A DNA stretch of 64,000 bases, taken from positions 149,275 through 213,274 of the IMG/VR virus record IMGVR_UViG_3300007735_000804, one strand, 5' to 3'. Position 1 is the first letter of the stretch. The number at the start of each line of letters is the position of its first letter. This document shows, piece after piece, positions 1 to 64,000 of this stretch. The translations under genes and the position numbers were made by a program. The notes under the pieces are model-generated. The model was not told the origin of the DNA and searched no databases. It was given only the letters and a program-made list of their open reading frames with translations.

Positions 1-895
1 TACCATTATCACTTGTTAATTGAACTGATGCTCCAGTATTTGCATCACGAATATGGATGACCGCGTTAGGATTATTTGTTCCTACGCCAATTGCCCCTAA
101 AGGTGCAATATTCAGTAGTGTATAAATTGTAGATATTCCAGATGTAGAAAATCCACTATTGATTGAGGTAATAATTCCAATTTGTGCGTTAATTGTCCGT
201 GTTGTTAATATTCCACTTGAATTGTAATTATTTGCTGAAATATTAGTTACTGTGATACTTGGACTTCCACTTAAACTTAATGCAGTAGAGGCAATTCCCG
301 TAACATTTCCCCTAAAACCACTAATTGCTGTGATAATTCCAGCAACATTGATGTTTGAAGGAAGTCTAGAATTATTTAAAGTTCCAGAAGATATATTAAC
401 CGCATCAATTCCTGTTATATTTGTCCCAAACCCAGCAAAAGATAATGCTGTCACTATTCCAGTGTAGGATGCATTTCCAGTCGAGTTGATTGTAACTCCA
501 GTTCCAACTTGTAAATTTCCTCTTGGAATCGTAGTTCCTATACCAACACTAAAAGATGTAGAAATTGTAGAGTTACTGCTGTTTACATACCAACCATCAA
601 CAGCAATCGCATAAATTCCAGTTAAACCAGACGCACTTCCAGAGAAAGACGTTGCAGTAACAATGCCCGTAACTGATACACCTTGAGTTGCACTTAAAAC
701 TCCTACCGTTGCGATACCAGCATATAAACTATTTGCTGTCACAAAACCAACAATTTTTGCATTTCCGCGAATATCTAAAAATTCAGTGGGAATAGAAGTT
801 CCGATTCCCACTAAACCATTTGGATTTACAATAAAATTGTCGTCATCAATCTGAACACCATTACGAAGATTAAATGACTTTCTATAATTTGCCAT
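1..895 (-). CDS. Virion structural/fibre protein, N-terminal part (runs off window start)
   Basis: Manual translation from ATG at 895 gives MANYRKSFNLRNGVQIDDDNFIVNPNGLVGIGTSIPTEFLDIRGNAKIVG..., open to position 1. The GIGT/VTATSF fibre motifs match the other fibre genes here. Missing from the ORF track because it is truncated. Confidence 0.8.
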   Translation of the reverse strand, partial: MANYRKSFNLRNGVQIDDDNFIVNPNGLVGIGTSIPTEFLDIRGNAKIVGFVTANSLYAGIATVGVLSATQGVSVTGIVTATSFSGSASGLTGIYAIAVDGWYVNSSNSTISTSFSVGIGTTIPRGNLQVGTGVTINSTGNASYTGIVTALSFAGFGTNITGIDAVNISSGTLNNSRLPSNINVAGIITAISGFRGNVTGIASTALSLSGSPSITVTNISANNYNSSGILTTRTINAQIGIITSINSGFSTSGISTIYTLLNIAPLGAIGVGTNNPNAVIHIRDANTGASVQLTSDNG

Positions 896-904
896 TTGAA
901 ATTT

Positions 905-1537
905 TTAACTATTTATTGGTCTGTTGATCTGATAAACTTTCGGAATATATGTATCAATAGTTGCTTGTATATCAAAACTTTTACCTTTTCCAATTTTCAG
1001 ATATTTGCCAAAATTGAGACTGGTAAAACTTTCATCTTCTGAACTCTTATATGCTATTGTGTTTGGTTCCGAATCATATATTGGATTTGTAATCCAAATA
1101 TCTTTTTCGTTATCAACAAGATTAATTGTCTCCCCTGTTGATATTTTAATTTGCTCACCATTTAAAGTTATGGGCGTATTAAAACAGACCCAATCAATTC
1201 CTTCATCTACATTTGTAGTAAATAAAGTATCCATATGTACAGAATAACACCATTTTGTATTATCTTCTAATGCTGTTATTAGTATTGCTTTTTGCGGTCT
1301 TCTATTAAAACAATCACCGGCAGATACAATACCCGATGCATTACTATCAATTTCTCGACAATTAAGACTACCACTAGTTACAAAAGTACATCCATAATCT
1401 TCTATTTGATTGTCATCACCAATTGGAATTTTTGATAAGTCGCATGTAATAAATATTTCTCCTTTATTCATATTCCAATAAGATGTGCATAATTTATTTT
1501 TACTATCCCTAAATCTTTTAAATTCTACTGGTTGCAT
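905..1537 (-). CDS. Hypothetical protein (210 aa, beta-rich, possibly cupin-like), directly downstream of the adhesin
   Basis: ORF track; translationally coupled to the adhesin gene at 1537. Confidence 0.7.
   Translation of the reverse strand: MQPVEFKRFRDSKNKLCTSYWNMNKGEIFITCDLSKIPIGDDNQIEDYGCTFVTSGSLNCREIDSNASGIVSAGDCFNRRPQKAILITALEDNTKWCYSVHMDTLFTTNVDEGIDWVCFNTPITLNGEQIKISTGETINLVDNEKDIWITNPIYDSEPNTIAYKSSEDESFTSLNFGKYLKIGKGKSFDIQATIDTYIPKVYQINRPINS
910..916 (-). promoter_or_regulatory. T4-type late promoter ATAAATA
   Basis: tatttat on plus, 15 nt upstream of the ATG at 895. Confidence 0.55.
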
Positions 1538-2433
1538 TATGCTACCCCCCCTAATCTAATTCCTTCTACTAGCCAAGTTGCATAACCACTATTAACTATA
1601 TAGTTTCCTCCAGATCCTCCATTGCCCCCATTGCCCCCATTGCCGTCGGTGCCCTTATTACCGCTAGATCCAAGATCTCCACCACTACCCCCAGTTCCTG
1701 ATTCAGCTCTTCCGCTGTTAGAACCGCCACCACCGGCGCCGCCACTGACAAGAGTTCCACTATTGCCATCATTACCACCAGATCCACCGTTACCCGCATC
1801 ATATCCTGCACCACCTCCGCCACCTCCACCATCGGAAGTATCAGTATAGCAATCTTGAGTAAAACAAGATTTAGGTATACAATAGTTTTGATATCCATAT
1901 CCACCAGCGCCACCGCCACCGCCACCGCCTGCTATAGTACCATTGTTTGTAATAAAGGTGGATAATAAAAGTGTTAGAGCTGGACCACCATTACCTCCAG
2001 CATCACCATTTGTATTTCCTCCATTACCACCTTTTCCAACAATAAAGTTATTGTTTATTAGGTATAATGAAGATCCTGCAGGAAATGTTCCAGTATCAAA
2101 AGCAGTTGATGTAGTGCTAGTAGATCCTATTACTCCATTCACCGTTACATATAATTTAACGGGTAAATTATTACTTACAATTGTTGCAATTGATTTGTAC
2201 CCCCCAACAACAGATGCATTTGAAAGATCAGAATATGCATTATAGTTTTGATTTGTACCTATTGTTCTCGTAGCGTTGATAATCTTTCCATAAAAATTAG
2301 AAAATTTTATAGGACCACTATTTGGAATGCCTGCATCTAGTCCATAATAATTTGATAGAGATACTGGACTAGCAACACCAAATTCATCAGTTATTTCAGT
2401 AAAAGAAAGTTGCCCAGAAGATTTAATAGTCAT
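1537..2433 (-). CDS. Glycine-rich tail-fibre adhesin (T-even gp38-like polyglycine protein)
   Basis: N-terminus [10 protein letters not shown]...SLSNYYG...IKFSNFYG, then [22 protein letters not shown] and many GGxGGxG runs. Lies immediately downstream of a fibre gene with a C-terminal chaperone domain. Confidence 0.75.
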
Positions 2434-2438
2434 TCTTA

Positions 2439-5400
2439 TTATTTCTTGTTAATTGACTTTTTTAAATCATCAATTTCAGTTTTTAAATCTTTAATTGCCT
2501 CAATCAGAAGTGGCACGAGTTTCTCATAACGAACTGCAAGATAACCATTTTCTCTAGATGTAACTGCTTGAGGTAAGACTTCAAGAATTTCTTGTGCAAC
2601 AACACCAATATCACTACCTTCCTTACCAGATTCATTGTTCCAATCAAAGGTATTGCCACTAATTGAAATGACTTTCTCAAGCGCATCTGGAATTGGGGTA
2701 ATATTATCCTTAAGTCTTTGGTCTGAAGTATAAAATGCGGTAATATCACCAGTTACATTTAAAGCACCATTAACTTGTGTTGAAGCATTAAACAACTGCA
2801 GAATTGTATTGTAAGATCCAGCACCATTCTTAACATTAAATTGGATTTGACCACTATTTGTGGTGTTATTAATTCCAAATACACCATCACCACCACCATC
2901 ACTATGAAGATCTCCTTGTCCGGCGCCACTAGAGTTAATGTTTAAGGCATTTACGGAGGTGCTGCCAGAAACAGATAGAGTGCTTGAGAGTGTCGTAGAT
3001 CCAGTGACATTCAATGTAGAATTGAATGTGGATATTCCAGTTACATTTAGTGTTGAATTAAGTGATGTTGCTCCAGTAACGCCCAATGTAGAACTTAATG
3101 TTGTTGCTCCAGTAACGCCTAATGTAGAACTTAATGTTGTTGCTCCAGTAACGTCCAATGTAGAACTTAATGTCGTTGCTCCAGTTACATTTAAGGTCCC
3201 ACCAACATTTAGATTTTTACCAATACCAACTCCACCCGAAATAATTAAGTTTCCAGTTGTGGTTGAAGTTGATTGCGACCCTTGTGTTAGACGAACTATA
3301 TTGTTAAAAGTAGATAGTGCTTTTATTCTCAACTCTTTGTTGAAGGTGACAGGACCATCAAATTGAGAAAGAACCGCGCCAGATACACCACCTTCAACTA
3401 GAAGTCTTTCTTTAACAGTAACTTCATCAAATACAACACTGAGTTTATTTGGGTCTTGACCCGTTACTGTTGGATTTGGAATGTCATAAGAAATAACTTC
3501 TCCGCTGGATGCGGAAGTTTTGGTGTTACCAGTGTAAAAATCACCATTGTTGTTCATACCTGTATAAACAACAACCCCACAAGAACGCTCTTGAGAATTT
3601 GCCAAGAAGTTTTCTTGGTCATTTAGAGTCTTAACTTGAACTTGTGGTAAACCTGTAGAATAGTTGCCAGGACCATAACCAAGATATTCAAAGGTATGTC
3701 CAGAAGCGCGAAGAATTGATGGTCTGCGGAATTCAATCGCAATTGGGTTGATTTTGCGAATTAATGAATTAGCATCATGATCTTCTTGAACTGTACCAAG
3801 AGCTCCACGAATAACAGACGCAGAAGTAGTATTATTACTACTTATAACTCTCATAATTTCATTATCAATTTGAATATAAGAACCTAGTGGTAATCTTTGT
3901 GCTGTTCCAATTCCAACACCAGTAATATTAATTACAGTGCCAGTGGTTAATGTAGATGTAAGTGTAAATTTATCGTTTGCATAGAAAGCGACGCTACGTG
4001 CCCCAAAGTTTTCACCCCTATCATCAGAAGTTGCTTCATTAGAACTGAGACCATGCTTTAAGATATAACCGCTTGCTGTTGCAATACCTACGTTAGTAAT
4101 TGCTGTAAATGTTGTTACGCCAACCTTTTTCTCTACAATATAATCTCCAAGATTGTTGTTGTTAGAATCGATAATTCTGAATTTATTTCCAACAAGAAGA
4201 CCGTGTGCAGAAGAAGTTGTAAATGTTGTAATACCAGTCGTGGATTCGGAAATTGCAGACGATAGACCAATAGAAGGTCCAACTACAAATACATATTGAC
4301 TACTTAAAATTATTGGATCTCCAGAAGTTTTAGCAATTGAAATTGTAGTTGAAGATGGGACAGATGTAATTCTGTAATAACCATCAGATGTTGTTCCAGT
4401 ACCCGTAACTTGAATTACATCATTAATATTGGTGGAAATACCTGCTGTAGTGATAGTATATCTTGCATTTCCATTACCAGTTCCGATTTTTGTTCTATCG
4501 AAGTGTAACCCAGTTGCTGAATAACCAGAACCAGGTGCCATAAGTTCTGCAGAAACTACACCACCACCAACTACTTCAACTTTTGCCGTTGCTCCATTCC
4601 AAGTTCCAACGGATGGATTTGAACTGCTATTTAAAAGTTTTACATTATAATAAACTCCATCATTGTAAGATGCACCTGAAGTTAGAGATGAATATGTTAC
4701 AATTCCAGAAAGACCATGGAATCTTGGGAATGTAATTGTGGCAATTCCTGAAGATGATGCAATAGAACTAATTGTAAGACCAATACCTATATCTTTAAGT
4801 GTAAGGTCTGCAGTTTCTCTAGTGATACTGTTCTTTAAATCATTTGTATCAATCGCACCAATTGGAGAGCGTTTTGCAAAAGTTTTTGCAGATGGTGGAT
4901 TATCATTTATATTATCACGATCAAGTTGTGGATATAAGTCTACTGGCAGTTGCCCATATTCAAGGTTTGTGAATAGATTTGCATTAACTGTATTGCTTGC
5001 ATTTAAAACATATAAATGATATATGCCGTCTTGTTGATTGTAAATATATGGGGAAATAACTTCATTTCGGTAAATATACAAGTTTCCTTGCAAATCATTC
5101 CTCTCAAATCTTGGAAGATTTACATCTCTAGTTGTTGTAGTATCTGTAAATGTTCCTGGTGTATGCCCATTACCTTCTACATCTGTAGTTGAATATTGAA
5201 AAGTATATGCGTCGCTGATAGCAGTAATCGCAAATCTTCCATTATAACCTTCATTGAATGTGCCACTTACATTTGAAGAACTTTTCACATTTCTGATGAT
5301 TACTAGATCTCCAACTTGAAGATCATGTGGTAATTCTGAAATAACTGTAACTGTGCTAGAAATTACAGAACAAGTTGAAATAAATCTTGGGTTTTTTAAG

Positions 5401-7940
5401 TAATCATAATCAGTACTCGCAATACTTGTTCTGGTAAAATCAGTGCTAGTTCTAATGCCAGTAGAACTAGATTCTTGAATTACAAATCCAGTTTCAGGAT
5501 CTTTTGCATTTCGAAGTTCTTTTGGAATAACAACTCTAAATTTATAAAGTTTTTCATCCAAACTTCTTTCATCTGATGTGCGCTTAATATAAGCAAGATC
5601 TGTAGTTGTTCCATATGTTGCCGTTCCACCAATACTTAAAGCATTATAAATTTGATTATTTGAATTGACATGAATAAACCAGTTTTTATTTTGTGCATCA
5701 AATTGAACTGGCGATCCAAATTCTCCAGATTCTTTATCCGAAACACGACTCAAGATATGAAGATTAGTTCCTCCCGATAATTGAATAGCTTGACCCTGAA
5801 GTGCGTTTGTATAAGAAGACGCAAGTCTGATCGTATTATTATCACCAACATTAATAGCATAATAAGTTTCATGAGCATCAATATTTTCAGGAAGATCACC
5901 ATCATCACTTATAATTTTAACTTTTTCACCTGTAATAAAATTGTTAGAACCGACTGTAAATGATGTTGTAAACCCCGTGGATGGGGTTGTAGTTGCATTA
6001 TAATATTTGACTGAACTTGTAGTTCCATAAGCTGTTGTGAGTCCAGTTGCACTTATTACATTATCACACATGTAAATACTAGATTCACTTGTTCCAGTAC
6101 TTAGAGGAACATATAACTTATCATTTAATTTTGCACCAATTCGATAACCTTGTGTTTGCGATGATGGTGCTGCGTCGGGGGAGTTGAATCCATAAAGATA
6201 AAGATGACTTGAGATACCAACAGAAGTTGTTAAACCAACATCTAGTGATAACCATTCAACATTCTCTTCAGATGAAACAACAGATCTTGGAGGAATGATT
6301 GACGTAATAAAAGCATTATTATCTTTATCAAATGATTCTTTTTTAAATCCAGAAGAATTTAAAGAAATTTGTCCAAAGTTTGAGTTGGAGTTAGTGATTG
6401 AACCATCGCCACCAGACTCTGCATCAAAATGTTTATTAAAACCAATTGCGAATACAGAAACAATTTGAATGAACGCATCATTACTAATTTTAATGTGACT
6501 TGTTTCCCATCCTTGACGATAAATTGCATCTGGATCTAGATGATAAACTTGACTTGAATCTGTTTGTGATGAACCATTTGGAAGATCGGAACCAGTAACT
6601 GTGGTATAATCTATTTTTTCATAAGTTCTCGATGACTTATTATACTTTGCAAATGCACGATCATCTTTTTGAAGAGATACTGCAGTAAATTGTGCAACAA
6701 CTGTGCTTCTGAAACCAGATGCTTTACTACCATCGGCATGAAGACCATTCATACCCCATACAGAACGTAATGAGGTATTAAAGATATAAGGTGAGGCACC
6801 AGATACAGTATCAGTTTCAACGGTTACTGTTGCACTCGCAGGACTTGGACTTGGATTAATTGTTGGATAAGATCCCAGTGCTGGTAAAAGATAAGTAAAT
6901 GATGTGGAACTCTCAACACTTCTAACTATTGTTGAAATATTATAGGGTTGAGTAACACCAGAACCACCGACTCCATTAATTTTAATAGGAGTTCCTGCAT
7001 TTAATCCATGCTCATTTGATGTTGTAACTGTAACAAGAGATGTTGCAACACTACCATTACCAGAAATAATTGAAGAGATTGAAATTGGGTCTGCAGCAAA
7101 GGCACCAACAATCTCCCACTCTGGATTTCTCTTTGCAAACCCAAGAGGACTTCCTGGATATTTTTGAGTTATTTGACGATAAGCATTATAAGCATTACCA
7201 ACCTTACTATAATACATATCAAGGTCTGTGATTCCATAAGACCCAACCTTGTTTACTCCATCACAAAACTCAAAACAAGTTAGTTTGTGATGAGAGAAAT
7301 TAGGTGTAGATGTATTAATTGATCCAAAATTATCTGGATTAGTATAAACAAAACTACTTGGATCTGCATCAAATAAAGAGAATTGCCAGAAATAACAAGC
7401 ACCAGTAATTCTAAAAATCGCAGATTTTGCTACAGTATCATCAGTTGGATTTGGAACATATTTTGGACGAATCTTGGTTTTTCTTAAATCGAGACCAACA
7501 ATAGAGGTGCCTCTTGGAACAACAACACCACCATAATAACTATTAAACTTATAAAGAATATTATCTTCTTGTGTTAGATCAAAGTTAGAGTCTAATCCAA
7601 GAGAAAGAACAGAAGACGCTAAAACTCCTACACCACCTGCTCTTGAAACCGCATAAGCAGTACCACCGTTATCATAAATGGCAAAACCAGGTCTATTGTC
7701 AATTAAGTGCTCACCAGGGAACAACAGAATCGTTGTCTTCTCTGTAATATCATTATTATCTCCAGCAACATAAGAGAATCTTGCTGCTTCTAACAGTGCT
7801 CTCTGAACTGTTTTAAAAGGACGGGCAAGAGAATTACCTTCATTCTCTATACTATCTGTAGAATCAAGGTCGTTAGGATTGACATAAAGAATACGACCTT
7901 CAGTATTCTTAATAAAATTATCTAACTTATTAAGAGGCAT
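2439..7940 (-). CDS. Large virion structural/tail-fibre protein (1833 aa) with C-terminal intramolecular chaperone (peptidase S74-like) domain
   Basis: N-terminus [26 protein letters not shown] is typical of a conserved cyanomyophage structural protein. It carries 12-aa shaft repeats. The C-terminus SDQRLKDNI...GVVAQEI...[17 protein letters not shown] plus a coiled coil is the S74 chaperone signature. Confidence 0.85.
2950..3200 (-). repeat. About seven in-frame 36-bp (12-aa, [12 protein letters not shown]) repeats
   Basis: [72 protein letters not shown] in the translation. Confidence 0.85.
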
Positions 7941-7972
7941 CGGATTATTACGACCAGAATATTTCTATGTTC

Positions 7973-7979
7973 TATTTAG
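7973..7979 (-). promoter_or_regulatory. Late promoter variant CTAAATA
   Basis: tatttag on plus, about 33 nt upstream of the 1833-aa structural gene. Confidence 0.5.
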
Positions 7980-8281
7980 CTGGTCAAATCTTCCTCACCA
8001 TATTCATATTCGATGTCATCTGGCATATCTTCAGGGTTCTCTAACTCAACTGGAAAGAAGCAAGGATGGACTTCTTCATCTATCAGATAGAAAGAAGTGC
8101 GATATAAATCATCTGGTTCAAAAGATCTGTTTTTATCAGCTGCTCTACAAAGATCTTGATCATACAAATGTCCATCAGGCATTTCATCAAACGTAAAAGG
8201 AACGTGGTTGATGAAGTACATTTTCACAATCATACTGCCATTGTTGTACCAGCAATATGCGTGATCTATGCGATAAGACAT
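7976..8281 (-). CDS. Conserved cyanomyophage hypothetical protein (101 aa, acidic C-terminus)
   Basis: ORF track; ATAAATA late-promoter motif at 8301-8307 upstream. Confidence 0.75.
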   Translation of the reverse strand: MSYRIDHAYCWYNNGSMIVKMYFINHVPFTFDEMPDGHLYDQDLCRAADKNRSFEPDDLYRTSFYLIDEEVHPCFFPVELENPEDMPDDIEYEYGEEDLTS

Positions 8282-8312
8282 AGGGTTTTCCCATATCTTA
8301 TATTTATTTTTA

Positions 8313-8385
8313 TACCCGTGAGTGGATTCGAACCACCGCTTGGAACATTTTAAGTGTTCTGCCTCTTCCGCTGGGCTACACGGGC
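8313..8385 (-). tRNA. trnL-UAA: tRNA-Leu (UAA), short variable loop, no encoded CCA
   Basis: Reverse complement folds as GCCCGTG TA GCC CAGCGGAAGA GGC A GAACA CTTAAAA TGTTC CAAGC GGTGG TTCGAAT CCACT CACGGGT A. Confidence 0.9.
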
Positions 8386-8462
8386 TGGTGGTCGCAGTGG
8401 GAATCTAACCCACCTTCGGCGGTTTATGAGACCGCTGCATTCGAACAGATTGCTATACGACC
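8386..8462 (-). tRNA. tRNA with CAU anticodon (Ile2-lysidine type or elongator Met; not initiator), CCA encoded
   Basis: GGTCGTA TA GCA ATCTGTTCGAA TGC A GCGGT CTCATAA ACCGC CGAAG GTGGG TTAGATT CCCAC TGCGACC ACCA. It has a G1-C72 pair and no GGG/CCC anticodon stem, so it is not fMet. The T-loop is the variant TTAGATT. Confidence 0.85.
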
Positions 8463-8469
8463 TACATTC

Positions 8470-8492
8470 GCTATTCGCAAACAACGAATAGC
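8470..8492. other. Perfect 8-bp inverted repeat in the inter-tRNA spacer
   Basis: gctattcg-caaacaa-cgaatagc. Confidence 0.7.
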
Positions 8493-8494
8493 AA

Positions 8495-8582
8495 TACGAG
8501 TGCCTGGATTCGAACCAGGTCAAAGCCGCTAATCTGGCGGAAAGAGTTTATAAGACTCCTCTGACTACCAAGTCTCACTCGC
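8495..8582 (-). tRNA. Non-canonical tRNA with UAU anticodon (Ile-AUA decoder?) and long variable arm
   Basis: GCGAGTG A GAC TTGGTA GTC AG AGGAGT CTTATAA ACTCTT T CCGC CAGATTA GCGG CTTTGA CCTGG TTCGAAT CCAGG CACTCGT A. This gives a 7-bp acceptor stem, canonical T arm, minimal D arm and an extra hairpin. Confidence 0.7.
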
Positions 8583-8592
8583 AATACAAATA

Positions 8593-8766
8593 CTACGGAG
8601 CTTCATTATTAAGCTCAGTATGTATTCGTATAAGGTCATCATCAAAGGGCATCATAACTGCTGCCTGTCCATCTTCATTGATAATACCTATGTGCTCGCC
8701 ATTCTCTACACGAGTCATAAGTTCATCCCATCGTTCCTGAAACTCTTCCACAGTGAAAACTTCCAT
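8593..8766 (-). CDS. Small acidic protein (57 aa) resembling the Phd/YefM antitoxin N-terminal fold; not in the ORF track
   Basis: Manual translation MEVFTVEEFQERWDELMTRVENGEHIGIINEDGQAAVMMPFDDDLIRIHTELNNEAP*. The pattern ...L..VE.GE.I.I...G..AV..P is the Phd/YefM pattern. Confidence 0.7.
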   Translation of the reverse strand: MEVFTVEEFQERWDELMTRVENGEHIGIINEDGQAAVMMPFDDDLIRIHTELNNEAP

Positions 8767-8777
8767 GGTGTTGATAT

Positions 8778-8984
8778 TTAGTTGGACTCACCATACACGG
8801 CAAGATCAGCGTACTCAATTTGTTCGGGGTCAAGATTTGCGGTAACAACTTCCAGAACGTTCATAAACTCTTGAACGGTCTCACATTCAACCAGACGTTC
8901 ACTACCTTGATCGCTCAATAGAAGGAAGGTGCGAGTGCAGACATCAATCACAATACCTTGAACGGTTTCTTGTGCGGTGCTCAT
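8778..8984 (-). CDS. Conserved cyanomyophage hypothetical protein (68 aa)
   Basis: ORF track; SD-like GAGG upstream and first gene behind the sigma70 promoter at 9010-9038. Confidence 0.75.
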   Translation of the reverse strand: MSTAQETVQGIVIDVCTRTFLLLSDQGSERLVECETVQEFMNVLEVVTANLDPEQIEYADLAVYGESN

Positions 8985-9009
8985 TGAGGGTTTTCTTGAT
9001 TACCCCCAT

Positions 9010-9038
9010 ATTATAAAGGGTCTTGGGTCAGGTGTCAA
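9010..9038 (-). promoter_or_regulatory. Consensus sigma70 (early) promoter
   Basis: TTGACA-cctgacccaagaccctt (17 nt)-TATAAT on minus. Confidence 0.85.
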
Positions 9039-9585
9039 GTGGTTTTAAAAAATTCTCCAGAGGGCGATGGGCACCAAACATCCAAAGAATTCTGGGGATG
9101 TCTCCTTTTACTTCTGTAACATAATGTGGTTGCTCTGAAGCATAATAGCAGTGCAAATCTCCGACATTTATATCAATCAATTTTCCATCCACATATAAAT
9201 TCCCACCACTTTCTGGTGCTTGCGTCATTACATTGCATCTAAAAGTTGTCAGACCATCGGGTGATTTTGGATCTTGATGCTCATAAACATCACCTCCATT
9301 ATATGTAACTGAAACAACAACTCCTTGGCTTCCGTGACCTAGAATTAAAGGATTATCTTGTAAATTCATAAATTTTCTAATTTTATCAGATATTTCGATT
9401 ACATATAGTGGATATTTTTTACCTGCCATATGCATTCTACTTGTAAATCTTTTTTCATAAGCAAATTTACCTCTAGAAAGTCCAGGGGCAACCCAATGCT
9501 CTTTAATTCCTTGTAATGCAATATTAGATAATTTCTTACACTCTTCTTCAGTAAGAAAATTTCTAAAAATTTGAACCATATTCAA
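9028..9585 (-). CDS. 2OG-Fe(II) oxygenase
   Basis: HQD metal motif, GGNLY, distal H (PHYVTEV) and RILW; N-terminal FLTEEEC. Confidence 0.8.
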   Translation of the reverse strand: MNMVQIFRNFLTEEECKKLSNIALQGIKEHWVAPGLSRGKFAYEKRFTSRMHMAGKKYPLYVIEISDKIRKFMNLQDNPLILGHGSQGVVVSVTYNGGDVYEHQDPKSPDGLTTFRCNVMTQAPESGGNLYVDGKLIDINVGDLHCYYASEQPHYVTEVKGDIPRILWMFGAHRPLENFLKPLDT

Positions 9586-10322
9586 TAACCAAATCTTTCA
9601 AAATCCTTTTTATATAAATTTTTAATTAATTCAATAGTAGTATCTGTTATATTTTTTTCTATTTTTTTAGATCCATTATGATGAGGATGTTCTCCCTTGA
9701 TATTATAGTGCCCTCTTAAAAAATTAGAACATTCTTTAAGATTTTCAAGTTTAAAAATTTTTAATTTATTGTCGAGATTCACATCTAAAATATCATTCAT
9801 TCCCAAAAACATTCTAGATGGATATTTTTCGGGTAATCCATTGGTAGCAAACTCTTTTACAAACTCATTAAAGTCTTTAATCTTGTATTCTTCTTCTTTT
9901 TTAGTCAAAGAAAATAATACAGATTCGTGATTAGAATTCGTACAATAATTCCAAATACTAAACAACCTATCAACAGGATTCCTTACGATTGAAAAAACTT
10001 TTTTACTGTCATGCTCAAAAATGTTCTTACAAAATCCTTGTCTAATTTCAGAAAGACGGTTGATAAAAAAGGTTTGCTCTCCAGAAATAAAATGAAGTAG
10101 TCCCCAATCATTTGAATCATCACTAGTTTTATATGTTGGGGGACATGTTACATAAGGTTGAAACCAGCAATCATCCGACTCATAATCTCTATAAGTAAAC
10201 ACCTTATCAGAAGTGCCGATAAAATGAGACATACTGATACTAGAAGATCTAGGTATGGGACAATACATCAACAGATCTTCATTCTCATCATTTAATTTTT
10301 GTTTTAGATCTTTTAGAATCAT
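9582..10322 (-). CDS. Sulfotransferase family 2-like protein
   Basis: PIPRSSSISM resembles the 5'-PSB loop. Also FSIVRNPVDRLFSIWNY and a C-terminal LYKKDFERFGY. Confidence 0.75.
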   Translation of the reverse strand: MILKDLKQKLNDENEDLLMYCPIPRSSSISMSHFIGTSDKVFTYRDYESDDCWFQPYVTCPPTYKTSDDSNDWGLLHFISGEQTFFINRLSEIRQGFCKNIFEHDSKKVFSIVRNPVDRLFSIWNYCTNSNHESVLFSLTKKEEEYKIKDFNEFVKEFATNGLPEKYPSRMFLGMNDILDVNLDNKLKIFKLENLKECSNFLRGHYNIKGEHPHHNGSKKIEKNITDTTIELIKNLYKKDFERFGY

Positions 10323-10323
10323 A

Positions 10324-10503
10324 CTACCACTTTCCTACAGGACACTTTTGACCAGAAAGTCTAACTTTTACAGGCATAAAGCATCCACACTTTTTACATT
10401 GACGAGTTGGTTTGAAAAAATGTTCACATTGTAAACAGAATTTCATTCTATCGACCGCTTGGCGATTTTCATTATTTTCGGTATTTTCGTTATCCATATC
10501 CAT
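10324..10503 (-). CDS. Small Cys-rich protein (59 aa; CxxC...CxxCGC...KCPxGKW, DUF6171-like); not in the ORF track
   Basis: Manual translation MDMDNENTENNENRQAVDRMKFCLQCEHFFKPTRQCKKCGCFMPVKVRLSGQKCPVGKW*, directly behind a perfect promoter. Confidence 0.8.
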   Translation of the reverse strand: MDMDNENTENNENRQAVDRMKFCLQCEHFFKPTRQCKKCGCFMPVKVRLSGQKCPVGKW

Positions 10504-10523
10504 AATCTTAAATGTTTTATTTT

Positions 10524-10552
10524 ATTATAAAATGTTTTGATTAATTTGTCAA
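10524..10552 (-). promoter_or_regulatory. Consensus sigma70 promoter
   Basis: TTGACA-aattaatcaaaacattt (17 nt)-TATAAT on minus, about 20 nt upstream of the Cys-rich ORF. Confidence 0.8.
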
Positions 10553-11103
10553 TTTGAATTATTTGATTCTGCTTCTAACTCTGCCTCTGCCTGTGCAAGA
10601 AGTTCTTCATCAGATAATGTTGTTAAAGATATCCCACCAGAAGTTAAAGGATTGTTTTCTCGTGCTTCAGTAATCAAATCCTCTACAGAAGTATTTGTTT
10701 TTTCTAAATAATCTTCTATAAAAGAATCAAGAACGTCAAGTAATCTAGTATCACCATTTCTTGCAAGATACTTTGAAATAGAATCTAAACTGAAAGGACG
10801 ATGTGATGTTCTTCCTGGAGTAAGAGGTTTTATCGCTATTCCATCTGGAGGAATTACAGGTTCTATTTTAATTGGCGTTGGATCATCAGTTTCTTTTCTT
10901 ACAGAGGATCTTTCTTGACCAATATAAACATCAGGATTGCAAACATCTTCTTGTTTTTTTATAAAATCTGGATCATATTTAGATACTTCATGATCAATAT
11001 CTTCTAAGCTAGCGCCAGGGGCAATTGGTACAATTGCCCAAGATCCATCTTCATATTCAACTTTAACTTGCCCTGGGGCAACATCTAAAATTTTGTATTG
11101 CAT
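10549..11103 (-). CDS. Hypothetical protein (184 aa) downstream of the second adhesin
   Basis: ORF track. Confidence 0.7.
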   Translation of the reverse strand: MQYKILDVAPGQVKVEYEDGSWAIVPIAPGASLEDIDHEVSKYDPDFIKKQEDVCNPDVYIGQERSSVRKETDDPTPIKIEPVIPPDGIAIKPLTPGRTSHRPFSLDSISKYLARNGDTRLLDVLDSFIEDYLEKTNTSVEDLITEARENNPLTSGGISLTTLSDEELLAQAEAELEAESNNSN

Positions 11104-11128
11104 AAAAAAAAATTAATTCTTGTATTAT

Positions 11129-11998
11129 TTATCCAACTCTTCCAAGACGAGTTCCTGTTGCGGACCAAGTAACATTGTTATCATTGACAATATAATAACC
11201 TGCTAAACCACCAGCGGCGCCAGCAGATCCAGCAGTATAATTACCATTTGCTCCAGTTCCACCATTTCCCCCAGATACTCCAAAAGTTCCACCATTGCCA
11301 CCAGTTCCCCCATTACCAGCATTTGTTCCGCCAGCAGCACCACCAGAACCATTAGTATTATTTCTTGCATATCCTTGACCTAATCCACCAGTACCCCCAG
11401 CACCTCCAGCATAATAGTTAGTCCCTGTACAAGTATCACAGCAAGTATAGCAGTTGCAGCATTGTCCTCCTTTACCACAACAATAGCAACCTCCGTCACC
11501 ACAACAAGTCTGACAACAACCACAATTGCAACACTCATGGCAATTACAATCATAGGTGTAGTTTTGATATCCTTGACCCCCAGTACCACCTTGTCCACCA
11601 CCACCTCCGCCACCATAAATGGTTCCTGCGTTATTAATCGTCACTGCAGATCCTGCATAAATTGCATTTCCTCCAGTTCCGCCATTGGCAGCACCACCAG
11701 CACCCTGAATAGAACCATTATTAACAAGAATGAGACTCCCAGACATGCTTGAATTTATGTACAAAGCATAATCTGATACATTAGGAGACCCAACAACTAC
11801 ACCTGAATTAATAGTAAGTCTTTTTGGAACATTAGATGTCCAATATGATCCAAATAAAACAGCAACGTTTACATTAATTGTATTGGTGGCAATAGTAGCG
11901 GAAGCTTCATAATCTCCATATATTGAAGATCTTGCCGAATATATACTTCCCATGTAATAAATTTTTACAGTATTAGGTGAATAAAAATTACTAGGCAT
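11129..11998 (-). CDS. Second glycine-rich gp38-like adhesin with a Cys-rich insertion
   Basis: INSGVVVGS, NNGSIQGAGG, NAGTIYGGGGGGG and a C-terminal AGYYIVN...W...GTRLG.V paralleling the 1537-2433 protein. Contains 18 Cys in residues encoded at 11429-11548. Confidence 0.8.
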   Translation of the reverse strand: MPSNFYSPNTVKIYYMGSIYSARSSIYGDYEASATIATNTINVNVAVLFGSYWTSNVPKRLTINSGVVVGSPNVSDYALYINSSMSGSLILVNNGSIQGAGGAANGGTGGNAIYAGSAVTINNAGTIYGGGGGGGQGGTGGQGYQNYTYDCNCHECCNCGCCQTCCGDGGCYCCGKGGQCCNCYTCCDTCTGTNYYAGGAGGTGGLGQGYARNNTNGSGGAAGGTNAGNGGTGGNGGTFGVSGGNGGTGANGNYTAGSAGAAGGLAGYYIVNDNNVTWSATGTRLGRVG

Positions 11999-12007
11999 AT
12001 AAGTTAT

Positions 12008-12451
12008 TTATTGTAACCCCAATAAGATCTTTAATTCTTCAACGGTTAATCCTGCACTTTCTAGTTTTTGTTCTGGTGTCAATTGTACTTCTGGTGCATC
12101 TTCTATTAACCAACTTTCACTAGCATTATCCCATTTAATTCTTTTTCTTAATTTTGGTTCTGGAGGATCTGGCGGTTGCTTTCTGGTTGCATTTGTCGGC
12201 AAAAAATTCGGATCATCAACCCATAGCTTCATTCTTGTATCAAGATCATACCAAGTTCCCCTATTGTCTTTAATAATCTTCCAGGATTGCCCATCAAATA
12301 TTGGAATATAACCTGGAGAATAATTTGGTGCTTGAATCATCGTTGCATGTGCTGGTATTAACCATACATCTGGTTCATCTAATGGTGAAGGATCAGCAAA
12401 ACCTTCAGAAGTAAAATACTTATACTCTGGGTGATAATTATAAATTTTCAT
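12008..12451 (-). CDS. Tail fibre assembly chaperone (Tfa-like)
   Basis: IYNYHPE...ADPSPLDEPDVWLIPAHAT...P...FDGQSWKIIKDNRG is the typical Tfa pattern, and the gene lies near the 3' end of a collar-domain fibre. Confidence 0.75.
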   Translation of the reverse strand: MKIYNYHPEYKYFTSEGFADPSPLDEPDVWLIPAHATMIQAPNYSPGYIPIFDGQSWKIIKDNRGTWYDLDTRMKLWVDDPNFLPTNATRKQPPDPPEPKLRKRIKWDNASESWLIEDAPEVQLTPEQKLESAGLTVEELKILLGLQ

Positions 12452-12460
12452 AATTTTAAA

Positions 12461-12931
12461 TTAAAAATAGTTTAAATTTATTACAACTCTAGCAGGAGCA
12501 TCCGTACAACTAGTACCACAGTGCTCTAAATTACTATCAAAAATAACAACTCTATTTGCAACACTATTTACCTTTTTTCCATTTTTAAATTTTGTATACC
12601 CATCGCAAGTATTAAGATAAAAGACCGCAGTTTTCATATTTGGAAAATCAATATGATAATCGTGTTCTTCTATTGTTTCTGTTCTTGGATTTAAATTTGC
12701 TTTAACTCTAACTAAAGATTGTACGTTGAGTTTTTCTCTCAAGCACAAAATATTTGAATACAAATGTGTTGGTTGATCGTATTGATAAAAGCAATGTGTA
12801 TTTTGATGGAATTTACTTCCAGTTGTAACAGATCCAAAAAACCAGGGAAAACTAGTCCCCATAACTAAACGACGAATCATATCAAATTGATTATGATTTA
12901 AAAAATCATCAATAATCTCAAAATTTGTCAT
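12461..12931 (-). CDS. 2OG-Fe(II) oxygenase (cyanophage type)
   Basis: HID motif, TAVFYLNTCDGYTKF, SVANRVVIFD, H.G, R.VINLNY. Confidence 0.8.
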   Translation of the reverse strand: MTNFEIIDDFLNHNQFDMIRRLVMGTSFPWFFGSVTTGSKFHQNTHCFYQYDQPTHLYSNILCLREKLNVQSLVRVKANLNPRTETIEEHDYHIDFPNMKTAVFYLNTCDGYTKFKNGKKVNSVANRVVIFDSNLEHCGTSCTDAPARVVINLNYF

Positions 12932-12949
12932 ATTAATCTCATAAAATAA

Positions 12950-12956
12950 TATTTAT
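12950..12956 (-). promoter_or_regulatory. Late promoter ATAAATA
   Basis: tatttat on plus, between the fibre stop and the oxygenase start. Confidence 0.55.
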
Positions 12957-12958
12957 GG

Positions 12959-15900
12959 TCAATATTTTATGCAAGGAAGAAGTGCTAGGTTACGTGGACG
13001 AGTTTCAGATCCACCAGCGGGATCAGTTGTCCAATCAGTATAGAATGGGTTATTATCATTGTCATTTCCTGTTCTTGAACCTGGATAGTAATTTGGCAAT
13101 CCAGAGTTACCATTATTTTCAGCGTAATAAAAGTTTCTAAAATTGTGAGCATGTGATTGAATATCTTGAGATTGGAATGATCCAAAGGTTCTTCCACCAT
13201 CTACACCTCTTCCACCATCCCAACCCCGAATGAATTCTCCACGCAAATCAGGAAGATTAAATGTTGTGCTACCATCACCTGCACCATAAGTAGTTCCAAG
13301 AATGGTAAACAATACAGAATACGTTGTTCTTGAAATTGCTGCACCATTACATGATAGATACCCAGTTGGAGCACTTGATGCTGCAAAATAAAATACAGAT
13401 CCAGTAGGAACAACACTGCTGCCTACTGAAGTGTCGTACCAAATGTCACCATCACAAAGACCAACTGGTTCTGTAGGTTGAACAAATCTTCTACCATATG
13501 CATTACTAGTTGACCCAATGCCAATAATATTACCACCAGTTACTGAAATTGGATTTGGACAAGCATATCCAATTTGATTTACGGTAACGTTACCACCACC
13601 GCCACCACTAATTGAAACATTCACTAATCCTGCAGATGGGCTTATTGCTGTAACTGCAGATCCAATGAAATTAATCGTTGTAATTCCAAGTTGAGTTCCT
13701 ACAGTTGCACCTTCTTCTTGAATTGTAATTCCTGCAATGCCACCAGCACTAGATACTGATTTCCATGTCCAACCGCCAGAACCATTTGCAGTTAAAACAA
13801 AATTATTAGTTCCAGTCCCACCGCCAGAATCTTGAATGCTAGATGGTTTTATACTTGGAACAGTAAGCAAATCAGTAGAAGGGGTGTATGTAATTGCAGA
13901 ATCTACAAATGCTGTGGTGATTCCACTAGTAACACTAGACAAAACTAGATATCTAGATGAACCACTAGTATCAGTCGTTACATTAAGACTTGATGCTACT
14001 CCAATTGTAATAGTATTTGGATCAGACCAAACAGGTGCATTACTTGTATCATTCCAAGTAAGAATTCTACCATTAGCATTTGGATCTGCTAAAAATGTGG
14101 TTGTATTTGACGCTGTTTGATATGGTATAGAACCTGCAGCACCACCTTTAAGATTTGTAGCAATGCCAGAGTTATCAGCATAATTTGCTTTATCGACAAT
14201 TAATCCAGTTGGATTGACCCAAGAAGGTGCTGAACCAGAATTATATTGAAGAAGTTGACCTGTAAGTGTTCCGTTTGATATGAATGCAGTTGTATTCGCT
14301 GCCGTCTGATAAGGTATTTGATAAGCAGCACCACCTTTAAGATTTGTAGCAATGCCAGCATTTGTAGCAATACCGGCATTATCCGCATAAGATGCTTTAT
14401 CTACACTTAATCCAGTTGGATTTACCCAAGAGGGTGCTGAAGTTCCATTGGATTGTAGTAGTTGTCCTGAAGTTCCATTAGGAATGAATGCAGTTGTATT
14501 TGCTGCCGTTTGATAAGGAATTTGAGACGCAATACCACCTTTAAGATTGGTAGCGATACCAGAGTTGTCAGCATAATTAGCCTTATCTACAGTAAGACCA
14601 GTTGGATTGACCCAAGAAGGTGCTGAACCAGAGTTATATTGGAGAAGTTGACCTGTAGTAGATCCATTAGGAATAAATGCAGTTATATTCGCTGCCGTCT
14701 GATAAGGTATTTGATAAGCAGCACCACCTTTAAGATTTGTGGAAATACCAGCATTGTTAGCATAGTTTGCTACGCTAAAATCAATACTTACATTAGATGC
14801 TGCTGTTACTCTACCTTTAGCATCTACTGTCAAAATACCCACTTGAGTTGCAGATCCATAAGTACCTGCTACAACACCACTATTACTTAAAATAGTAGTA
14901 ATGGTGACGTTCTGACTTCCATCAAACGTAGTACCAATACCAACACCAATTACATCACCATCAATATCAATATTTCTTGGTGTTGCCAGTCTGGTTGCAG
15001 TATCAGCATTTCCCGAAATAGCGCCCACGAAAGTGTTAGCGTAAACGTTATTCCATTTATTAGAAGTTGCACCTAAATTTAAAGTGCCATTTGTTGATGG
15101 AAGTACATTTCCACCAAATGTTGACACACCAGCGATATTTAATTGTTTGGAGAATAAATTAGGTCCAGTAACTGTTGCAATACCCGCAAATGTTGATAAA
15201 CCAGAAACAATGAGTTGAGATGTTGAAGTTCCGCTACCAGCTACTGTAAGGGTAGTTGTAGGGTTCGAAACATTGATCCCAAGAGAATTTGTGCTTGGAT
15301 TATAAACAATTTCACTATCAACTAATGCCGATGTAATACCACTGGTTCCACTTGATAAAAGTAAATATCTATCAATATTGGCATTATCAGTTGTTACTGT
15401 AAGACTTGATGCTGCACCAGTTAACGTTCCAATTATATTGGTAGCATAAAAATTATTCCAGCGAAATGATGGAGATCCTAAATTATAAGTGTTATCTACT
15501 GATGGAAGAATATTTCCTCCAAATGTTGATACACCAACGATTCTTATATTACCTTGAACATATAAAGATGATGTTGGATTTGCAGTTCCTATACCAATAT
15601 TACCAGAACTATTAATAACTAAATGATTTGCATTATCACTATTAGTAGCATTAAAGAAAATAGCATTATCCGCAGAAAGTAATCCAAATCTTGCTTTTTC
15701 TGTCCCTTGTCTAAAATATCTTACATAAGTTTGATCTTGTGCTGCTAAACCTCTATCAATTCTAAAGATACCTTGTAAATGCAAACTGTCTTGTGGATTT
15801 GTGGTCCCTATGCCAAGATTATTTGTGTTGGGGTTATAAACAATCCCATCATCAGAAAGTGCTGTCGTAATACCACTTGTTTTACTAGACAAGACAAAAT

Positions 15901-18022
15901 ATCTAGATGTATTTGCATCATCTGTAGTTACTGTAAGACTCGATGCCGCTCCAGTAATATTGCCAATTATATTATTGACATAAAAATTATCCCAACGAAG
16001 TGATGGAGATCCTAAATTATAAGTATTATCTGCTGATGGAGATACATTGGAACTAATTCGAGCATTAAATGTAACTGTATCACTATTAGCGTCTCCTAAA
16101 GTTACATTGCCTCCAACATTTAAATTCTTCTCAATACCAACACCACCTTCAACAACTAATGCCCCAGTATCTTTATTTGTAGACTCTGTAGTGTTTGATA
16201 TTGAAGTAATACCAGAAACAACTAGTTGATCATTAATTGATGTAGTGCCGCCAGAAGAATCAATTGTTAAATTACCTGTTGTTGTATCAATTGTATTATC
16301 ATTTGTAATTCCAATTTGAATATTATCAATATATGCTCCGGCGAGAGTACTAACCCCAACTACTCTCAAATTTCTAGTAGTGGTTATACCAGAAACACCT
16401 AAAGTTGCAACTGTAGCAACTCCACTTACGGTGAAGTCTCTTGTAGATACGATTCCTGTAAAGAAACCATTTCTAGCAAAAAGTTCGTCATAAAAAACAT
16501 CATCTTTTATGAATAAATCCCCACCAACATATAAATCACCACCAGTTGTCGTAATACCACCTAAAGTTGCTAAATTAACTGCTCCACCAACATTGAGACG
16601 TTTTTCAATACCAACACCACCTTCAACAATAAGAGCACCAGTATCTTTGTCCGTAGATTCAGTTGTATCATTGATATAAACGGCATCATTAATTTGGGTT
16701 GTTCCTAGAGCAGAATCTAAAATTAAATTTCCTGTTAAAGTACTAATAGTATTAGTATCTAATTTGATATTATCAAAAGTTCCAACACCAGTAACGTTTA
16801 AATTATTAACATTAACTATAGATGAAAATGTTGAAACACCACTAACATTTAATTGATTAAGAGTAAGAGTTTGATAAACTTGAAGATTTTGAGTTGTTGT
16901 AAGACCAGTGACTCCTAGATCGCTATTAATATTGACCTTTTGTAAAAAGGTTGATACTCCAGTTACATATAAATTCGTAACATCTATAGCGCCAATAAAT
17001 TTTGATGCTGTTACAATACCAGCAAAATATGCATTTGTACCAGTTATAAAACCTAATGTTGCAATACCAGATACAACAAGATTACGAGTTGTAGTTGTCC
17101 CTGTTACGCCAAGAGTTGAAACCGCAAGATTATCAACTGTGACACCGCCTCTAAAACTAGATATTCCTAAAACATCTAGTAAAACTCTTGGTTGCGTAGT
17201 TCCAATACCAATTCGATTATTGTTATCATCAAACACAAAATTGGGAGCACCACCAATTAAACCAGCACTGTTATGAAATTGTATGTTTTGATATGTACCA
17301 CCAGCACCTGCATTAATTGTTCCAGGATTTGTCCAATTCAATCCACCAAAATTATTTTTAACTAAAATTTGAGAATTAGTTCCTGGTTGATTATTGGAAT
17401 CATAAATTGTTCCAGTTAATCTTAAATCTCCTTGAATATGAAGTTCTTGTGTTGGATTTGTGGTTGCTATACCAACCAAACCATCAAGAGTTGTAGTAAT
17501 TACAGTGCCGCCAGCACCAACAAAAATCCTATCACCAGCAGATAAGAGTCCTGTAGGTGAATCAAAAGTAAGTTTTGATGAGGTTGAAAATTCATTTGAT
17601 GCATTGAATAAAAGTTCTTTATTATTTCCAGGAGCAAATACAGTAATTGTGACTGCTACACCTGGAGAACTATCAGGATTTAAATAACCTTTGGCAGAAA
17701 CCGCTGCACCAACAAAATTTAATTGAGTAATACTACTCAATCCACCAGTCGGAGTTAAAACTCCATCGTCAAATACACTAATTGAACCAGGAATGATGCC
17801 ACCCTGATTTATAATCCAATATCTATCAGTCGCACCAGATCCAACAGAGGCAAGAATATATTGAGTTCCTGGGGGTATAGGCTTTGCTCCAATAGAAGAT
17901 GGACCTACTAATGGATTGCCAAGATTTGGTTCTACTTCATCAGTATACAAATACTTGTATCTATCGTTGCGTAATTGTTCTTGCGGGGTTAGTCTAGTAC
18001 GACCCGATAAGTAACGTGGCAT
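12959..18022 (-). CDS. Long tail fibre protein (1687 aa) with C-terminal phage tail-collar domain
   Basis: C-terminal VPTGSVFYFAASSAPTGYLSCNGAAISRTTYSVLFTILGTTYGAGDGSTTFNLPDLRGEFIRGWD...ETRPRNLALLPCIKY is the collar signature. Multiple internal repeats are present. Confidence 0.88.
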   Translation of the reverse strand: MPRYLSGRTRLTPQEQLRNDRYKYLYTDEVEPNLGNPLVGPSSIGAKPIPPGTQYILASVGSGATDRYWIINQGGIIPGSISVFDDGVLTPTGGLSSITQLNFVGAAVSAKGYLNPDSSPGVAVTITVFAPGNNKELLFNASNEFSTSSKLTFDSPTGLLSAGDRIFVGAGGTVITTTLDGLVGIATTNPTQELHIQGDLRLTGTIYDSNNQPGTNSQILVKNNFGGLNWTNPGTINAGAGGTYQNIQFHNSAGLIGGAPNFVFDDNNNRIGIGTTQPRVLLDVLGISSFRGGVTVDNLAVSTLGVTGTTTTRNLVVSGIATLGFITGTNAYFAGIVTASKFIGAIDVTNLYVTGVSTFLQKVNINSDLGVTGLTTTQNLQVYQTLTLNQLNVSGVSTFSSIVNVNNLNVTGVGTFDNIKLDTNTISTLTGNLILDSALGTTQINDAVYINDTTESTDKDTGALIVEGGVGIEKRLNVGGAVNLATLGGITTTGGDLYVGGDLFIKDDVFYDELFARNGFFTGIVSTRDFTVSGVATVATLGVSGITTTRNLRVVGVSTLAGAYIDNIQIGITNDNTIDTTTGNLTIDSSGGTTSINDQLVVSGITSISNTTESTNKDTGALVVEGGVGIEKNLNVGGNVTLGDANSDTVTFNARISSNVSPSADNTYNLGSPSLRWDNFYVNNIIGNITGAASSLTVTTDDANTSRYFVLSSKTSGITTALSDDGIVYNPNTNNLGIGTTNPQDSLHLQGIFRIDRGLAAQDQTYVRYFRQGTEKARFGLLSADNAIFFNATNSDNANHLVINSSGNIGIGTANPTSSLYVQGNIRIVGVSTFGGNILPSVDNTYNLGSPSFRWNNFYATNIIGTLTGAASSLTVTTDNANIDRYLLLSSGTSGITSALVDSEIVYNPSTNSLGINVSNPTTTLTVAGSGTSTSQLIVSGLSTFAGIATVTGPNLFSKQLNIAGVSTFGGNVLPSTNGTLNLGATSNKWNNVYANTFVGAISGNADTATRLATPRNIDIDGDVIGVGIGTTFDGSQNVTITTILSNSGVVAGTYGSATQVGILTVDAKGRVTAASNVSIDFSVANYANNAGISTNLKGGAAYQIPYQTAANITAFIPNGSTTGQLLQYNSGSAPSWVNPTGLTVDKANYADNSGIATNLKGGIASQIPYQTAANTTAFIPNGTSGQLLQSNGTSAPSWVNPTGLSVDKASYADNAGIATNAGIATNLKGGAAYQIPYQTAANTTAFISNGTLTGQLLQYNSGSAPSWVNPTGLIVDKANYADNSGIATNLKGGAAGSIPYQTASNTTTFLADPNANGRILTWNDTSNAPVWSDPNTITIGVASSLNVTTDTSGSSRYLVLSSVTSGITTAFVDSAITYTPSTDLLTVPSIKPSSIQDSGGGTGTNNFVLTANGSGGWTWKSVSSAGGIAGITIQEEGATVGTQLGITTINFIGSAVTAISPSAGLVNVSISGGGGGNVTVNQIGYACPNPISVTGGNIIGIGSTSNAYGRRFVQPTEPVGLCDGDIWYDTSVGSSVVPTGSVFYFAASSAPTGYLSCNGAAISRTTYSVLFTILGTTYGAGDGSTTFNLPDLRGEFIRGWDGGRGVDGGRTFGSFQSQDIQSHAHNFRNFYYAENNGNSGLPNYYPGSRTGNDNDNNPFYTDWTTDPAGGSETRPRNLALLPCIKY
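14100..14770 (-). repeat. Three to four tandem ~59-aa modules (ANYADNxGIATNLKGGAAYQIPYQTAANTTAFI...GQLLQ...PSWVNPTGL)
   Basis: Seen in the translation, with near-identical DNA blocks such as gataaggtatttgataagcagcaccacctttaagatttgt. Confidence 0.8.
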
Positions 18023-18024
18023 AA

Positions 18025-18696
18025 TTATGCGGTACTATTTTCAAGAATACTACAAATAAATTCCATCTGAAGTGGTCCTACATTGCCGCCACTCAAATAG
18101 GTATGTGCAATCCCAACTACTTTTCCAGAATTAGTTACAAAAGTTCTAGATGTTCCAACTGTATCGACAATAGAAGTGACAGTAAAAGATTGTTGGGGAG
18201 ATGGGAAAATTGTTGTTGTAAGTCCAAATGAACCACTACAAGTAAATGCCAAACCACTCATTGTGACTTCATCACCAACACTAAAATTATGAGGACTGAT
18301 TGTAGTTATTGTTGTTATACCAGTATTATGATCATACTTACAGTTAGTAATTGATACTATTCCAGATTGAACTCCTCTAATTACAATAGAATCAGTAATA
18401 ACTGGGGTTTTTTCCAATACTAATCTACCATCAATAATTACTAAGGTGTCTTGTGGTGGAACTTCAACATTCTTGACAACTCTTATATCTCTTGTATTTC
18501 CTGCAGTTCTGGAAGATGTACTTTTTCGTCTATGCGTTAATGTAACGGTTGGATATGTATTGCCAATGCCGACGTTTGCAACTTGAGCATAAAGAAGAAT
18601 TGCAGAGACTCCTGTAGGAGTTGTATATACAATATTTTCTCCTGGAGCAACTGGAACTGCAATGGTTAAAAACTTATTAAGTGGTGCAACTGCCAT
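18025..18696 (-). CDS. Conserved cyanomyophage virion/baseplate-associated protein
   Basis: MAVAPLNKFLTIAV...YTTPTGVSAILLYAQVANV; located in the structural operon. Confidence 0.7.
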   Translation of the reverse strand: MAVAPLNKFLTIAVPVAPGENIVYTTPTGVSAILLYAQVANVGIGNTYPTVTLTHRRKSTSSRTAGNTRDIRVVKNVEVPPQDTLVIIDGRLVLEKTPVITDSIVIRGVQSGIVSITNCKYDHNTGITTITTISPHNFSVGDEVTMSGLAFTCSGSFGLTTTIFPSPQQSFTVTSIVDTVGTSRTFVTNSGKVVGIAHTYLSGGNVGPLQMEFICSILENSTA

Positions 18697-18699
18697 ATT

Positions 18700-21600
18700 T
18701 TATCTCAACGCAAGTATAAGTGGGGTAACTTCTGCTTGTATTGCCTTACTAAAGTCTCTTCCTCTAATCGTTGCTGTTGGTTGATTGATTTGAAATCCTT
18801 CACCAATGTCAAAGTTTCCTTTTTGGTCAGTGCTTGTAAATGGTACTTGAGCTCCATCTAGTGCGACAATCTCATTCTGTTTTATTGGAACAGCGCCTTT
18901 AAAAGGTGTTGCTGTATTTATATCAACACCCGTACCAATATATTCAAAAGAGTGAGAGCTCGTAAGAATGCGACTAATTCTTTTAAGTGAAACTTCTTCT
19001 CCACCAAATAATTCATATGGGATGAATTCATTAAAAGTAACTGTTGTAATGCCAGTAACTGGTGTTGGGGCAGTTGCAACATCAACTGTATAGTAAATTG
19101 GTTGTGTTACTATTGTTGCCGTAGCACCTCCAGTGCCATCAATAAAAACTTCAAGATTTTGTGTTGGAAGATAATTTCTACCGCTACTAACAACATCAAT
19201 TGCAGTAATTGCACCAGAAACTTCATCAATAGTTGGACTTACTTCTGCAATAACTCCTTGGGGTCCTTTTGGTTGTTGAGTTAAATCGCCAGCATCCCGA
19301 ATAATTACAGTTGGTGGTGATGCTGCACTATAACCAGACCCACCATTAGTAACAATAATTTCTTGAACTTGCAACATAGGTTGTTGCAAAATTGTTGTTG
19401 ATAGACCTGTTGTTATAGCATCGGGATATCTACTCAAATCAATCTTAAAAAATAAAGCTTGCCCATCATAAGGTCTTCTTACGGTTCCTATTCCTCCGTT
19501 TGAATTATCTTTCATATTCGCAAAAGTAACTATATCACTTACAGCATCAACACCAGGTTGGGTTCTTGTAGGTGGATATGTACTTACAATACCAGTAAAC
19601 TCTGTAGATCCTAAACCTACAGCATATAGACCATAATTGCCAAAAGATGAGTTAGAGTTCGTAAGATCACAAGAACCTCCACTTGCGGCAAAAATACCAA
19701 TATCGCAGTTAATTGTAAAAATAGAAACCAATTGAGCATAACCATTGTTGGTAATGGATACTCCAATACCATTTTCATTATATTGCGTAAAAGAGTCACA
19801 TACCATTGATTTTAGATCGTTACCAATTGTTGCTGCTGTAGCATGATTTCCATCAATCTTCATACCAATACTCTTGGTCATGAAATTGGTACAGTTTCTT
19901 ACATAAGGACTTCTCCATCTACCACTAGATCCTTCTGTTGCTGGACCAGGTGATATATATCCAGATACGGCATAATTTGCTGGATTTGTAGGTGGAAATG
20001 CAACTGCACCACAACCAGTATGAGCAACTGCAACACTTGTACCTGCAAAATTAAGATTTTCAATTAGACATCCACGTCGAACATGAAAAACATCTTTTGT
20101 TGGATTATTTGGAATAATCGTAACCAGTCTTAAATCTTGTCCAGAAACTGAAACATCAGTCCTTAATCCAATTGGATTATTTTCTTGATATACTCCGGAG
20201 CGAACAAAAATAGTATCACCTTCTTGTGCAATTGAGGCAGCCGCACCTACAGTTCTTTTCGCATCACCTTCAAGATAACCAGTGTTTGCATCATTACCAT
20301 CCATTGTAACCCAAATAGCATTTTGAGTTTGTACTCCTGGCGGTCTCCAAGAAACACCAGACCCAACAGACGAAAGGCGATAATCAAATTTTCCTGATGC
20401 TGTGCTATTGTTTACATCAATTAAAGAAGAATCTAATTCTAAAGTCCCAACTAGTTTAGTATCTTCGCCTACATTTAAATTTTTCTCAATACCAACTCCA
20501 CCTTGAGTAATTAATGCTCCAGTATCTTTGCTTGTCGATTGTGTTGCACTATTAAATGTAACATCTCCATCAACATCTAAAATATCATTAAGTGTGGTGG
20601 CACCATCAACATTCAGAGTTGTATCTAGATCAGTTGCACCTTTGACATTTAAAGTGGTCTGAAGAACCGTAGCACCATCAACATTCAGAGTTGTATCTAG
20701 ATCAGTTGCACCTTTGACATTTAAAGTAGTTTGGAGTACTGTTGCACCATCAACATTCAGAGTTGTATCTAGATCAGTTGCACCTTTGACATTTAAAGTA
20801 GTTTGGAGTACTGTTGCACCATCAACATTCAGAGTTGTATCTAGATCAGTTGCACCTTTGACATTTAAGGATGATTGAAGAACTGTATTACCATCAACAT
20901 TCAAGGTCGCATCAAAATCAACTGCTCCAGTGGTGTGAAGAGTACCTCCAATGTCTAAAGTTGATGTTGGCGTATTACTTTGAATACCAACATTTGTCAT
21001 TCTGTAAATACTTCCAGTAGAATCAAATCCCCATAAGTCTTGAGTCTTAATATCTGCTATAAAATTGGGATTGGATGGATTTGGAATAGGTGTTATTGTT
21101 GTAGTTCCTATACCAAGACTGTTGACTTCTACAAAGTTTAATACTGTAAATGATTTTGCAATTCCAGTTACTGGTATATAAGTTCCATCATCTTGAACAA
21201 AAATACCATTGCTAAAATTTGGAGATGCTGCTATCCAACGAACTCCTCCAGAGTCCATGTTTAAGTAATAACCATTTATTCCTGGAGAATTTACAGAATC
21301 GTAAATGAAATCATCAATTTTTACACTTCCAGCTACATCAAGTTTTTGTTCTGGATTTGTGCTTCCTATTCCAATTCTATCACTAACAATCGCTGTTCCG
21401 ATTACATCCAATGTTGTTCTTGGATTAGTAGACGCAATGCCAACTCTACCATTATTTGCATTTGCTGTTAAAGTTGTTCCACCAACACCAACATCTAATC
21501 TTTCTCTTACCGTTAGAATTCCTACATTTACAGTTTTGGTAAAATAAACATCATCATAAAAATTTGCTGGTCCGTAAAAATTTGACGACCCTAAAATATC

Positions 21601-21729
21601 TAAATCTTGTACGGTAAGTTTAGTATTAAAAACATTATAATGAAGAGTTCCGTAAATATAAACATCTTTGAAAAATACAGCGTCTTCATTAAAATTAGAT
21701 TGTAATCCAAAATATTGAGGATCTGCCAT
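18700..21729 (-). CDS. Virion structural protein (1009 aa) with beta-helix-like domain and 24-aa repeats
   Basis: GDTIFVRSGVYQENNPI...DLRLVTI...SPYVRNCT is a pectin-lyase-like beta-helix of cyanophage tail proteins; tandem repeats are also present. Confidence 0.8.
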   Translation of the reverse strand: MADPQYFGLQSNFNEDAVFFKDVYIYGTLHYNVFNTKLTVQDLDILGSSNFYGPANFYDDVYFTKTVNVGILTVRERLDVGVGGTTLTANANNGRVGIASTNPRTTLDVIGTAIVSDRIGIGSTNPEQKLDVAGSVKIDDFIYDSVNSPGINGYYLNMDSGGVRWIAASPNFSNGIFVQDDGTYIPVTGIAKSFTVLNFVEVNSLGIGTTTITPIPNPSNPNFIADIKTQDLWGFDSTGSIYRMTNVGIQSNTPTSTLDIGGTLHTTGAVDFDATLNVDGNTVLQSSLNVKGATDLDTTLNVDGATVLQTTLNVKGATDLDTTLNVDGATVLQTTLNVKGATDLDTTLNVDGATVLQTTLNVKGATDLDTTLNVDGATTLNDILDVDGDVTFNSATQSTSKDTGALITQGGVGIEKNLNVGEDTKLVGTLELDSSLIDVNNSTASGKFDYRLSSVGSGVSWRPPGVQTQNAIWVTMDGNDANTGYLEGDAKRTVGAAASIAQEGDTIFVRSGVYQENNPIGLRTDVSVSGQDLRLVTIIPNNPTKDVFHVRRGCLIENLNFAGTSVAVAHTGCGAVAFPPTNPANYAVSGYISPGPATEGSSGRWRSPYVRNCTNFMTKSIGMKIDGNHATAATIGNDLKSMVCDSFTQYNENGIGVSITNNGYAQLVSIFTINCDIGIFAASGGSCDLTNSNSSFGNYGLYAVGLGSTEFTGIVSTYPPTRTQPGVDAVSDIVTFANMKDNSNGGIGTVRRPYDGQALFFKIDLSRYPDAITTGLSTTILQQPMLQVQEIIVTNGGSGYSAASPPTVIIRDAGDLTQQPKGPQGVIAEVSPTIDEVSGAITAIDVVSSGRNYLPTQNLEVFIDGTGGATATIVTQPIYYTVDVATAPTPVTGITTVTFNEFIPYELFGGEEVSLKRISRILTSSHSFEYIGTGVDINTATPFKGAVPIKQNEIVALDGAQVPFTSTDQKGNFDIGEGFQINQPTATIRGRDFSKAIQAEVTPLILALR
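20600..20868 (-). repeat. Four near-identical 72-bp (24-aa) tandem repeats
   Basis: gcaccatcaacattcagagttgtatctagatcagttgcacctttgacatttaa starts at 20600, 20672, 20744 and 20816, exactly 72 bp apart. Confidence 0.9.
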
Positions 21730-21730
21730 A

Positions 21731-22312
21731 TTACGTTACCGCATCAACTACAGTATTAACAACATTAGCAAACATTCCTGCAGTGTTTAAAATTTGAGAA
21801 ACTTTATCAAGACCAATTTTACTTTCTTCAAACACTTTTGTTGTAAAATCTTTTTTTAATAACTCTATCAAATTTCCACTTGTTCCTTTAACATCGACTT
21901 TTTGACCATCTATCATAATACGACCAGAACCAGATTTCATACTAATATTTCTTCCCGCCTTAAAATGCAGATCTTCCTCTGCCTCTATCATAATATTTGT
22001 GGCATAAATGCGAACCATTCCGTTTGCTGAAATGGATACGTTGCCATTATTGCCAATAATAACTATGTCTTCTCGCCCTTCTTCATTTTTTTTACCTGCA
22101 CAAATTTGAAGAGAGTGATCATTATAAATTGACATCAATCCACTACTACTTAAACTGATTGATGACTGATTATCTCCATTATCCGTTACGCCATAAATTT
22201 TATAAACATCTACTCCACTACCTCCCATTTGAGGGTTAGCAGTGTCAATCCTAAAATTAGGATTAAAACTAATTAATTGTCTTTTAAAAAAATTTTTGGG
22301 TCTTTCTGCCAT
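21731..22312 (-). CDS. Baseplate hub/spike protein, gp5 C-terminal-like
   Basis: Short beta-strand repeats (IVIIGNNGNVSISANGMVRIYATNIMIEAEEDLHFKAGRNISMKSG), immediately after gp5. Confidence 0.65.
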   Translation of the reverse strand: MAERPKNFFKRQLISFNPNFRIDTANPQMGGSGVDVYKIYGVTDNGDNQSSISLSSSGLMSIYNDHSLQICAGKKNEEGREDIVIIGNNGNVSISANGMVRIYATNIMIEAEEDLHFKAGRNISMKSGSGRIMIDGQKVDVKGTSGNLIELLKKDFTTKVFEESKIGLDKVSQILNTAGMFANVVNTVVDAVT

Positions 22313-22313
22313 T

Positions 22314-24278
22314 TTATATTGGGCAATCTATTGATGTTTTAATGTCTCCAGAAACCTTAACTGTACCCAAAAGTGGACGAAGAATTGCTCCAGTTCCAGT
22401 GTTTGATGTAATTGTAAGAATTGGTAAGGTATCAATAACATTATTTAGAGGTTTAACTCGATAGATACGACCATCAACAATTTGGGAATCGTAAGTATTT
22501 CCAACACTATCAGTAATTACAACATCTTTATATCCAGTTCCACCATTCTCTATTATCACATCTATAATAGAATATTCATCAATATTACCAATTGAATAAT
22601 TTTCTCCTTCAGAAACTATGTAAATTGATTTAATTTCTCCACTTCCATTTAAAGTTGCTCTTGCAACTGCACCATAACCTTGATCTGCATCATCAATAAT
22701 TTCAACAAATGGTGGAAATGCATAACCAGATCCAGGATTTGTAACTTGAACTCCAATAACACTTGCAGTTGTATTACCATCCGAATTAGTTACAACATTT
22801 CCAAAAATTGGAACTGCTTCAGCACCAGAACCACCACCACCAAAGATATTAATTGTAGGTGGGCTTGCAAATTGTAATGCATCCGTAAAACATTGTTGAA
22901 CAGAATTAATGTCAACACCAGAATTTACAATATCTGTAATATTTTGTACAGAATCAAAAGTATCTACCATCGAGTTTGTTAATGATGATACTGATCCAGA
23001 TGAACCACCACCTACAGTCCATTGATTTACAAGATTTTTGAAATTATCTGTGCTTTGATTACAAGCAAATCCCACACCAAATTGAGATAATAAACCTATA
23101 GATTCTCTGAGAACATTACCAAGATCAAAATCTGAGAAAAATTGTAAAAGTTGTACTACTGCTTCTATAGGTCCACTCAATAGATTTTCTAAAACACCAA
23201 TGACAGAATTTAAAAGAGTTCCTGCGAATTGATCAACTGCACAACTTACAAATCTATCTACATTATCAACAACAGAATTTAAAATATCAGAAACAACACC
23301 TTTTAATTCTTCAATAACAGAACCAGCAACACATCCAAATGCTTCTTCAAGTGACTTAACTGGTATTACCATAGCTTCTTGAGCTAGAAGACCAGCTTGG
23401 TGTGCTAATGCTGGATTACCAGTCGCTATAAGGAATTGGGCGTAGACTAGATCATATAGTAATTTTAAACCTTCCTTCAATAAACCAACTAGACCTGGAA
23501 AACTACCTCCATTTTCTTCATCGCCATTAATCAAATAATCAAACATACCACCCACAAAATCATTACAATAAGTAACAATTGTATCTGCTGCTCTATCAAT
23601 TTCTGTTTGAATTTTTTGAAGATCTCCTTGAAGTTGTCTTAAATCCTTGAGAAGATTATCGACAGTTGATTTTATTTTATCAATCTGAGTATTTTTAACC
23701 GTGTTAGCAAGAGGAAACTTATCTCCAATTGCATCACTTTCTGGAACTATTTGCTCACCTACTTCTTGTGATAATTGTTGTGCTTGCTCTGGTGTAATGC
23801 TTTGAGGTGAACGTTGAGAATTTTCGGTGGGTTGATTACTTTCACTTGGAGTAACTTTCGCTTTTTCTACTTTACTAGAATAACCAGTAAACGCTTCAAA
23901 TGGAGATTGATAACTTGTTGAAGGAACAAAATCACTTCTACCAAATGTTGCAAGAATAACTGGAATTTGAGCATTATCACCATCTAAAAAGAATCCAAGA
24001 ACAACATCGCCTTGTTGAAGTTGAACTCCAGTCGCTACATTCGCAGCACCACTCCCTGCCGTGGTTGGAATCAAACATTGTGCCCAAGGTAGATCTTCAT
24101 TTGGAAGATCCGCCTCACTATAAGGATGATAACCTAAAATTCTAACCTTAAAACGATTTCCCCAACCACCACCTTCTATTTGTTGTCCCATAGAAGATAA
24201 TGGTGGAATCTGACCGATCCACCAACGAAACCCGTCTCTACCAATAAAGTGACTTTGAAGTAATGATTGATCTAACAT
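22314..24278 (-). CDS. gp5: Baseplate hub subunit gp5 (N-terminal OB-fold)
   Basis: FIGRDGFRWWIGQI...RFKVRILGYHP...LPWAQ...GDVVLGFFLDGDNAQIPVILAT. Confidence 0.85.
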   Translation of the reverse strand: MLDQSLLQSHFIGRDGFRWWIGQIPPLSSMGQQIEGGGWGNRFKVRILGYHPYSEADLPNEDLPWAQCLIPTTAGSGAANVATGVQLQQGDVVLGFFLDGDNAQIPVILATFGRSDFVPSTSYQSPFEAFTGYSSKVEKAKVTPSESNQPTENSQRSPQSITPEQAQQLSQEVGEQIVPESDAIGDKFPLANTVKNTQIDKIKSTVDNLLKDLRQLQGDLQKIQTEIDRAADTIVTYCNDFVGGMFDYLINGDEENGGSFPGLVGLLKEGLKLLYDLVYAQFLIATGNPALAHQAGLLAQEAMVIPVKSLEEAFGCVAGSVIEELKGVVSDILNSVVDNVDRFVSCAVDQFAGTLLNSVIGVLENLLSGPIEAVVQLLQFFSDFDLGNVLRESIGLLSQFGVGFACNQSTDNFKNLVNQWTVGGGSSGSVSSLTNSMVDTFDSVQNITDIVNSGVDINSVQQCFTDALQFASPPTINIFGGGGSGAEAVPIFGNVVTNSDGNTTASVIGVQVTNPGSGYAFPPFVEIIDDADQGYGAVARATLNGSGEIKSIYIVSEGENYSIGNIDEYSIIDVIIENGGTGYKDVVITDSVGNTYDSQIVDGRIYRVKPLNNVIDTLPILTITSNTGTGAILRPLLGTVKVSGDIKTSIDCPI

Positions 24279-25616
24279 TTATAATGCCTTTGCCTCTACA
24301 TTAATACCAAATGTATCTCTTACTAATTTCATCGAAGTATATGAATAATTTGCATCAAAGTGATGGCACAACTCCTTAATCATATATAGACCACTAGTTT
24401 CAGTGTCATATTCTTTTGCTTTTGATTGTGTGATTTTTGGAAACTGACACTCTATAATATCACCTGCTCTTAAATTTGTGTTCGATGGCACCATTACACT
24501 TAAAGTTTGTGTAAACAAAATATTGTATCTCATAAGAGATTGAGACTGATATTCCGTTTGATCAGAATTAATTGCTGTTGATACATCCTTCTCCATCGTA
24601 CCAACGTCATAAACTGCAGTAATAAGACGAGTTGGAACATCTCCTAACGTCTTGTCGGATCCCTCTGAAAGTGGTGGTAATTTAAGTTGACTACCAAGAT
24701 TTTTAGTTTTACCTGCATAATTCTCAAGTTTAAACATTCCCTCTTCTGGTTTAGAAAATGAAAAATCTAGTGGGTTAAAAAACATTCTATGACTACCATA
24801 TGTTCCTAACTTTAATTTTTCAATCAAATTTTGATTTTTTTCGGTTACATAATTCAAAATTTTAAAATCATTGTTTACTTTATTATTATTTTCATCATAA
24901 GATTCATTCGCTTGGTTATAAGTATAGACTGCTTTTGCAGGTTGCTTTATCAAATCATCAACAGATCTAAACTGAAAACCATCTTTTGTTTGATAAAATA
25001 AAAATCCTGCAGTAGCACTTCCAGAACTTTCAGGAACTGCTTTTGATGCTAACCATATTAATACACTAAATGGTTTTCTTAAATTTCCAATAAATCCATA
25101 CTTGTTAGATGACTTATCGATTGTCCCTATCTTATTTGTCTTTAAAGTATCTTTTAAAATTTTCTCTACAGAATTGCTGATTTTTAAACTTGTTGGATAT
25201 TTTTGTCCAACTCTTGTAGTCTCATTTGTAATTGCTTCTCTTGAAACAAGATGTAATGTAAAACTTTCTTGGTTAGTTTCAGAAATAACATCAGTAATGC
25301 TTGAAACATATAAGTAATCTTCTACTTTTTTTGAAAAATCAAGTCCAGGATTTGTCTGTGAATTACCTGCAACTTTCATCGAAAGTCTTTCACCACCGCG
25401 AAGTGGAAGACCATTATAAATTGATTGCTTATCAGTTCCCCCTTCTGCAGTAATTGTATTACCTGTGTTTATAATTTTAACCTTTGCTGTAATCGTGGGT
25501 GAAAAAATGTCCTCAAAATAATCAACGGAAATGGCACCAGTCGAAATATCAATTGTTCGACTGCGATCATTTGACTCTAAAACTAACTCTTCGTATATTG
25601 ACTTTGTAATCGACAT
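24279..25616 (-). CDS. Baseplate hub protein (gp27-like; conserved in cyanomyophages)
   Basis: VDYFEDIFSPT, GLPLRGGE, FLFYQTKDGFQFRSVD, and VPSNTNLRAGDIIEC...SGLYMIKELCHHF. Confidence 0.7.
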   Translation of the reverse strand: MSITKSIYEELVLESNDRSRTIDISTGAISVDYFEDIFSPTITAKVKIINTGNTITAEGGTDKQSIYNGLPLRGGERLSMKVAGNSQTNPGLDFSKKVEDYLYVSSITDVISETNQESFTLHLVSREAITNETTRVGQKYPTSLKISNSVEKILKDTLKTNKIGTIDKSSNKYGFIGNLRKPFSVLIWLASKAVPESSGSATAGFLFYQTKDGFQFRSVDDLIKQPAKAVYTYNQANESYDENNNKVNNDFKILNYVTEKNQNLIEKLKLGTYGSHRMFFNPLDFSFSKPEEGMFKLENYAGKTKNLGSQLKLPPLSEGSDKTLGDVPTRLITAVYDVGTMEKDVSTAINSDQTEYQSQSLMRYNILFTQTLSVMVPSNTNLRAGDIIECQFPKITQSKAKEYDTETSGLYMIKELCHHFDANYSYTSMKLVRDTFGINVEAKAL

Positions 25617-27394
25617 TATAGGTACGCCAAATCTAAAAGAAGTTTATTCTTGATAAAGTTATTTAACATCATAAAGTTCGATGCTGGAGTTTGACCAGTA
25701 TCTCCACCACCTCCACCTCCTCCCATAATAACATTCTGTTGAGATGGTGGTTGAGCAATAATAATGTCTTGCCCTCTTCTTTCTGGAGTGATTCCTGCTG
25801 GATATGACATTCTTTGTTGTGGTGGTGCTGATATTTGCGCTGGCGAAGATTTTACTACTCCCGGAGATGTTCCACCTTTAAATTCAAAATGCCCTCCATG
25901 ACTTCCAGAATAATCATATGCATACCAACCATATCTAGCACCATATTTTCTCATCCAAGCATTTGAAGGACCATGTATATCTAATGCTAATCCCTTAAGG
26001 TGTTTGGATTTTATGGCGCCACCAACTTTTACATTTTTTTCAAAACTGCGCTGACTACTTGCAACGTCAGATCCTTTTACTATCCCTCCAGAATCTCTCA
26101 TCATAGCAGCAAATGCTTCTGCTGCAGATCTAGAAAGAACTACTGGTCTACCATAAACATCTTTTGCACCATCAGGAGTAAATCCACCACCAGTATCCGC
26201 AGTTCCAGATGTATATTGGGAAGAACCAGCAGTAACAATAGATGGTTTTGAAGGTGACTGTATATTTTGTTGAGTTGGTTTCCCAAGTGGAGTATTTTTC
26301 GCTTTATACATTAATGCTATTTGCTCTTTTGTATATTTGGAATACTTTGTCCAAGCACCAGGACCTTGTGTTTTAAGTAGTCCCATTGCCAATAAATCTT
26401 GATTATTTTGATCAAATCTATCATTATCCTTTAATCCAGCAGATGTTTGTGCAGATATAAGAGATCCTGGAATAATTTGATATCTACCAGCTGCCCACAA
26501 AGTTTTTTTAACATTTTGATATTGCTTGACTTCACCAATGCTCATATCGGTAAGATTTTTTCCAAGCCATTTCTTTGATCCTCCCGGGCGATCACCAGCT
26601 TGACCATTGTTCATTGCGTTATAATCACCACCACTTTCTGGTCCTGCAATAATATCTAAAGCTTGTTTATGAATCGGTTGCAATTTTCCACCTTGACCTG
26701 ATGTTCCAGGGTCATTATAAGCCCCCTCATCAGTTATTTCTGTTCCAAATCCAGGAATTTGTTCCCCACTATACTTACCTTGAGTCAAAGGTGTAGTTAC
26801 AAGACCAAATGCCTCTTCTATCTGCACCCCTAATCCAGCAATTGTCGAATTTAATTGGTCAAATGAACTTCTTAATCGATTTGAACTATCTAGAAAATCA
26901 AAACTCGCAATATTTTGTCCCAATGCACCCATAATATTGCCAAAATTAGCAAATAATTGAATTGTATTGTTGAAGAATCCAGATAACAATTGCCCTGCTC
27001 TTTGTAATCTAGCAATAAACTCTTTACCAATTCCAAGCAAAGTTGGAAGGTTATTCAATAACCAACCAGCAGTTAAATAACCAACAAATCCTATAAGTCT
27101 TTCAAAAAATCCTTTTGAGGTATCTGCTTGTGCAAGATTTTGAGCACCATTAGGTTTCTGTAATGTATCTACTGCCTCAATTTCATCTTCAAGTTGTTTT
27201 CTTCTCTCCGTCTCAACACGACGAGTTCTCAACATTTTGGTTTGAGTAAATATTTCTCTTTTAACTTTCGTTCTTTTAAATACAACTTGAGAAATATTTT
27301 GTATAGACTTATTTGCAGTCGTAACACCTTTTTTAGCAAGGTCTGTAGTTTTTGATAGTTTTTGAAAATTAACAGAAGGAGCTAAAAGTGCCAT
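25616..27394 (-). CDS. Virion-associated murein hydrolase (lysozyme-like plus M15/VanY-like peptidase domains)
   Basis: ESGGDYNAMN...AAGRYQII...FDQNNQD is lysozyme-like. SSQRS...SKHLKGLALDI...W...GARYGW...HGGHFEF is an M15 zinc peptidase pattern. Confidence 0.75.
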   Translation of the reverse strand: MALLAPSVNFQKLSKTTDLAKKGVTTANKSIQNISQVVFKRTKVKREIFTQTKMLRTRRVETERRKQLEDEIEAVDTLQKPNGAQNLAQADTSKGFFERLIGFVGYLTAGWLLNNLPTLLGIGKEFIARLQRAGQLLSGFFNNTIQLFANFGNIMGALGQNIASFDFLDSSNRLRSSFDQLNSTIAGLGVQIEEAFGLVTTPLTQGKYSGEQIPGFGTEITDEGAYNDPGTSGQGGKLQPIHKQALDIIAGPESGGDYNAMNNGQAGDRPGGSKKWLGKNLTDMSIGEVKQYQNVKKTLWAAGRYQIIPGSLISAQTSAGLKDNDRFDQNNQDLLAMGLLKTQGPGAWTKYSKYTKEQIALMYKAKNTPLGKPTQQNIQSPSKPSIVTAGSSQYTSGTADTGGGFTPDGAKDVYGRPVVLSRSAAEAFAAMMRDSGGIVKGSDVASSQRSFEKNVKVGGAIKSKHLKGLALDIHGPSNAWMRKYGARYGWYAYDYSGSHGGHFEFKGGTSPGVVKSSPAQISAPPQQRMSYPAGITPERRGQDIIIAQPPSQQNVIMGGGGGGGDTGQTPASNFMMLNNFIKNKLLLDLAYL

Positions 27395-27395
27395 T

Positions 27396-28976
27396 TTACA
27401 TTACCACATTATAATTGAGTTGTGAATATAAAACATAGAAGTTATCAGTATTTCCAGAAGGAACAAATGGAACATCAGTAAGTGGTTGTTGCTGTGGTGC
27501 AGGTGCAACTTGTGTTCTATCTTGTCCTCCGCTTGCAACAATTATATTTGGTTTTGGATCTGGTAAAGTTCCAACTGGTGCTATTGGTTTTGGTGGTGCT
27601 TGAACTTTTGCTTGACTCGTTTTTTTAGTTGGTTCTGATAGTTTTTGCTGCAACCCTTCAAAATCAATCGTTCCATATGGTGATGTAGACTCTGTTGGTT
27701 GTGTTTGTATGTCATTAAATGCGTTCAATTGATTTGCAGTATCTACAGAGAATGAAAATTCACTTAACTGTGGTGTTGCTGGTGTTTGTGGTTGAACTGG
27801 TGGCATCTCTGCAGGAGTTGGCGATGCTGCGGTTGGTTTTACTTTTGCTGTTGATGGTTCTTCTTTTTTACCAAAAAATGTACCTTTACCAAATCCAAAT
27901 TCTCTTGCAACATCTAAACCAGCAAATCCCAAACCAATACCAGGAATCGCAGATCCATAAGATAATAAACCTCCAACAATATCACCTTTAGCAATTCGAT
28001 ATGTACCAACTCCAAGTGCTAATGGTGTAAAGACTTTAGAAGCAACATTTCCTGCACCTCTTAAAAGACCACTAGCACCTTTACCTACATTTTTAGCTGC
28101 GCCCAAAAATTTGTCAAGGAAATTTCCACCTCTAGATAAAACTTTTCCACCACTTGTTGTAATTGGTACTTTTCCAGCAGTTTTTGCAGCAGCAGATCCA
28201 AGACCAAATAATTTCGAAAATGCTGCACCTGCTGCTCTGAATGGTGCTAAAGCAATTTTGGCAGCTAACCCAGCAATTCTAAAAGTAAGAGCACTAATGG
28301 TTCTCATTACGAGACCAAAACCTATCTTAATTGCAGCAAATGCACCAATAGTATAAAGAACATTTTTAATTACAGAATTTTTAATTTCTTCAAGTTTTTT
28401 TGTATCGCCAGATGTAAATGCCTTGAGAGTTTCAATTCCCTGATTTGTTAACCAACCGAAAAATAGCGTTGTCATCGCACCCATTATTCGGTCAAATAAA
28501 CCAACAACTTTCTTTTGAATATTAAGAACTGGTCTTGCTAAAGCTGCTGTTATTCTTCTTTCTAGTAAACTTTCTCGACCAGCTCTAATTTGTCTTTCGT
28601 TTAATCTTCTTTCTGCTTCTTGTTCATCTTTTAAATTCTTTTGTTCAAGTTGACCCTCTAATAAAAGTTGTCTACCAAGATTTCCAATTCCACCAGATAG
28701 AACCTGAACATTAACACGAATTACGTCTAGACTTTGTTGAAGAGCACCTACAGATTGTTGCGTTTGTTCAATCTGCAAATTTTGAGTTCTATCAACTAAA
28801 CTTGTTTGTGGTCTTACAATTATAGCACTACCCTTTCCAGTTTCTCCGCCTCCTCCACCGCTTGCAAATCCAGATACTCTGGTGCTTCTAAATATTGCTT
28901 TTCTTCTCTCCGCAGACAAATAAGACCCGGTAACAGGATCAACCCCAGTTTGTGCTATAGTTACGGGATCAGCCAT
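27396..28976 (-). CDS. Baseplate hub / tail-length-determining protein (gp29-like)
   Basis: Helical and amphipathic Ala/Gly-rich sequence; position after gp51 matches cyanomyophage synteny. Confidence 0.6.
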   Translation of the reverse strand: MADPVTIAQTGVDPVTGSYLSAERRKAIFRSTRVSGFASGGGGGETGKGSAIIVRPQTSLVDRTQNLQIEQTQQSVGALQQSLDVIRVNVQVLSGGIGNLGRQLLLEGQLEQKNLKDEQEAERRLNERQIRAGRESLLERRITAALARPVLNIQKKVVGLFDRIMGAMTTLFFGWLTNQGIETLKAFTSGDTKKLEEIKNSVIKNVLYTIGAFAAIKIGFGLVMRTISALTFRIAGLAAKIALAPFRAAGAAFSKLFGLGSAAAKTAGKVPITTSGGKVLSRGGNFLDKFLGAAKNVGKGASGLLRGAGNVASKVFTPLALGVGTYRIAKGDIVGGLLSYGSAIPGIGLGFAGLDVAREFGFGKGTFFGKKEEPSTAKVKPTAASPTPAEMPPVQPQTPATPQLSEFSFSVDTANQLNAFNDIQTQPTESTSPYGTIDFEGLQQKLSEPTKKTSQAKVQAPPKPIAPVGTLPDPKPNIIVASGGQDRTQVAPAPQQQPLTDVPFVPSGNTDNFYVLYSQLNYNVVM

Positions 28977-29142
28977 TCGATTGGTTCTTTAAGTTTTCTT
29001 CTTCAATATACTGTTGGAGAAGACTAATATAAACTTCCCTTTCCCAAGGAATCATATTTTCCAACTCTGTTAATGAATATTTATGATGCTGAATGAGGGC
29101 AAAGTTAGTTTTATAGTATGACGCAAGATCCTCATGCGTCAT
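28969..29142 (-). CDS. gp51: Baseplate hub assembly catalyst gp51; not in the ORF track
   Basis: Manual translation MTHEDLASYYKTNFALIQHHKYSLTELENMIPWEREVYISLLQQYIEEENLKNQSNG*. Confidence 0.85.
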   Translation of the reverse strand: MTHEDLASYYKTNFALIQHHKYSLTELENMIPWEREVYISLLQQYIEEENLKNQSNG

Positions 29143-29144
29143 TG

Positions 29145-29864
29145 CTAGGCGAAAAAACTTGTTAGACCCTCCAGAACAACCTCACTTTCAACATCTGTAT
29201 TTGGATTCTTAATCTTAATAGTATGAGAAAGTTTTGGCATAGTCTCAAAGAATTTCTCAATTTGCTTAAATTGTTGTGATGTAAGTTGTTCTAGAAACTC
29301 TTTAAGTTCTTTCTTTGTTACATCAGATGCCGACCAAGATTCTTCTTCATTATAAATTTGCTCGACACAGGCACAAATCATATCAAAAGTATCATCAACA
29401 GAAATATTATTATCAGAAGTAAAATTATTTTTAATGAACTCTTGCATTGAAGGATATTTCATTCTCAACGTCAGATTTTCATCAAGTTTAATATCTCTTG
29501 AATGATCTTCTCTAAATTCTACTTGAATATCATCCAAATTAATACTCATTGGAACTTGTGTAGTATTATCATCTGGACAAGTAAGTAAAATGTCTACACT
29601 TTCTCCAACAGACTTTCCACGAATATTAAGAAACAAATATTCAATATCAAAAGTTGCCAGTTGCTCAATTTTAATACCACGAGTTATGATGCAGTTACTA
29701 ATAACTTCTTTAACAGATTCTGCGATTTGCTTTGGATCTTCACTCTCCATCGCAATAATCAGAATCTTTTCTTCTTTAACAAGAAATGGTCGATATTTAA
29801 CTGATTTTTTTAATGACGGAATTTCCAACTCATACGTTGGCGTAGAAATCTTTGGTAAAGGCAT
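29145..29864 (-). CDS. gp26: Baseplate hub subunit gp26
   Basis: MPLPKISTPTYELEIPS...YRPFLVKEEKIL...FDIEYLFLNIRGKSVGE. Confidence 0.9.
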   Translation of the reverse strand: MPLPKISTPTYELEIPSLKKSVKYRPFLVKEEKILIIAMESEDPKQIAESVKEVISNCIITRGIKIEQLATFDIEYLFLNIRGKSVGESVDILLTCPDDNTTQVPMSINLDDIQVEFREDHSRDIKLDENLTLRMKYPSMQEFIKNNFTSDNNISVDDTFDMICACVEQIYNEEESWSASDVTKKELKEFLEQLTSQQFKQIEKFFETMPKLSHTIKIKNPNTDVESEVVLEGLTSFFA

Positions 29865-29890
29865 AATGACCTATAGAACTTCAGTAAAAT

Positions 29891-29898
29891 TATTTATA
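29891..29898 (-). promoter_or_regulatory. T4 late promoter TATAAATA
   Basis: tatttata on plus, a perfect T4 late consensus 27 nt upstream of gp26. Confidence 0.75.
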
Positions 29899-29901
29899 GT
29901 C

Positions 29902-30741
29902 TTATGGACCAAATCCTGGAGGATATTGTCCTATTTCTTTAGCAACATAATCGGGCGATCTGTTCCAATCAATACTATTAGTAGTATCTACAGAAAAATT
30001 ATAACTTTCTTGAGTTGCACTAAAAATATCTTCTGAAGATAATGAACTATCAAGAGGTCTATTCCCATCTAAAGGATCTAAATTATTATTATTTCCTAAA
30101 ACTTCATCAATACGATTAGTTTTACCTGCAATATAACGATCATAACTAAATGTTGCAGATACTTTAAGTGTATCAGAACTCATGTATGAGACAGGAATTG
30201 AACTCATATTTCTTGGATAAAATCCTCTGAAATTATACTCAATTTCTTTTTTATAATCCCTATCAAACTTTACAATCTTTACAGCATTTGCTTTATAATA
30301 TGCAGGATATTGCATTCTTACGAAGTAATTATTAACATTCTGACTAATTGGAGCATTTTCACCTCCTAATCCAATAGAATTGAAAGATCCACTAGCAATA
30401 AATTCCATCCATGATTCTAAAAATTTAATCATTCTATAATCTCGATCAACATAAAAATCAAAACTAATTTCATCATAAATTCTAGAGTGTGCAAATTTTT
30501 CCTGAACTCCCATAAAGTTTCCAGAAATTGTATTTGATCCTAAATTAGTTGTTGGAAGTGAAGCACTGTAGCAAAGAAGACCTGCACTTTCTGCAATAAA
30601 TCTAGAATCAACACCTTTACCCCCCAAAAAAGTCATCAATTCTGGTGGAAGAGAACCAAATTGAACTTCGTAATGAGAAGTTTGGGCCAGACTTGTTAAT
30701 AGTGGTTTAATATCCGATATTCTACGGGGACTTACTGCCAC
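29902..30741 (-). CDS. gp54: Baseplate tail-tube initiator gp54-like
   Basis: LAQTSHYEVQF...GLLCYSASLP...FYVDRDY..IKFLESWMEFI...MQYP; divergent from gp4. Confidence 0.7.
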   Translation of the reverse strand: MAVSPRRISDIKPLLTSLAQTSHYEVQFGSLPPELMTFLGGKGVDSRFIAESAGLLCYSASLPTTNLGSNTISGNFMGVQEKFAHSRIYDEISFDFYVDRDYRMIKFLESWMEFIASGSFNSIGLGGENAPISQNVNNYFVRMQYPAYYKANAVKIVKFDRDYKKEIEYNFRGFYPRNMSSIPVSYMSSDTLKVSATFSYDRYIAGKTNRIDEVLGNNNNLDPLDGNRPLDSSLSSEDIFSATQESYNFSVDTTNSIDWNRSPDYVAKEIGQYPPGFGP

Positions 30742-30742
30742 T

Positions 30743-30781
30743 CTAAATACCTTATATGATTTTTACAGTATAAGTATTTAG
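30743..30781. promoter_or_regulatory. Pair of face-to-face CTAAATA late-promoter motifs serving gp4 (plus, 30743-30749) and gp54 (minus, 30775-30781)
   Basis: ctaaata and tatttag both lie in the 40-bp intergenic gap. Confidence 0.55.
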
Positions 30782-31219
30782 ATGTCTTATAAGGGAAAAT
30801 ACAAACCATCATACCCAAAAAAATATAAGGGAGATCCAACAAATATCATCTATCGTTCTTTGTGGGAGCGTAAATTTATGGTTTATTGTGATACCAATGA
30901 AAAAATATTAGAATGGGGCAGTGAAGAAGTATTTGTATGGTACAAGTCTCCAATTGATGGGAAACCTCACCGATATTTTCCAGATTTTTATATCAAAGTT
31001 CAAGAAGCAAACGGAACCACTAAAAAATATCTTATTGAAATCAAACCACGAAGGCAGACGGTTCCACCAATAAAACCTCAAAGACAGACAAAAAAATACA
31101 TCAGTGAAGTCTATGAGTATGCTAAAAATCAATCAAAGTGGGAAGCAGCACGAGAATGGTGTGCTGATCGTGGATATGAGTTCAAAATCATCACGGAATC
31201 AGAATTAGGTATCGGTTAA
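30782..31219 (+). CDS. gp4: Head completion nuclease gp4
   Basis: YKGKYKP..PKKYKGDPTNIIYRSLWERKFM..CD...W.SEE...HRYFPDF...EIKP...NQSKWEAA. Confidence 0.92.
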   Translation: MSYKGKYKPSYPKKYKGDPTNIIYRSLWERKFMVYCDTNEKILEWGSEEVFVWYKSPIDGKPHRYFPDFYIKVQEANGTTKKYLIEIKPRRQTVPPIKPQRQTKKYISEVYEYAKNQSKWEAAREWCADRGYEFKIITESELGIG

Positions 31220-31587
31220 TGCCTAGAAAGACACTTCAACAACGAAATCGCATTGCTCCCCTCGTTAAAAAACTGATTGGGATTGAAAGTGCTGATGATT
31301 TAATGCTTGAACTGATGAATGTTCTCACAGAAACTAAAGAACCTCCAAGAGCTGGACGTTATTATATTTTTGTTTATAATGCTAAAACACCAAATATGAG
31401 ATATGATCAAAATCCATTTGTTTATATAAAGAATGTTTATACCTGGGGTTTTAGGGCATTAAATTATCATTGGGGTGAAGATAGACAATATACTTGGGAT
31501 GAAATCGCTGGAGGAATATATGAGATTTATAAAGACGAAATTGCAGATATGAGAAGAATACCTTTTGGCAATATTCGAACTAAATAA
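31219..31587 (+). CDS. gp2: DNA end protector gp2 (short cyanophage form)
   Basis: GRYYIFVYNAKTP..RYDQNP.V......WGF..LNYHW; follows gp4. Confidence 0.7.
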   Translation: MPRKTLQQRNRIAPLVKKLIGIESADDLMLELMNVLTETKEPPRAGRYYIFVYNAKTPNMRYDQNPFVYIKNVYTWGFRALNYHWGEDRQYTWDEIAGGIYEIYKDEIADMRRIPFGNIRTK

Positions 31588-31600
31588 CTAAAAAACATAA

Positions 31601-32515
31601 ATGGCGGCCGCAACGCAAGATTTAAAAATATTTCGTTATCCTTATAAAAAACTTGAAAAAAATGAAGATTATCTAAAAATAGAGTGCTTGGAATATAGAC
31701 CTCCAGGTATTGGTGAATCTTTTGGTGTTTCAGACTTTGGGTTAGCAAGTTCAGATGATGCTTATCGTAGTGTAGGACAAAAAGATATAAGAGGAACAAT
31801 TATATTACCAATACCAGAAGGACTTCCTCAAAATGGAAATAGTGTTTCTTGGGGAGATAGTAAAATAAATCCCTTACAAGCAGGATTAATTGGGGTAGGA
31901 AATGAAGCTGTAACTGGAGGTCCAATTGAAGGAGTTAAAGCTTTATTTAATACAGGTGCAAAAGTTTTAGAGGCAGCACAAACGGGAGTCGGTCAAAAGG
32001 CAGTTCAATCTGGATTTGTTAGTGCTGCAGTAGGGCAGTTGCTAGCGCAAGACAACTTATTTGCTGATGTTTTAGGGAGACAAACTGGTGCTGTTTTTAA
32101 TGAAAATGTAGAACTACTTTTCCGTGGAATTAATCTACGTGATGCGTTTAGTTTTACTTTTGATATAATACCAAGATTTAAAAAAGAAGCAGAAGAAGTA
32201 AAGCAAATGATAATTTTCCTCAAAAAAGAAATGTCTGCTAAAAAAGGAACAAGTTCCGGATCTGCCTCTGGTTTATTTTTAAAAGCACCAAGCGTATTCA
32301 AAATTCAATATATGAGTGGTGGAAAACCCCACCCCTATCTAAATAGGTTCAAGATTTGTGCAATGCCTTCTCTCTCGGTCAACTTTAATGGATCGAATAC
32401 CTATGCAACATATTCTGATGGAACACCAGTTCATATGCAATTAACTTTAACGTTCCAAGAACTGACTCCAATTTACGATGTAGATTATAACAACCCAGTA
32501 GGTACAGGTTACTAA
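31601..32515 (+). CDS. gp48: Baseplate tail-tube cap gp48
   Basis: IILPIP...N.V.WG, FNENVELLF.G...R.FSF.F...PR...EA, P.VF.IQY, CAM.S..VN, TFQEL.PI. Confidence 0.88.
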   Translation: MAAATQDLKIFRYPYKKLEKNEDYLKIECLEYRPPGIGESFGVSDFGLASSDDAYRSVGQKDIRGTIILPIPEGLPQNGNSVSWGDSKINPLQAGLIGVGNEAVTGGPIEGVKALFNTGAKVLEAAQTGVGQKAVQSGFVSAAVGQLLAQDNLFADVLGRQTGAVFNENVELLFRGINLRDAFSFTFDIIPRFKKEAEEVKQMIIFLKKEMSAKKGTSSGSASGLFLKAPSVFKIQYMSGGKPHPYLNRFKICAMPSLSVNFNGSNTYATYSDGTPVHMQLTLTFQELTPIYDVDYNNPVGTGY

Positions 32516-33162
32516 TGACTTATTTTAGAGAGTTACCAAATCTAGAATATCAATCCTTTCTATCAGATAGAAAATCTGTTGATGAATACATAACGGTTAA
32601 AAATTTATTTCGTAGAGTCAAACTTCGTGACGATCTACAAAATGTTTTCACAATTTTTGACAAATACCAAATACCTGATGGTTCAAGACCTGAATTAGTT
32701 GCAGAAGAACTTTATGGTAACACTCAATATGATTGGGTTGTTTTAATTGGTGCAGGAATTACAAGAGTCAGAGACCAATGGCCTCTTTCTGATGCACAAG
32801 TTTATGATTATGCAGAATCAATTTATGGTGCAGATTTAAATACCATACATCACTATGAAACTACAGAAGTTAAAGACTCACAAGATCGTCTAATTCTTCC
32901 AGCAGGTAAAGTTGTTGATTCTAATTTTACAATTCCAAATCCAAGCAGTCCAGCAGAATCTTTAAATCCAGTAGTAGGAATATCAAACTATGAATATGAA
33001 GTTCTGAAAAATAACGAAAAACGTAGTATTTACGTTATCAGACCACGATATCTTCAGCAAGTTTTAAATGATACAAGAAAAGCGATGACTTATGATCAAT
33101 CATCGCAATATGTAAATAATAAACTTATTAAAACCGAAAATACAAGGGCATCAAACCCATAA
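32515..33162 (+). CDS. gp53: Baseplate wedge subunit gp53
   Basis: YFRELPNLEY...VKNLFRRVKLR...RPELVAEELYG...DWVVL...QWP...IHHYET. Confidence 0.9.
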   Translation: MTYFRELPNLEYQSFLSDRKSVDEYITVKNLFRRVKLRDDLQNVFTIFDKYQIPDGSRPELVAEELYGNTQYDWVVLIGAGITRVRDQWPLSDAQVYDYAESIYGADLNTIHHYETTEVKDSQDRLILPAGKVVDSNFTIPNPSSPAESLNPVVGISNYEYEVLKNNEKRSIYVIRPRYLQQVLNDTRKAMTYDQSSQYVNNKLIKTENTRASNP

Positions 33163-33741
33163 GAGTTTTAAGTTCTTATCAAAGGTCATCACATATCGGT
33201 GTTTGCGGGAGCGTTCTTTCCATTCTCCTGCAGCACCTTTAACTTTGCCTCTAGAGTGTTTAGTTCCGTCTGCATAGTAGAAATCTTTCTTTGGGTCTGA
33301 AAGTCCGCAATATTTAAAATTACAAGCGCGATAGATTGTACCATAATGGAAATCACTATCAGCGTAAAAGATGATTGCCCTAACTTTTGTATCCTTCCGT
33401 AACTGTCTAATCGCTCTTGAAACAAACCAAGAAGTGATATTATATTCGGTTCCTTGGGTTTCAGGGTGGATGCAAAGTCGTGAAAGTTCAAATAGTCCTT
33501 CTTGCTCATTCCGCTCTAGTCCAAATGCTCCTTGTGCGATTTCAGGAACAGGGAGACCTGTGAAGACACAGACTCCCTGAATGCCACCAATATTCAACGG
33601 GCAAAAGTCGTTGCCCTTATAAAGACCGTAGTTATATCCTGAACGAAACCCTTTTGAAAAGTCCTTGAGATAATGAAACCGCAGAAGTAACTCTGCGGCT
33701 TCGGATTTACTTACACGGTCAATGTAGTAATCGTTTTTCAA
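33151..33741 (-). CDS. Mom-like GNAT-fold protein (putative DNA-modification acetyltransferase)
   Basis: HYL...GVCVF...FELSRLCI...SWFVSRAIRQL...YAD...H.GTIYRACNF.Y.G follows the Mu Mom family pattern. Confidence 0.65.
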   Translation of the reverse strand: MKNDYYIDRVSKSEAAELLLRFHYLKDFSKGFRSGYNYGLYKGNDFCPLNIGGIQGVCVFTGLPVPEIAQGAFGLERNEQEGLFELSRLCIHPETQGTEYNITSWFVSRAIRQLRKDTKVRAIIFYADSDFHYGTIYRACNFKYCGLSDPKKDFYYADGTKHSRGKVKGAAGEWKERSRKHRYVMTFDKNLKLLWV

Positions 33742-34658
33742 TCTTCGGCAAGACGGGCGAAATACTGCAAGGCATCATCATCCTCATCTTCCTCAACCGC
33801 AGCACGACGGGTGGGTTGAAGATTGTTAAGTTCGGTGCGAAGGTCTTCATCGAGTTCCTTCACAGAACCACGGGTATTATCTTCATCAAGATCTTCGGGG
33901 TCCTGATAGCGAGGAGTGCCTTTGGTGCCAAGAACATAATCAAGACGCTTCTTCAGTTCATCATAAGACTTAAACTGATCGGCAGCGGTCAGTTCGGCAA
34001 GCGAATACTGCTTCTTCCACACTGCTTCCATGGCATCATCATCGTCCAGGAGAGCTTCAGAGCGAGCAAACTCACTGGAGTCATAGTTACGATAACCAGC
34101 GACATTCTTTGCCTTCAGTTTGAAGTTAGCGCCCTGCCAGAAGTCAAACGGATCAATCGCTTCCTCATCTTCAAACTCAGGTTGCATTGCAGCGGTGAGT
34201 TTGTCAAAGATCTTCTTACCATACTTGAACAGGAACACCTTACCTTCGTTGGCAGGGTTGGCAGGATCCTTCACCACATAGATGTTGGACACATAGGTCA
34301 GTTTACGCTTCTGCTTGCGGGCAAGTTCTTTACCAGCATCAGTGCCGTTGTTCCAGAGTTCGGAGTTCAGTTCGGACACAGGATCCTTCTGACCCAGAGT
34401 AGTCAGGGAGTTCTCAATATACCAACCACCAGGACCTTGGAAGGCGTGGGAATAGAGTTTCACAAACGGCAGGTCTTCGCCGTTAGGGGCAGGTAGGAAA
34501 CGGATCACGGCATAACCATTGCCGCCCTTATCTACATCCAGTTTCCACAGACGGTCATCACTAGAACCGCTGCTAGTATTCATTTTTTCTACTTCTTTGA
34601 CCAGTTTGGCAGTAAGATTGCCAAGTTTGGACTGCTTTTTAAGGTCGGAAAACGACAT
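33738..34658 (-). CDS. gp32: Single-stranded DNA-binding protein gp32
   Basis: DDRLWK...GNGYAVIRFLP...HAFQGPGGWYIENSLTTLGQKDPV...GKKIFDK...FDFWQGANFKLK, with an acidic tail. Confidence 0.95.
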   Translation of the reverse strand: MSFSDLKKQSKLGNLTAKLVKEVEKMNTSSGSSDDRLWKLDVDKGGNGYAVIRFLPAPNGEDLPFVKLYSHAFQGPGGWYIENSLTTLGQKDPVSELNSELWNNGTDAGKELARKQKRKLTYVSNIYVVKDPANPANEGKVFLFKYGKKIFDKLTAAMQPEFEDEEAIDPFDFWQGANFKLKAKNVAGYRNYDSSEFARSEALLDDDDAMEAVWKKQYSLAELTAADQFKSYDELKKRLDYVLGTKGTPRYQDPEDLDEDNTRGSVKELDEDLRTELNNLQPTRRAAVEEDEDDDALQYFARLAED

Positions 34659-34701
34659 TTGGATTACCTCGGATAGTTTGGATTCGGGGGATTACTCGGA
34701 T

Positions 34702-34730
34702 AGTATAGCGAAGATTGAATCACCTGTCAA
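34702..34730 (-). promoter_or_regulatory. sigma70-type promoter of gp32
   Basis: TTGACA-17 nt-TATACT on minus. Confidence 0.8.
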
Positions 34731-35052
34731 TGAATTGTTTGAGTGACTCAATGGTCTTGTTCATACTACTGAATAAAACTTGCATATCAGTCTCTGGTGG
34801 GAACCCCATCAGAGCCACTGACTTGCGTAGGTTCTCTTTCATCTCAACCGCTTGGGGGTCGTCTGAAAGGGACAACCTAGTATACATCACTCTCTGCTTT
34901 TCTAGCAAGAGCTCAAGTTTTTCAATGTGTTCCAGTTTGGTCTCACGGGGCATCATACCGAAAGTCAAAATGCTTCCGTAGATTTCTTCTTGTAACTTGT
35001 TGATTTCTCTCAATTCGTCTTGAATAATATCGGAGTCAAAAAAGCTACTCAT
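34720..35052 (-). CDS. DUF1825-like conserved cyanobacterial/cyanophage protein
   Basis: FFDSDIIQDE...R.SLSDDPQA pattern; usual position between gp59 and gp32. Confidence 0.7.
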   Translation of the reverse strand: MSSFFDSDIIQDELREINKLQEEIYGSILTFGMMPRETKLEHIEKLELLLEKQRVMYTRLSLSDDPQAVEMKENLRKSVALMGFPPETDMQVLFSSMNKTIESLKQFIDR

Positions 35053-35641
35053 TGATTATTTCCCGTAAAATGCGTTTAAACTGGAATATGTCTGTATTTA
35101 GAAAAGGAGAATACTTTTTGATTTTTAAAGATACGGTCTCCCACACTGGGTCTAAAAGTTTCTTATCAAACTTATTCCCGAACAGGAATATTCTATCATA
35201 GATCACTAGGGTTTCTAGTGAAATTTTCCCACCCAGGAACTTTTTAAGGACGGGTGGATGACCTTTGGAACAGTTCAAGGCATCGTCTAATTTTGTCTCC
35301 GAGAACAATTCGCTGCTTTGTTCTTTGAACAAGTAAGTCAAACTCTGTTGGCGTCGCATCCACTCTTGGTAGGTTCTTTCTCCAGAATTGATAATCTCAC
35401 CAATCCATAAATTACCAGGTGTGTCTGCAGATACAAAGTTTGATACAAGAAAATCTACGACCTCTTTGTCATTATACTTGCGACTTGTTTTTTCGAACCA
35501 GTATTTATCGCGCCGTTTATTAAAAGACGTTAAACTGGCACGAGTCTTTGCACCGTATTTAAAGAAGTCGTATTTTGGGTTTGTGAAATGATTTTTGAGT
35601 GACAAATAATGTTGATAAGTTTCAAAGGGTGTCACAATCAT
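35045..35641 (-). CDS. gp59: Helicase loader gp59
   Basis: YLSLKNHFT..KYDFFKY...SF.KRRDKYWFEK..RK...ISLETL. Confidence 0.9.
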   Translation of the reverse strand: MIVTPFETYQHYLSLKNHFTNPKYDFFKYGAKTRASLTSFNKRRDKYWFEKTSRKYNDKEVVDFLVSNFVSADTPGNLWIGEIINSGERTYQEWMRRQQSLTYLFKEQSSELFSETKLDDALNCSKGHPPVLKKFLGGKISLETLVIYDRIFLFGNKFDKKLLDPVWETVSLKIKKYSPFLNTDIFQFKRILREIINE

Positions 35642-35898
35642 AGAGGCAGTTTTGCTTTCGAAGTTCGTTTCATAAAGTTAAGACGGGTTGCGTCCCACTT
35701 TAATCGCTCTTTCAACGGTTTTGAAATCAGTTTTGTAACTGATTCTACTTCAAGACTATTGATTTCGCAATAATGACAAATCGCATCAATATAATTCATA
35801 TTTTCTGCTGCCACAATATGTTCTATCTCCAAAGCAAACTTTGATGGAGTTAAAAACTTATTCTCGATGACCTGTTCTAATTCTTTATTTGGTTCCAT
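35638..35898 (-). CDS. gp33: Late transcription coactivator gp33 (start reassigned to ATG 35898)
   Basis: KF..EIE..V....NYIDAI..YCE.N.LEVE...KLISKPLKERLK.DA..LNF.K. The longer ORF-track start overlaps the exonuclease. Confidence 0.88.
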   Translation of the reverse strand: MEPNKELEQVIENKFLTPSKFALEIEHIVAAENMNYIDAICHYCEINSLEVESVTKLISKPLKERLKWDATRLNFMKRTSKAKLPL

Positions 35899-36565
35899 AT
35901 TCGTTAAGTTTATCTCCAACAAACTTTCTAATGTATTCTGTGAGAAGTTTGATGTATTTTGATTTGTCTCTTTCTTCATAAACGACGCATTCTCCATTTT
36001 CACAAGCCATGATGATTACAAGTTTTTTGACTGAAATACCAGTCAGTTCGTAGAGCATACAACCATATGCCATACATTGAACAAAATAATGTTCGATCCA
36101 CTCTCGTGGTTTAGGTTTTTTAGAAGTCTTAAAATCGATTATTGATAGTTCGCCATCAAACTCGGCAATACAATCTACGGTTCCAGCAATACCCAGTTGC
36201 TTACTATATAGGGATCCTTCAAGGGCGTAAATATTATTTATGCGTTTTAAATCCGTTTTCGCAATCTTAAAAAGAAAATCCGCCATCGGCGCAACAGGCG
36301 GAAGGTCTTGATTTTTAAGATGGTTTTCTGTAAGAGAATGAAAGTCTGTGCCGCGAGAAGTAGCCGCTTTAGTAACCTTTTGCGCCTCATCCTCACCAAC
36401 CTTTTTGCGCCAGTTATCGAAGATTTCACGATTAAAGTGACTCGTAACAGAGGTAATCGAAACTAGACGAAGAAGAACTTCTTCATCTGGAACTTTATAA
36501 TAACGAACACCATCGATTGTCTCACGCTCCAACTTTGGGAGTTCAATATCAATATGTTTGAACAT
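35885..36565 (-). CDS. PD-(D/E)XK (Cas4-like) exonuclease
   Basis: SITSVTS...RGT.FH...AGTVDCIAEFDGELSIIDFKTS...YF.Q..AY. Confidence 0.88.
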   Translation of the reverse strand: MFKHIDIELPKLERETIDGVRYYKVPDEEVLLRLVSITSVTSHFNREIFDNWRKKVGEDEAQKVTKAATSRGTDFHSLTENHLKNQDLPPVAPMADFLFKIAKTDLKRINNIYALEGSLYSKQLGIAGTVDCIAEFDGELSIIDFKTSKKPKPREWIEHYFVQCMAYGCMLYELTGISVKKLVIIMACENGECVVYEERDKSKYIKLLTEYIRKFVGDKLNEYGTK

Positions 36566-37320
36566 TAAAAACCAGCATCCATTTTTGCCATAATATATTC
36601 TTTGACAAGTCCAGAACGAACAATGTCTTCGACTCCAAATTCAATTATATCAAAAGATGGCATTTTACGCAAGACTGTCATAAAATCGACAATACCATTG
36701 CGCTCATTTGTTTTCTGTAAGTCAGATTGTGAAGCATCACCACAGAAACAAATCTTGGTATTTTCACCCACACGAGTAATGATAGAGTCTAATTCATGGA
36801 AGTTTAGATTTTGAAATTCATCCACGATAATGATGGCATTATCAAGAGTTGTACCACGGAGGAATGAAGTGCTCCAGAACTTGATAGTCTCTTGTGACTT
36901 GAGGTTACCATAAAGCATCTCAAAGTCAGCGTCAGAAGGCATCTGGAACATATACTTCACCATATTCTTATAAGGAATCTGATAAATGTCTGCCTTGTCT
37001 TCATGAGAACCAGGCAGGAATCCAATCTCTCTTGTGGCAACTAATGAACGAACAAGATAAATTCTTTCATAAGGACTTCTTTCATCAAGAACATCTTTTA
37101 AAGCGTTATAAAGGGTAATGAAAGTTTTACCTGTTCCGGCACAACCATACGCGACAATGTGTTTACCTTCAGCATAAGAATCAAAAAGTTTTCTTTGATT
37201 ATCTGTAAGAGGATCAATATCGACCAAATAATCGGAACTTAATGGTTTTTTACGCTTCATTTGACGAGTAGTAAGACCAACCCCGATTGGTTGCTCTGCT
37301 CTTCTGTTTCTTCTTGCCAT
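36565..37320 (-). CDS. phoH: PhoH-like ATPase
   Basis: G.AGTGKT Walker A, RSLV..REIGFLPG, FLRGTTL, DEFQN, GD..Q.DL, IVRSGLV. Confidence 0.95.
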   Translation of the reverse strand: MARRNRRAEQPIGVGLTTRQMKRKKPLSSDYLVDIDPLTDNQRKLFDSYAEGKHIVAYGCAGTGKTFITLYNALKDVLDERSPYERIYLVRSLVATREIGFLPGSHEDKADIYQIPYKNMVKYMFQMPSDADFEMLYGNLKSQETIKFWSTSFLRGTTLDNAIIIVDEFQNLNFHELDSIITRVGENTKICFCGDASQSDLQKTNERNGIVDFMTVLRKMPSFDIIEFGVEDIVRSGLVKEYIMAKMDAGF

Positions 37321-37321
37321 A

Positions 37322-37570
37322 TTAGAGTTTCTTTACATTTGAACCTGGTGCTCTAGATGCCTTATCTAGGACATCATTCCATCCTGGATTTCGATTGATA
37401 AGTTTATTTCTCCACTCTCCCACTTCTCCAGGAGAAGGGCAAGTAGAAGGATCAGACCAATCGCGGATCCATTCTGGATTCTCATTTTTCCACTGATCCC
37501 AGTCGTGGATACTCATTTCCACTTCTTTCTGTTCACCAGTTTTTGTATTCACTACAGGATATGTTGCCAT
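37322..37570 (-). CDS. Conserved T4-like hypothetical protein (82 aa)
   Basis: MATYPVVN..TGEQKEV.MS..DWDQW...GW..VL.K...PGS.V, at its usual position between thyX and phoH. Confidence 0.75.
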   Translation of the reverse strand: MATYPVVNTKTGEQKEVEMSIHDWDQWKNENPEWIRDWSDPSTCPSPGEVGEWRNKLINRNPGWNDVLDKASRAPGSNVKKL

Positions 37571-37597
37571 TGTTATAATTTCAAGATATTTTATTTA

Positions 37598-38254
37598 TCA
37601 GTAAATCCAACCCTCAAACTTCGTCCATTCAAGTGCCTCTGCAACTGAAGGAAACTGCTCAATAAAAACATTTTTACATGCAAGTGCGATATCCATATGT
37701 TCCTTTTGAGTTCCGTTTGCGGTGCGAAGATTAATGTAATGGATCCAACTGCGACAAGATCCGCTCATATAGATGCGTGTGGGCGTCGCCAAGGGCAGTA
37801 CAAACCTTGCACACTCTTTTGCTACACCATGAGTAAGAAGTTCTTTGTAGAGTTGCATAGAGTGTGTAAAATGCTCTTGAATCTTGCTCTGCAATTTGAG
37901 TTTCTCATATCCTGGAATATCATCAATCGAATTCTGACGATTCTTGGTATCTTGACGACGAAGATCGGGAACAGGAATATATTCGGAAATCAATGAAGTA
38001 TCAGCATAACGCTGGGAAAACTCTTGATAGGTGAATGAACGGTGACGCAGAATCTGTGCTGCAATGCCACGGTTCGTTTCGATCTCAAGAGTCATAAAAG
38101 ACTGCTCAAAAACAGACCAATGATTATGCTTAATGCAATAAGCAAGCAACTTGGCATAGTTTTCGTTCTCTTGATTAGCAGGGTTGCTAACTCTAGCAAC
38201 ATACGCCATTGTTTTTTCTGCATCGGGTGTCACGCTGATGAGTTTTACTGCCAT
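37598..38254 (-). CDS. thyX: FAD-dependent thymidylate synthase ThyX
   Basis: HWSVFEQ, QILRHRSFTYQEFSQRY (ThyX motif), AKECARFVLP, RSWIHYI.LR...GTQKEH. Confidence 0.95.
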   Translation of the reverse strand: MAVKLISVTPDAEKTMAYVARVSNPANQENENYAKLLAYCIKHNHWSVFEQSFMTLEIETNRGIAAQILRHRSFTYQEFSQRYADTSLISEYIPVPDLRRQDTKNRQNSIDDIPGYEKLKLQSKIQEHFTHSMQLYKELLTHGVAKECARFVLPLATPTRIYMSGSCRSWIHYINLRTANGTQKEHMDIALACKNVFIEQFPSVAEALEWTKFEGWIY

Positions 38255-38418
38255 TTCTTTCCAAATCCTTTCGATGTTTTTGCTTCTAGTCCTGCAAGTT
38301 CTTCTTTTAGTGCTCGCAGTTGTTGTTTCATTTCTATAATTTTTTCTTCAGTATAAAGATGATCTTGCTTAACAAGTCTTTCAAGCAATTTTATCAATTT
38401 CCGTGCCCTATTAGTCAT
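38245..38418 (-). CDS. Small conserved hypothetical protein (57 aa); not in the ORF track
   Basis: Manual translation MTNRARKLIKLLERLVKQDHLYTEEKIIEMKQQLRALKEELAGLEAKTSKGFGKKWQ*; overlaps the thyX start. Confidence 0.7.
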   Translation of the reverse strand: MTNRARKLIKLLERLVKQDHLYTEEKIIEMKQQLRALKEELAGLEAKTSKGFGKKWQ

Positions 38419-38584
38419 CTAAATCAGAATCCTCAAAAATTTCGTCGTAATCTAGAATAGGTCTCTTTCTCACTTCTGGTTCTGTATATTTGTATGTAGA
38501 AGTGTCAGAATAAATTTCTGCTTTCAGAGAATCAACCAACAGTTCAAGATTACGAACAATCAGTTTTAGTTTGTCTTTGTCCAT
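38411..38584 (-). CDS. Small conserved hypothetical protein (57 aa); not in the ORF track
   Basis: Manual translation MDKDKLKLIVRNLELLVDSLKAEIYSDTSTYKYTEPEVRKRPILDYDEIFEDSDLDD*. Confidence 0.75.
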   Translation of the reverse strand: MDKDKLKLIVRNLELLVDSLKAEIYSDTSTYKYTEPEVRKRPILDYDEIFEDSDLDD

Positions 38585-38605
38585 AAGATACCATTCTCTT
38601 CGTCA

Positions 38606-38634
38606 ATTTTATCATAAAAAAAGGAGGGAATCAA
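38606..38634 (-). promoter_or_regulatory. sigma70-type promoter overlapping a terminator
   Basis: TTGATT-17 nt-TAAAAT with an extended -10 TG; the -35 hexamer forms the terminator loop. Confidence 0.55.
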
Positions 38635-38641
38635 CCCTCCT
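38616..38641 (-). terminator. Rho-independent terminator
   Basis: AGGAGGG-UUGAUU-CCCUCCU followed by a U-tract on minus. Confidence 0.8.
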
Positions 38642-38646
38642 AAACA

Positions 38647-38739
38647 TCAAGCAATTTGTGGTTGCTTTGCCATATTCAGTTGTGCTTCACGAAGACGCTT
38701 TTCTTTCAGCAGTTTTTGTTTAATAAGAATCAGTACCAT
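38647..38739 (-). CDS. 30-aa basic peptide (possible IF7/DUF4278-like); not in the ORF track
   Basis: AAGGA SD, then MVLILIKQKLLKEKRLREAQLNMAKQPQIA*, followed at once by a terminator. Confidence 0.55.
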   Translation of the reverse strand: MVLILIKQKLLKEKRLREAQLNMAKQPQIA

Positions 38740-38781
38740 TAGTTTGTTCCTTTACGTTATGATAATTTATACAAGTTTTTT

Positions 38782-38797
38782 TGTATAATGTGATACA
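38782..38797. promoter_or_regulatory. Consensus NtcA-binding palindrome
   Basis: TGTA-TAATGTGA-TACA (TGTA-N8-TACA) in the intergenic region 43 nt upstream of the 30-aa ORF. Confidence 0.55.
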
Positions 38798-38858
38798 ATT
38801 TTATAAAAATCTTAAGGGGCAAAAAAATTGCCGGGATTTTTTCCCAGCATTCGGTAAA

Positions 38859-39227
38859 TTACTTTCGCTTTTTCTTTTCGGGTGACTTATAACCCCAGAG
38901 TTTTGGATTGACTCGTCCATATCCAAAGTCAATACTCTTTAGATTATCACGAAACTTATCCCAGTACATATCAAATAATTTAACTCTTCCACCACGGGTA
39001 AGGTCAAAGCAAATCTTATCATCAACGAAATATTTCACAATATAAGCATCATTCGGCGCTTCCTTGGTGCAAACATCAGCATATGAACCATTCTCAACCA
39101 AAATGTCACAACCATAACGTGACTTACAAGTTTCTTTTTCTGCGGATGTCCAATGGTCCATGTGTTTTTCTGTATTTTGCGTTTCTTCAACTACATTATG
39201 AACTTGGCTCACGAACGTCCTCCCCAA
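38859..39227 (-). CDS. Conserved cyanomyophage hypothetical protein
   Basis: ORF track; C-terminal GYGRVNPKLWGY...KKKRK. True start uncertain. Confidence 0.7.
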   Translation of the reverse strand: MGRTFVSQVHNVVEETQNTEKHMDHWTSAEKETCKSRYGCDILVENGSYADVCTKEAPNDAYIVKYFVDDKICFDLTRGGRVKLFDMYWDKFRDNLKSIDFGYGRVNPKLWGYKSPEKKKRK

Positions 39228-39829
39228 TGAATATCTGGATATGCTTCCGCAACAATTTCTTTTGTAATTTTATACTTTTCACCAAGTTTTTTATCTTTTA
39301 CAAGACAAATAATTTCTGCTTCCAGAGGATGAAGACCTTGAAGAAGATTAATAAACATAGATTCTCTACGAATATTATTCAACCCATCATTACCACCTTT
39401 TACAAAGTGATAAAAATTTTTAAATTCTTTGCGAATTGTAGTATGCCCTTGTTTATCACTAGATCCCATAGAGAATGATCCAGTCTCATGCATTCTACGA
39501 ACTTCTTCTGTAATTTTTGTTGAAAGATTGCCATTATTCACCGTTTGATCATCAAATTCAGCATAAGGCACAGGACCTTGTGGCAGCATTGATATGATAG
39601 TCTCATCAAAGTTCCAAATAAAAATTGATTTGATTGATGAATCTTCGTATTTTTTCAAAACTTCAATTTTTTTTATATTGGATCTTTGACGGGAAACAAG
39701 ATCCAATACTTCAAAAATAAAAGGATTAGTTGGAAGATTATCAACAACTGGCGTAGATTCAGTTTGTTTTACTTGAAACGTTTTTGTTGTAGTTTTTTTC
39801 TTCTGTGTTGTTGTAGTCATGAAACTCAA
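39209..39829 (-). CDS. Conserved T4-like hypothetical protein (206 aa)
   Basis: RRESMFINLLQGLHPLEAEIICLVKDKKL...YKITK..V.EAYPDI.W. Confidence 0.8.
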   Translation of the reverse strand: MSFMTTTTQKKKTTTKTFQVKQTESTPVVDNLPTNPFIFEVLDLVSRQRSNIKKIEVLKKYEDSSIKSIFIWNFDETIISMLPQGPVPYAEFDDQTVNNGNLSTKITEEVRRMHETGSFSMGSSDKQGHTTIRKEFKNFYHFVKGGNDGLNNIRRESMFINLLQGLHPLEAEIICLVKDKKLGEKYKITKEIVAEAYPDIHWGGRS

Positions 39830-39855
39830 AATCTAGTGTCATTTATAATATTTAG

Positions 39856-40089
39856 TTAGTCTTCTTCATCTTCTTCTGGATCTTCATCTAAAAAATAATC
39901 AGGATTAAAACTAACTGCTAAAACTTCATCTGCAATTACATTGCCTTTATCATCAAAAAACTCTGGATGAAGTTTTGGTTTATCTTGATAATTCATCATA
40001 TATTCTCTGGCAACCCAACCAGTTATAAGTCCCACTACAAGAAACAATAAGGTTAGAAAGGAACCAAAAACTAAACTAACTGCTAACAT
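39856..40089 (-). CDS. Small membrane protein, conserved in cyanomyophages
   Basis: One N-terminal transmembrane helix, then HPEFFD..GN and an acidic tail. Confidence 0.75.
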   Translation of the reverse strand: MLAVSLVFGSFLTLLFLVVGLITGWVAREYMMNYQDKPKLHPEFFDDKGNVIADEVLAVSFNPDYFLDEDPEEDEED

Positions 40090-40324
40090 TTCTTTTACCT
40101 CGGGAAACTACTTTTCTTTTCCTAGACTTAAAGGAAAACTCAAAATAGATAGTGACTTCCCGATTCAGAAAGCAAACTATCTTCTCAAAAATAATGTGAA
40201 ACGGTTGAGTTTGCTTTCTTTTTCCTCCATATAGTATTAATTCAACACCACGATTTATGTGGTCCAAATTATTTATGTCAAGACTTGATGATTTGTTGTT
40301 CTTTGAGGAATTTGATTGTGTCAA
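40076..40324 (-). CDS. Hypothetical protein (start uncertain)
   Basis: ORF track; fills the gap between the glutaredoxin and membrane-protein genes. Confidence 0.5.
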   Translation of the reverse strand: MTQSNSSKNNKSSSLDINNLDHINRGVELILYGGKRKQTQPFHIIFEKIVCFLNREVTIYFEFSFKSRKRKVVSRGKRNVSS

Positions 40325-40520
40325 CGGATCCTCCTAGTTTTTTATCATCACAAATAACTTGTGGAAATGTAGAACCTTCACCAAATTCAGCATAAAACTC
40401 TTCTCTGGTAAAATGTTCATTAAGATTATAAACCACAAAGTTATTTCCTGTCAACTCTAATACTTGTTTGACTTTATAGCAATATGGACAATCTTCTTTT
40501 GAGTAAACTGTAAAATTCAT
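40278..40520 (-). CDS. Glutaredoxin (NrdC/NrdH-like)
   Basis: FTVYSKEDCPYCYKVK (CPYC) and STFPQV...LGG. Confidence 0.92.
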   Translation of the reverse strand: MNFTVYSKEDCPYCYKVKQVLELTGNNFVVYNLNEHFTREEFYAEFGEGSTFPQVICDDKKLGGSVDTIKFLKEQQIIKS

Positions 40521-40553
40521 AAGTAACAAAAGATTTATAGTAATTTATAATAG

Positions 40554-40580
40554 AAAAAAGGAGGGTATAAAACCCCCCCT
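40554..40580 (-). terminator. Rho-independent terminator closing the putative sRNA
   Basis: GGGGGGGU-UUUAU-ACCCUCCU followed by UUUUU on minus. Confidence 0.75.
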
Positions 40581-40654
40581 ATTAACCACCAACTCACCTC
40601 TTCACACCACCGAAGAGGGTCTTCACTCCCAAAGATACAAGGATTGTGAAGACC
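40554..40654 (-). ncRNA. Putative ~100-nt small RNA
   Basis: Lies between a perfect promoter and a terminator and has no credible ORF. Hairpin 1 is GGUCUUCAC/GUGAAGACC; hairpin 2 is CUCUUC/GAAGAG. Confidence 0.65.
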
Positions 40655-40659
40655 TTGTT

Positions 40660-40688
40660 ATTATAAAGGATTTATGTCTGTGTGTCAA
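40660..40688 (-). promoter_or_regulatory. Consensus sigma70 promoter of the putative sRNA
   Basis: TTGACA (40688-40683)-17 nt-TATAAT (40665-40660). Confidence 0.85.
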
Positions 40689-41130
40689 CAAGTCTTTCCC
40701 ATTCAGTTCCTTCTTGAACAACTCCATCACCATCACCATCTCTAGCATTTGGGTTATATCCATCAGCAATCATTTCTTCTTGAGTTTGTTCTACTGGTGC
40801 AGGTTCTTCTACCGGAACCCAAGGAAGAGGTAATGGAGTAATTGGAGGATTATACTTGCTTGCAATTTCATTTGCAAGAATTGTTTGTAAATATCCAATA
40901 TCAAGACTAGATTCTAACCAACCTACTACAATTTCTTCTGTTAGAGTTGAATAGTCGGCAAATGCTTCTGGATTTGGTTCTGGTAGGGGATATGAATTAG
41001 AAATTGATGCAGAAACACCATTCTCATCTTGCCCCGTAAGACCCCAATGAATCACTTTAACTACGTTAGTCAAACCATTTTCTGAAGGAGCACAATCTAA
41101 TTGAGAAATATTCCAAGTATAAGTAGTCAT
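40672..41130 (-). CDS. Conserved phage hypothetical protein of fibre-associated loci
   Basis: MTTYTWNISQLDC...VVKVIHW...F..YSTLTEE.V.GW; C-terminal DGDGDGVVQE. Confidence 0.75.
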   Translation of the reverse strand: MTTYTWNISQLDCAPSENGLTNVVKVIHWGLTGQDENGVSASISNSYPLPEPNPEAFADYSTLTEEIVVGWLESSLDIGYLQTILANEIASKYNPPITPLPLPWVPVEEPAPVEQTQEEMIADGYNPNARDGDGDGVVQEGTEWERLVDTQT

Positions 41131-41136
41131 TCTTCT

Positions 41137-41787
41137 TTAGCAGACACCATATTTAGCTTTGAGATTGTTACATTGCGTCTCTAAACTTTCAAATCCTTTG
41201 ACCGTCATCCAAGTTACCATTGAATATCGGTTGCCTTTGGTGACTGGTTCAACACCGTGACGATAATACCTGTTAGAAGGAAAGCATACTAAAAGACCTG
41301 GTTCAGGACGAATACGAATATGAAGATCTGGAAATACAAAATCACCACCTTCAAATTCATTATTGAGATATAAAACCATCGACAAATCACGGTCTACGGT
41401 CTTTCTCCAGAGTTGTGTTTGATCTGGTGCCGTCCATATACCCTCACCATCAATATGAGGTTGGTAGTGTCCTCCTACTCCATAACAAAGCAGTTGTGGA
41501 ACTTCACTACTATCCACTTCAAATTGATAAAAAGGATTGATGACTTGCTTGACAATATGATGCATCAGTTCGTTGACCTGTGGAAAGACAGGTTCAATTG
41601 GTGCGATTTGAGTATCTCTTGTTTTCTTATCAGTAATCCATTCAGTTTGTCTAGTTTGATTTGATTTATCTGGATCAAATACTGAAAGATCTTCTGTCTT
41701 TGAAGTTTTCATATGATGAACCAAAGCATCAATACCTTCTTGATTGATGACTTTTGGTGCAATCAAAACTTTGGATAATAAATTCAT
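41137..41787 (-). CDS. Prolyl-4-hydroxylase-like 2OG-Fe(II) oxygenase
   Basis: Y..GGHYQPHIDG...RDLSMVLYLNNEFEGGDF.F...PG.LVCFPS...HGVEPVTKGNRYSMVTW. Confidence 0.88.
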   Translation of the reverse strand: MNLLSKVLIAPKVINQEGIDALVHHMKTSKTEDLSVFDPDKSNQTRQTEWITDKKTRDTQIAPIEPVFPQVNELMHHIVKQVINPFYQFEVDSSEVPQLLCYGVGGHYQPHIDGEGIWTAPDQTQLWRKTVDRDLSMVLYLNNEFEGGDFVFPDLHIRIRPEPGLLVCFPSNRYYRHGVEPVTKGNRYSMVTWMTVKGFESLETQCNNLKAKYGVC

Positions 41788-41808
41788 TGAGTATGATGTA
41801 GTTGAAAG

Positions 41809-41815
41809 TATTTAT
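41809..41815 (-). promoter_or_regulatory. Late promoter ATAAATA overlapping the propeller-gene stop
   Basis: tatttat on plus; the same context recurs at 49129-49135. Confidence 0.6.
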
Positions 41816-44019
41816 CTGGTGGTGTTTGAAGATGCTCCAAAATATCCTTTTGATGTAGTGATTGGTCCTCTTGGTGATGGTGTTGCAGAATCATTAGAGA
41901 AATTGATACGATCTACTCTCGTATCTCCTGCTGGGCCAGCACCTGCAAACCAACTATAATTAGAATTTCCTGTTGCTCCTCCAGCATGTCTTGTTATACT
42001 TAATGGTGCTCTTGGTGTTGCAGTCGATAAATCATTTGAAAAATCCATACGATCTACTGTTCCCACTTGCACTGAAGTAAATCCACCAGCAAACCATCCA
42101 TAGTTAGAATTTCCTGCTGCCATTATATAATATCTTGCTTGACTTAATGATCCTCTTGGTGATGCCTGAACTGAATCATTAGAGAAATCTATGCGATCTA
42201 CTATTTCTGTTGCTGCTAATGGAGATGGAATACGTCCACCACCAAACCAACCATAGTTAGAATTTCCTACTGCGCCCAAAGCATATCTTCCAGCACTTAA
42301 TGGTCCTCTAACAGATGCTGTTGAGGAATCATTGGAGAAATTGATACGATCTACTCTGCTATTTGTTGCTACTGGATTTCCACCACCAAACCAACCATAG
42401 TTAGAGTTTCCTGTTGCCGCACCTACTGCTCTTCCTGCAATTAATGGACCTCTAACTGATGCCGTTGCAGAATCATTAGAGAAATCTACACGATCTACTG
42501 TTGATACAAAAGAAGTTCCACCACCATACCAACCATAATTAGAGTTTCCTGTTGATGATGTATATCCTCTTGCAGAACTTAATGGTCCTCTCAGTGGTGC
42601 TGTTGCAGAATCATTAGAAAAATCTATACGGTCTACTGTTGATACTGGTCCTGGAGTTCCACCACCAAACCAACCATAAGACCCTGCTTTTTGTAAGCGA
42701 ATGCTTGAAGACTTTGCTTGTCCTGATGTTGCTGCAAATTTACCTCTTAAAATGGATGCTGATAATGGACCCCTAACTGATACTGCTACCGAATCATTCG
42801 AGAAATCTATGCGGTCTACTGCACTTAATGGACTTCCTGGTGGATTAAGTCCTGCACCAAACCAACCATAATTGGTGTTTCCTGTTGATGCCATAGCCCA
42901 TTTTGCGTCACTCAATGGACCTCTAGTAGTTAATGATCCTAAATCATTTGAAAAATCTATTCTTAAAATTGTGGAAACATATATTGACGGAAAAACGCCA
43001 AGATTTCCACCACCAAACCAACCATAGTTAGAGTTTCCTACTGCTCCTAAACCATATCTTCCAGAACTAATTGGACTTCTTGGTGATGCTGTTGAAGAAT
43101 CATTAGAGAAATCTATACGGTCTACTCTTGATAATGGTCCAGGAGTTCCACCAACCCACCAACCATAGTTAGAGTTTCCTGTTGCACTTGAATTATATCT
43201 TGCTGAAGTCAATGAACCCCTTACTAATGCTGTTCCAGAATCATTTGAAAAGTCTATACGGTCTACTGTTGATACTTTTGCTGGGAGACCACCACCACCA
43301 AACCAACCATAATTAGAGTTTCCTGTTGCACTCGGTCCTATATACTTTGCTGCACTTAATGTCCCTCTTACAGAGGTTGAACCAGAATCATTAGAAAAAT
43401 CTATACGTTCTACTGATGATAATGGTCCAGGAATTCCACCACCAAACCAACCATAGTTAGAGTTTCCTGTTGCTGCTAATAAACCTTTACTAGCACTTAA
43501 TGGTCCCCTAATATTTGCAGTTCCAGTATCATTCGAGAAATCTATACGATCTACATTAGATGCTGTTCCAGGAAATCCTTTACCAGCAAACCAACCATGA
43601 GTCTGAGCACTACTCCAAGTCGTATTTGTAACATTACCATCAGTCAGTAACTGAACATAACCAATCGTAGTTGCTCCAATACTTGCAGCAACAGGACCAA
43701 CATAACCAGTCGTTGCATAAGAAACTGTTGTGGTTCCTGCAAATCCTGTAACAACAAAAGTTCCATTGTATCCAGTGAGAGCAACTCCTGCTTGCGAAAT
43801 ACTTGAAACTCCAATAATTGCACCAGTATAAAAAGGAGTTGTTGTTAATCCAGCAGCATTTGAAAGATTAAGTGTAACTGTTCCACTGCTAAAAGAACCA
43901 CCAGTAATCGCAATACCTGCAGAAGATGATGCTGGATTAATATCAACTACCGAAACCGTAATCGGATTTGATTTGTTTAGAAAAATCGCATCAAGTCCAA
44001 ATACGTCTCCTGCTGGCAT
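41812..44019 (-). CDS. Kelch-like double beta-propeller protein C (12 blades) with an inserted N-terminal beta domain
   Basis: 12 repeats of GWFGGG-x-VDRIDFSNDS...RGPLS.AR...ATGNSNY in two sets of six, joined by TSGQAKSSSIRLQKAGSY. Confidence 0.8.
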   Translation of the reverse strand: MPAGDVFGLDAIFLNKSNPITVSVVDINPASSSAGIAITGGSFSSGTVTLNLSNAAGLTTTPFYTGAIIGVSSISQAGVALTGYNGTFVVTGFAGTTTVSYATTGYVGPVAASIGATTIGYVQLLTDGNVTNTTWSSAQTHGWFAGKGFPGTASNVDRIDFSNDTGTANIRGPLSASKGLLAATGNSNYGWFGGGIPGPLSSVERIDFSNDSGSTSVRGTLSAAKYIGPSATGNSNYGWFGGGGLPAKVSTVDRIDFSNDSGTALVRGSLTSARYNSSATGNSNYGWWVGGTPGPLSRVDRIDFSNDSSTASPRSPISSGRYGLGAVGNSNYGWFGGGNLGVFPSIYVSTILRIDFSNDLGSLTTRGPLSDAKWAMASTGNTNYGWFGAGLNPPGSPLSAVDRIDFSNDSVAVSVRGPLSASILRGKFAATSGQAKSSSIRLQKAGSYGWFGGGTPGPVSTVDRIDFSNDSATAPLRGPLSSARGYTSSTGNSNYGWYGGGTSFVSTVDRVDFSNDSATASVRGPLIAGRAVGAATGNSNYGWFGGGNPVATNSRVDRINFSNDSSTASVRGPLSAGRYALGAVGNSNYGWFGGGRIPSPLAATEIVDRIDFSNDSVQASPRGSLSQARYYIMAAGNSNYGWFAGGFTSVQVGTVDRMDFSNDLSTATPRAPLSITRHAGGATGNSNYSWFAGAGPAGDTRVDRINFSNDSATPSPRGPITTSKGYFGASSNTTR

Positions 44020-44030
44020 TTACTTTCTCC

Positions 44031-45764
44031 TTATGAGTTTCTGGATTCTAAAAGTTGTTGATGTTGTTCGGTTCCAGGTGCAAGCAAACCAAGGTCAGTA
44101 TTTGTGACTTCTTCAATACCACGAAGAACTTTCTCTTGCAGAGTATTCAGGAATCTTTCTGGATCATTAATCGCATCGGCAAGAGAACCATAACCATTTT
44201 TGATTCGGTTAGTATCATCACTTACAAGAGTAGGAGCAGTTCCTCTTCTCATTGAGTGAAGATTGCCGATGCTAATACCAGTCTTGGAACTTACCATTTC
44301 ATCCAGAGATTGCTCTGCAAAACGACGTTCCCAGTAAACATGATCTTCTGCTTCAAACTGTTCTCTGGTGACTGTCTTACCACCATTCAGTTCAATCAAA
44401 CGATTAATAATCTTATCAAAGAAATTCATTTGCTGAATACGATCACGAATCTCTAACTCACAAGATTTCAAATAGTTTTGAATCGATAGTGAATCCAAAT
44501 CGTGCCAGTAGAGTTTTGTTGAACCACCATTAGGTCCTGAAGTATGCCACTCTACAGGTTCATCAGTATTCTTACCTTTCCAACGATACTCAAACTCACG
44601 AACCTTTTCTTTCATTTCAATCAGTTTCTGCATATAACCTTCAGCAAGAATACGACGATTCTTAATTGCTGCCTGGAATGCTGCAGGAACTGTGTATTGC
44701 TCTAGTAGAAAGAACTTCTCAATCTGGAAATTAGTTCTTCCTTGTGCGAGTTCTTTATCTGCTTCTTCCCAACGAAGCACTTCTTGAAATGCCTGTTGTA
44801 AATATTCTTCGTTACTTACTGCTTCCTCTGGGGAAATAATTTGCAGTTGGTTACAATTTTCAGTCATAGTGTTTTTACTAAATGGTTCTAATGTTTGTTT
44901 CCAAACGTTTGCAATTTTTTTCCAATCATAAGTTTCAGTAGCATAATGTGAAACAGATTGTGAAATTTGGTCGTAGTATTGCCTGTCGTTATCAAAGAAA
45001 TATAATGCAGATTTACAGGCATCTATAAAGTTATTTAGGAAGTTATCTGTAACTTCATATCCTCTGGTGGTTCTTGTGCCCTCCATAGGAACGATGTTTG
45101 CAATCTCATTGGACACTTCTGGAAGTGCTCCAATATCTGTAAGAATTGGAAAGCATCCACACGCCATCGCTTCTGCTAATGAAACACAAAATGTCTCTTC
45201 CCAGATATTAGGATGAATGAAGAAAGCAGCATCTTGTAAGTGCTCTATCAGTTCTTCCTGGTCTACTGCTGGTGAGTAAATCACATTTGGAAGTGACTTA
45301 AGATACTCATAAAGTTCTGTGTATGGGTCTTCTTGAATATCATACAGATTCATCGCAGAGAAAATCTTGAATGTTGCCTCTGGAATATGAGGAATGATTT
45401 GTGCTAATACTTCAAGACCTTTATAAGGTATAGAAGTATAGATAAAGGTCTTTGATTTTTTGTTTGAGTATGTGAACTTCTTTGATACTCCTGTTGGTAT
45501 TGTGACGATTTTATGTTCTGGAATTTTATGATACTTAATAAACTGCTCTCGGCACCAGTTGGATGGAGAGACAATTAAATCACAAATTGAAAAATCAAAG
45601 TTGAGATAATGTGGTTGGTCGTATGAATGTTGAGTCCACAGAACTTTGACTGGTTTATTTGATTGTTGAAGTTCTTGTGGTAGATGAGAAACGATAATGT
45701 TTTCTGGAAACTTATAATATTCCTCAAGAAAGTAATAAGAACTTTCACTTGCTCCTGATTTCAT
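44031..45764 (-). CDS. GT-B (GT4-like) glycosyltransferase fused to a C-terminal helical domain
   Basis: MKSGASESS, YTSIPYKGLEVL, FFIHPNIWEETFCVSLAEAMACGCFPILTDIGALPE; C-terminal ~280-aa coiled-coil-rich domain. Confidence 0.85.
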   Translation of the reverse strand: MKSGASESSYYFLEEYYKFPENIIVSHLPQELQQSNKPVKVLWTQHSYDQPHYLNFDFSICDLIVSPSNWCREQFIKYHKIPEHKIVTIPTGVSKKFTYSNKKSKTFIYTSIPYKGLEVLAQIIPHIPEATFKIFSAMNLYDIQEDPYTELYEYLKSLPNVIYSPAVDQEELIEHLQDAAFFIHPNIWEETFCVSLAEAMACGCFPILTDIGALPEVSNEIANIVPMEGTRTTRGYEVTDNFLNNFIDACKSALYFFDNDRQYYDQISQSVSHYATETYDWKKIANVWKQTLEPFSKNTMTENCNQLQIISPEEAVSNEEYLQQAFQEVLRWEEADKELAQGRTNFQIEKFFLLEQYTVPAAFQAAIKNRRILAEGYMQKLIEMKEKVREFEYRWKGKNTDEPVEWHTSGPNGGSTKLYWHDLDSLSIQNYLKSCELEIRDRIQQMNFFDKIINRLIELNGGKTVTREQFEAEDHVYWERRFAEQSLDEMVSSKTGISIGNLHSMRRGTAPTLVSDDTNRIKNGYGSLADAINDPERFLNTLQEKVLRGIEEVTNTDLGLLAPGTEQHQQLLESRNS

Positions 45765-45769
45765 AATGT

Positions 45770-47668
45770 TTATTTGTTAGTGTTTGATGTTGCTGTTGGA
45801 TACAATATTCCAGGTGATGAGCTTAATCGACCTCTTGGTGATGCTGTTGCAGAATCATTAGAGAAATCTATACGATCTACTGTTGATTTAGGTACAGGTA
45901 GGCTAGGATTATAACCACCACCAAACCAACCATAGTTGGAGTTTCCTGTTGCTGCTAATTGAGATCTTGGAGAACTTAATGTTCCTCTTACTAATGCGGT
46001 AAGAGAATCATTAGAAAAATCTATACGGTCTACTGTTGCTAATGGTCCAGGATTACCACCACCAAACCAACCATAGTTGGAGTTTCCTGTTGCTGCTAAA
46101 TCATATCTTGCCAAACTTAATGGACCTCTTGGTGATGCCGTGGAGGAATCATTAGAGAAATTTATACGGTCTACTGTTGATACTATTACTGTTGGTGTTA
46201 CACCACCACCAAACCAACCATAGTTAGAGTTTCCTGTTGCTGCTATCAAAGATTTTCCTGCTGGAGCATTTAATGGACCTCTTGGTGATGCTGTTGCAGA
46301 ATCATTGGAGAAATCTATGCGGTCTACTGTTGATACTTGTGTTGGTGTTGCACCACCACCAAACCAACCATAACTAGAGTTTCCTGTTGCTGCCAAATAA
46401 AATCTTCCTAAACTTAATGAACCTCTAACGGATGCTGTTGCAGAATCATTAGAAAAATCTATACGGTCTACTCTTGATGCTGGTCCTCCTAGTGGAGCAG
46501 GAAGAAAACCAGCACCAAACCATCCATAGTTAGAGTTTCCTGTTGCCGCAAAACCATATCTAGCAAGACTTAATGGTCCCCTAACTGATGCTGTTGCAGA
46601 ATCATTAGAGAAATCTATACGATCTACTGTTGCTGCTGGTCCTGGTAATGCTAATCCACCACCAAACCAACCATAATTCCCTGCTTTTTGTCTGCGAATA
46701 TTGAGAACTCCTGAGGTTGAGGATGAACCGTATCGTACAGAACTTAATGGACCCCTAACTGATACCGTTGCAGAATCATTAGAGAAATCTATGCGGTCTA
46801 TTGTTGATAAATATGAGACTGGAAGATCAATATCATAAAAAACTCCTCCACCAAACCAACCATAGTTGGAGTTTGCTGATGCTGCTGTTCTAAGTCTTGC
46901 AGAACTCAATGGACCTCTTGGTGATGCTGTTACCAAATCATTAGAGAAATCTATACGATCTACTAATTGTATCGCGGTAATTCCAGAATAACCACCACCA
47001 AACCAACCATAATTAGAATTTCCTGTTGCACCCGAACCAAACCTCCCCGCACTTAATGGACCTCTTGGTGATGCTGTTGCAGAATCATTTGAAAAATCGA
47101 TACGATCTACTAGTGTAAATCCCGCAACACCACCACCAAACCAACCATAATTGGAATTTCCTGTTGCCGCTCCACCCGCTACATACGAATTTAATTGACC
47201 TCTAACTGGTGCTGTTGCTGCATCATTAGAAAAATCGATACGGTCTACTGTTGTTATTGACGAACTGCTAAACCAACCATAGTTAGAGTTTCCTGTTGCT
47301 CCTCCGTTATATCTTGCCGAATTTAATGGACCTCTAACAGATGCTGTGGAAGACTCATTTGAAAAATCGATACGGTCTACTATTGAATAATTAAAAAATC
47401 CTCCACCAAACCAACCGTAATTGGAATTTCCCGTAGCGGATAAATAACGTCTTGCTAAACTTAAAGGACCTCTAACTGATGCTGTTGCAGAATCATTGGA
47501 AAAATTTATACGTTCTACTGATGATACTGTGGGACCACCAGTATCACCACCACCAAACCAACCGTAATTCGCAACGGTTTCTTTATTCAACCAATCACCA
47601 GTCAGTCGTCCACTACGAACTTCTCCAAGTGTAAATGCTCCAAAGATATTGTTATTATTGATTGTCAT
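45770..47668 (-). CDS. Kelch-like double beta-propeller protein B (12 blades)
   Basis: 12 NYGWFGGG repeats in two sets of six, joined by TSGVLNIRRQKAGNY. Confidence 0.8.
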   Translation of the reverse strand: MTINNNNIFGAFTLGEVRSGRLTGDWLNKETVANYGWFGGGDTGGPTVSSVERINFSNDSATASVRGPLSLARRYLSATGNSNYGWFGGGFFNYSIVDRIDFSNESSTASVRGPLNSARYNGGATGNSNYGWFSSSSITTVDRIDFSNDAATAPVRGQLNSYVAGGAATGNSNYGWFGGGVAGFTLVDRIDFSNDSATASPRGPLSAGRFGSGATGNSNYGWFGGGYSGITAIQLVDRIDFSNDLVTASPRGPLSSARLRTAASANSNYGWFGGGVFYDIDLPVSYLSTIDRIDFSNDSATVSVRGPLSSVRYGSSSTSGVLNIRRQKAGNYGWFGGGLALPGPAATVDRIDFSNDSATASVRGPLSLARYGFAATGNSNYGWFGAGFLPAPLGGPASRVDRIDFSNDSATASVRGSLSLGRFYLAATGNSSYGWFGGGATPTQVSTVDRIDFSNDSATASPRGPLNAPAGKSLIAATGNSNYGWFGGGVTPTVIVSTVDRINFSNDSSTASPRGPLSLARYDLAATGNSNYGWFGGGNPGPLATVDRIDFSNDSLTALVRGTLSSPRSQLAATGNSNYGWFGGGYNPSLPVPKSTVDRIDFSNDSATASPRGRLSSSPGILYPTATSNTNK

Positions 47669-47672
47669 TTAC

Positions 47673-48503
47673 TTATATGAAAAGACTGATTGGTGGTTTT
47701 GCCTTTCTCCAAAATTCCATACCAGAATACTTATTCAATACATAATCACTTAAAACTTCTTCAGGTCTTTTAGAAGTTCTCTTTACTTGCTTACGAACTT
47801 CGTGCATATCACTCAATCCGTAAACCTCATTATCTCTCTCACGGTATTTATGATTCACATTACCAAAATCGTGTTGATATTCAGGAATCTCTAAAAACTG
47901 ATAGACCTTACGCATCGTTTCTTCTGGACGGTTCACAAGGTCATTATACTCAATAATATGCATATACTTCTCACAACCCTTCCTGAACCCCTCTCCAAAG
48001 GCATATAAGGACTGGTCTACAATACCTTCAGGACACATTAGATAATCGCACCGAGTATCATCATTCACTTCATATCCATAATCTCTTAATGCCTTATCAA
48101 CAAATGAAACTTGATTGGAATTGCGATGAATCATTTGAATAAAAGACGCAAGAATCTCCAATACATCTCTTACGGGACACAGAATCTTTGGGTTCTTTGT
48201 GAGATATTCTTGTGCTCTATCAACATTATTCGGCCAAGCACGACACTTATCAACTACAATTGGTTTATCAACATCACTATAATAGTTCTCAATCACACTT
48301 GAAATAATCTTATGATGCTGTTCTGGTTTTGGATACGCAAGTGCCTGCTCTGATCCCTCAAAGTATTGCTCGGTATAATACATAATCTCCAACACAGGAG
48401 AAATAGCACCACAATGAATATCAGGATTTTGATTAAGTATTGCAGAAAGTAAAGTAGATCCAGAACGAGGCAATCCACTTTCAAAAAAATATGTCTTATG
48501 CAT
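47673..48503 (-). CDS. Sulfotransferase (family 3-like)
   Basis: SGLPRSGSTLL..ILNQNP PAPS-binding loop, DKCRAW, VRDVLEILASF, IEYNDLV..PEETM. Confidence 0.85.
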   Translation of the reverse strand: MHKTYFFESGLPRSGSTLLSAILNQNPDIHCGAISPVLEIMYYTEQYFEGSEQALAYPKPEQHHKIISSVIENYYSDVDKPIVVDKCRAWPNNVDRAQEYLTKNPKILCPVRDVLEILASFIQMIHRNSNQVSFVDKALRDYGYEVNDDTRCDYLMCPEGIVDQSLYAFGEGFRKGCEKYMHIIEYNDLVNRPEETMRKVYQFLEIPEYQHDFGNVNHKYRERDNEVYGLSDMHEVRKQVKRTSKRPEEVLSDYVLNKYSGMEFWRKAKPPISLFI

Positions 48504-49107
48504 TATTAAAAAAGAACAACTGAACTAATCTACCATTTTCTAGACAATCTCCAAAGTTTGCTCCGTGCGAATGCCAGAGTTTTGGATCAAAGATCACTGC
48601 TCTATTATACTTCATATTTGCCAAACAGTATCTCTCCCACTTGGAACGATCTAAACCATCACCATAAACAATACCTTGTCTTATCTCCTCATAAGAAGTA
48701 TAACCAAACCAACCTGCTTCGTGTTGTTCGGGGCATCTTTCCCATCCTAATTTCTTATGCTTCCAGAATGATGTTCCTGCCTCATCAATACACTGGTGAG
48801 GAAGATTCATATAAAGAACACAACCCCAGTCCCAGATTGGATCAATATGAATATCTTGTTGGAATGTATCTGCTTCTAATGATAATCTAAAATCTCCATG
48901 ATTGCCACAATCAGCAGGAACTAAATGTCTTCCAAGAAGATTCTCAAACTTATCGTGAATCTCTTGATTATAAAAAGTTCCGTTGGAGTTTCTACCTGGA
49001 TAAGTATAACCGTCTTGTGGTTGTGGATACTCTAGGTTCAATGCATACTGACGAACTTCATATGGATTCTCATAGAAGTTATCAACAATAATAATGTTCT
49101 GCTTCAT
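48496..49107 (-). CDS. 2OG-Fe(II) oxygenase-like protein (DUF6445-like)
   Basis: IIVDNFYENPYEVRQYAL...YPGRNS...IHID...LYMN...AGTSFW...YNRAVIFD..LWHSHG...RLVQLFFF. Confidence 0.78.
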   Translation of the reverse strand: MKQNIIIVDNFYENPYEVRQYALNLEYPQPQDGYTYPGRNSNGTFYNQEIHDKFENLLGRHLVPADCGNHGDFRLSLEADTFQQDIHIDPIWDWGCVLYMNLPHQCIDEAGTSFWKHKKLGWERCPEQHEAGWFGYTSYEEIRQGIVYGDGLDRSKWERYCLANMKYNRAVIFDPKLWHSHGANFGDCLENGRLVQLFFFNNA

Positions 49108-49128
49108 TAGTAATAATGTAGTTGGAAG

Positions 49129-49135
49129 TATTTAT
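49129..49135 (-). promoter_or_regulatory. Late promoter ATAAATA overlapping the propeller-gene stop
   Basis: tatttat on plus, duplicating the context at 41809. Confidence 0.6.
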
Positions 49136-51027
49136 GTTGGGGTGTTTGAAGATGCCGCTAAATATCCTCTTGCTGCACTTAATGAGCCTCTAACTGATGC
49201 TGATACAGAATCATTCGAAAAATCTATGCGGTCTACTGTTGCTAATACCAATACGAATGGAACATTAGTATTTCCACCACCAAACCATCCATAGTTAGAG
49301 TTTCCTGTTGCTGTTAAATATGCTCTTTGATAACTTAATATACCTCTTGGTGATGCTATTGCTAAATCATTAGAAAAATTTACTCTGTCTATTAGAGATT
49401 TATAAGCAGGTGATGTGCCAGTTAAACTTCCACCACCAAACCAACCATAGTTAGAGTTTCCTGTTGCTGCTAAACCATTTCTTTGTAAACTTAATGAACC
49501 TCTTGGGGATAATGAGTTAGAATCATTAGAGAAATCAATACGGTCTACTATTGCCACTGGGGAAGGTGATGGACCACCACCACCAAACCATCCATAGTTA
49601 GAGTTTCCTGTTGCTGCTGCTGCATATCTTGCAGCACTTAATGAACTTCTTGGTGATGCTGTTGATAAATCATTAGAAAAATTTATACGATCTACTGTTG
49701 CTGAAACTATTGTTGGAGTAGCACCACCACCAAACCAACCATAGTTAGAGTTTCCTGTTGCTACTAAACGCCATCTGGATAAACTTAATGGACCTCTTGG
49801 TGATGCTGTTGCAGAATCATTGGAGAAATCTATACGGTCTACTATTGATACTGTTGTTGATGGTGGTGAAATATATCCGCCACCAAACCAACCATAGTTA
49901 GAGTTTCCTGTTGCTGCTAACCCATATCTTCCTACTGGAGCATTTAATAAACCTCTTGATGATGCTGTTGGTAAATCATTAGAGAAATCTATACGATCTA
50001 CTGTTGAATATGATGAGGGAGAGTTTAAACCTCCACCAAACCAACCATAAGACCCTGCTTTTTGTAGTTTAATTGCTGGTCCTTTTGCTTGTCCTGATGT
50101 TGATCCAAAACCATATCTTGCTGAACTTAATGAACCTCTTACGGATGCTGTTGAGGAATCATTAGAAAAATCTATACGGTCTACTCTTGATAATGAACCA
50201 GGAAAACCTCCACCAAACCAACCATAGTTAGAGTTTCCTGTTGCTGCTAAACCATATCTTGCTGAACTTAATGATCCTCTAACGGATGCTGTTACAGAAT
50301 CATTGGAGAAATCTATGCGATTTACTATTGAATATGGTGATTGAAATTGAAAATAACCACCACCGAACCAACCATAGTTGGAGTTTCCTGTTGCTGCTAA
50401 ATTATATGTTGCTAAACTTAATGGACCTCTAACGGATGTTGTTCCAGAATCATTTGAAAAATCTATACGGTCTACTGTTGATAATGGACCAGGAGCACCA
50501 CCACCAAACCAACCATAGTTAGAGTTTCCTGTTGCTGTTAATTGTTGTCTTGCTAAACTTAATGGTCCTCTTGGTGATGCCGTAGAAGAATCATTAGAGA
50601 AATCGATACGTTCTACTTTTGATACTCCTGGAAATCCACCACCACCAAACCAACCATAGTTAGAGTTTCCTGTTGCTGCTAAACCATATCTTGCTGAACT
50701 TAATGGACCTCTCGGCGATGATGTTCCAGAATCATTGGAGAAATCTATACGGTCTACTACTGCCAATGGTCCTGGAGGTCCTGGAGATTTACCACCACCA
50801 AACCAACCATAATTAGAGTTTCCTGTTGCTGCTAAAGCACCTCTTGCTAAACTTAATGGACCTCTTACTGATGCCGTGGAGGAATCATTAGAGAAATCTA
50901 TACGGTCTACTGTTGATAATGGACCAGGGATGCTACCACCAAACCAACCGTGAGTATTTTGAGAACTCATCAACTCGATTCTCTTCAGTTTATAAGCAAC
51001 CTGTAATCCAAATACTCCAATTGCCAT
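49132..51027 (-). CDS. Kelch-like double beta-propeller protein A (12 blades)
   Basis: 12 GWFGGG repeats in two sets of six, joined by TSGQAKGPAIKLQKAGSY. Confidence 0.8.
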   Translation of the reverse strand: MAIGVFGLQVAYKLKRIELMSSQNTHGWFGGSIPGPLSTVDRIDFSNDSSTASVRGPLSLARGALAATGNSNYGWFGGGKSPGPPGPLAVVDRIDFSNDSGTSSPRGPLSSARYGLAATGNSNYGWFGGGGFPGVSKVERIDFSNDSSTASPRGPLSLARQQLTATGNSNYGWFGGGAPGPLSTVDRIDFSNDSGTTSVRGPLSLATYNLAATGNSNYGWFGGGYFQFQSPYSIVNRIDFSNDSVTASVRGSLSSARYGLAATGNSNYGWFGGGFPGSLSRVDRIDFSNDSSTASVRGSLSSARYGFGSTSGQAKGPAIKLQKAGSYGWFGGGLNSPSSYSTVDRIDFSNDLPTASSRGLLNAPVGRYGLAATGNSNYGWFGGGYISPPSTTVSIVDRIDFSNDSATASPRGPLSLSRWRLVATGNSNYGWFGGGATPTIVSATVDRINFSNDLSTASPRSSLSAARYAAAATGNSNYGWFGGGGPSPSPVAIVDRIDFSNDSNSLSPRGSLSLQRNGLAATGNSNYGWFGGGSLTGTSPAYKSLIDRVNFSNDLAIASPRGILSYQRAYLTATGNSNYGWFGGGNTNVPFVLVLATVDRIDFSNDSVSASVRGSLSAARGYLAASSNTPT

Positions 51028-51028
51028 T

Positions 51029-51682
51029 TTACTTACCGAATACGTGAGAACCGATGTGTTGTAATTCTATACTTGTATCCAACCAAACATCATAACCAAT
51101 ATCACTGACTCGATGAAAGAAACTCATATCTTCTCCCAAGTATTTTCCTTCCTTATTCATTTCTGCAAAGTAGTGATAAGAATTATGATATTCCTTTTCA
51201 GTAATTGGATAATTTGAATTATTCAATCCTGGAAAATACTTGAGTTCGCTATAATGCTTATTTAGTTTCTCAAACACACTTCTATGAATTAATACAAATC
51301 CCATTCCAATTCCACCAATCTTAACCAGATTTCCACATAACTTTACAGGGTTATAAAGTTCATAACAATACCTCAAAGGTATTGTCTTCATAGGATATGC
51401 AGCAGACGCAATTGCCTTTTGATATGAGTAGAGTTTCAATACATCTTCTGGTGAAAACGCAACATCAGCATCCAAACAAAACAAATACTCAAACTCCGTA
51501 TTATTCATAAAGAAGTTTGCAATTCTTGAGCGTCCGTGAGTAATCAAAGACTCATTCGCCACAGTCATAATGCCGTGAGAAACATTTTCACGGACTAGTA
51601 ATTTACCAAGATTAAAGAGTGAGGTTGTTGTTTTTTCATTCACCAATCCACCATAACAAGGCAATGATATAAGAATACTCAT
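51029..51682 (-). CDS. GT-A-fold glycosyltransferase-like protein
   Basis: ILISLPCYGG, ESLITHGRS, LFCLDAD (DxD), GMGFVLIHRSVF, YLGEDMSFFHRV...G..VWLD...L.HIG. Confidence 0.75.
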   Translation of the reverse strand: MSILISLPCYGGLVNEKTTTSLFNLGKLLVRENVSHGIMTVANESLITHGRSRIANFFMNNTEFEYLFCLDADVAFSPEDVLKLYSYQKAIASAAYPMKTIPLRYCYELYNPVKLCGNLVKIGGIGMGFVLIHRSVFEKLNKHYSELKYFPGLNNSNYPITEKEYHNSYHYFAEMNKEGKYLGEDMSFFHRVSDIGYDVWLDTSIELQHIGSHVFGK

Positions 51683-51685
51683 AAA

Positions 51686-53938
51686 TTATGTTGTCTTTTG
51701 TTTTGCTGCGATTTGTATTTCAATAGTTCCTGGAGTTGATGCATAAGCAAAAATTGATTGACCGATACCAATTCTCTTTGGAGATTCGCAGAGTTCAATT
51801 GAAGAGTTCTTTGGAATAATCATATTATATGCCAACCAAGAGAATACTGTATCACTATTACCAATACCTACCCATACAGGATAATCACCACCAGGATAGA
51901 TTGAACCATCACTGATATTTGAAACACGAATGGATTGAACGATTGATGGATAAGTATTTCCAGTTCCATAATAGCACAATGGAACAGTAGATGTAATACC
52001 CAAAACAGGAGATGTTGCTAGTGATGCTACAGTTACAATACCAACAACCGTTCCTGTTCCGTTTTGATATGATGTATCGGTTGATGTCTGGTAAACAATC
52101 GTTGCCTGTAATGCACCGTCTTGTGGAACTACAATTTCTGTAAATGAATATGATGTGTTTGCTAGAGATGTTATTGCTGGTCTTGTTAATGGAATTGATA
52201 AAGATCCTGGAGTATAACCAACACCAACAAAGGTATTGGTTTGAATACCAGTATTATTACCTGTTCCTTGAACCAACATACCAGAAGTCAAGAAGTTCGT
52301 AATTGCCGCTCCTGCAGTAACGGTTAAGAAATTTGAGTTTGCTGTTTGTGAAACTGCGTTAGTTGATGTTGAACCAATACCAGAACCTGCACCAGTAGAT
52401 TGTAGAACGATACTGTCTAATGCGTTTAAGACCATTGGTTGTTTTAAAAGTTCAACCGCAGAACCAACTGGAACTGGAAGTCTGGATGAAACTTTAGAAA
52501 CTGGTGAGAAGAACAATGTTCCTGTTGCACGACCACTCATTGGTTTGCTTAATGTAATGGTATTTCCATCAACACTAGTTACATAAGTATTAAACTGGAA
52601 TCCAGCAGTCGAACCAATACCTGTAGTCTCACCAATATTACCAGTACCAGTTACTGCCATACCAACTGTAATGCTACTTGCAGAACCTACAGCAAATGTA
52701 TGAATACCCGGACCACCACTAGAACCAGCGCCTACTGAAATTGTCGCAGGAACTTTTCTATTATTCAATATAAATCCAGCAGTGATTTCAGCATCACCGT
52801 TAGATATATTAGTAACGTGAATCGAATGAATTAGATATTTACTTGATCCAGAAGGTAAAGTTGTGATTTGTGTGGTCGTTGTTCCTACACCAACAATATC
52901 CAATGTTCCTGTTGGTTGAATGTAAAGAACGTTATCAATCGTTGTATCAAACTTACCAGAACCACCACCACCTGCTGCTGCAGTAGTCCATTGAGTTCCT
53001 GTTACAGTTGATTGAAGAACCTGCCCTGACGTTCCTGGAGAATTTGTGGAATCATAAATGGCACCAGTAACTCTTGCATTACCTTGAACGTGTAGAGTTT
53101 GTGATGGTCTTGTTGTTCCTATGCCGACATTAGTTGAAGAACCAATAGAAACAGTACCAACACCAGCAGTTGGACCAATGTTGATTTGAGTGAGAGAACC
53201 AGAAAGACCATTAGTTCCAAGGTTAATTGTTTTGGTATTTCCAGAAGAAGTAGCACCTGCTTGAATATCAGTTTGTTGTGATGTTGTTGCTTGTCCAAAT
53301 GTGATTAGTCCAGTTCCAGAAATTCCACCAAAGGTTAATGTTCCCGTTGTTTGGTTTGTTCCAAAAACATGAGTTCCTGTTGATGAACCAGTTAATGAAA
53401 GTGTCCCTATAGCAGATATTGTATCGTTAAAATTTTGTTGTGCTCCAAATGTTTGAGATAAACCAAGAACTGCTACTGTATCAGTTGTAGTAATTACAGG
53501 TAGGTTGAGAACTCTATCAGCAGCAATTGCACCACCAGTAATTGTATAACCAAAAGTGTTTGCTGGGTTTCTTATCTTGAGTCCTGATGATAAGAAGGTT
53601 CCAACACCAGCAACATATAAGTTATTTGCGGTAATAAATCCAACTGTAGTAATACCAGAAACATTCAATTGTGATACTGACGCAATACCACCTATGACAT
53701 TAGTTGATACACCAGAGGTCGTTGCATAAGTTGCAATACCACTTGAGGTAGCATAAGTCGCTATACCAGCGGTTGTAGCATAAGTGGCACTTGACGCATT
53801 ACCAGAGAAACTTGATGCTGTTACAATTCCGGCAACTTGAATTCCAGAAGAATTTGCCGTGACTGCAGAACCTACTACAACACTTGTATCAATTGTTGCA
53901 GTTCCATAAATCCTTGTTCCAGATTTAAGTTTTGCCAT
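51686..53938 (-). CDS. Tail fibre-like structural protein (750 aa)
   Basis: MAKLKSGTRIYG, ATYAT repeats, GIGT motifs and two copies of an I.SI.V.NIS beta domain. Confidence 0.75.
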   Translation of the reverse strand: MAKLKSGTRIYGTATIDTSVVVGSAVTANSSGIQVAGIVTASSFSGNASSATYATTAGIATYATSSGIATYATTSGVSTNVIGGIASVSQLNVSGITTVGFITANNLYVAGVGTFLSSGLKIRNPANTFGYTITGGAIAADRVLNLPVITTTDTVAVLGLSQTFGAQQNFNDTISAIGTLSLTGSSTGTHVFGTNQTTGTLTFGGISGTGLITFGQATTSQQTDIQAGATSSGNTKTINLGTNGLSGSLTQINIGPTAGVGTVSIGSSTNVGIGTTRPSQTLHVQGNARVTGAIYDSTNSPGTSGQVLQSTVTGTQWTTAAAGGGGSGKFDTTIDNVLYIQPTGTLDIVGVGTTTTQITTLPSGSSKYLIHSIHVTNISNGDAEITAGFILNNRKVPATISVGAGSSGGPGIHTFAVGSASSITVGMAVTGTGNIGETTGIGSTAGFQFNTYVTSVDGNTITLSKPMSGRATGTLFFSPVSKVSSRLPVPVGSAVELLKQPMVLNALDSIVLQSTGAGSGIGSTSTNAVSQTANSNFLTVTAGAAITNFLTSGMLVQGTGNNTGIQTNTFVGVGYTPGSLSIPLTRPAITSLANTSYSFTEIVVPQDGALQATIVYQTSTDTSYQNGTGTVVGIVTVASLATSPVLGITSTVPLCYYGTGNTYPSIVQSIRVSNISDGSIYPGGDYPVWVGIGNSDTVFSWLAYNMIIPKNSSIELCESPKRIGIGQSIFAYASTPGTIEIQIAAKQKTT

Positions 53939-53941
53939 TTT

Positions 53942-56900
53942 TTATGCTTGTGCCTCCGTCCAAGAAAGTCGCGCAAGTACATCAACTGCCGAACCTCCAA
54001 CATTTGTTGCAGTAATTGTAAGAACATCAGGACCATCTGGGTAAATTTGTGTATTGGAAGTTGACCCTCCACCACCAAGAATAGAATTACCAAGATCTCT
54101 AACTTTATCCAACTCAATGCTTGAAGTTCCCGACACGAAAAATCCTGCAGTCACTTCACCACCAGATAGAGTTGTAGAACCTCCAGCATAGTCGGCAATT
54201 TGCGCCAAACTGGAATTTTGAACTCCAGAAACATTACCAACAGCATTTGTCCAAGTTGTTGCAGTACTTGGAATAGAATTTAAATATGCCCTCACCAAAA
54301 AGTTTGCACCACTCGTTTTTGTAGTAAGGTCAAGAGTGCGAAGAACTAACTGCATTCGATTAATCAATTCCCTTGAACCAAATGCTGCTGCAATACCATT
54401 ATCCACTGATGGTGATACTCGAATTGAAAAAAGTGCTTTTGTTGATCCAGCATTTCCTGCTGCGGCAAGATTAGTAAATGTAGTTTGTCCGTAAGTAAAA
54501 ACCAGTGATTTATCATCATCGAATCTTCCATCCATAATCACACTTGTTCCCCAGTGAGAGATAGAAGGTCCATAAGTCGGGAACGCAAGTTCAACAGCGG
54601 TTGGGTCAGTTGCAGAATATGTAAATGCTTGACCTGTTGTTGCACCCATAGGAACTGCAGCAACTGTTGGATTTAATGCAGTTACTGCCTGACTTAATGT
54701 AATTGTTCCAGATCCAATTGCACTGATGTAAGTTCCATCTGGTACACCAGTGGATGATATTATTCTTTGTCCCACTTGTAGGTTTGTAGTCGTTGCAGTT
54801 GCCACATTTGAACCTGATGCAACTGTAAGTGCAAGAGAAGAATTGCCTGATTTACCTCTTGTAACTCCTGTAAATGCTGTTGTGCCGATTCCCGTATAAT
54901 TTACATACTCATAAGTATCTGCATTTCGAATTACTAAAGTGCCCGCAGAAGGGAATCCTGCAGTACTTGCAACACCAACAAATGTATCAGATGCTCCAAC
55001 ACTATTATTGATTTGAGTTGTTGGTGGACGACTTTCACTTTCATATCGTCCTGGCAAATTTCCAGAACGCATATATGCTTCCGTATTAACATTATTATTT
55101 GGAGATTTATGACAATAGATTATATCTCCTGTTGGACCACGGAATCCCCAACGAATGAATCCAGCACCATACCAAGAATAATCAATATAAAACATCTGCA
55201 TCTTGGTGAGATCAAGATTAAAACCAGAAGGTCCTGTGCCATCACACTTATCAATATTCCACTGAGATTGTGGAATTCTTGTATCAACAGTTCTTGAAAT
55301 AACAACATAATCCGCAGTTGCTCCACGATAAGATGGAGAAATTGTCATACTTGTATCACTTGCAATATCAACAACACGATATGATTGTCCTCGAAGAACA
55401 ACATAATCTCCAATACTCAATTGTCTTGCAAATGCAGTTGGGAATGTTGAGTTTGTTTGAGTTACAGTATTAGTCCCATTCGTAACACTTACTTTTCCTG
55501 CAAGTTGATATGTTGAATTTCTACGAACTGCATAAAGTGTTTGTCCGTCAAACTCAAAGAATACTCCATTTTGAGAATCAAAAGCACCTAAACGATTGGA
55601 ACATCCATACCAACTTGAAACGGAACAATTATAATTACCAGATGCAATAGTAGACCCAATTCCAGATGTTGAAGTAAGGTTAAAAGTATTATATCCTGTT
55701 ACAGAAGTTACACTATAAGTTCCATTATATCCAGTTTCATTTGCACCAGAAATTGTAACTTGAGTTCCTGGTGTTGCTGCTTGAATATTATGTTGTTCTT
55801 TTGTTTGAACTACAATTGTACTTCCTACACTTACTCCAGTTGAAGTTAATGAATCAAGTTGAAGATTCGGTTTGAGACAAGTTCCAGAACTAATTTGAAT
55901 TCCTTTACCCGATTGATAACGGAAATATCTTCTTGTTTGACGAGTTGCCTGTTCAAAATTAGATGTTGCATTATTCGTAAAAATAACTCCACCATCAAAA
56001 GGACGATGTAAAAATTGTCCGGAAGGTCTTACATAAATTGCACCACCCGATGGGTTTGCTGCTGGGGCAGTATTTGCATAATAAGTAAAGGTTCTTGAAC
56101 TTGTAATTCCAGCAACAAAGAAAGAACCGTTTGCATTTACCTGCGAAGTTCCAACAACTGCAATTTGATTTCCAATTGCAAGACCATGAGGAACTGTGGT
56201 TGTTACGGGAATTGCAGTTCCAGAAGTCCAGGAAAATGTTGGAGATCCACCAATTGCCGCATTAGTATAGGTAGATCCACTGAAAATACCAGTTTTATTG
56301 GCATCAAAAATTTGAGTGACTGATCCAGTATTGGTTGCTCTTGCCGTATAAGTGAAGTTTGTATTACCAGCACCGATACTTTCTACAAGAAAATTACCAT
56401 TCGCAATATTCAAATAAGTATCCTGAACTGTAATTGCAGATCCAATTCCAGGAATAGACGATGTTCCACTAGCACCAACTACAACTGTAACTGTTCTAGA
56501 ACTGGTTGGCAATGTCATTGTGCCAATACCAGTAATTGGCACCGAGGATGGAAAAGAAAATGGGCGATTATTAATCATCGCAAGGTTTTCCCATTTTGTT
56601 ACTTGAGTACCATACTCAAAGTCAGTATCAATCAATGCTTGTGGGGAAGAAACTCTAAATTTGTTTACTGGATCAACATAAGTTTCAGAAGGAGTAAACT
56701 TCTCATCATATTCATCTACAATGATTTGAAGTTTGTCTGTGCTACTCATTGAAGCAGTATTATAATTTAATACGACTGTGGTTGTATTGACACCTCCAGA
56801 AGTTGAGACGGTATAAGAAGTTGCCTTTAAATTTGCATCAGAAAAATTATAGATTACCGTGTTCGTCGTTACATTGGTAATCAGTATTAATCGTTCTCTC

Positions 56901-56989
56901 TGCACTACACGAGGAATGACTACACTACCTACACCACTTACACCAGGAGTGAATGTATATCCAGTTTCCAGTATTGCCTTTCTTGCCAT
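53942..56989 (-). CDS. Virion structural protein (1015 aa)
   Basis: MARKAILETGYTFTP, RVS.PQALIDTDFEYG.Q.TKWE, repeated T..PHGL.IG....V.G beta modules, RQTRRYFRYQSGKG. Confidence 0.78.
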   Translation of the reverse strand: MARKAILETGYTFTPGVSGVGSVVIPRVVQRERLILITNVTTNTVIYNFSDANLKATSYTVSTSGGVNTTTVVLNYNTASMSSTDKLQIIVDEYDEKFTPSETYVDPVNKFRVSSPQALIDTDFEYGTQVTKWENLAMINNRPFSFPSSVPITGIGTMTLPTSSRTVTVVVGASGTSSIPGIGSAITVQDTYLNIANGNFLVESIGAGNTNFTYTARATNTGSVTQIFDANKTGIFSGSTYTNAAIGGSPTFSWTSGTAIPVTTTVPHGLAIGNQIAVVGTSQVNANGSFFVAGITSSRTFTYYANTAPAANPSGGAIYVRPSGQFLHRPFDGGVIFTNNATSNFEQATRQTRRYFRYQSGKGIQISSGTCLKPNLQLDSLTSTGVSVGSTIVVQTKEQHNIQAATPGTQVTISGANETGYNGTYSVTSVTGYNTFNLTSTSGIGSTIASGNYNCSVSSWYGCSNRLGAFDSQNGVFFEFDGQTLYAVRRNSTYQLAGKVSVTNGTNTVTQTNSTFPTAFARQLSIGDYVVLRGQSYRVVDIASDTSMTISPSYRGATADYVVISRTVDTRIPQSQWNIDKCDGTGPSGFNLDLTKMQMFYIDYSWYGAGFIRWGFRGPTGDIIYCHKSPNNNVNTEAYMRSGNLPGRYESESRPPTTQINNSVGASDTFVGVASTAGFPSAGTLVIRNADTYEYVNYTGIGTTAFTGVTRGKSGNSSLALTVASGSNVATATTTNLQVGQRIISSTGVPDGTYISAIGSGTITLSQAVTALNPTVAAVPMGATTGQAFTYSATDPTAVELAFPTYGPSISHWGTSVIMDGRFDDDKSLVFTYGQTTFTNLAAAGNAGSTKALFSIRVSPSVDNGIAAAFGSRELINRMQLVLRTLDLTTKTSGANFLVRAYLNSIPSTATTWTNAVGNVSGVQNSSLAQIADYAGGSTTLSGGEVTAGFFVSGTSSIELDKVRDLGNSILGGGGSTSNTQIYPDGPDVLTITATNVGGSAVDVLARLSWTEAQA

Positions 56990-57010
56990 AATTAATTGAT
57001 ACCTTTGTTA

Positions 57011-57017
57011 TATTTAT
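57011..57017 (-). promoter_or_regulatory. Late promoter ATAAATA
   Basis: tatttat on plus, 22 nt upstream of the 1015-aa gene. Confidence 0.6.
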
Positions 57018-57020
57018 GTG

Positions 57021-57314
57021 TTAGTAAATAGTTGTGACTTCATCAATCTCATTATAAACAATCACCGATTTATCAGTATTTTGTCTCATAAGTGTTCCTT
57101 GACCTGGACCATATAAGACACCAGCAAATTCATCATAAACAGGATCATAAGGAGGAAAAACATTTGCCGTAATTGTTGTTACTCCAACATTTTCTGCAAA
57201 TTCTATTGAATAATAAGTTCCAAGTCCCGTGATACTTGGATTATTTGCAGTAGTCTCATCAAACTCACCTGCAAGCATTGAACCATATTGATCTAATCTT
57301 CCTACAACTGGCAT
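57021..57314 (-). CDS. Small structural-type protein (97 aa), paralogous to the N-terminus of 61990-63027
   Basis: MPVVGRLDQYGSMLAGEFDE versus MPIVSRLLSTGILRANLFDE; both continue to ...L.VY.(E/S)(I/F)DE. Confidence 0.7.
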   Translation of the reverse strand: MPVVGRLDQYGSMLAGEFDETTANNPSITGLGTYYSIEFAENVGVTTITANVFPPYDPVYDEFAGVLYGPGQGTLMRQNTDKSVIVYNEIDEVTTIY

Positions 57315-57318
57315 AATC

Positions 57319-60300
57319 TTATCCCGCTACAAAGTCCAAACTATTTGCAGTTGAGTTATATTGTATGTAGAAGTTAGTGGTTCCTGCAGTTCCGCCGAAT
57401 CTCATCTTGCCAGTCGATTGAACTCTTGCATCACCAGAAACATCCACTGCAAAAGATGGTGAAGTAACTGCAACACCAACATTTGAAGAAACATAAGCAC
57501 CACCAGTAACTTGAAGTGGTTGTGATGTTGTTCCTGTTGAAGTTCCAGAACCAATCAATACTGGTCCATTAGTGAATGTTGAGATACCAGTAACTTGAAG
57601 TTGTGTAAGAGATCCAGTACCACCACTTACACTTGTAGATACTCCTGCTGTTGTAGCATAAGTTGCTATACCACTTGAAGTAGCATAAGTCGCAATACCT
57701 GCTGATGTAGCATAAGTTGCACTCGAAGCATTACCACTAAAACTAGTTGCAGTTACTACACCAGTAAATTTAGCATCACCAACTACATCAAGTTTTGATG
57801 TTGGTCTTGCTGAACCAATACCAAGATTGGTTCCAGCATTGATTGCAACCGTACCAACACCGGCAGTTGGACCAATATTGATTTGAGTAAAGGAACCAGA
57901 AAGACCACCAGTTCCAAAGTTGATTGTTTTGGTTGTTCCTACACCAGAAGCACCTGCTTGAATATCAGTTTGTTGCGATGCAGTAGATTGTCCTACAATA
58001 ATACTTCCAGTTCCTGCAGTATTTCCTAAAGTAAAGTTTCCGTTCGCATTAGATGGGTTGATTGTAACATTAGCACCAGTAAAACTAACACTTCCAGAAA
58101 ATGTATTTGTACCTGAAAAAGTTTGAGATGCAATATCAGTAGCTGCTAAAGTTATGTCTGCTCCTGCTAAAGGTAAAGTAACATTTCTATTTGCAACAAT
58201 TGCACCACCAACAATTGTATATCCAAAAGTGTTTGCTGGGTTTCTTATCTTAAGTCCTGATGATAAGAAGGTTCCTACACCAGTTACATTCAGGTTACTG
58301 GTTGTTGTGATACCAGAAGCATTAATATTTCTTACAACTGCTAAATCATTTTCAGTGAATTGAACACTTCCAGCAGCAAGACGAGTTCCAGTTGGGAATT
58401 GTGTTGAACCAATACCAACCGCATAATTAATTAACCAGGCATCAGTATTTAATCCAGTAAAACTACCAGACTTGAACCACATAATTTTCTTATATGTGGG
58501 AAGTGTAGATTCACCAATACCAGGATTATAAAGTGATACTAATGGGTTTCCTTCAGTAGATGCAATTGCTATACCACCATGATTTGCAGTTGTATCATTA
58601 GAAACATCATTACCACTACCATCAGTTCTAACTCCAAGAACAAGGTCTGGGTCTGCTACTTGTAATTGTTGAACATTTACAAATGCGGTTGTTCCACCAA
58701 TCGTAATATTGCCATTAACATTTAAGTTACGATTGACTTGAAGGTCTCTTGTAACTGTTACATCTTGAGGGGCAGTGAATTGTGATGGTATGCTTAATGT
58801 TGGTGTAGAACCTTCTCCAGTTCCGCCAGTTACAGTAATCTGGTTTGCAGTTCCAGAAATATTTTTTACATAATCACCAGTAGTATAAGTGCCAAGACCG
58901 ATAGAGTCAGGAGTGATTGTTGCAGCAAGAGCAACATTTCCAGTACCATCAAATGAAATTGCAGTAGCAGTTACAAAGTTTCCAGTGATAGAGAAGTTTC
59001 TTGCGTTTTGAAGTGCTGTTGCAATACCTGCTGTTGTAGCATAGGTAGCGATACCACTTGAGGTTGCATAAGTTGCTATACCAGCATTAGAAACATAATC
59101 TAGGAATGTGATTGTTGCGATACCAGAAGGACCTGTACCAGCAACAGAAACAATATTACCAACAAAGTTTAATTGAGAGAAACTGTTTGCTGTGCTGACG
59201 AGTGTTCCTTCATCTCTAATAGTTAGACCAGTAATGGCATTAGCAGGTGCAGCATTAGTCCACTGGGTTCCAGATGCAGTTGACTGAAGAATCTGACCTG
59301 ATGTTCCTGGTGAGTTTGTGGAATCATAAATCGCACCAGTGACTCTAGCATTACCTTGAACATGTAAAGATTGTGATGGATTTGTGGTTCCTATGCCAAG
59401 GTTACCAGAAACATAAGCACCACCAGTGACTTGTAGTGGTTGTGATGCAGTTCCTGTTGATGATCCCGCTCCAATAATTTGTGTTCCTCTCAACCACAAA
59501 TCTCTAAATTGATTAGCAGTAGTAGATTTTCCTAAATCAATAGGAGCAACTACCCCATTAGTTGGACTAAAATCTGAAGGAGAACCATTTGTGAACTCAA
59601 TAAAAGCAGAATTTCCTACACCGAATCTCAAACTTCCAGATGAACCAGAAATACCCCTAATAGAAGTTGTAGATGTTCCATCCCAAACTAATTGAGAATT
59701 ACTATCAAGTTTTAAATTTCCACCAGAAATATGAACTGTTGAAGCAGATCCAGTTTGTGATGGTATTGTGGTTCCTAGACCAACAGGACCAGAAACATAA
59801 GCACCACCAGTTACTTGAAGTCTTTGTGATGCTGTTCCAGTTGAAGTTCCAGAACCAATCAATACTGGTCCATTAGTGAATGTTGAGATACCAGTAACTT
59901 GAAGTTGTGTAAGAGATCCAGTACCACCACTTACACTTGTAGATACTCCTGCTGTTGTAGCGTAGGTAGCGATACCAGCGGTTGTAGCATAAGTTGCTAT
60001 ACCTGCTGTAGTCGCATAAGTGCTTATACCAGCATTAGAGGCATAAGTTGCTATACCACTTGAGGTTGCATAAGTAGCACTTGTAGCGTTACCAGTGAAA
60101 CTTGATGCTGTAACCACACCAGCAACAGTAAAGTTACCTCCATAATATAAAGGTCCAGTTCCAGTTCTACCTAAAGCAACTGCATCTGAATTACCAAAAA
60201 CTATAAATCCTTTAGTGTTGTCTTGAGCACCAGAAAGTCGTATAGTATTTGCTACGTTGATATCACCTAACCAAGCATCATCACCAATTCTTACATTTGT

Positions 60301-61956
60301 TCCATTACCATTATTTGATGTATAAAGTTGGTCTACTGTAAGTATGCCAGTAATTGAGGCATTACCAGAAACTGTTAGTACTGCAGTTGGATTTGTGGTT
60401 CCTATGCCGACATTAGAAAGTGTACTAATACCTGCTGATGTTTGTAACCAGTAATTTGTTCCACTACTGACAGGAAGATTAGTGAGTAAAGAACCATCAC
60501 CCGAAAACTTTGTAGCAGTTAATGTTCCTGTAGTACTGATACTAAATGGAGCAAATCCATTCGCGGAAGTTGCATCATCTTCTCTGAATATTCTAAATTC
60601 ATTTGAAGAACCATAGTTGTCAATGTTCCAGCGATAAGAAGAACCTGGTTGTCCTCTAAAAATAAGTCGGTTATTTGAACCAGAATCTTGATTAATAAGT
60701 ACTTTACCAAGAACTGATAGACCAGTTTCTGTTGGATTTGTGGTTCCGATTCCAACATTACCACTTACATAAGCACCACCAGTCACCTGAAGTCTTTGTG
60801 ATACTGTTCCTGTAGAAGTACCGGAACCAATGAATAAAGGTCCATTGGTAAATGTTGAGATACCAATGACTTGAAGTTGTGTTATAGAACCAATACCACC
60901 AATAACACTTGTGGATACTCCAGCAGTTGTAGCGTAGGTAGCGATACCAGCGGTTGTAGCATAAGTTGCTATACCTGCTGTTGTAGCATAGGTAGCGATA
61001 CCACTTGAGGTTGCATAAGTTGCTATACCAGCATTAGAAACATAATCTAGGAATGTGATTGTTGCGATACCAGAAGGACCTGTACCAGCAACAGAAACAA
61101 TATTACCAACAAAGTTTAATTGGGAAAAACTACTAGCAGTACCAACAATTGTTCCTTCATCACGAATTGTAAGTCCAGTAATGGCATTAGCAGGTGCAGC
61201 ATTAGTCCACTGGGTTCCAGATCCTGTAGATTGAAGAATCTGACCTGATGTTCCTGCAGAGTTTGAAGAGTCGTATCGTGCTCCAGTAACTCTTGAACTA
61301 CCTTGAATGTGTAAAGATTGTGATGGGTTTGTGGTTCCTATGCCAAGGTTACCAGAAACATAAGCACCACCAGTGACTTGTAGTGGTTGTGATGCAGTTC
61401 CTGTTGAGGTTCCACTACCAATTAAAACAGGTCCATTGGTAAATGTTGAGATACCAGTAACTTGAAGTTGTGTAAGAGATCCAGTACCACCACTAACACT
61501 TGTGGATACACCAGCAGTTGTAGCGTAGGTAGTAATACCAGCGGTTGTAGCATAAGTTGCTATACCTGCAGAGTCCGCATAAGTAGCAATACCAGCATTA
61601 GAAGCATAAGTTGCTATACCTGCATTAGAAGCATAAGTTGCAATACCAGCATTAGAAGCATAAGTTGCAATACCAGCATTAGAAGCATAAGTTGCAATAC
61701 CTGCTGATGTAGCATAAGTTGCAATACCACTTGAGGTTGCATAAGTTGCAATACCACTTGAGGTTGCATAAGTTGCAATACCACTTGAGGTTGCATAAGT
61801 CGCTATACCAGCACTAGTGGCATAAGTGGCACTCGAAGCATTTCCACTAAATGATACTGCAGTAACAACACCAGTAAACCTACCATCTCCAATTACATGA
61901 AGAGCCGATGTTGGATTGGTTGTTCCTATACCAGTATTGACCTTTAGTAGTGCCAT
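57319..61956 (-). CDS. Mosaic tail fibre-like protein (1545 aa) with 9-aa GIATYATxA repeats and internal duplications
   Basis: ORF track; repeated ITGLTIRDEG, TGTASQPLQVTGGAYVSG and GIGTTNPSQSLH modules. Confidence 0.8.
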   Translation of the reverse strand: MALLKVNTGIGTTNPTSALHVIGDGRFTGVVTAVSFSGNASSATYATSAGIATYATSSGIATYATSSGIATYATSSGIATYATSAGIATYASNAGIATYASNAGIATYASNAGIATYASNAGIATYADSAGIATYATTAGITTYATTAGVSTSVSGGTGSLTQLQVTGISTFTNGPVLIGSGTSTGTASQPLQVTGGAYVSGNLGIGTTNPSQSLHIQGSSRVTGARYDSSNSAGTSGQILQSTGSGTQWTNAAPANAITGLTIRDEGTIVGTASSFSQLNFVGNIVSVAGTGPSGIATITFLDYVSNAGIATYATSSGIATYATTAGIATYATTAGIATYATTAGVSTSVIGGIGSITQLQVIGISTFTNGPLFIGSGTSTGTVSQRLQVTGGAYVSGNVGIGTTNPTETGLSVLGKVLINQDSGSNNRLIFRGQPGSSYRWNIDNYGSSNEFRIFREDDATSANGFAPFSISTTGTLTATKFSGDGSLLTNLPVSSGTNYWLQTSAGISTLSNVGIGTTNPTAVLTVSGNASITGILTVDQLYTSNNGNGTNVRIGDDAWLGDINVANTIRLSGAQDNTKGFIVFGNSDAVALGRTGTGPLYYGGNFTVAGVVTASSFTGNATSATYATSSGIATYASNAGISTYATTAGIATYATTAGIATYATTAGVSTSVSGGTGSLTQLQVTGISTFTNGPVLIGSGTSTGTASQRLQVTGGAYVSGPVGLGTTIPSQTGSASTVHISGGNLKLDSNSQLVWDGTSTTSIRGISGSSGSLRFGVGNSAFIEFTNGSPSDFSPTNGVVAPIDLGKSTTANQFRDLWLRGTQIIGAGSSTGTASQPLQVTGGAYVSGNLGIGTTNPSQSLHVQGNARVTGAIYDSTNSPGTSGQILQSTASGTQWTNAAPANAITGLTIRDEGTLVSTANSFSQLNFVGNIVSVAGTGPSGIATITFLDYVSNAGIATYATSSGIATYATTAGIATALQNARNFSITGNFVTATAISFDGTGNVALAATITPDSIGLGTYTTGDYVKNISGTANQITVTGGTGEGSTPTLSIPSQFTAPQDVTVTRDLQVNRNLNVNGNITIGGTTAFVNVQQLQVADPDLVLGVRTDGSGNDVSNDTTANHGGIAIASTEGNPLVSLYNPGIGESTLPTYKKIMWFKSGSFTGLNTDAWLINYAVGIGSTQFPTGTRLAAGSVQFTENDLAVVRNINASGITTTSNLNVTGVGTFLSSGLKIRNPANTFGYTIVGGAIVANRNVTLPLAGADITLAATDIASQTFSGTNTFSGSVSFTGANVTINPSNANGNFTLGNTAGTGSIIVGQSTASQQTDIQAGASGVGTTKTINFGTGGLSGSFTQINIGPTAGVGTVAINAGTNLGIGSARPTSKLDVVGDAKFTGVVTATSFSGNASSATYATSAGIATYATSSGIATYATTAGVSTSVSGGTGSLTQLQVTGISTFTNGPVLIGSGTSTGTTSQPLQVTGGAYVSSNVGVAVTSPSFAVDVSGDARVQSTGKMRFGGTAGTTNFYIQYNSTANSLDFVAG
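61480..61840 (-). repeat. Tandem 27-bp (9-aa GIATYAxxA) repeat array, about 12 copies
   Basis: gcataagttgcaataccagcattagaa and gcataagttgcaataccacttgaggtt units. Confidence 0.9.
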
Positions 61957-61976
61957 TTTTTCTTCTTATACAAGGT

Positions 61977-61983
61977 TATTTAT
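61977..61983 (-). promoter_or_regulatory. Late promoter ATAAATA
   Basis: tatttat on plus, 21 nt upstream of the 1545-aa gene. Confidence 0.6.
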
Positions 61984-61989
61984 TTCGTA

Positions 61990-63027
61990 TTAAGCATCAC
62001 CAGTAAAAATAAATCCAACATATGAGGTTCCAGAAATCAGAGATCCTGCCCAATATAAATCAGAGGTAGAATCAGTGGCATTAAAATTACCAAATCCATA
62101 ACCATTTGCTGCCTTATATGTTGGACCTGGGGTATTGCCATCAGTTTTTCCACCGATAATAAATGCCCAAGTACCATCATCTCCAGAAAAAGCAGATGTT
62201 GCAGCATATCCTGCTGTCGTCGCACTCGAACTATTACTATAATTCCAACCAGCATTTCCAGTCACATTTGATGCTATAATTGTTCCAGACGGACCAATCA
62301 CAACCTGATAGATTCTATTAAATGAATTACTAGCATTAAATGGATAAAAAATATCTTTCGTATTTGTTATAGGATGTCCATTTGTAGTTACAACATTCGT
62401 ATTACTTATCAAATCTCCAGTAAATACCCACAACAAAATGCCACGAAATCCATTTGTTGTGCCATCATAAACTGCCATTGCCATCCATTTTTTACCATCA
62501 ATTACAGATAAAGAATTATTAACACCTCCACTCATATCGGCAATGGTTTTTCCAGTAGACAAGATGTTAGATGCTGAACTATTGTAAACAAATCCTGCTC
62601 CAGTGAATGTTCTTTTTCCTCCGGCAGCAGCAGTTCCACTTAATAATTCGGCATTTGCAGCATCAGTAGCAACAGCAAACACATTAAAAGAACTATCTGC
62701 TGCTTGAATGGTACTTTGAACAGATCCTAAATTAGTATTTGTAATACTAGTCAAAGAATTAAGTGAAGGTGCCAGTGATAGTAAATTATCAAATACTCCT
62801 CCAAATGCTGACAATTCGTCGAATGAATCATACACAAGTAATTTTTTATCACTTGTAATCATCATTGGCGTAGAACTGTTCAAACTTGAAGCAGTTCCTT
62901 CTTTCATTTCAGTTGAATAAAAAGTTCCTGTAGATGTAACACCTACATTTGAACTCGTTCCCGAAAGTTCATCGAATAAATTTGCTCTAAGAATTCCTGT
63001 AGATAAAAGTCTTGATACTATTGGCAT
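61990..63027 (-). CDS. Putative virion protein (345 aa)
   Basis: ORF track; shares its N-terminal motif with the 97-aa ORF. Confidence 0.72.
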   Translation of the reverse strand: MPIVSRLLSTGILRANLFDELSGTSSNVGVTSTGTFYSTEMKEGTASSLNSSTPMMITSDKKLLVYDSFDELSAFGGVFDNLLSLAPSLNSLTSITNTNLGSVQSTIQAADSSFNVFAVATDAANAELLSGTAAAGGKRTFTGAGFVYNSSASNILSTGKTIADMSGGVNNSLSVIDGKKWMAMAVYDGTTNGFRGILLWVFTGDLISNTNVVTTNGHPITNTKDIFYPFNASNSFNRIYQVVIGPSGTIIASNVTGNAGWNYSNSSSATTAGYAATSAFSGDDGTWAFIIGGKTDGNTPGPTYKAANGYGFGNFNATDSTSDLYWAGSLISGTSYVGFIFTGDA

Positions 63028-64000
63028 TATACAAAAATGAAGTCGAGTGAGTTTAATGAAGTATTATGTTGTATTTCAAAACGATTTGCAGAACCAGTTC
63101 CTTGAACACCAATGGTTCCAACAACATCCAAAGTTTCTCTTGGATTTGTGGTCCCAACTCCAACAGAACCAGAGACATAAGCACCACCAGTTACTTGAAG
63201 TCTCTGTGCTGCCGTTCCTGTTGAAGTAGCGGCACCAATAAACACAGGTCCATTAGAGAACGTTGATATTCCAGTGACTTGAAGTTGTGTGATAGAACCA
63301 ATGCCACCTATTACACTTGTAGATACTCCTGCTGATGTAGCATAAGTTGCTATTCCTGCATTATTAACATAATTAACAGAAACAGTAACTGTAGAAATAC
63401 CACCAACTGCATTTGAAGCAGAAATATTTGTTCCTGCAAAATCAAGTGTAGTAACTGAAGAACCAACTACAACTCCTTCATCCCTAATGGTAATACCTGA
63501 GATAATATTAGAAAGTTGAGAACCATCACCATAATAAGTAATTCCAATACCACCTACAGTTGCTCCTGTTCCCACTGGAGTAACTTTAAAGTTTCCTATA
63601 GTAGAAATACCAGAAACATTTAATTGTGTGACTGAAGCAATACCACCTATAACACTTGTAGATACTCCTGCCGTATTCGCATAAGTTGATATTCCTGCTA
63701 TTGTTGCATAAGTGCTTATACCACTTGAGGTAGCATAAGTTGCTATGCCTGCTGATGTTGCATAAGTTGCTATACCTGCTGATGTTGCATAAGTTGCTAT
63801 ACCTGCTGATGTAGCATAAGTTGCTATGCCTGCTGATGTTGCATAAGTTGCTATACCTGCTGATGTTGCATAAGTTGCTATACCTGCTGATGTAGCATAA
63901 GTTGCTATGCCTGCTGATGTAGCATAAGTTGCAATACCTGCATTAGGAGCATAAGTTGCAATACCTGCTGATGTAGCATAAGTTGCAATACCTGCTGATG
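63027..64000 (-). CDS. Tail fibre-like protein, C-terminal part (starts beyond the window)
   Basis: The frame of the 63027-63575 ORF stays open to the window end (ATYATSAGI repeats, GGIASVTQLNVSGIST). It ends in NSLDFIFV, like NSLDFVAG of the 1545-aa protein. Confidence 0.8.
   Translation of the reverse strand, partial: SAGIATYATSAGIATYAPNAGIATYATSAGIATYATSAGIATYATSAGIATYATSAGIATYATSAGIATYATSAGIATYATSAGIATYATSSGISTYATIAGISTYANTAGVSTSVIGGIASVTQLNVSGISTIGNFKVTPVGTGATVGGIGITYYGDGSQLSNIISGITIRDEGVVVGSSVTTLDFAGTNISASNAVGGISTVTVSVNYVNNAGIATYATSAGVSTSVIGGIGSITQLQVTGISTFSNGPVFIGAATSTGTAAQRLQVTGGAYVSGSVGVGTTNPRETLDVVGTIGVQGTGSANRFEIQHNTSLNSLDFIFV
63690..64000 (-). repeat. Tandem 27-bp (ATYATSAGI) repeat array, at least 10 copies, running off the window
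   Basis: gcataagttgctatacctgctgatgt(a/t) units. Confidence 0.9.

What the first reader, a model, noticed from the sequence alone, without database searches (positions are those of the whole stretch)
11429..11548. gp38-like adhesin with an 18-cysteine, 40-residue knob on a Tyr-rich stalk
The sequence YQNYTYD-CNCHECCNCGCCQTCCGDGGCYCCGKGGQCCNCYTCCDTC-TGTNYY is inserted between two polyglycine segments (seen). T-even gp38 adhesins display hypervariable loops on a polyglycine sandwich (established), but a 45%-Cys loop is metallothionein- or knottin-like. Its stalk-and-knob layout recalls ultralong antibody CDR3s. It may be a disulfide ladder that forms on lysis or a multi-metal cluster serving as the receptor-binding tip (inference).
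Basis: partly seen in the sequence, partly recalled or inferred. Interest (0 to 1): 0.7.

Follow-up and report, generated by a model that had tools for sequence, protein, structure and literature searches.

The report
Cysteine-packed finger on cyanophage adhesin
A freshwater cyanobacterial virus carries a gp38-type tail-fibre adhesin whose main variable loop has grown into a 53-residue hairpin with 18 invariant cysteines in 40 residues, the extreme case of a widespread, apparently undescribed habit of these phages of building their receptor probe from cysteine-rich, probably disulfide-bonded modules.

Summary
Window 11429..11548 (minus strand) encodes residues 151-190 of a 289-aa protein (11129..11998). 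That stretch holds 18 Cys in 40 residues, between Tyr-rich arms and two polyglycine motifs. Background Cys in the window is 0.75%.

The protein has the gp38 adhesin fold. Its AlphaFold model (pLDDT 87.9) aligns to S16 and PP01 gp38 at Z 19.2, against Z 6 for the next chain. The genome is a 213-kb myovirus with psbA, and the gene is found in river and lake metagenomes.

The knob sits where T-even gp38 has its second hypervariable segment (PP01 loop-B). Seven natural variants keep all 18 Cys, while 12 of the 22 other positions vary, mostly at two Gly-rich turns.

The family is large, with 385 clusters at E<=1e-30. Most members have a Cys-rich insert at this site. Inserts with at least 4 Cys have even counts 31:2 among representatives at 50% identity. 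That favours intramolecular disulfides over metal sites as the family rule.

My best reading is a disulfide-braced beta-hairpin receptor probe. A metallothionein-like metal cluster is not excluded for this extreme case. Attachment to a fibre and the receptor itself remain inferred. I rate it a new variant of a known kind.

The parts
11129..11998 (-). gp38-type adhesin gene (289 aa, P0001). It has a variable N-terminal part, a beta-helix, and a polyglycine-II sandwich with one enlarged hypervariable insert.
   Evidence: ORF. phrog_10745 at 2.9e-40. AF2 model with pLDDT 87.9. Foldseek's top three hits are gp38 structures. VIA Z 19.2, rmsd 2.7 A over 184 residues to 6f45_D and 9v85_A.
11429..11548 (-). 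Cys-dense core, residues 151-190: 18 Cys in 40 residues. It has two Gly-rich turns, GDGG (167-170) and GKGGQ (175-179). Nine Cys lie before the first turn and nine after it.
   Evidence: All 18 Cys are invariant in 7 natural variants, while 12 of 22 non-Cys columns vary. Synonymous TGT/TGC switching. pLDDT is about 80 at the base and 57-58 at the tip.
11549..11569 (-). Ascending Tyr-rich stalk arm, residues 144-150 (YQNYTYD).
   Evidence: Modelled as part of strand 143-157.
11411..11428 (-). Descending Tyr-rich stalk arm, residues 191-196 (TGTNYY).
   Evidence: Modelled as part of strand 183-196.
11570..11614 (-). Glycine-rich motif before the insert, residues 129-143. Together with residues 101-128 it aligns to residues 127-163 of a T-even gp38.
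   Evidence: hhalign of family profile A1 against Escherichia phage fFiEco06 gp38. Invariant Gly columns. Contigs of other phages match this stretch and then diverge.
11372..11410 (-). Glycine-rich motif after the insert, residues 197-209.
   Evidence: Invariant Gly columns G198-G209.
12008..12451 (-). Tail-fibre-assembly (lambda Tfa-like) chaperone, 147 aa, directly upstream of the adhesin gene.
   Evidence: phrog_105 at 6.5e-17 and phrog_35518. tblastn hits to Tfa genes. This chaperone type co-occurs with fibres that end in a Collar domain.
12959..18022 (-). 1687-aa tail fibre with a C-terminal tail-collar head. It opens the conserved cassette of fibre, chaperone and adhesin.
   Evidence: Pfam Collar at 9.3e-23. 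Tail-fibre PHROGs. Conserved synteny in L004, L007, L008 and L009.
12461..12931 (-). 2OG-Fe(II) oxygenase-like gene inserted between the fibre and the chaperone.
   Evidence: PF13640 at 2.5e-4, below the cut-off. phrog_274 at 1.1e-47. Also present in L004.
10549..11103 (-). Conserved 184-aa protein of unknown family that follows the adhesin gene in every cassette examined.
   Evidence: No Pfam or PHROG hit. Orthologues lie downstream of the adhesin in L004, L007, L008 and L009.
1537..2433 (-). Second gp38-like paralogue (298 aa, P0122) with a short 4-Cys insert. It lies directly downstream of a 1833-aa fibre.
   Evidence: PF05268 GP38 at E 1.5e-4 over profile positions 5-212 of 218. The fibre has a Peptidase_S74 C-terminus.

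Best explanation
P0001 is a monomeric gp38-type receptor-binding adhesin of a freshwater T4-like cyanomyovirus. Its beta-helix and polyglycine-II sandwich form a conserved platform. At the position of the second hypervariable segment of T-even gp38 (PP01 loop-B), the usual short loop is replaced by a 53-residue beta-hairpin finger. The finger has two Tyr-rich ribbon strands as a stalk and a 40-residue core in which 18 Cys cross-brace the two arms.

In the mature, extracellular virion these Cys are most likely paired in intramolecular disulfides, up to nine of them. That would make a very rigid probe resistant to proteases and oxidants. Its few non-Cys side chains, above all those at the two Gly-rich turns and at position 172, would carry receptor specificity.

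The finger is one cassette among many. Related phages carry other Cys-rich or Cys-free modules at the same site, probably exchanged by recombination at the glycine-rich motifs.

Shown: the fold, the insert position, Cys invariance and family parity. Inferred: disulfide state, presence at a fibre tip, and receptor contact.
For: - **Fold.** The AF2 model has pLDDT 87.9. Foldseek's only hits at E<1 are the gp38 structures 9v85 and 6f45_D. VIA gives Z 19.2 and rmsd 2.7 A over 184 residues, against Z 6 for the next chain.
- **Insert position.** Family residues 101-135 align to T-even gp38 127-163, so the insert starts where HVS2/loop-B starts. HVS loops are the receptor-binding apex in S16, PP01 and other Straboviridae (PMC12032242, PMC12892980).
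- **Constraint.** 0 of 18 Cys columns vary in 7 natural variants, against 12 of 22 other columns. Random placement would give this with probability about 1e-4. Ten Cys codons changed synonymously. Indels and substitutions concentrate at turns 167-170 and 175-179.
- **Disulfides as the family rule.** In 93 close homologues, Cys counts in the insert are even and non-zero in 74, odd in 3 and zero in 16, and Cys is nearly absent outside the insert. In 72 representatives at 50% identity, inserts with at least 4 Cys are even 31:2. Counts of 4k and 4k+2 are equally common, 15 against 19, which does not fit Cys4 metal sites.
- **The nearest lower-Cys relative.** P0004 has 4 Cys on the ascending side and 4 on the descending side, and shares the base motifs. 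The window's knob has 9 and 9. Both splits fit arm-to-arm pairing.
- **Precedent.** Disulfides in a mature cyanophage tail were shown by cryo-EM and mass spectrometry in Pam3 (PMC9942802).
- **Context.** A conserved cassette of fibre, chaperone and adhesin occurs in five loci. The genome carries psbA.
- **Cassette exchange.** Contigs from other phages in the same samples match only the glycine-rich flanks and then diverge.
Against: - No known disulfide-rich domain reaches 45% Cys (own knowledge). Nine disulfides in 40 residues with six CC doublets would be sterically demanding.
- The tip, residues 161-180, is modelled at pLDDT 57-58, and I could not inspect S-S distances.
- The cytoplasm where the virion is assembled is reducing. 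The genome shows no Erv1/ALR, DsbA or thioredoxin homologue, so oxidation would have to happen after lysis or by unknown means.
- The CxC/CC/CxxC pattern fits metal-thiolate clusters equally well.
- The family parity argument is drawn from inserts with far lower Cys density and may not carry over to this one.
- Attachment to a fibre is unproven. Adhesin N-termini do not co-vary with the fibre's C-terminal domain type.
- No virion proteome or host is available for this phage.
Confidence: 0.5

Rival explanations
1. The knob is a metallothionein-like metal-thiolate cluster displayed on the virion. It would hold about 6 divalent ions, or more Cu(I). The cluster would be either the fold-determining core of the receptor probe or the ligand itself, for instance one presented to a host metal-uptake receptor.
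For: At 45%, the Cys density exceeds that of metallothioneins. The pattern is made only of CxC, CC and CxxC spacings, and the 9+9 Cys split around a Gly turn recalls M3S9 clusters (own knowledge). The protein is made in a reducing cytoplasm, and the genome has no known thiol oxidase. The tip is modelled with low confidence without ligands.
Against: - No Pfam metallothionein or other family matches the knob at E<=10.
- Aromatic residues are present (Y172, or W or H there, and Y184), which is atypical for metallothioneins (own knowledge).
- His154 is replaced by Gln in natural variants, so it is not an essential ligand.
- The family's even Cys parity, with 4k+2 counts as common as 4k, argues for disulfides in the sister modules.
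- Exposed thiolate clusters would be prone to oxidation on particles that persist in oxic, sunlit water (inference).
Confidence: 0.2
2. The Cys serve intermolecular chemistry. They might cross-link the adhesin covalently to another virion protein or to neighbouring adhesins. Alternatively they might undergo thiol-disulfide exchange with a host surface protein, acting as a covalent or redox-triggered attachment step.
For: In cyanophage Pam3, Cys-rich regions anchor tail fibres to the baseplate by intermolecular disulfides (PMC9942802). Very Cys-dense proteins such as keratin-associated proteins and minicollagen Cys-rich domains act as cross-linkers (own knowledge).
Against: Even parity across the family points to self-contained pairing. 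By homology the insert lies at the distal, receptor-facing apex rather than the attachment end. gp38 adhesins are monomeric (PMC12032242).
Confidence: 0.08
3. The finger is not the receptor-binding element. It would be a structural strut, a stabiliser or a shield, and specificity would lie in the other short loops or in the collar head of the fibre.
For: The upstream fibre ends in a tail-collar head of the kind that itself binds receptors in T4 gp12 (own knowledge). The descending arm, residues 180-190, is fully invariant in all seven variants, and conservation is high for a supposed specificity element.
Against: This site is by far the most variable part of the family in length (12-133 aa) and sequence, as expected for a specificity determinant. 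It corresponds to a loop needed for infectivity in PP01 (PMC12892980). Within the knob lineage, changes cluster at the exposed turns.
Confidence: 0.12

Closest known systems
Gp38 adhesins of T-even-like Straboviridae (S16 gp38, PDB 6F45; PP01 gp38, PDB 9V85; Pfam PF05268)
   Same: The three-part fold is the same: an N-terminal part, a beta-helix closed by the C-terminus, and a polyglycine-II sandwich (Z 19.2). Glycine-rich motifs alternate with variable segments, and there is a shared motif before the poly-Gly run. The gene lies downstream of a long fibre gene. The variable segments sit at the distal apex.
   Different: Sequence similarity is marginal. hmmscan finds no Pfam hit for P0001, and the paralogue scores 22.1 bits against a cut-off of 25. 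PDB sequence searches find only Gly linkers. T-even gp38 has four or five short loops of 4-10 residues, whereas here one site carries a 53-residue module and the others are short. The T-even gp38 I read has no Cys in its variable segments. A chaperone gene lies between the fibre and the adhesin. The host is a cyanobacterium.
Cyanophage glycine-rich fibre domains and gp38-like ORFs (Pam3 gp24; S-SRM01 ORF53)
   Same: A polyglycine-II lattice is used as the distal receptor-binding domain in cyanomyophages (PMC9942802). A PF05268-like ORF was noted by HHpred in the freshwater cyanomyovirus S-SRM01 (PMC8557907).
   Different: Pam3 gp24 is a trimeric fibre with a TNF-like domain and 12 glycine-rich motifs, and its disulfides are at the baseplate end. 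Neither paper describes Cys-rich inserts in the glycine lattice.
Disulfide-laddered beta-hairpins and stacked hairpins (hepcidin, theta-defensins, granulins, Wnt fingers)
   Same: These are long two-stranded ribbons braced by several cross-strand disulfides, with frequent CxC and CC spacings (own knowledge). Wnt chains appear among the weak structural neighbours of the model.
   Different: Those peptides reach 20-33% Cys, against 45% here. There is no sequence or profile similarity. The analogy is mechanistic and implies no membership.
Ultralong bovine antibody CDR H3 (stalk and knob)
   Same: A beta-ribbon stalk rich in alternating aromatic residues carries a small Cys-rich, hypervariable binding module with an even number of Cys, mounted on a conserved scaffold (own knowledge).
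   Different: The scaffold and origin are unrelated. Bovine knobs usually have 4-8 Cys in about 40 residues and form a globular mini-domain. Here the model continues the hairpin through most of the Cys block.
Metallothioneins
   Same: Very high Cys content with CxC, CC and CxxC spacings, and a small size.
   Different: No profile match. The knob contains aromatic residues. It is an insert in an extracellular virion protein rather than a free cytosolic protein. Metal binding was not tested.

Membership tests
GP38 tail-fibre adhesin (PF05268; S16/T2 type) | Significant match to the family's sequence profile | tested here: inconclusive
   hmmscan gives no hit for P0001 or five homologues even at E<=10. 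The paralogue P0122 scores 22.1 bits (E 1.5e-4) over profile positions 5-212 of 218, below the 25-bit cut-off. The protein database's precomputed table lists PF05268 for nearly all homologues. hhalign to a T-even gp38 aligns only 35 columns (E 0.0013, probability 18%).
GP38 tail-fibre adhesin (PF05268; S16/T2 type) | Fold: beta-helix domain plus three-layer polyglycine-II sandwich | tested here: met
   The AF2 model has pLDDT 87.9. Foldseek probability is 1.00 to 9v85 and 6f45_D, with no other hit at E<1. VIA gives Z 19.2 and rmsd 2.7 A over 184-186 residues spanning model residues 24-289.
GP38 tail-fibre adhesin (PF05268; S16/T2 type) | Conserved glycine-rich motifs interrupted by hypervariable segments | tested here: met
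   The invariant columns of the 63-sequence alignment are all Gly, in blocks at 99-110, 130-143, 198-209 and 217-267. The insert between 143 and 197 varies from 12 to 133 residues.
GP38 tail-fibre adhesin (PF05268; S16/T2 type) | Monomer that caps the trimeric distal fibre tip through its N-terminal domain | tested here: inconclusive
   The complex job with three copies of the fibre C-terminus gave no verdict. Residues 1-30 of the N-terminus are modelled poorly. Adhesin N-termini do not co-vary with fibre end type.
GP38 tail-fibre adhesin (PF05268; S16/T2 type) | Gene placed just after the distal long-fibre gene | tested here: met
   The order fibre, small chaperone, adhesin is conserved in the window and in L004, L007, L008 and L009. 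Unlike in T-even phages, a chaperone gene (and here also an oxygenase gene) lies between the two.
GP38 tail-fibre adhesin (PF05268; S16/T2 type) | Present in virions and binds the host receptor through the variable loops | not testable with these tools
   No isolate, proteome or host is available. The runs labelled RNA-Seq are probably DNA.
Metallothionein | Match to a metallothionein sequence family | tested here: not met
   Pfam scan of residues 140-200 and 148-193 found no family at E<=10.
Metallothionein | Cys about 30% in CxC/CC/CxxC motifs, with aromatic residues essentially absent | tested here: inconclusive
   The Cys motifs are present at 45%. Tyr, Trp or His occurs at position 172 and Tyr at 184.
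Metallothionein | Binds several metal ions through thiolates | not testable with these tools
   This needs ICP-MS or native mass spectrometry.
Knottin / inhibitor cystine knot | Six Cys in a knotted 1-4, 2-5, 3-6 disulfide topology on a small triple-stranded sheet | tested here: inconclusive
   No profile match. The only weak PDB sequence hits to the knob were scorpion toxins and RING fingers at E 0.9-10. Disulfide connectivity cannot be read from the tool output. With 18 Cys, the module is not a canonical knottin.

The most novel reading that the evidence does not exclude
The 18-Cys finger is not a plain disulfide-stapled loop. It would be a metal-thiolate or redox-switchable cluster displayed at the tip of a virion adhesin. 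It would be metal-loaded when assembled in the reducing cytoplasm. It would then either present the metal to a host uptake receptor or be reshaped by oxidation and reduction at the cell surface to trigger infection. That would be a kind of receptor probe unknown in phages.
Probability: 0.15. Interest if true: 0.85.

Novelty: new variant of a known kind. Interest (0 to 1): 0.58.

Why it matters
Gp38-type adhesins are a main model for how T4-like phages choose hosts, and they serve as a scaffold for host-range engineering. So far they are known only with short, Cys-free loops.

This analysis shows a large aquatic branch, with hundreds of 50%-identity clusters, in which one loop site carries exchangeable mini-domains. 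Most of these are Cys-rich with even Cys counts. One lineage pushes the density to 45% Cys, above the metallothioneins and disulfide-rich peptides I can recall.

If the Cys are disulfides, two things follow. The module would be among the most densely cross-linked natural protein modules, of interest as a stable binding scaffold. It would also raise a concrete question: how does a phage fold such a module in a reducing cyanobacterial cytoplasm without a known oxidase?

If the Cys bind metals, the knob would link virion adsorption to trace-metal chemistry. Either answer can be reached with a recombinant protein.

Tried and rejected
- **tblastn against the phage collection.** P0001 and its N-terminal 135 residues found nothing, and megablast of the locus found nothing. 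The homologue P0076 hit only the N-terminal part of Rhizobium phage proteins. I therefore could not name a cultured relative.
- **The search for related loci with the family alignment.** It chose poly-Gly patterns and returned only two weak loci. I used the look-up of encoding contigs instead.
- **PDB sequence searches.** Searches with the protein and with the profile gave only Gly-Ser linker artefacts and chance Cys matches.
- **Pfam scan of the knob alone.** No family matched.
- **ESM Atlas look-alikes for residues 144-196.** Scores stayed under 0.8 and the structural neighbours were generic hairpins.
- **Complex prediction.** P0001 with three copies of the last 230 residues of the 1687-aa fibre scored 0.17 against a mark of 0.34. 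There was no verdict, so it counts neither for nor against binding.
- **Transcription evidence.** The two runs labelled RNA-Seq are probably DNA and cover only fragments, so there is no evidence of transcription.
- **BLAST clustering of the inserts into classes.** Without composition correction, almost all Cys-rich inserts fell into one cluster, so I give no class count.
- **Phage-encoded thiol oxidoreductases.** Erv1/ALR, DsbA and thioredoxin searches of the genome were all negative.
- **Artefact or non-coding explanations.** I considered and rejected a tandem-repeat artefact and a non-coding or shadow-frame explanation.

Full report
**1. What is in the sequence**

The minus strand of window 11129..11998 holds a 289-aa ORF, P0001. 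Residues 151-190 map exactly to the reported coordinates 11429..11548 and contain 18 Cys in 40 residues. The spacing uses only CxC, CC and CxxC patterns, apart from the longer gaps at two Gly-rich turns, GDGG at 167-170 and GKGGQ at 175-179. Nine Cys lie before the first turn and nine after it.

The block is flanked by YQNYTYD (144-150) and TGTNYY (191-196). Beyond these lie glycine-rich motifs at 129-143 and 197-209. The rest of the protein has no Cys.

Cys makes up 0.75% of the long ORFs in the window, and the next richest 40-residue window has 4 Cys. The binomial probability of 18 in 40 is about 5e-28. The DNA is not a tandem repeat.

**2. The frame is real and constrained**

Only two other clusters among 5.8 billion share this knob: P0002, and P0003 with its full-length member P0127. 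Against the orthologous locus L004, the knob has 16 codons with synonymous-only changes and 4 with non-synonymous changes. Ten of the 18 Cys codons switch between TGT and TGC and none is replaced.

The gene is held by metagenome runs from rivers, lakes, fresh water and sediments, and by viral metagenomes, spanning several studies from 2018 to 2025. Contigs from three such runs give further variants:
- D168K
- H154Q
- a one-codon deletion at the first turn (GDGG to GKT)
- GKGGQ to GKQGT at the second turn

Across the seven variants, 12 of the 22 non-Cys columns vary and none of the 18 Cys columns does. Random placement of the variable columns would give this with probability about 1e-4. The descending arm, residues 180-190, is invariant. 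Change concentrates at the two turns and at positions 154-163 and 172.

**3. What the protein is**

PHROGs place it in phrog_10745, of unknown function, at 2.9e-40. Pfam hmmscan finds nothing for it. A paralogue in the same window, P0122 at 1537..2433, matches PF05268 GP38 over nearly the whole profile just below the cut-off. The protein database's precomputed table lists PF05268 for almost all homologues.

An AlphaFold2 model built on 63 homologues has mean pLDDT 87.9. In the PDB its only Foldseek matches at E<1 are PP01 gp38 and S16 gp38. VIA-align gives Z 19.2 and rmsd 2.7 A over 184-186 residues spanning residues 24-289, while the next chain scores Z 6. The fold is therefore that of the gp38 adhesins: a beta-helix closed by the C-terminus, plus a polyglycine-II sandwich.

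The literature establishes that in these adhesins the glycine-rich motifs form the sandwich and the hypervariable segments form the distal receptor-binding loops (PMC12032242 and PMC12892980).

A profile alignment places family residues 101-135 on residues 127-163 of a T-even gp38. The insert therefore starts where HVS2, or PP01 loop-B, starts. The probability of that alignment is low (18%), but it agrees with the structural superposition.

**4. The genome and the cassette**

The window is the last 64 kb of a 213,274-bp virus record rated complete. The genome carries psbA, and the window carries a T4-type baseplate hub and several long fibres. It is therefore a T4-like cyanomyovirus, and the runs that hold the gene point to fresh water.

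The gene order on the minus strand is:
- a 1009-aa protein
- a 223-aa protein
- the 1687-aa fibre with a tail-collar head
- a 2OG-Fe(II) oxygenase-like gene
- a lambda Tfa-like chaperone
- the adhesin
- a 184-aa unknown protein

The core of this order recurs in L004, L007, L008 and L009. The small chaperone type follows the type of the fibre's C-terminal domain: Tfa-like with collar heads, and a 104-aa type otherwise. The adhesin's N-terminus does not follow it. Where the adhesin docks is therefore not settled.

**5. The family and the parity argument**

HMMER against 1.84 billion representatives finds 5,703 proteins at E<=0.001 and 385 at E<=1e-30. The site between the second and third glycine-rich motifs carries inserts of 12-133 residues.

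| Set | Sequences parsed | Even, non-zero | Odd | Zero Cys |
|---|---|---|---|---|
| Close homologues | 93 | 74 | 3 | 16 |
| 50%-identity representatives | 72 | 34 | 9 | 29 |

Outside the insert, Cys is almost absent. Six of the nine odd representatives have a single Cys. Among representative inserts with at least 4 Cys, the split is 31 even to 2 odd. Counts of 4k and 4k+2 are about equally common, 15 against 19.

Even parity is what intramolecular disulfide pairing demands, and it is not what metal sites demand. The sequences are related, so the binomial values overstate independence, but the inserts themselves are very diverse.

The 18-Cys knob is the extreme of this continuum. The next richest 40-residue windows in the 269 proteins fetched hold 13 and 11 Cys. 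Its nearest relative, P0004, keeps the base motifs and has 4 Cys on the ascending side and 4 on the descending side.

**6. Shape of the insert**

The model makes strands 143-157 and 183-196 into a long hairpin. pLDDT is 98 in the Tyr-rich arms, about 80-85 at the base of the Cys block, and 57-58 at residues 161-180.

If the Cys are paired in nested order across the two arms, the position sums are 340-342 for the six outer pairs. The three inner pairs reach 341-343 once the GKGGQ bulge is skipped. This is compatible with one continuous hairpin, but it is my arithmetic, not a prediction of connectivity. I could not read the coordinates.

**7. Mechanism**

My best reading is a gp38-type adhesin whose loop-B site has become a rigid, Cys-braced finger that contacts the host receptor with the residues at its turns. 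The disulfides would form after release into oxic water or by an unknown route. The genome has no Erv1/ALR, DsbA or thioredoxin homologue. Disulfides in a mature cyanophage tail have been shown for Pam3 (PMC9942802).

The main rival is a metallothionein-like cluster. The density and pattern fit, and the protein is made in a reducing cytoplasm. Against it, no profile matches, aromatic residues are present, His154 is dispensable, and the sister modules show disulfide-type parity. Intermolecular cross-linking and a purely structural role are less likely.

**8. Novelty**

Gp38-like ORFs in cyanomyoviruses have been noted before (PMC8557907), and a glycine lattice is known in Pam3. Four full-text searches found no description of Cys-rich inserts in such adhesins. 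I rate the finding a new variant of a known kind. The platform is known. The modular, Cys-rich probe is not, nor is this 45%-Cys extreme.

**9. Limits**

There is no isolate, host, proteome or transcript evidence, and no coordinates for the model. The complex prediction gave no verdict. The parity argument is transferred from less Cys-dense relatives.

Noticed in passing
window 1537..2433 (-) and 2439..7940 (-): There is a second gp38-like paralogue (P0122, 298 aa). It has the common N-terminal motif that P0001 lacks and a short 4-Cys insert. It lies directly downstream of a 1833-aa fibre whose C-terminus is a Peptidase_S74 intramolecular chaperone (PF13884, 3.3e-14). The phage therefore has two fibre-plus-adhesin modules.
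   Followed up: partly
window 9028..10322 (-), 12461..12931 (-), 12959..18022 (-): The adhesin sits in a neighbourhood of a tail-collar fibre, 2OG-Fe(II) oxygenase-like genes and a sulfotransferase (PF03567, 3e-10). Iyer et al. 2010 (PMC2938197) proposed that such neighbourhoods hydroxylate and then sulfate tail-collar or glycine-rich proteins. The fibre or the Tyr-rich stalk could be a substrate. This is untested.
   Followed up: partly
window 10324..10503 (-): A 59-aa ORF with a CxxC...CxxCxC pattern has a weak DUF6171 match (E 3e-4). It is conserved as a 58-aa gene in L004, between the 184-aa protein and the sulfotransferase.
   Followed up: no
window 10549..11103 (-); L004 2612-3163; L007 10064-10564; L008 9926-10426; L009 10062-10544: [quoted passage not shown] It has no Pfam or PHROG family and may be a further assembly factor or fibre part.
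   Followed up: partly
window 12008..12451 (-) versus L007 8666-8980 and L009 8674-8988: The small gene between fibre and adhesin comes in two unrelated types that track the fibre's C-terminal domain. A Tfa-like protein of 145-147 aa goes with collar heads, and a 104-aa protein goes with another head type. The adhesin N-terminus does not track it.
   Followed up: partly
window 11280..11351 and 11577..11634: In four metagenome runs, many contigs match only these glycine-rich stretches and then run on as unlike sequence. The glycine-rich motifs thus act as shared borders of different insert cassettes, as proposed for T-even gp38.
   Followed up: partly
whole gene, window 11129..11998: The runs that hold this exact gene are river, lake, freshwater, sediment and viral metagenomes. 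Despite psbA and a T4-like cyanophage layout, the phage appears to be a freshwater one rather than a marine one.
   Followed up: partly
P0129 (610 aa), P0130-P0133 (522-717 aa): Some family representatives are about twice the usual length and match the profile in two or three stretches. This suggests tandem or fused gp38-like domains. P0129 has 13 Cys in its richest 40-residue window.
   Followed up: no

What the first reader, a model, noticed from the sequence alone, without database searches (positions are those of the whole stretch)
38647..38797. Perfect NtcA box upstream of an unannotated 30-aa basic peptide: possible phage control of host nitrogen assimilation
TGTA-N8-TACA lies 43 nt upstream of an SD-led ORF, MVLILIKQKLLKEKRLREAQLNMAKQPQIA, which has its own terminator; an overlapping ttatacaa/ttgtataa palindrome is also present (seen). 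NtcA is the cyanobacterial nitrogen regulator and represses gifA/gifB, which encode small basic glutamine synthetase inactivating factors (established). A monocistronic, K/R-rich peptide with an NtcA box over its likely -35 region resembles a gif-type unit, so the phage may sense host N status and modulate GS (inference; family membership unverified).
Basis: partly seen in the sequence, partly recalled or inferred. Interest (0 to 1): 0.6.

Follow-up and report, generated by a model that had tools for sequence, protein, structure and literature searches.

The report
Nitrogen-controlled phage micro-protein gene, stripped-down form
A freshwater cyanophage carries a real 30-residue gene behind a conserved binding site for the host nitrogen regulator NtcA; it is the minimal remnant of a widespread phage copy of a host nitrogen-controlled small-protein gene, so the phage probably reads host nitrogen status, but what the peptide targets is unknown.

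Summary
The 16-mer TGTA-N8-TACA (38797-38782, minus strand), the SD-led 30-aa ORF (38739-38647) and its terminator are all there.

In this genome alone the box is no more than chance. Comparison makes it real:
- At least 119 IMG/VR cyanophage contigs carry the same peptide family.
- All 47 distinct promoter regions examined have a GTA-N8-TAC box with a variable spacer. It sits at a fixed distance from a TAWATA promoter hexamer and is followed by glutamine riboswitch(es).
- Downstream come a YRG-repeat (DUF4278-like) micro-protein and, start overlapping stop, this peptide.

The window's copy has lost the riboswitch and the YRG gene. It keeps the box, hexamer, SD, peptide and terminator. This form recurs in two other viral contigs and in independent metagenomes.

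The peptide is 67% identical to the N-terminal helix of 83-aa picocyanobacterial DUF4278 ("IF17-like") proteins. Their genes carry glutamine-II riboswitches and NtcA-type boxes.

So a gif-like regulatory unit is supported. Membership in IF7/IF17 proper and any effect on glutamine synthetase are not shown. The box centre lies about -31 to -38 from any plausible start, which favours repression as at gifB; this is inferred, not measured.

The parts
38829..38849 (-). Intrinsic terminator of the upstream 122-aa gene (phrog_485). It isolates the unit on its 5' side.
   Evidence: 8-bp stem with 5 G-C pairs, followed by a T-run. for the family of the upstream gene.
38782..38797 (-). NtcA-type box TGTA-N8-TACA (core GTA-N8-TAC at 38796..38783). 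It is followed by the conserved A-tract.
   Evidence: Searches show it in the sequence; 47 of 47 distinct related promoters have a box here, with GTA/TAC fixed and the spacer variable. L072 and L107 carry the identical 16-mer. L129 and L130 are identical through the whole promoter. The variant contig in run X5 changes only the outermost base, 38797.
38764..38774 (-). Core promoter element: TTG at 38774..38772, then TATAAATT at 38771..38764. Its last six bases, TAAATT (38769..38764), occupy the conserved TAWATA position 13 nt after the box. It could be a -10 hexamer or a T4-type late promoter.
   Evidence: position-specific counts over 45 distinct sequences (T14 A15 W16 A17 T18 A19 after TAC); in class-2 loci this is the only possible promoter between the box and the aptamer.
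38755..38759 (-). Predicted transcription start region (about 38757). This leaves a leader of about 18 nt. It is also the approximate junction where relatives have riboswitch(es), with or without a YRG gene, and the window has nothing.
   Evidence: Inference from the hexamer position. Homology to L022 ends near 38764. Homology to the post-aptamer SD region of L122 starts near 38761.
38748..38752 (-). Shine-Dalgarno AAGGA, 8 nt before the ATG.
   Evidence: The same SD context follows the aptamer in L122.
38647..38739 (-). 30-aa basic helical peptide gene. It belongs to a phage family with the C-terminal motif AQ(L/I)NMAK(Q/K)(P/S)Q(V/I)A, and is homologous to the N-terminal helix of host 83-aa DUF4278 proteins.
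38615..38641 (-). Intrinsic terminator of the peptide gene. Its loop and 3' arm hold the -35 (TTGATT, 38634..38629) of a sigma-70-like promoter (TG-extended -10 TAAAAT, 38611..38606) for the next gene (57 aa, phrog_878).
   Evidence: The same arrangement is conserved in nearly all related loci.

Best explanation
The locus is a functional, monocistronic small-protein gene of a T4-like freshwater cyanophage. The closest isolate is Synechococcus phage S-SRM01.

It is the minimal form of a cassette that is widespread in such phages. In the full cassette an NtcA-box promoter and one or two glutamine riboswitch aptamers control two genes. The first is a YRG-repeat (DUF4278-like) micro-protein. The second, translationally coupled to it, is a 30-35-aa basic helix peptide.

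The cassette is a viral derivative of a host gene class: the picocyanobacterial 'Downstream-peptide' or IF17-like DUF4278 proteins. In these, helix and YRG repeats are one polypeptide. Their genes carry glutamine-II riboswitches and NtcA-type boxes.

In the window the riboswitch and the YRG gene are gone. The box, the conserved TAWATA hexamer 13 nt downstream, the SD, the helix peptide and the terminator remain.

How it probably works:
- Transcription most likely starts about 38757, so the box centre sits near -32. With the alternative -10 (TATCAT) it would sit near -37.
- At that position 2-oxoglutarate-activated NtcA would occlude the promoter under nitrogen limitation, as at gifB (-30.5) and Anabaena gifA (-28.5).
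- The peptide would then be made when the infected cell is nitrogen-replete.
- The peptide is a single amphipathic basic helix. It most likely acts as a stand-alone mimic of the host protein's conserved N-terminal helix and engages that protein's still unidentified partner. Glutamine synthetase is the leading but unproven candidate.

Shown: sequence features, family, conservation, coding selection, homology to the host protein, and the riboswitch and box associations.
Inferred: the start site, the sign of NtcA control, translation in vivo, and the target.
For: - At least 119 IMG/VR contigs share the peptide's exact 21-mer core.
- There are 48 distinct peptides, almost always preceded by a 45-55-aa YRG..YRG ORF whose stop abuts or overlaps the peptide's start.
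- All 30 YRG ORFs tested hit Pfam DUF4278, below threshold (best E 1e-4).
- Coding selection: codon-position entropies are 0.29 / 0.26 / 0.87. Orphan-form relatives L129 and L130 have an in-frame 6-nt indel.
- 98 of 117 loci have the riboswitch core upstream.
- RF01739 passes its gathering score in L052, L026, L008, L107 and L015.
- 47 of 47 distinct promoters have GTA-N8-TAC, against a background of 0.36 per kb.
- The geometry is conserved: box, AAAA, TTG, then TAWATA at +14..+19, in the window too.
- In class-2 loci the aptamer starts 24-25 nt after the box, so the box must overlap the core promoter.
- In class-1 loci a hairpin with covarying arms follows the hexamer. This suggests that stretch is transcribed.
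- L122 and L041 have an aptamer directly before the peptide gene with no YRG gene between.
- The riboswitch-less form is identical in an independent river metagenome (X4) and present as a variant in X5. It also occurs in L129 and L130.
- The own genome, 100% complete by CheckV, has no YRG ORF and no glutamine riboswitch. The YRG search was validated on S-SRM01 and on the records of L107 and L079.
- Host homology: the window peptide matches P0034 residues 3-26 at 16 of 24 identical, E 1e-8. The profile-profile comparison gives 93% probability, E 2.6e-7.
- P0020 is a DUF4278 protein above threshold with the helix fused directly before YRG, twice.
- Host loci L127, L128 and L124 have RF01704 at 44.7, 44.5 and 34.4 bits (threshold 33). 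Each also has a GTA-N8-(T/G)AC box just upstream.
- An AlphaFold model of the host protein has a helix at residues 3-29 and low confidence elsewhere.
- Literature: DUF4278 is the N-terminal moiety of IF17; IF17-like genes in Prochlorococcus have a riboswitch and an NtcA site; NtcA sites at -30.5, -7.5 and -28.5 repress the gif genes (PMC6212724; PMC6316151).
Against: - No transcription start is mapped for any of these phages.
- In the majority (class-1) relatives a near-consensus sigma-70 promoter lies between box and aptamer. That would put the box near -50, not a classical repressor position.
- Host locus L128 and S-SRM01 have spacings nearer -36 to -38.
- The TAWATA hexamer resembles a T4-type late promoter. 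How NtcA would act on such a promoter is unknown.
- Contigs from the RNA library cover the promoter as well as its neighbours, so DNA carry-over or read-through cannot be excluded.
- The peptide lacks the YRG motif. It corresponds to a region outside the part of IF17 known to bind GS.
- No IF-type GS regulation has been demonstrated in picocyanobacteria (PMC6316151).
- The co-fold with Synechocystis GS gave no answer.
Confidence: 0.62

Rival explanations
1. The same gene and the same NtcA box, but NtcA activates it. The peptide would then be made under nitrogen stress, including the stress that infection itself causes. This follows the proposal that cyanomyophages exploit NtcA-driven promoters.
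For: - Sullivan et al. 2010 (PMC3037559) report 1-16 NtcA sites per marine cyanomyophage and propose activation.
- In class-1 relatives the box lies upstream of a -35 element, centre about -50, on the same helical face as -41.5.
- In L128 and S-SRM01 the spacing (about -36 to -38) is only a few bases short of the activator position.
Against: - In the window a centre at -41.5 would put the start inside the SD (about 38748), leaving a 9-nt leader without an SD.
- In class-2 loci the aptamer begins 24-25 nt after the box, which excludes -41.5.
- Activation by nitrogen limitation would oppose the glutamine-ON riboswitch that accompanies the box in relatives.
- It would also oppose the nitrogen-starvation repression reported for the host homologues (PMC2864571, PMC6212724).
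Confidence: 0.2
2. The palindrome is a conserved phage promoter or operator element read by another protein, such as a phage factor or another CRP-family protein, or it is purely structural. Under this view the gene is not linked to nitrogen status.
For: - No binding data exist.
- The whole genome has only two intergenic boxes, so there is no NtcA regulon signature.
- The adjacent hexamer resembles a T4-type late promoter.
Against: - The invariant half-sites are exactly GTA/TAC with an 8-nt variable spacer, often extended to TGTA/TACA.
- The box travels with glutamine riboswitches in phages.
- The host homologues carry the same kind of box together with glutamine-II riboswitches.
Confidence: 0.1
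3. The window's unit is a decaying remnant of the cassette left by a deletion. It would be transcribed weakly or not at all, and the ORF would not be functional.
For: - The riboswitch and the YRG gene are missing.
- The consensus -10 used by class-1 relatives is lost.
- No expression is shown.
Against: - The deletion joins the promoter hexamer precisely to an intact SD and ORF.
- The form persists in at least 3 viral contigs and 2 further metagenomes, with conservative or in-frame changes in the ORF.
- The promoter is 100% conserved while the flanks diverge.
- Independent loci (L122, L041) also express the peptide gene alone behind an aptamer.
Confidence: 0.08

Closest known systems
gifB / IF17 (and gifA / IF7) of Synechocystis and Anabaena: small basic inhibitors of glutamine synthetase, repressed by NtcA. 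gifB also has a glutamine riboswitch.
   Same: - A small basic protein gene with an NtcA box over the core promoter. The predicted centre is about -31 to -38, compared with -30.5 and -28.5.
- In the phage relatives a glutamine riboswitch lies in the leader and a DUF4278-like ORF follows.
   Different: - The window peptide has no DUF4278 or YRG motif.
- It was not shown to resemble the GS-binding IF7-like domain.
- It has no riboswitch in this genome.
- It is phage-encoded.
- GS inhibition is untested.
Picocyanobacterial 'Downstream-peptide' / IF17-like DUF4278 proteins with glutamine-II riboswitches. Examples are P0033 from a Cyanobacteria MAG and P0034; the class is described by Weinberg 2010 and Klaehn 2018.
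   Same: - The window peptide is 67% identical to their N-terminal helix (residues 3-26).
- Their genes carry NtcA-type boxes close to the start.
   Different: - The host proteins continue into 2-3 YRG repeats; the phage peptide ends after the helix.
- In the full phage cassettes helix and YRG parts are separate ORFs, in the reverse order.
- The host genes use type-2 aptamers and the phages use type-1 (glnA) aptamers.
NtcA boxes and glnA-type riboswitches already annotated in T4-like cyanophages (Sullivan 2010; the S-CREM1 paper, 2023).
   Same: A host nitrogen-regulatory cis element carried by a T4-like cyanomyophage.
   Different: - In the papers read here, boxes and aptamers were listed without linking them to each other.
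- They were not linked to a DUF4278-like gene, to this peptide, or to host IF17-like genes.
- No paper in the searchable library mentions DUF4278 together with phage.

Membership tests
NtcA-regulated promoter | Palindrome GTA-N8-TAC, ideally TGTA-N8-TACA | tested here: met
   Perfect 16-mer at 38797..38782.
NtcA-regulated promoter | Box conserved in orthologous promoters, with fixed half-sites and a free spacer | tested here: met
   47 of 47 distinct related promoters, with 31 different boxes. Host homologue loci also carry a box.
NtcA-regulated promoter | Defined position relative to the transcription start: about -41.5 for activation, or over the core promoter for repression | tested here: inconclusive
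   Only predicted starts are available. The centre is about -32 (TAAATT as -10) or about -37 (TATCAT) in the window, about -30 in class-2 relatives, and about -50 from the sigma-70 promoter of class-1 relatives.
NtcA-regulated promoter | 2-oxoglutarate-dependent NtcA binding and nitrogen-dependent expression | not testable with these tools
   Needs EMSA and infection transcriptomics. The RNA-library contigs were uninformative.
GS inactivating factors IF7 / IF17 | DUF4278 domain (N-terminal moiety of IF17) | tested here: not met
   No Pfam hit for the window peptide even at E up to 10, and no YRG motif. The neighbouring ORF in relatives does match.
GS inactivating factors IF7 / IF17 | IF7-like GS-binding domain with three essential arginines | not tested
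Pfam, NCBIfam and PDB profile searches gave nothing.
GS inactivating factors IF7 / IF17 | Inhibition of glutamine synthetase by direct binding | not testable with these tools
   The co-fold with Synechocystis GS gave no verdict. This is not evidence either way.
Glutamine riboswitch-controlled gene (RF01739 / RF01704) | Aptamer in the 5' leader | tested here: not met
   None in window 38400-39000 at E up to 10, and none in the whole genome. Present in relatives.
Picocyanobacterial helix-YRG DUF4278 ('IF17-like', Downstream-peptide) proteins | Conserved N-terminal helix (..L.LIR.K.LK..RL..AQ..MAK) | tested here: met
   BLASTP gives 16 of 24 identical, E 1e-8. hhalign gives 93% probability, E 2.6e-7.
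Picocyanobacterial helix-YRG DUF4278 ('IF17-like', Downstream-peptide) proteins | YRG / LTYRG repeats | tested here: not met
   The window peptide ends 4 residues after the helix. No YRG ORF exists anywhere in the genome (with a positive control).
Phage helix-peptide family (C-terminal NMAKQPQ motif; defined here) | 29-41 aa, a basic helix, then AQ(L/I)NMAK(Q/K)(P/S)Q(V/I)A. Encoded after an NtcA-box promoter, with or without a riboswitch or a YRG ORF. | tested here: met
   The closest member, P0007, differs at 4 of 30 positions.

The most novel reading that the evidence does not exclude
Freshwater cyanophages have captured, split and rearranged the host's NtcA- and glutamine-controlled IF17-like gene. 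The 30-aa helix alone, as kept in this genome, would be the active module: a viral mimic of the host protein's N-terminal helix that binds the same host target and re-tunes nitrogen assimilation. The target would be glutamine synthetase or another nitrogen-metabolism protein, and the effect would occur specifically in nitrogen-replete infected cells. If so, this minimal phage peptide would be a direct handle on the unknown function of the picocyanobacterial Downstream-peptide / IF17-like proteins.
Probability: 0.3. Interest if true: 0.78.

Novelty: new variant of a known kind. Interest (0 to 1): 0.62.

Why it matters
NtcA boxes and glutamine riboswitches in cyanophages, and NtcA plus riboswitch control of DUF4278 / IF17-like genes in cyanobacteria, are each known separately. 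This locus and its relatives connect them.

- Phages carry their own version of the host's nitrogen-controlled IF17-like unit.
- One phage lineage has reduced it to a 30-residue helix under the NtcA box alone.
- That points to the conserved N-terminal helix as a functional module of a host protein class whose role has been open since 2010 (do picocyanobacteria have GS inactivating factors?).
- It offers a small synthetic peptide for testing.
- It offers a cultured system for the full cassette: S-SRM01 on Synechococcus sp. KCZYC6.
- It gives a concrete case for whether phages sense host nitrogen status through NtcA.

Tried and rejected
- tblastn of the 30-aa peptide against 50,697 phage records gave no match. 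The query is too short; S-SRM01 does have a homologue, seen by DNA alignment.
- Pfam, PHROGs and NCBIfam gave nothing significant for the peptide. A weak phrog_545 hit (E 0.11) was not pursued.
- PDB profile searches with the peptide family and with the YRG family gave only chance-level hits.
- ESM Atlas look-alikes were eukaryotic coiled-coil clusters at 0.78, below any useful level.
- Rfam on the window region gave only chance-level hits. A weak Yfr10 hit on S-SRM01 (20 bits against a threshold of 43) was rejected.
- The co-fold of the peptide with two copies of Synechocystis glutamine synthetase gave no answer, score 0.00. The enzyme is not the cognate one. This is not evidence for or against binding.
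- Reads: the one RNA library holding related sequence has contigs over 38738-38816 and over the neighbouring genes. Only contigs are kept and DNA carry-over is possible, so neither expression nor a start site can be read from it.
- The genome-contig scan for the NMAKQPQ motif found one hit in 185,579 genomes, on a 12-kb scaffold of a 'Bacteroidota' MAG. It was taken as a probable mis-binned phage contig and not examined further.
- Chance occurrence of the box was rejected by the comparative data. A non-coding sRNA reading was rejected by the codon-position pattern and the in-frame indels.
Only genetic code 11 was used.

Full report
**What is there.** The window is bases 149275-213274 of a 213-kb IMG/VR virus record rated complete. 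It is a T4-like cyanomyovirus. The nearest isolate is the freshwater Synechococcus phage S-SRM01 (Kyanoviridae), about 82% identical here. Genes in this part run on the minus strand: PhoH, ThyX and several small ORFs.

Between the 122-aa gene (phrog_485, with its own terminator at 38849..38829) and the 57-aa gene (phrog_878) lie the following features:
- the 16-mer TGTA-N8-TACA at 38797..38782;
- an A-tract;
- TTG followed by TATAAATT (38774..38764);
- an AAGGA Shine-Dalgarno (38752..38748);
- the 30-codon ORF 38739..38647;
- a terminator at 38641..38622.

**Is it more than chance?** Not on internal evidence. The 16-mer pattern occurs twice in the window against 1.75 expected. The whole genome has 64 GTA-N8-TAC, only two of them outside long ORFs.

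The comparative evidence is decisive. After orienting these loci:
- 98 of 117 have the glutamine-riboswitch core upstream of the ORF;
- all 47 distinct sequences upstream of the first aptamer carry GTA-N8-TAC, with 31 different boxes, against a background of 0.36 per kb;
- the half-sites are invariant while the 8-nt spacer varies freely;
- two loci (L072, L107) have the very 16-mer of the window, and in L107 it is followed by a riboswitch that passes Rfam's gathering score.

**The cassette in relatives.** The usual order has five parts:
- an NtcA-type box;
- a promoter;
- one or two glnA-type aptamers (RF01739 at 35-54 bits in L015, L107, L008, L026 and L052; 28.9 bits in S-SRM01);
- a 45-55-aa ORF with two YRG motifs;
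- the 30-35-aa peptide ORF, whose ATG overlaps or abuts the preceding stop.

A terminator follows, and its loop carries the -35 of the next promoter. All 30 YRG ORFs tested give sub-threshold hits to Pfam DUF4278 and to no other consistent family.

The peptide family (alignment A2) has a hydrophobic and basic N-terminal part and a near-invariant C-terminal motif. In 68 distinct DNA versions the entropy at codon positions 1, 2 and 3 is 0.29, 0.26 and 0.87. It is therefore a translated gene, not an RNA element.

**The window's form.** Alignment with S-SRM01 and with the other loci shows that the window lacks the aptamers and the YRG gene.
- Homology to the promoters of relatives runs through the box and the TTG..TATAAATT element, to about 38764.
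- Homology to the post-aptamer SD region of L122 resumes at about 38761.
- The genome has no YRG ORF and no glutamine riboswitch anywhere. The YRG profile was validated on S-SRM01 and on the records of two relatives.

This is not an assembly artefact.
- An independent river metagenome has contigs identical over 38562-38878.
- A sediment metagenome has a diverged contig spanning 38425-38873. In the listed differences (31 more were not shown), the only change from 38647 to 38797 is the outermost base of the 16-mer.
- Two more viral contigs (L129, L130) have the same riboswitch-less unit. Their promoter and SD are 100% identical while the upstream flank of L129 is diverged, and the ORF's 3' end has an in-frame 6-nt indel.

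The closest peptide, P0007 (4 of 30 residues different), sits directly behind a glnA-like aptamer with no YRG gene (L122). L041 is similar. The peptide is therefore repeatedly kept as the sole product of the unit.

**Where the peptide comes from.** An exhaustive profile search of 1.84 billion representative proteins found only 23 clusters, nearly all 29-41 aa. One is a 127-aa protein, P0020. It passes the DUF4278 threshold and has the helix fused directly in front of YRG, twice.

Its relatives include 83-aa proteins from cyanobacterial genomes and MAGs. In these, an invariant N-terminal helix is followed by two or three YRG repeats.
- The window peptide aligns to residues 3-26 of P0034 with 16 of 24 identities (E 1e-8).
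- The family profiles match at 93% probability.
- The phage YRG ORFs match the YRG part more weakly.
- The three host loci examined carry glutamine-II riboswitches (RF01704 at 44.7, 44.5 and 34.4 bits).
- Each also has a GTA-N8-(T/G)AC box within about 45 nt upstream.

These are the 'Downstream-peptide' or IF17-like genes of Weinberg 2010 and Klaehn 2018. They are reported as repressed on nitrogen starvation and as having an NtcA site over the start in Prochlorococcus MED4. DUF4278 is the N-terminal moiety of IF17.

The exact phage motif is absent from 185,579 prokaryote genomes, apart from one probably mis-binned scaffold. An AlphaFold model of the host protein has one confident helix (residues 3-29) and little else. 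This fits a disordered basic effector with a helical head.

**Promoter geometry and the sign of control.** Counting from the C of TAC, 45 distinct promoters share AAAA at +1..+4, TTG at +9..+11 and T-A-W-A-T-A at +14..+19. The window has TAAATT at the last position.

| Promoter | Layout after the box | Predicted box centre |
|---|---|---|
| Class 2 (nine distinct sequences) | aptamer begins 24-25 nt after TAC; TAWATA is the only possible -10 or late-type element | about -30 |
| Class 1 (majority) | a 20-nt hairpin lies between hexamer and aptamer; TTGACT-17-TATAAT also present | about -31 to -32 from the TAWATA start; about -50 from the TTGACT-17-TATAAT start |
| Window, TAAATT as -10 | start near 38757, 18-nt leader with intact SD | about -32 |
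| Window, TATCAT as -10 | start near 38752 | about -37 |

For the class-1 loci two points bear on which promoter is used. The arms of the hairpin covary (22 different 5' arms in 29 distinct sequences). This suggests the stretch is transcribed, that is, that the start lies just after TAWATA. The loop of that hairpin is also a TATAAT. Together with TTGACT it forms a near-consensus sigma-70 promoter, so two promoters may coexist.

For the window, a -41.5 activator geometry would start the RNA inside the SD.

Repressing NtcA sites are reported at -30.5 and -7.5 (Synechocystis gif genes) and at -28.5 (Anabaena gifA). Repression under nitrogen limitation would also agree with the glutamine-ON riboswitch of the relatives and with the behaviour reported for the host homologues. 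I therefore favour repression, at roughly 3:1 over activation. No start site, binding or expression datum exists. The single RNA library with related contigs cannot settle it.

**Function.** The peptide is a single basic amphipathic helix, homologous to the most conserved part of a host protein class whose function is itself unproven.
- the peptide has no DUF4278 or YRG motif;
- the IF17 N-terminal moiety is reported as dispensable for GS inactivation;
- the peptide was not compared with the IF7-like domain.

A co-fold with a non-cognate GS gave no verdict. What the data do support is narrower: the helix is a separable module that phages keep on its own under a host nitrogen signal.

**Novelty.** NtcA boxes in cyanomyophages and glnA RNAs in cyanophages are published, and so is the host NtcA / riboswitch / DUF4278 unit. 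I found no paper that mentions DUF4278 in phages, or this peptide. The phage cassette is split, permuted and in this genome reduced to the helix. It is best called a new variant of a known kind.

Noticed in passing
Related loci, not the window: L122 180-440; L006, L007, L010, L012, L018, L025, L040 (the ~68-aa ORF). L001 (S-SRM01) 2975-3199 minus strand; L005, L010, L014, L018, L031, L039 (the ~50-55-aa ORF).: Two small-ORF families are nested inside glutamine-riboswitch aptamers. In both, the start codon follows directly on the aptamer's 5' strand (CGTTCATC..). The conserved 3' half of the same aptamer follows the stop of the ~68-aa ORF. For the ~50-aa ORF, that 3' half actually encodes the last codons and the stop. 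ORF-less versions of the same aptamer have a short hairpin at that place. The ORFs therefore occupy the aptamer's variable loop.
   Followed up: partly
Related class-1 loci, the 28 nt before the first aptamer (for example L055, L107, L008): The TATAAT -10 hexamer just 5' of the aptamer sits in the loop of a hairpin whose arms covary. There are 22 distinct 5' arms in 29 distinct sequences, all with MFE of -3.9 kcal/mol or lower. It could be a promoter element, a 5'-leader RNA structure, or both; this is unresolved.
   Followed up: partly
window 38606-38641 (minus strand), and the same place in nearly all related loci: The terminator of the peptide gene carries the -35 hexamer (TTGATT or TTGACT) of the next gene's sigma-70-like promoter in its loop and 3' arm. 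A TG-extended -10 lies 17 nt downstream. This is a conserved composite of terminator and promoter.
   Followed up: no
L001 (S-SRM01) about 3233-3246 minus strand, compared with L128 2875-2888: The NtcA-type box of S-SRM01 differs at one of 14 bases from the box of a cyanobacterial helix-YRG gene. It also lies at almost the same distance from the aptamer (30 against 31 nt). This hints that the promoter was captured together with the gene.
   Followed up: no
window 1-64000: GTA-N8-TAC occurs 23 times against 12.7 expected. Several copies are duplicated 14-mers (20726 and 20798; 57617 and 59921; 59962 and 60934). Over the whole genome only two boxes lie outside ORFs of 70 aa or more. The excess therefore looks like a repeat or composition effect, not a regulon.
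   Followed up: partly
window 8313-8462 (minus strand): Two adjacent tRNA genes (Rfam 56.6 and 52.7 bits).
   Followed up: no
L052 4862-4959: A related phage contig carries a wcaG RNA motif (96 bits) and three tRNAs a few kb from its glutamine-riboswitch cassette.
   Followed up: no

What the first reader, a model, noticed from the sequence alone, without database searches (positions are those of the whole stretch)
40554..40688. Stand-alone ~100-nt phage sRNA with a segment complementary to the cyanobacterial Yfr1 motif
Seen in sequence: a perfect TTGACA-17-TATAAT promoter, a predicted +1 at the first G of a 9-bp stem (GGUCUUCAC/GUGAAGACC), a second hairpin (CUCUUC-GGUGGUGU-GAAGAG), a single-stranded GUGAGUUGGUGGUU stretch and an intrinsic terminator, with no credible ORF. 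Established: Yfr1 is an abundant cyanobacterial sRNA with the ultraconserved motif ACUCCUCACAC, usually followed by CA, and marine homologues target outer-membrane porin mRNAs. The phage RNA contains UGGUGUGAAGAG, the reverse complement of CUCCUCACACCA except at one position, with the GGUGGUGU part exposed in a loop. It also carries GAGGUGA, complementary to the 16S anti-SD. Inference: an early phage-encoded sponge or anti-sRNA against Yfr1, or an SD-decoy RNA.
Basis: partly seen in the sequence, partly recalled or inferred. Interest (0 to 1): 0.78.

Follow-up and report, generated by a model that had tools for sequence, protein, structure and literature searches.

The report
Conserved small RNA gene in freshwater cyanophages
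Just upstream of the glutaredoxin gene this cyanophage carries a roughly 100-base structured non-coding RNA with its own promoter and terminator; the RNA is conserved in well over a hundred uncultured freshwater cyanophages and matches no curated RNA family, but the proposed role as a decoy for the host RNA Yfr1 does not hold across the family.

Summary
On the minus strand, a perfect TTGACA-17-TATAAT promoter (40688-40660) is followed by two adjacent hairpins, a G/U-rich single strand and a strong intrinsic terminator (to about 40552). There is no ORF. nrdC starts 32 nt further on, behind its own TATAAAT boxes.

It belongs to a large RNA family with no curated Rfam match. S-SRM01 is the only GenBank phage that carries it. 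Base pairing is kept in 98.4% of cells, and 6 of 8 pairs of hairpin 2 show compensatory changes.

That covariation undercuts the Yfr1-sponge idea, because the "anti-Yfr1" string is the 3' arm of hairpin 2 and changes together with its partner arm. It is present in only 7 of 30 distinct RNAs found through nrdC alone. Real Cyanobium/Synechococcus Yfr1 pairs no better than shuffled Yfr1, except for one allele. What stays constant is GUGGUG in the loop and GUUGGUGGU in the linker.

Most likely reading: an early, stand-alone, trans-acting phage sRNA with G/U-rich seeds and an unknown target. A cis-acting leader or attenuator of nrdC is the main rival. No discrete transcript was shown.

The parts
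40683..40688 (-). -35 hexamer TTGACA; it lies inside the last codons of the upstream DUF7936 gene, whose stop TAA is at 40674-40672
   Evidence: TTGAC is kept in the family members aligned, while the sequence 5' of it is unrelated between loci
40660..40665 (-). -10 hexamer TATAAT after a 17-nt spacer; the spacer end CCTTTATAAT is shared across the family
40618..40654 (-). Stem-loop 1, starting at the predicted +1 (G 40654). Outer 9-bp helix, AA bulge, inner 4-bp helix, conserved loop UGUAUCUUU (40639-40631).
   Evidence: fold; helices 1 and 2 are paired in 99.7-99.8% of cells, with compensatory changes at 3 pairs; loop conservation
40598..40617 (-). Hairpin 2: CUCUUCG / loop GUGGUG (40610-40605) / UGAAGAG.
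   Evidence: 6 of 8 stem pairs covary and 99.8% of cells are paired; loop GUGGUG is present in 53/56 and 29/30 RNAs of the unbiased sets
40581..40597 (-). Single-stranded linker GUGAGUUGGUGGUUAAU; the conserved core GUUGGUGGU is at 40593-40585 and UGGU is the invariant part
   Evidence: unpaired in the MFE and consensus structures; core present in 44/56 and 26/30 of the unbiased sets
40552..40580 (-). Intrinsic terminator: AGGGGGGGU-UUUAU-ACCCUCCUU followed by a U-run
   Evidence: the stem sequence differs between relatives but pairing is kept (95.3% of cells); many G-U pairs fix the strand as minus
40533..40549 (-). Two TATAAAT boxes resembling the T4 late promoter, between the terminator and nrdC. 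These are nrdC's own promoter-like element and are not part of the RNA.
   Evidence: read; TATAAATTA is also present before nrdC in relatives that lack the RNA; the late-promoter reading rests on T4 knowledge
40278..40520 (-). nrdC (glutaredoxin), the downstream neighbour, ATG at 40520
   Evidence: Pfam PF00462, E 6e-12; annotated as nrdC/glutaredoxin in related phages

Best explanation
This is a gene for a structured non-coding RNA of about 100 nt. It is the window's copy of a family found in S-SRM01-like freshwater cyanomyophages.

Proposed steps:
1. Host RNA polymerase starts at a consensus sigma-70-type early promoter.
2. The transcript begins with a 5'-terminal stem-loop, which would be expected to stabilise it.
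3. A second hairpin displays an invariant GUGGUG loop.
4. A single-stranded linker carries GUUGGUGGU.
5. The transcript ends at a strong intrinsic terminator, 32 nt before nrdC. nrdC has its own TATAAAT promoter-like box.

I think it most likely acts in trans. The two exposed G/U-rich, UGGU-containing motifs would base-pair with C/A-rich single-stranded stretches of one or more host or phage RNAs, in the way the G/U-rich seed of GcvB does.

Yfr1 and Yfr10 (...CACACC...) are possible partners for the window's own subtype, but they are not the target that shaped the family.

Shown: the anatomy, the conservation, the RNA-level covariation, the strand, and the single copy in the 64-kb window.
Inferred: the transcription start, the discrete transcript, early timing, trans action, and the nature of the target.
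For: - Perfect promoter and terminator.
- Fold z -3.35.
- Homologue in S-SRM01 with compensatory changes.
- 83 matches in A3, 82 of them full-length family members: 98.4% of cells paired, 11 pairs with double changes, 0 of 500 shuffles reach this, and slid controls give 58-71%.
- Conservation begins exactly at the -35 box, while upstream genes differ between loci.
- Abundant G-U pairs fix the strand.
- The loop and linker motifs are kept in sets retrieved without constraining them.
- About half of close nrdC relatives lack the element and have a promoter directly before nrdC, so it behaves as a separable gene.
- In some loci a homing-endonuclease-like ORF sits between the element and nrdC.
- A similar perfect promoter precedes two small ORFs and the phage tRNA cluster.
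- No ORF.
- No Rfam match.
Against: - No transcript evidence. The only RNA-library hit is a 265-nt, depth-2 contig of a relative that runs on beyond both ends of the element.
- The promoter-structured RNA-terminator-gene layout is also that of a leader or attenuator, and wherever the element exists it sits upstream of nrdC.
- No target was identified. The window itself has no convincing complementary site at a gene start.
- G-rich seeds pair with many C-rich host sequences, so raw pairing energies discriminate poorly.
Confidence: 0.45

Rival explanations
1. A cis-acting 5' leader. The early promoter really serves nrdC and the genes downstream of it. The structured RNA plus terminator would be an attenuator, or a put-like processive antitermination element, that sets how much transcription reads through. 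It might respond to a ligand that binds the G/U-rich strand and frees the pyrimidine arm of hairpin 2 to pair with the terminator's 5' arm.
For: - The layout promoter, two adjacent hairpins, terminator, gene matches this model, and the element always lies upstream of nrdC.
- Relatives without the element have a sigma-70 promoter directly before nrdC, so nrdC is normally promoter-proximal.
- An alternative helix between the hairpin 2 5' arm and the terminator 5' arm can form in 91.7% of cells, against 65-81% in slid registers.
- The RNA-library contig of a relative continues past the terminator.
Against: - The alternative helix is no better than column shuffles (90.5%). It is a generic pyrimidine-arm/purine-arm match.
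- nrdC keeps its own conserved TATAAATTA box with or without the element.
- Half of close nrdC relatives do without the element.
- A homing-endonuclease-like gene can be inserted between the element and nrdC.
- No Rfam riboswitch, T-box or leader model matches, even at E up to 10.
Confidence: 0.27
2. One reading: a sponge or anti-sRNA against host Yfr1 (and Yfr10), functionally mimicking the 5' motif of Yfr2. Pairing would start at the hairpin 2 loop and extend into the 3' arm.
For: - In the window subtype there are 11 of 12 complementary bases.
- One relative (L135) carries the perfect GUGUGAGGAG.
- The hairpin 2 site is the best, or among the 14 best, of 42,648 windows in the 64-kb window for pairing with Yfr1.
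- Cofold ddG is -11 to -16 kcal/mol. With the Yfr1 allele ...CACACCACCCC it beats 60 of 60 shuffled controls.
- The Yfr1 site lies in the top 0.02-1.4% of host windows for the window subtype.
- Yfr2 is a documented natural Yfr1/Yfr10 partner with a similarly imperfect match (PMC6778093).
Against: - The core is kept in only 7 of 30 unbiased family members.
- It is a stem arm that covaries with its partner, whereas Yfr1's motif was identical in every host genome sampled.
- Shuffled Yfr1 pairs as well as real Yfr1 (window z -0.68; family z -1.9 to +1.3).
- With the commonest Cyanobium alleles, 27-28% of controls do as well.
- For the commonest RNA variant the Yfr1 site is unremarkable (top 1.7-12%).
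- The same 12-mer occurs elsewhere in the window.
- No Yfr2/Cyano-1 Rfam match.
Confidence: 0.12
3. A decoy that binds something other than a long RNA: either a protein recognising GGUGG/UGGU motifs shown once in a loop and once in a single strand (CsrB/RsmZ-style titration), or the single-stranded ACCA-3' ends of tRNAs (the complement of UGGU, as in the T-box UGGN-NCCA contact).
For: - UGGU is the invariant core of both motifs, and all but the degenerate copy (29 of 30 distinct RNAs) carry at least two UGGU.
- A weak RsmZ-like Rfam hit, 15.5 bits, E 0.34.
- The linker GGUGGUA matches the T-box core as I recall it.
Against: - The RsmZ hit is far below its gathering score of 44, and there is no T-box hit.
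- No specifier-like element and no T-box-type antiterminator bulge.
- No candidate binding protein was identified.
- CsrA-type proteins are not a known feature of cyanobacteria (background knowledge).
Confidence: 0.1
4. Mainly a DNA-level element: a promoter cassette that drives gene shuffling (like the PeSL cassettes of T4-type phages), a Chi-like recombination hotspot (GTTGGTGG), or an R-loop-type replication origin (promoter, G-rich transcript, A/T-rich stretch).
For: - The left edge of the element is a breakpoint of gene order (X4 joint).
- A truncated second copy in L038 is fused at GTGGTGG to a glycine-rich ORF.
- Many loci have an inverted repeat TGTCAA-cccc-TTGACA over the -35 box.
Against: - Compensatory changes with many G-U pairs point to selection on an RNA of one strand.
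- There is a single copy in the window.
- There is no GC-skew inflection at 40.6 kb.
- The Chi and origin readings rest on recalled resemblance only.
Confidence: 0.06

Closest known systems
Yfr2 family (Rfam Cyano-1), cyanobacterial sRNAs that bind Yfr1 and Yfr10
   Same: A purine/G-U-rich motif that is nearly, but not perfectly, complementary to ACUCCUCACAC, in an abundant terminator-ended sRNA. In the window subtype GGUGUGAAGAGG resembles the Yfr2 5' ends GGUGUGAGGA and GUGUGUAGGAGAGG (primers).
   Different: In Yfr2 the motif is at a free 5' end, followed by a long hairpin with a conserved 12-nt loop. Here it is the loop plus 3' arm of a short hairpin, and it is not conserved in the family. 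There is no Rfam match at E up to 10. It is phage-encoded.
GcvB (enterobacterial sRNA, G/U-rich region R1)
   Same: Conserved single-stranded G/U-rich seeds, which in GcvB pair with C/A-rich elements of many mRNAs. This is the mechanism I propose for the phage RNA.
   Different: No sequence or structural homology. GcvB works with Hfq, and cyanobacterial Hfq is not known to act that way. Targets here are unknown. The comparison rests on background knowledge.
Prophage-encoded anti-sRNAs and sRNAs (AgvB/AsxR of EHEC, DicF, IpeX) and cyanophage CfrI
   Same: Phage-borne small RNAs with their own promoters that act on host or phage RNAs. AgvB is the precedent for a phage 'anti-sRNA'.
   Different: Those come from temperate coliphages or prophages, or, for CfrI, are a cis-antisense RNA to psbA/F-CphI in S-PM2 (PMC12197685). 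This one is an intergenic RNA of lytic T4-like cyanophages with no known target.
HK022 put RNA and other cis-acting antitermination or leader RNAs
   Same: Two directly adjacent stem-loops just downstream of an early promoter and upstream of a terminator.
   Different: No sequence similarity. put acts on RNA polymerase in cis, and no read-through was shown here. The comparison is from memory.
PeSL (promoter-early stem-loop) cassettes of T4-type phages
   Same: Consensus early promoters with associated hairpins at the borders of shuffled genes. The truncated copy in L038 suggests such shuffling.
   Different: PeSLs are short, multi-copy and not known to encode a conserved structured RNA. This element is about 140 bp, has one copy in the window, and shows RNA covariation.

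Membership tests
Any curated RNA family (Rfam 15) | Score at or above the family's gathering threshold | tested here: not met
   Only two tRNAs pass in the whole window. In 40300-40900 at E up to 10 there are only chance-level hits; the best is PrrB_RsmZ at 15.5 bits against a threshold of 44.
Stand-alone bacterial/phage sRNA gene | Own promoter directly upstream | tested here: met
   12/12 TTGACA-17-TATAAT, conserved in the family, and conservation starts at the -35 box.
Stand-alone bacterial/phage sRNA gene | Own intrinsic terminator giving a defined 3' end | tested here: met
   9-bp G+C-rich stem plus U-run; pairing is kept although stem sequences differ.
Stand-alone bacterial/phage sRNA gene | A discrete transcript of the predicted size accumulates | tested here: inconclusive
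   Only Logan contigs of metagenomic runs could be laid. There was one depth-2 contig from an RNA library, and it is not bounded by the element.
Structured RNA (as opposed to chance hairpins) | Compensatory base changes that keep the helices in homologues | tested here: met
   A3: 98.4% of cells paired, 150 cells with double changes against 46 in shuffles, hairpin 2 covaries at 6 of 8 pairs.
Anti-Yfr1 sponge (functional class of Yfr2) | The segment complementary to ACUCCUCACAC is conserved among homologues | tested here: not met
   GUGUGA[AG]GAG is present in 7 of 30 distinct RNAs of the nrdC-anchored set. The commonest core is GUGGUGGGAGAGG.
Anti-Yfr1 sponge (functional class of Yfr2) | Pairing with host Yfr1 better than composition alone gives | tested here: not met
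   Against shuffled Yfr1, z ranges from -1.9 to +1.3. Cofold beats its controls only for the window subtype with one allele.
Anti-Yfr1 sponge (functional class of Yfr2) | Physical duplex with Yfr1 and de-repression of Yfr1 targets | not testable with these tools
   Needs gel-shift, pull-down or RIL-seq experiments in an infected host.
Yfr2 / Cyano-1 | Single-stranded 5' motif plus a long hairpin with a conserved 12-nt loop (PMC2662882) | tested here: not met
   The architecture differs and there is no Rfam hit.
Riboswitch / transcription attenuator | A conserved antiterminator helix mutually exclusive with the terminator | tested here: inconclusive
   A candidate helix forms in 91.7% of cells, but shuffles give 90.5%.
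Riboswitch / transcription attenuator | Obligate association with the regulated gene | tested here: inconclusive
   The element is always upstream of nrdC where present, but 35 of 75 close nrdC loci gave no match (a few of them have too little upstream DNA to tell), and another gene can lie between the element and nrdC.
T-box | Specifier loop, T-box sequence in an antiterminator bulge, match to RF00230 | tested here: not met
   No hit at E up to 10. Only the UGGU/GGUGGUA resemblance exists, and that is recalled from memory.

The most novel reading that the evidence does not exclude
The three invariant UGGU motifs make this phage RNA a capture device for C/A-rich single strands. The partner could be host Yfr1/Yfr10 around CACACC(AC), or the ACCA-3' ends of uncharged tRNAs. 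Binding the partner to the G/U-rich strand would free the pyrimidine arm of hairpin 2 to disrupt the terminator. One element would then be both a sponge and a trans-RNA-sensing switch for nrdC and the early genes downstream.
Probability: 0.1. Interest if true: 0.85.

Novelty: new variant of a known kind. Interest (0 to 1): 0.55.

Why it matters
The non-coding RNAs reported so far in cyanophages are tRNAs, a cis-antisense RNA (CfrI) and a few cis-regulatory motifs. In the library I could search I found no report of a promoter-to-terminator sRNA gene family in lytic T4-like cyanophages.

If this RNA is made early and acts in trans, it would be a way for freshwater cyanophages to reprogram picocyanobacteria after transcription. 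S-SRM01 and its Synechococcus host offer a cultured system to test it. The covariance model built here would let the element be annotated in metagenomes.

The practical lesson is that the attractive Yfr1 match belongs to one subtype's stem arm and is not the conserved function.

Tried and rejected
- Rfam at gathering thresholds and at E up to 10: nothing relevant.
- Transcript evidence: both run searches and the single read-laying run gave only low-depth metagenome contigs, which was inconclusive.
- Yfr1 hypothesis. I fetched real Yfr1 genes with a yfr1-motif plus trxA pattern. I then tested duplex energy against shuffled Yfr1, cofold with intramolecular structure, and rank among host windows. 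It is rejected as a family-wide function.
- SD decoy: GAGGUGA is not conserved and is partly paired.
- Targets inside the phage. ACCACCAAC-like sites are about 9 times over-represented, but on the plus strand. They are the antisense of glycine-rich repeat genes, so the mRNAs carry the same sense as the sRNA. The one perfect minus-strand site lies deep inside a 1009-aa ORF. The complement of loop 1 is not enriched.
- Mini-ORF or leader peptide (GUG-AGU-UGG-UGG): the frame is broken by 1-nt insertions in several members, and the start lies in the hairpin 2 stem. This rests on inspection.
- Pseudoknot between the loops: no complementary partner was found in the RNA by inspection.
- Replication origin: no skew inflection.
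- Marine cyanomyophages: the spacers before nrdC are 0-93 nt and there is no model hit.
- Looking for a phage thioredoxin to reach host trxA loci: none found.

Full report
THE OBSERVATION

The feature lies on the minus strand. Read 5' to 3' it runs as follows:
- TTGACA (40688-40683), a 17-nt spacer, TATAAT (40665-40660).
- Six bases further, a G (40654) opens stem-loop 1 (40654-40618): a 9-bp outer helix GGUCUUCAC/GUGAAGACC, an AA bulge, a 4-bp inner helix and the loop UGUAUCUUU.
- Hairpin 2 follows without a spacer (40617-40598): CUCUUCG, loop GUGGUG, UGAAGAG.
- Then 17 unpaired bases, GUGAGUUGGUGGUUAAU (40597-40581).
- Then a terminator, AGGGGGGGU-UUUAU-ACCCUCCUU plus a U-run, ending about 40552.

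The 103-nt RNA folds at -39.5 kcal/mol, z -3.35 against dinucleotide shuffles. It has no AUG and no credible ORF.

The upstream gene (DUF7936, 152 aa) stops at 40672, so the -35 box lies in its last codons. The downstream gene is nrdC/glutaredoxin, with its ATG at 40520. Two TATAAAT boxes (40549-40543 and 40539-40533) lie between the terminator and nrdC.

Perfect TTGACA-N16-18-TATAAT promoters occur four times in the window against 0.18 expected. All four are on the gene-sense strand, and one precedes two small ORFs and the tRNA cluster.

A CONSERVED RNA FAMILY

The closest cultured phage is the freshwater Synechococcus phage S-SRM01 (Kyanoviridae, about 81% DNA identity). Its unannotated spacer before the glutaredoxin gene holds the same element, with compensatory changes in stem-loop 1 and a completely different but still pairing terminator stem. 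It is the only GenBank phage among 50,697 records that has the element.

In IMG/VR the family is large.
- The 21-nt core gave 19 loci, one of them identical to the window over the stretch compared.
- Covariance models built from the alignments (R1, R2) gave 82 full-length matches (plus one truncated copy), 57 matches and 40 matches in three locus sets that partly overlap.

Conservation begins exactly at the -35 box. The DNA to its left belongs to unrelated genes in different contigs.

On 76 distinct sequences the consensus structure is paired in 98.4% of cells. Eleven pairs show changes on both sides, no column shuffle out of 500 reaches the observed values, and slid registers give 58-71% pairing.

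Hairpin 2 is the clearest case. Its stem occurs as CCUCUUC/GAAGAGG, CCUCUC/GAGAGG, CUCCCC/GGGGAG, CUUCCC/GGGAAG, CUUCUUC/GAAGAAG and CUUUC/GAAAG. Frequent G-U pairs fix the transcribed strand as the promoter's strand.

No Rfam family matches. I found no description in the papers I could search.

WHAT IS CONSERVED AS SEQUENCE

I used two sets that did not constrain the motifs. One was anchored on stem-loop 1. The other was retrieved only through NrdC protein similarity.
- The loop GUGGUG is present in 53/56 and 29/30 distinct RNAs.
- The linker GUUGGUGGU is present in 44/56 and 26/30.
- The variants (GAUGGUGGU, AAGGUGGU, GUUAAUGGU, loop GUGGUU or GUGGUA) all keep UGGU.
- The loop of stem-loop 1 (UGUAnCUUU) is also conserved.

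The commonest family core is GUGGUGGGAGAGGUGAGUUGGUGGU.

TESTING THE YFR1 IDEA WITH REAL YFR1 GENES

Yfr1 sits between guaB and trxA in most cyanobacteria (PMC2190773). A pattern joining the Yfr1 motif to the thioredoxin WCGPC codons fetched 120 cyanobacterial loci, including freshwater Cyanobium, Vulcanococcus and Synechococcus.

Their Yfr1 reads GUGGGGGCUACGGCUCGCAC-ACUCCUCACAC-C(C/A/U)(C/A)CC...GGCCCGG. The 3' flank is variable: CCCCCGG is commonest, and a few have CACCCCG.

Results:
- Within the 64-kb window, the hairpin 2 site ranks first to fourteenth of 42,648 windows for pairing with these Yfr1 single strands.
- Shuffled Yfr1 20-mers pair just as well. The window's z is -0.68, and across 22 family subtypes z runs from -1.9 to +1.3.
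- With intramolecular structure included (cofold), the window RNA gains -11 to -16 kcal/mol. It beats shuffled controls only with the allele CACACCACCCC (0 of 60 controls). With the common alleles 27-28% of controls do as well. The other subfamilies are not better than controls.
- Among 100,692 windows of Cyanobium-type DNA, the Yfr1 site is in the top 0.02-1.4% for the window subtype but only the top 1.7-12% for the commonest subtype.
- The 12-mer TGGTGTGAAGAG also occurs at 20931-20942.

The complementarity is real for this subtype. It is largely a G-rich against C-rich composition effect, and it sits in a stem arm that evolves by compensatory change. Yfr1's motif was identical in every host genome sampled. 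A dedicated Yfr1 sponge should hold that string fixed, and the family does not.

STAND-ALONE RNA OR LEADER?

For an independent gene:
- A consensus promoter and a strong terminator bracket about 100 nt.
- nrdC keeps its own TATAAATTA box whether or not the element is present.
- 35 of 75 close NrdC loci gave no model match. A few of these have too little upstream DNA to tell. Of the 28 examined, several have a sigma-70 promoter or only the TATAAAT box directly before nrdC, and one carries a degenerate remnant.
- In several contigs a 212-aa ORF that looks like a homing endonuclease (weak AP2 hit) lies between the element and nrdC.
- Marine cyanomyophages have spacers of 0-93 nt and no match.

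For a leader:
- The layout itself fits, and the element is always upstream of nrdC.
- The pyrimidine arm of hairpin 2 could pair with the purine arm of the terminator in 91.7% of cells. Column shuffles give 90.5%, so this is not evidence.

The only RNA-library signal is a depth-2 contig of a relative that extends beyond both ends. Transcription, 5' and 3' ends and timing therefore remain inferred.

MECHANISM

I commit to an early, stable, trans-acting sRNA whose two exposed UGGU-rich motifs pair with C/A-rich RNA, a GcvB-like logic. Confidence is about 0.45 for the whole chain. It is about 0.9 that this is a selected structured RNA.

Rivals are a cis leader or antiterminator (0.27), the Yfr1/Yfr10 sponge for this subtype (0.12), a protein or tRNA-end decoy (0.10), and a DNA-level cassette (0.06). 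These weights are judgement, not computation.

I found no target in the window. The striking excess of ACCACCAAC-like sites (119 against 13 expected) is on the plus strand. It is the antisense of WFGGG-repeat genes, so it is not a target set.

NOVELTY

This is an RNA family with no curated Rfam match and no description that I could find. It belongs to a known general kind, phage-borne small RNAs. It is conserved with covariation, and one cultured phage-host pair is available for testing. The specific and more exciting claim, a Yfr1 sponge, is not supported for the family.

Noticed in passing
window 40425-40454 (-), 9010-9038 (-), 10524-10552 (-): Three more perfect TTGACA-N16-18-TATAAT promoters (4 in the window against 0.18 expected). 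One lies inside the nrdC coding sequence. One precedes two small ORFs and the tRNA cluster and shares the spacer end CCCTTTATAAT with the sRNA promoter.
   Followed up: partly
window, plus strand, for example 42238-50943: ACCACCAAC-like 9-mers with up to 1 mismatch occur 119 times against 13.4 expected. They are the antisense of repeated WFGGG-type glycine-rich motifs in large minus-strand genes such as the 735-aa ORF at 41812-44019.
   Followed up: partly
L038 about 12583-12690 (-): A truncated second copy of the element: promoter, stem-loop 1 and ...CUCUGUGGUGG, fused at GTGGTGG to glycine-rich sequence. This suggests recombination at the G/T-rich motif and reuse of the promoter plus 5' hairpin.
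   Followed up: partly
L217 546-1184 (also L007, L030, L242, L243): A 212-aa ORF with a weak AP2-domain hit, probably a free-standing homing endonuclease, is inserted between the element with its TATAAAT box and nrdC.
   Followed up: partly
L001 about 2935-2965 and many IMG/VR loci: An inverted repeat TGTCAA-cccc-TTGACA overlaps the -35 box in many relatives but not in the window. It is reminiscent of the promoter-early stem-loop cassettes of T4-type phages.
   Followed up: no
window 8494-8583 (-): ARAGORN calls a 90-nt tRNA-Ile(TAT), which Rfam's tRNA model does not report at its gathering score. The neighbouring tRNA-Met gene encodes ...ACCACCA, while tRNA-Leu has no encoded CCA.
   Followed up: no
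window 40673-41172: A contig in run X4 joins 40673 to 41172 with 46 other letters in between. A relative therefore lacks the DUF7936 gene, which confirms that the element's left edge is a gene-order breakpoint.
   Followed up: no
   Followed up: no
L272-L391 (cyanobacterial yfr1-trxA loci): The 3' flank of the Yfr1 motif is lineage-specific. It is ACUAAAU or ACCAAAU in high-light Prochlorococcus, CACACUCCGCC in many freshwater and filamentous lineages, and CCCCCGG, CCUCCGG or CACCCCG in Cyanobium/Synechococcus. The 11-mer itself is fixed by the search pattern.
   Followed up: partly
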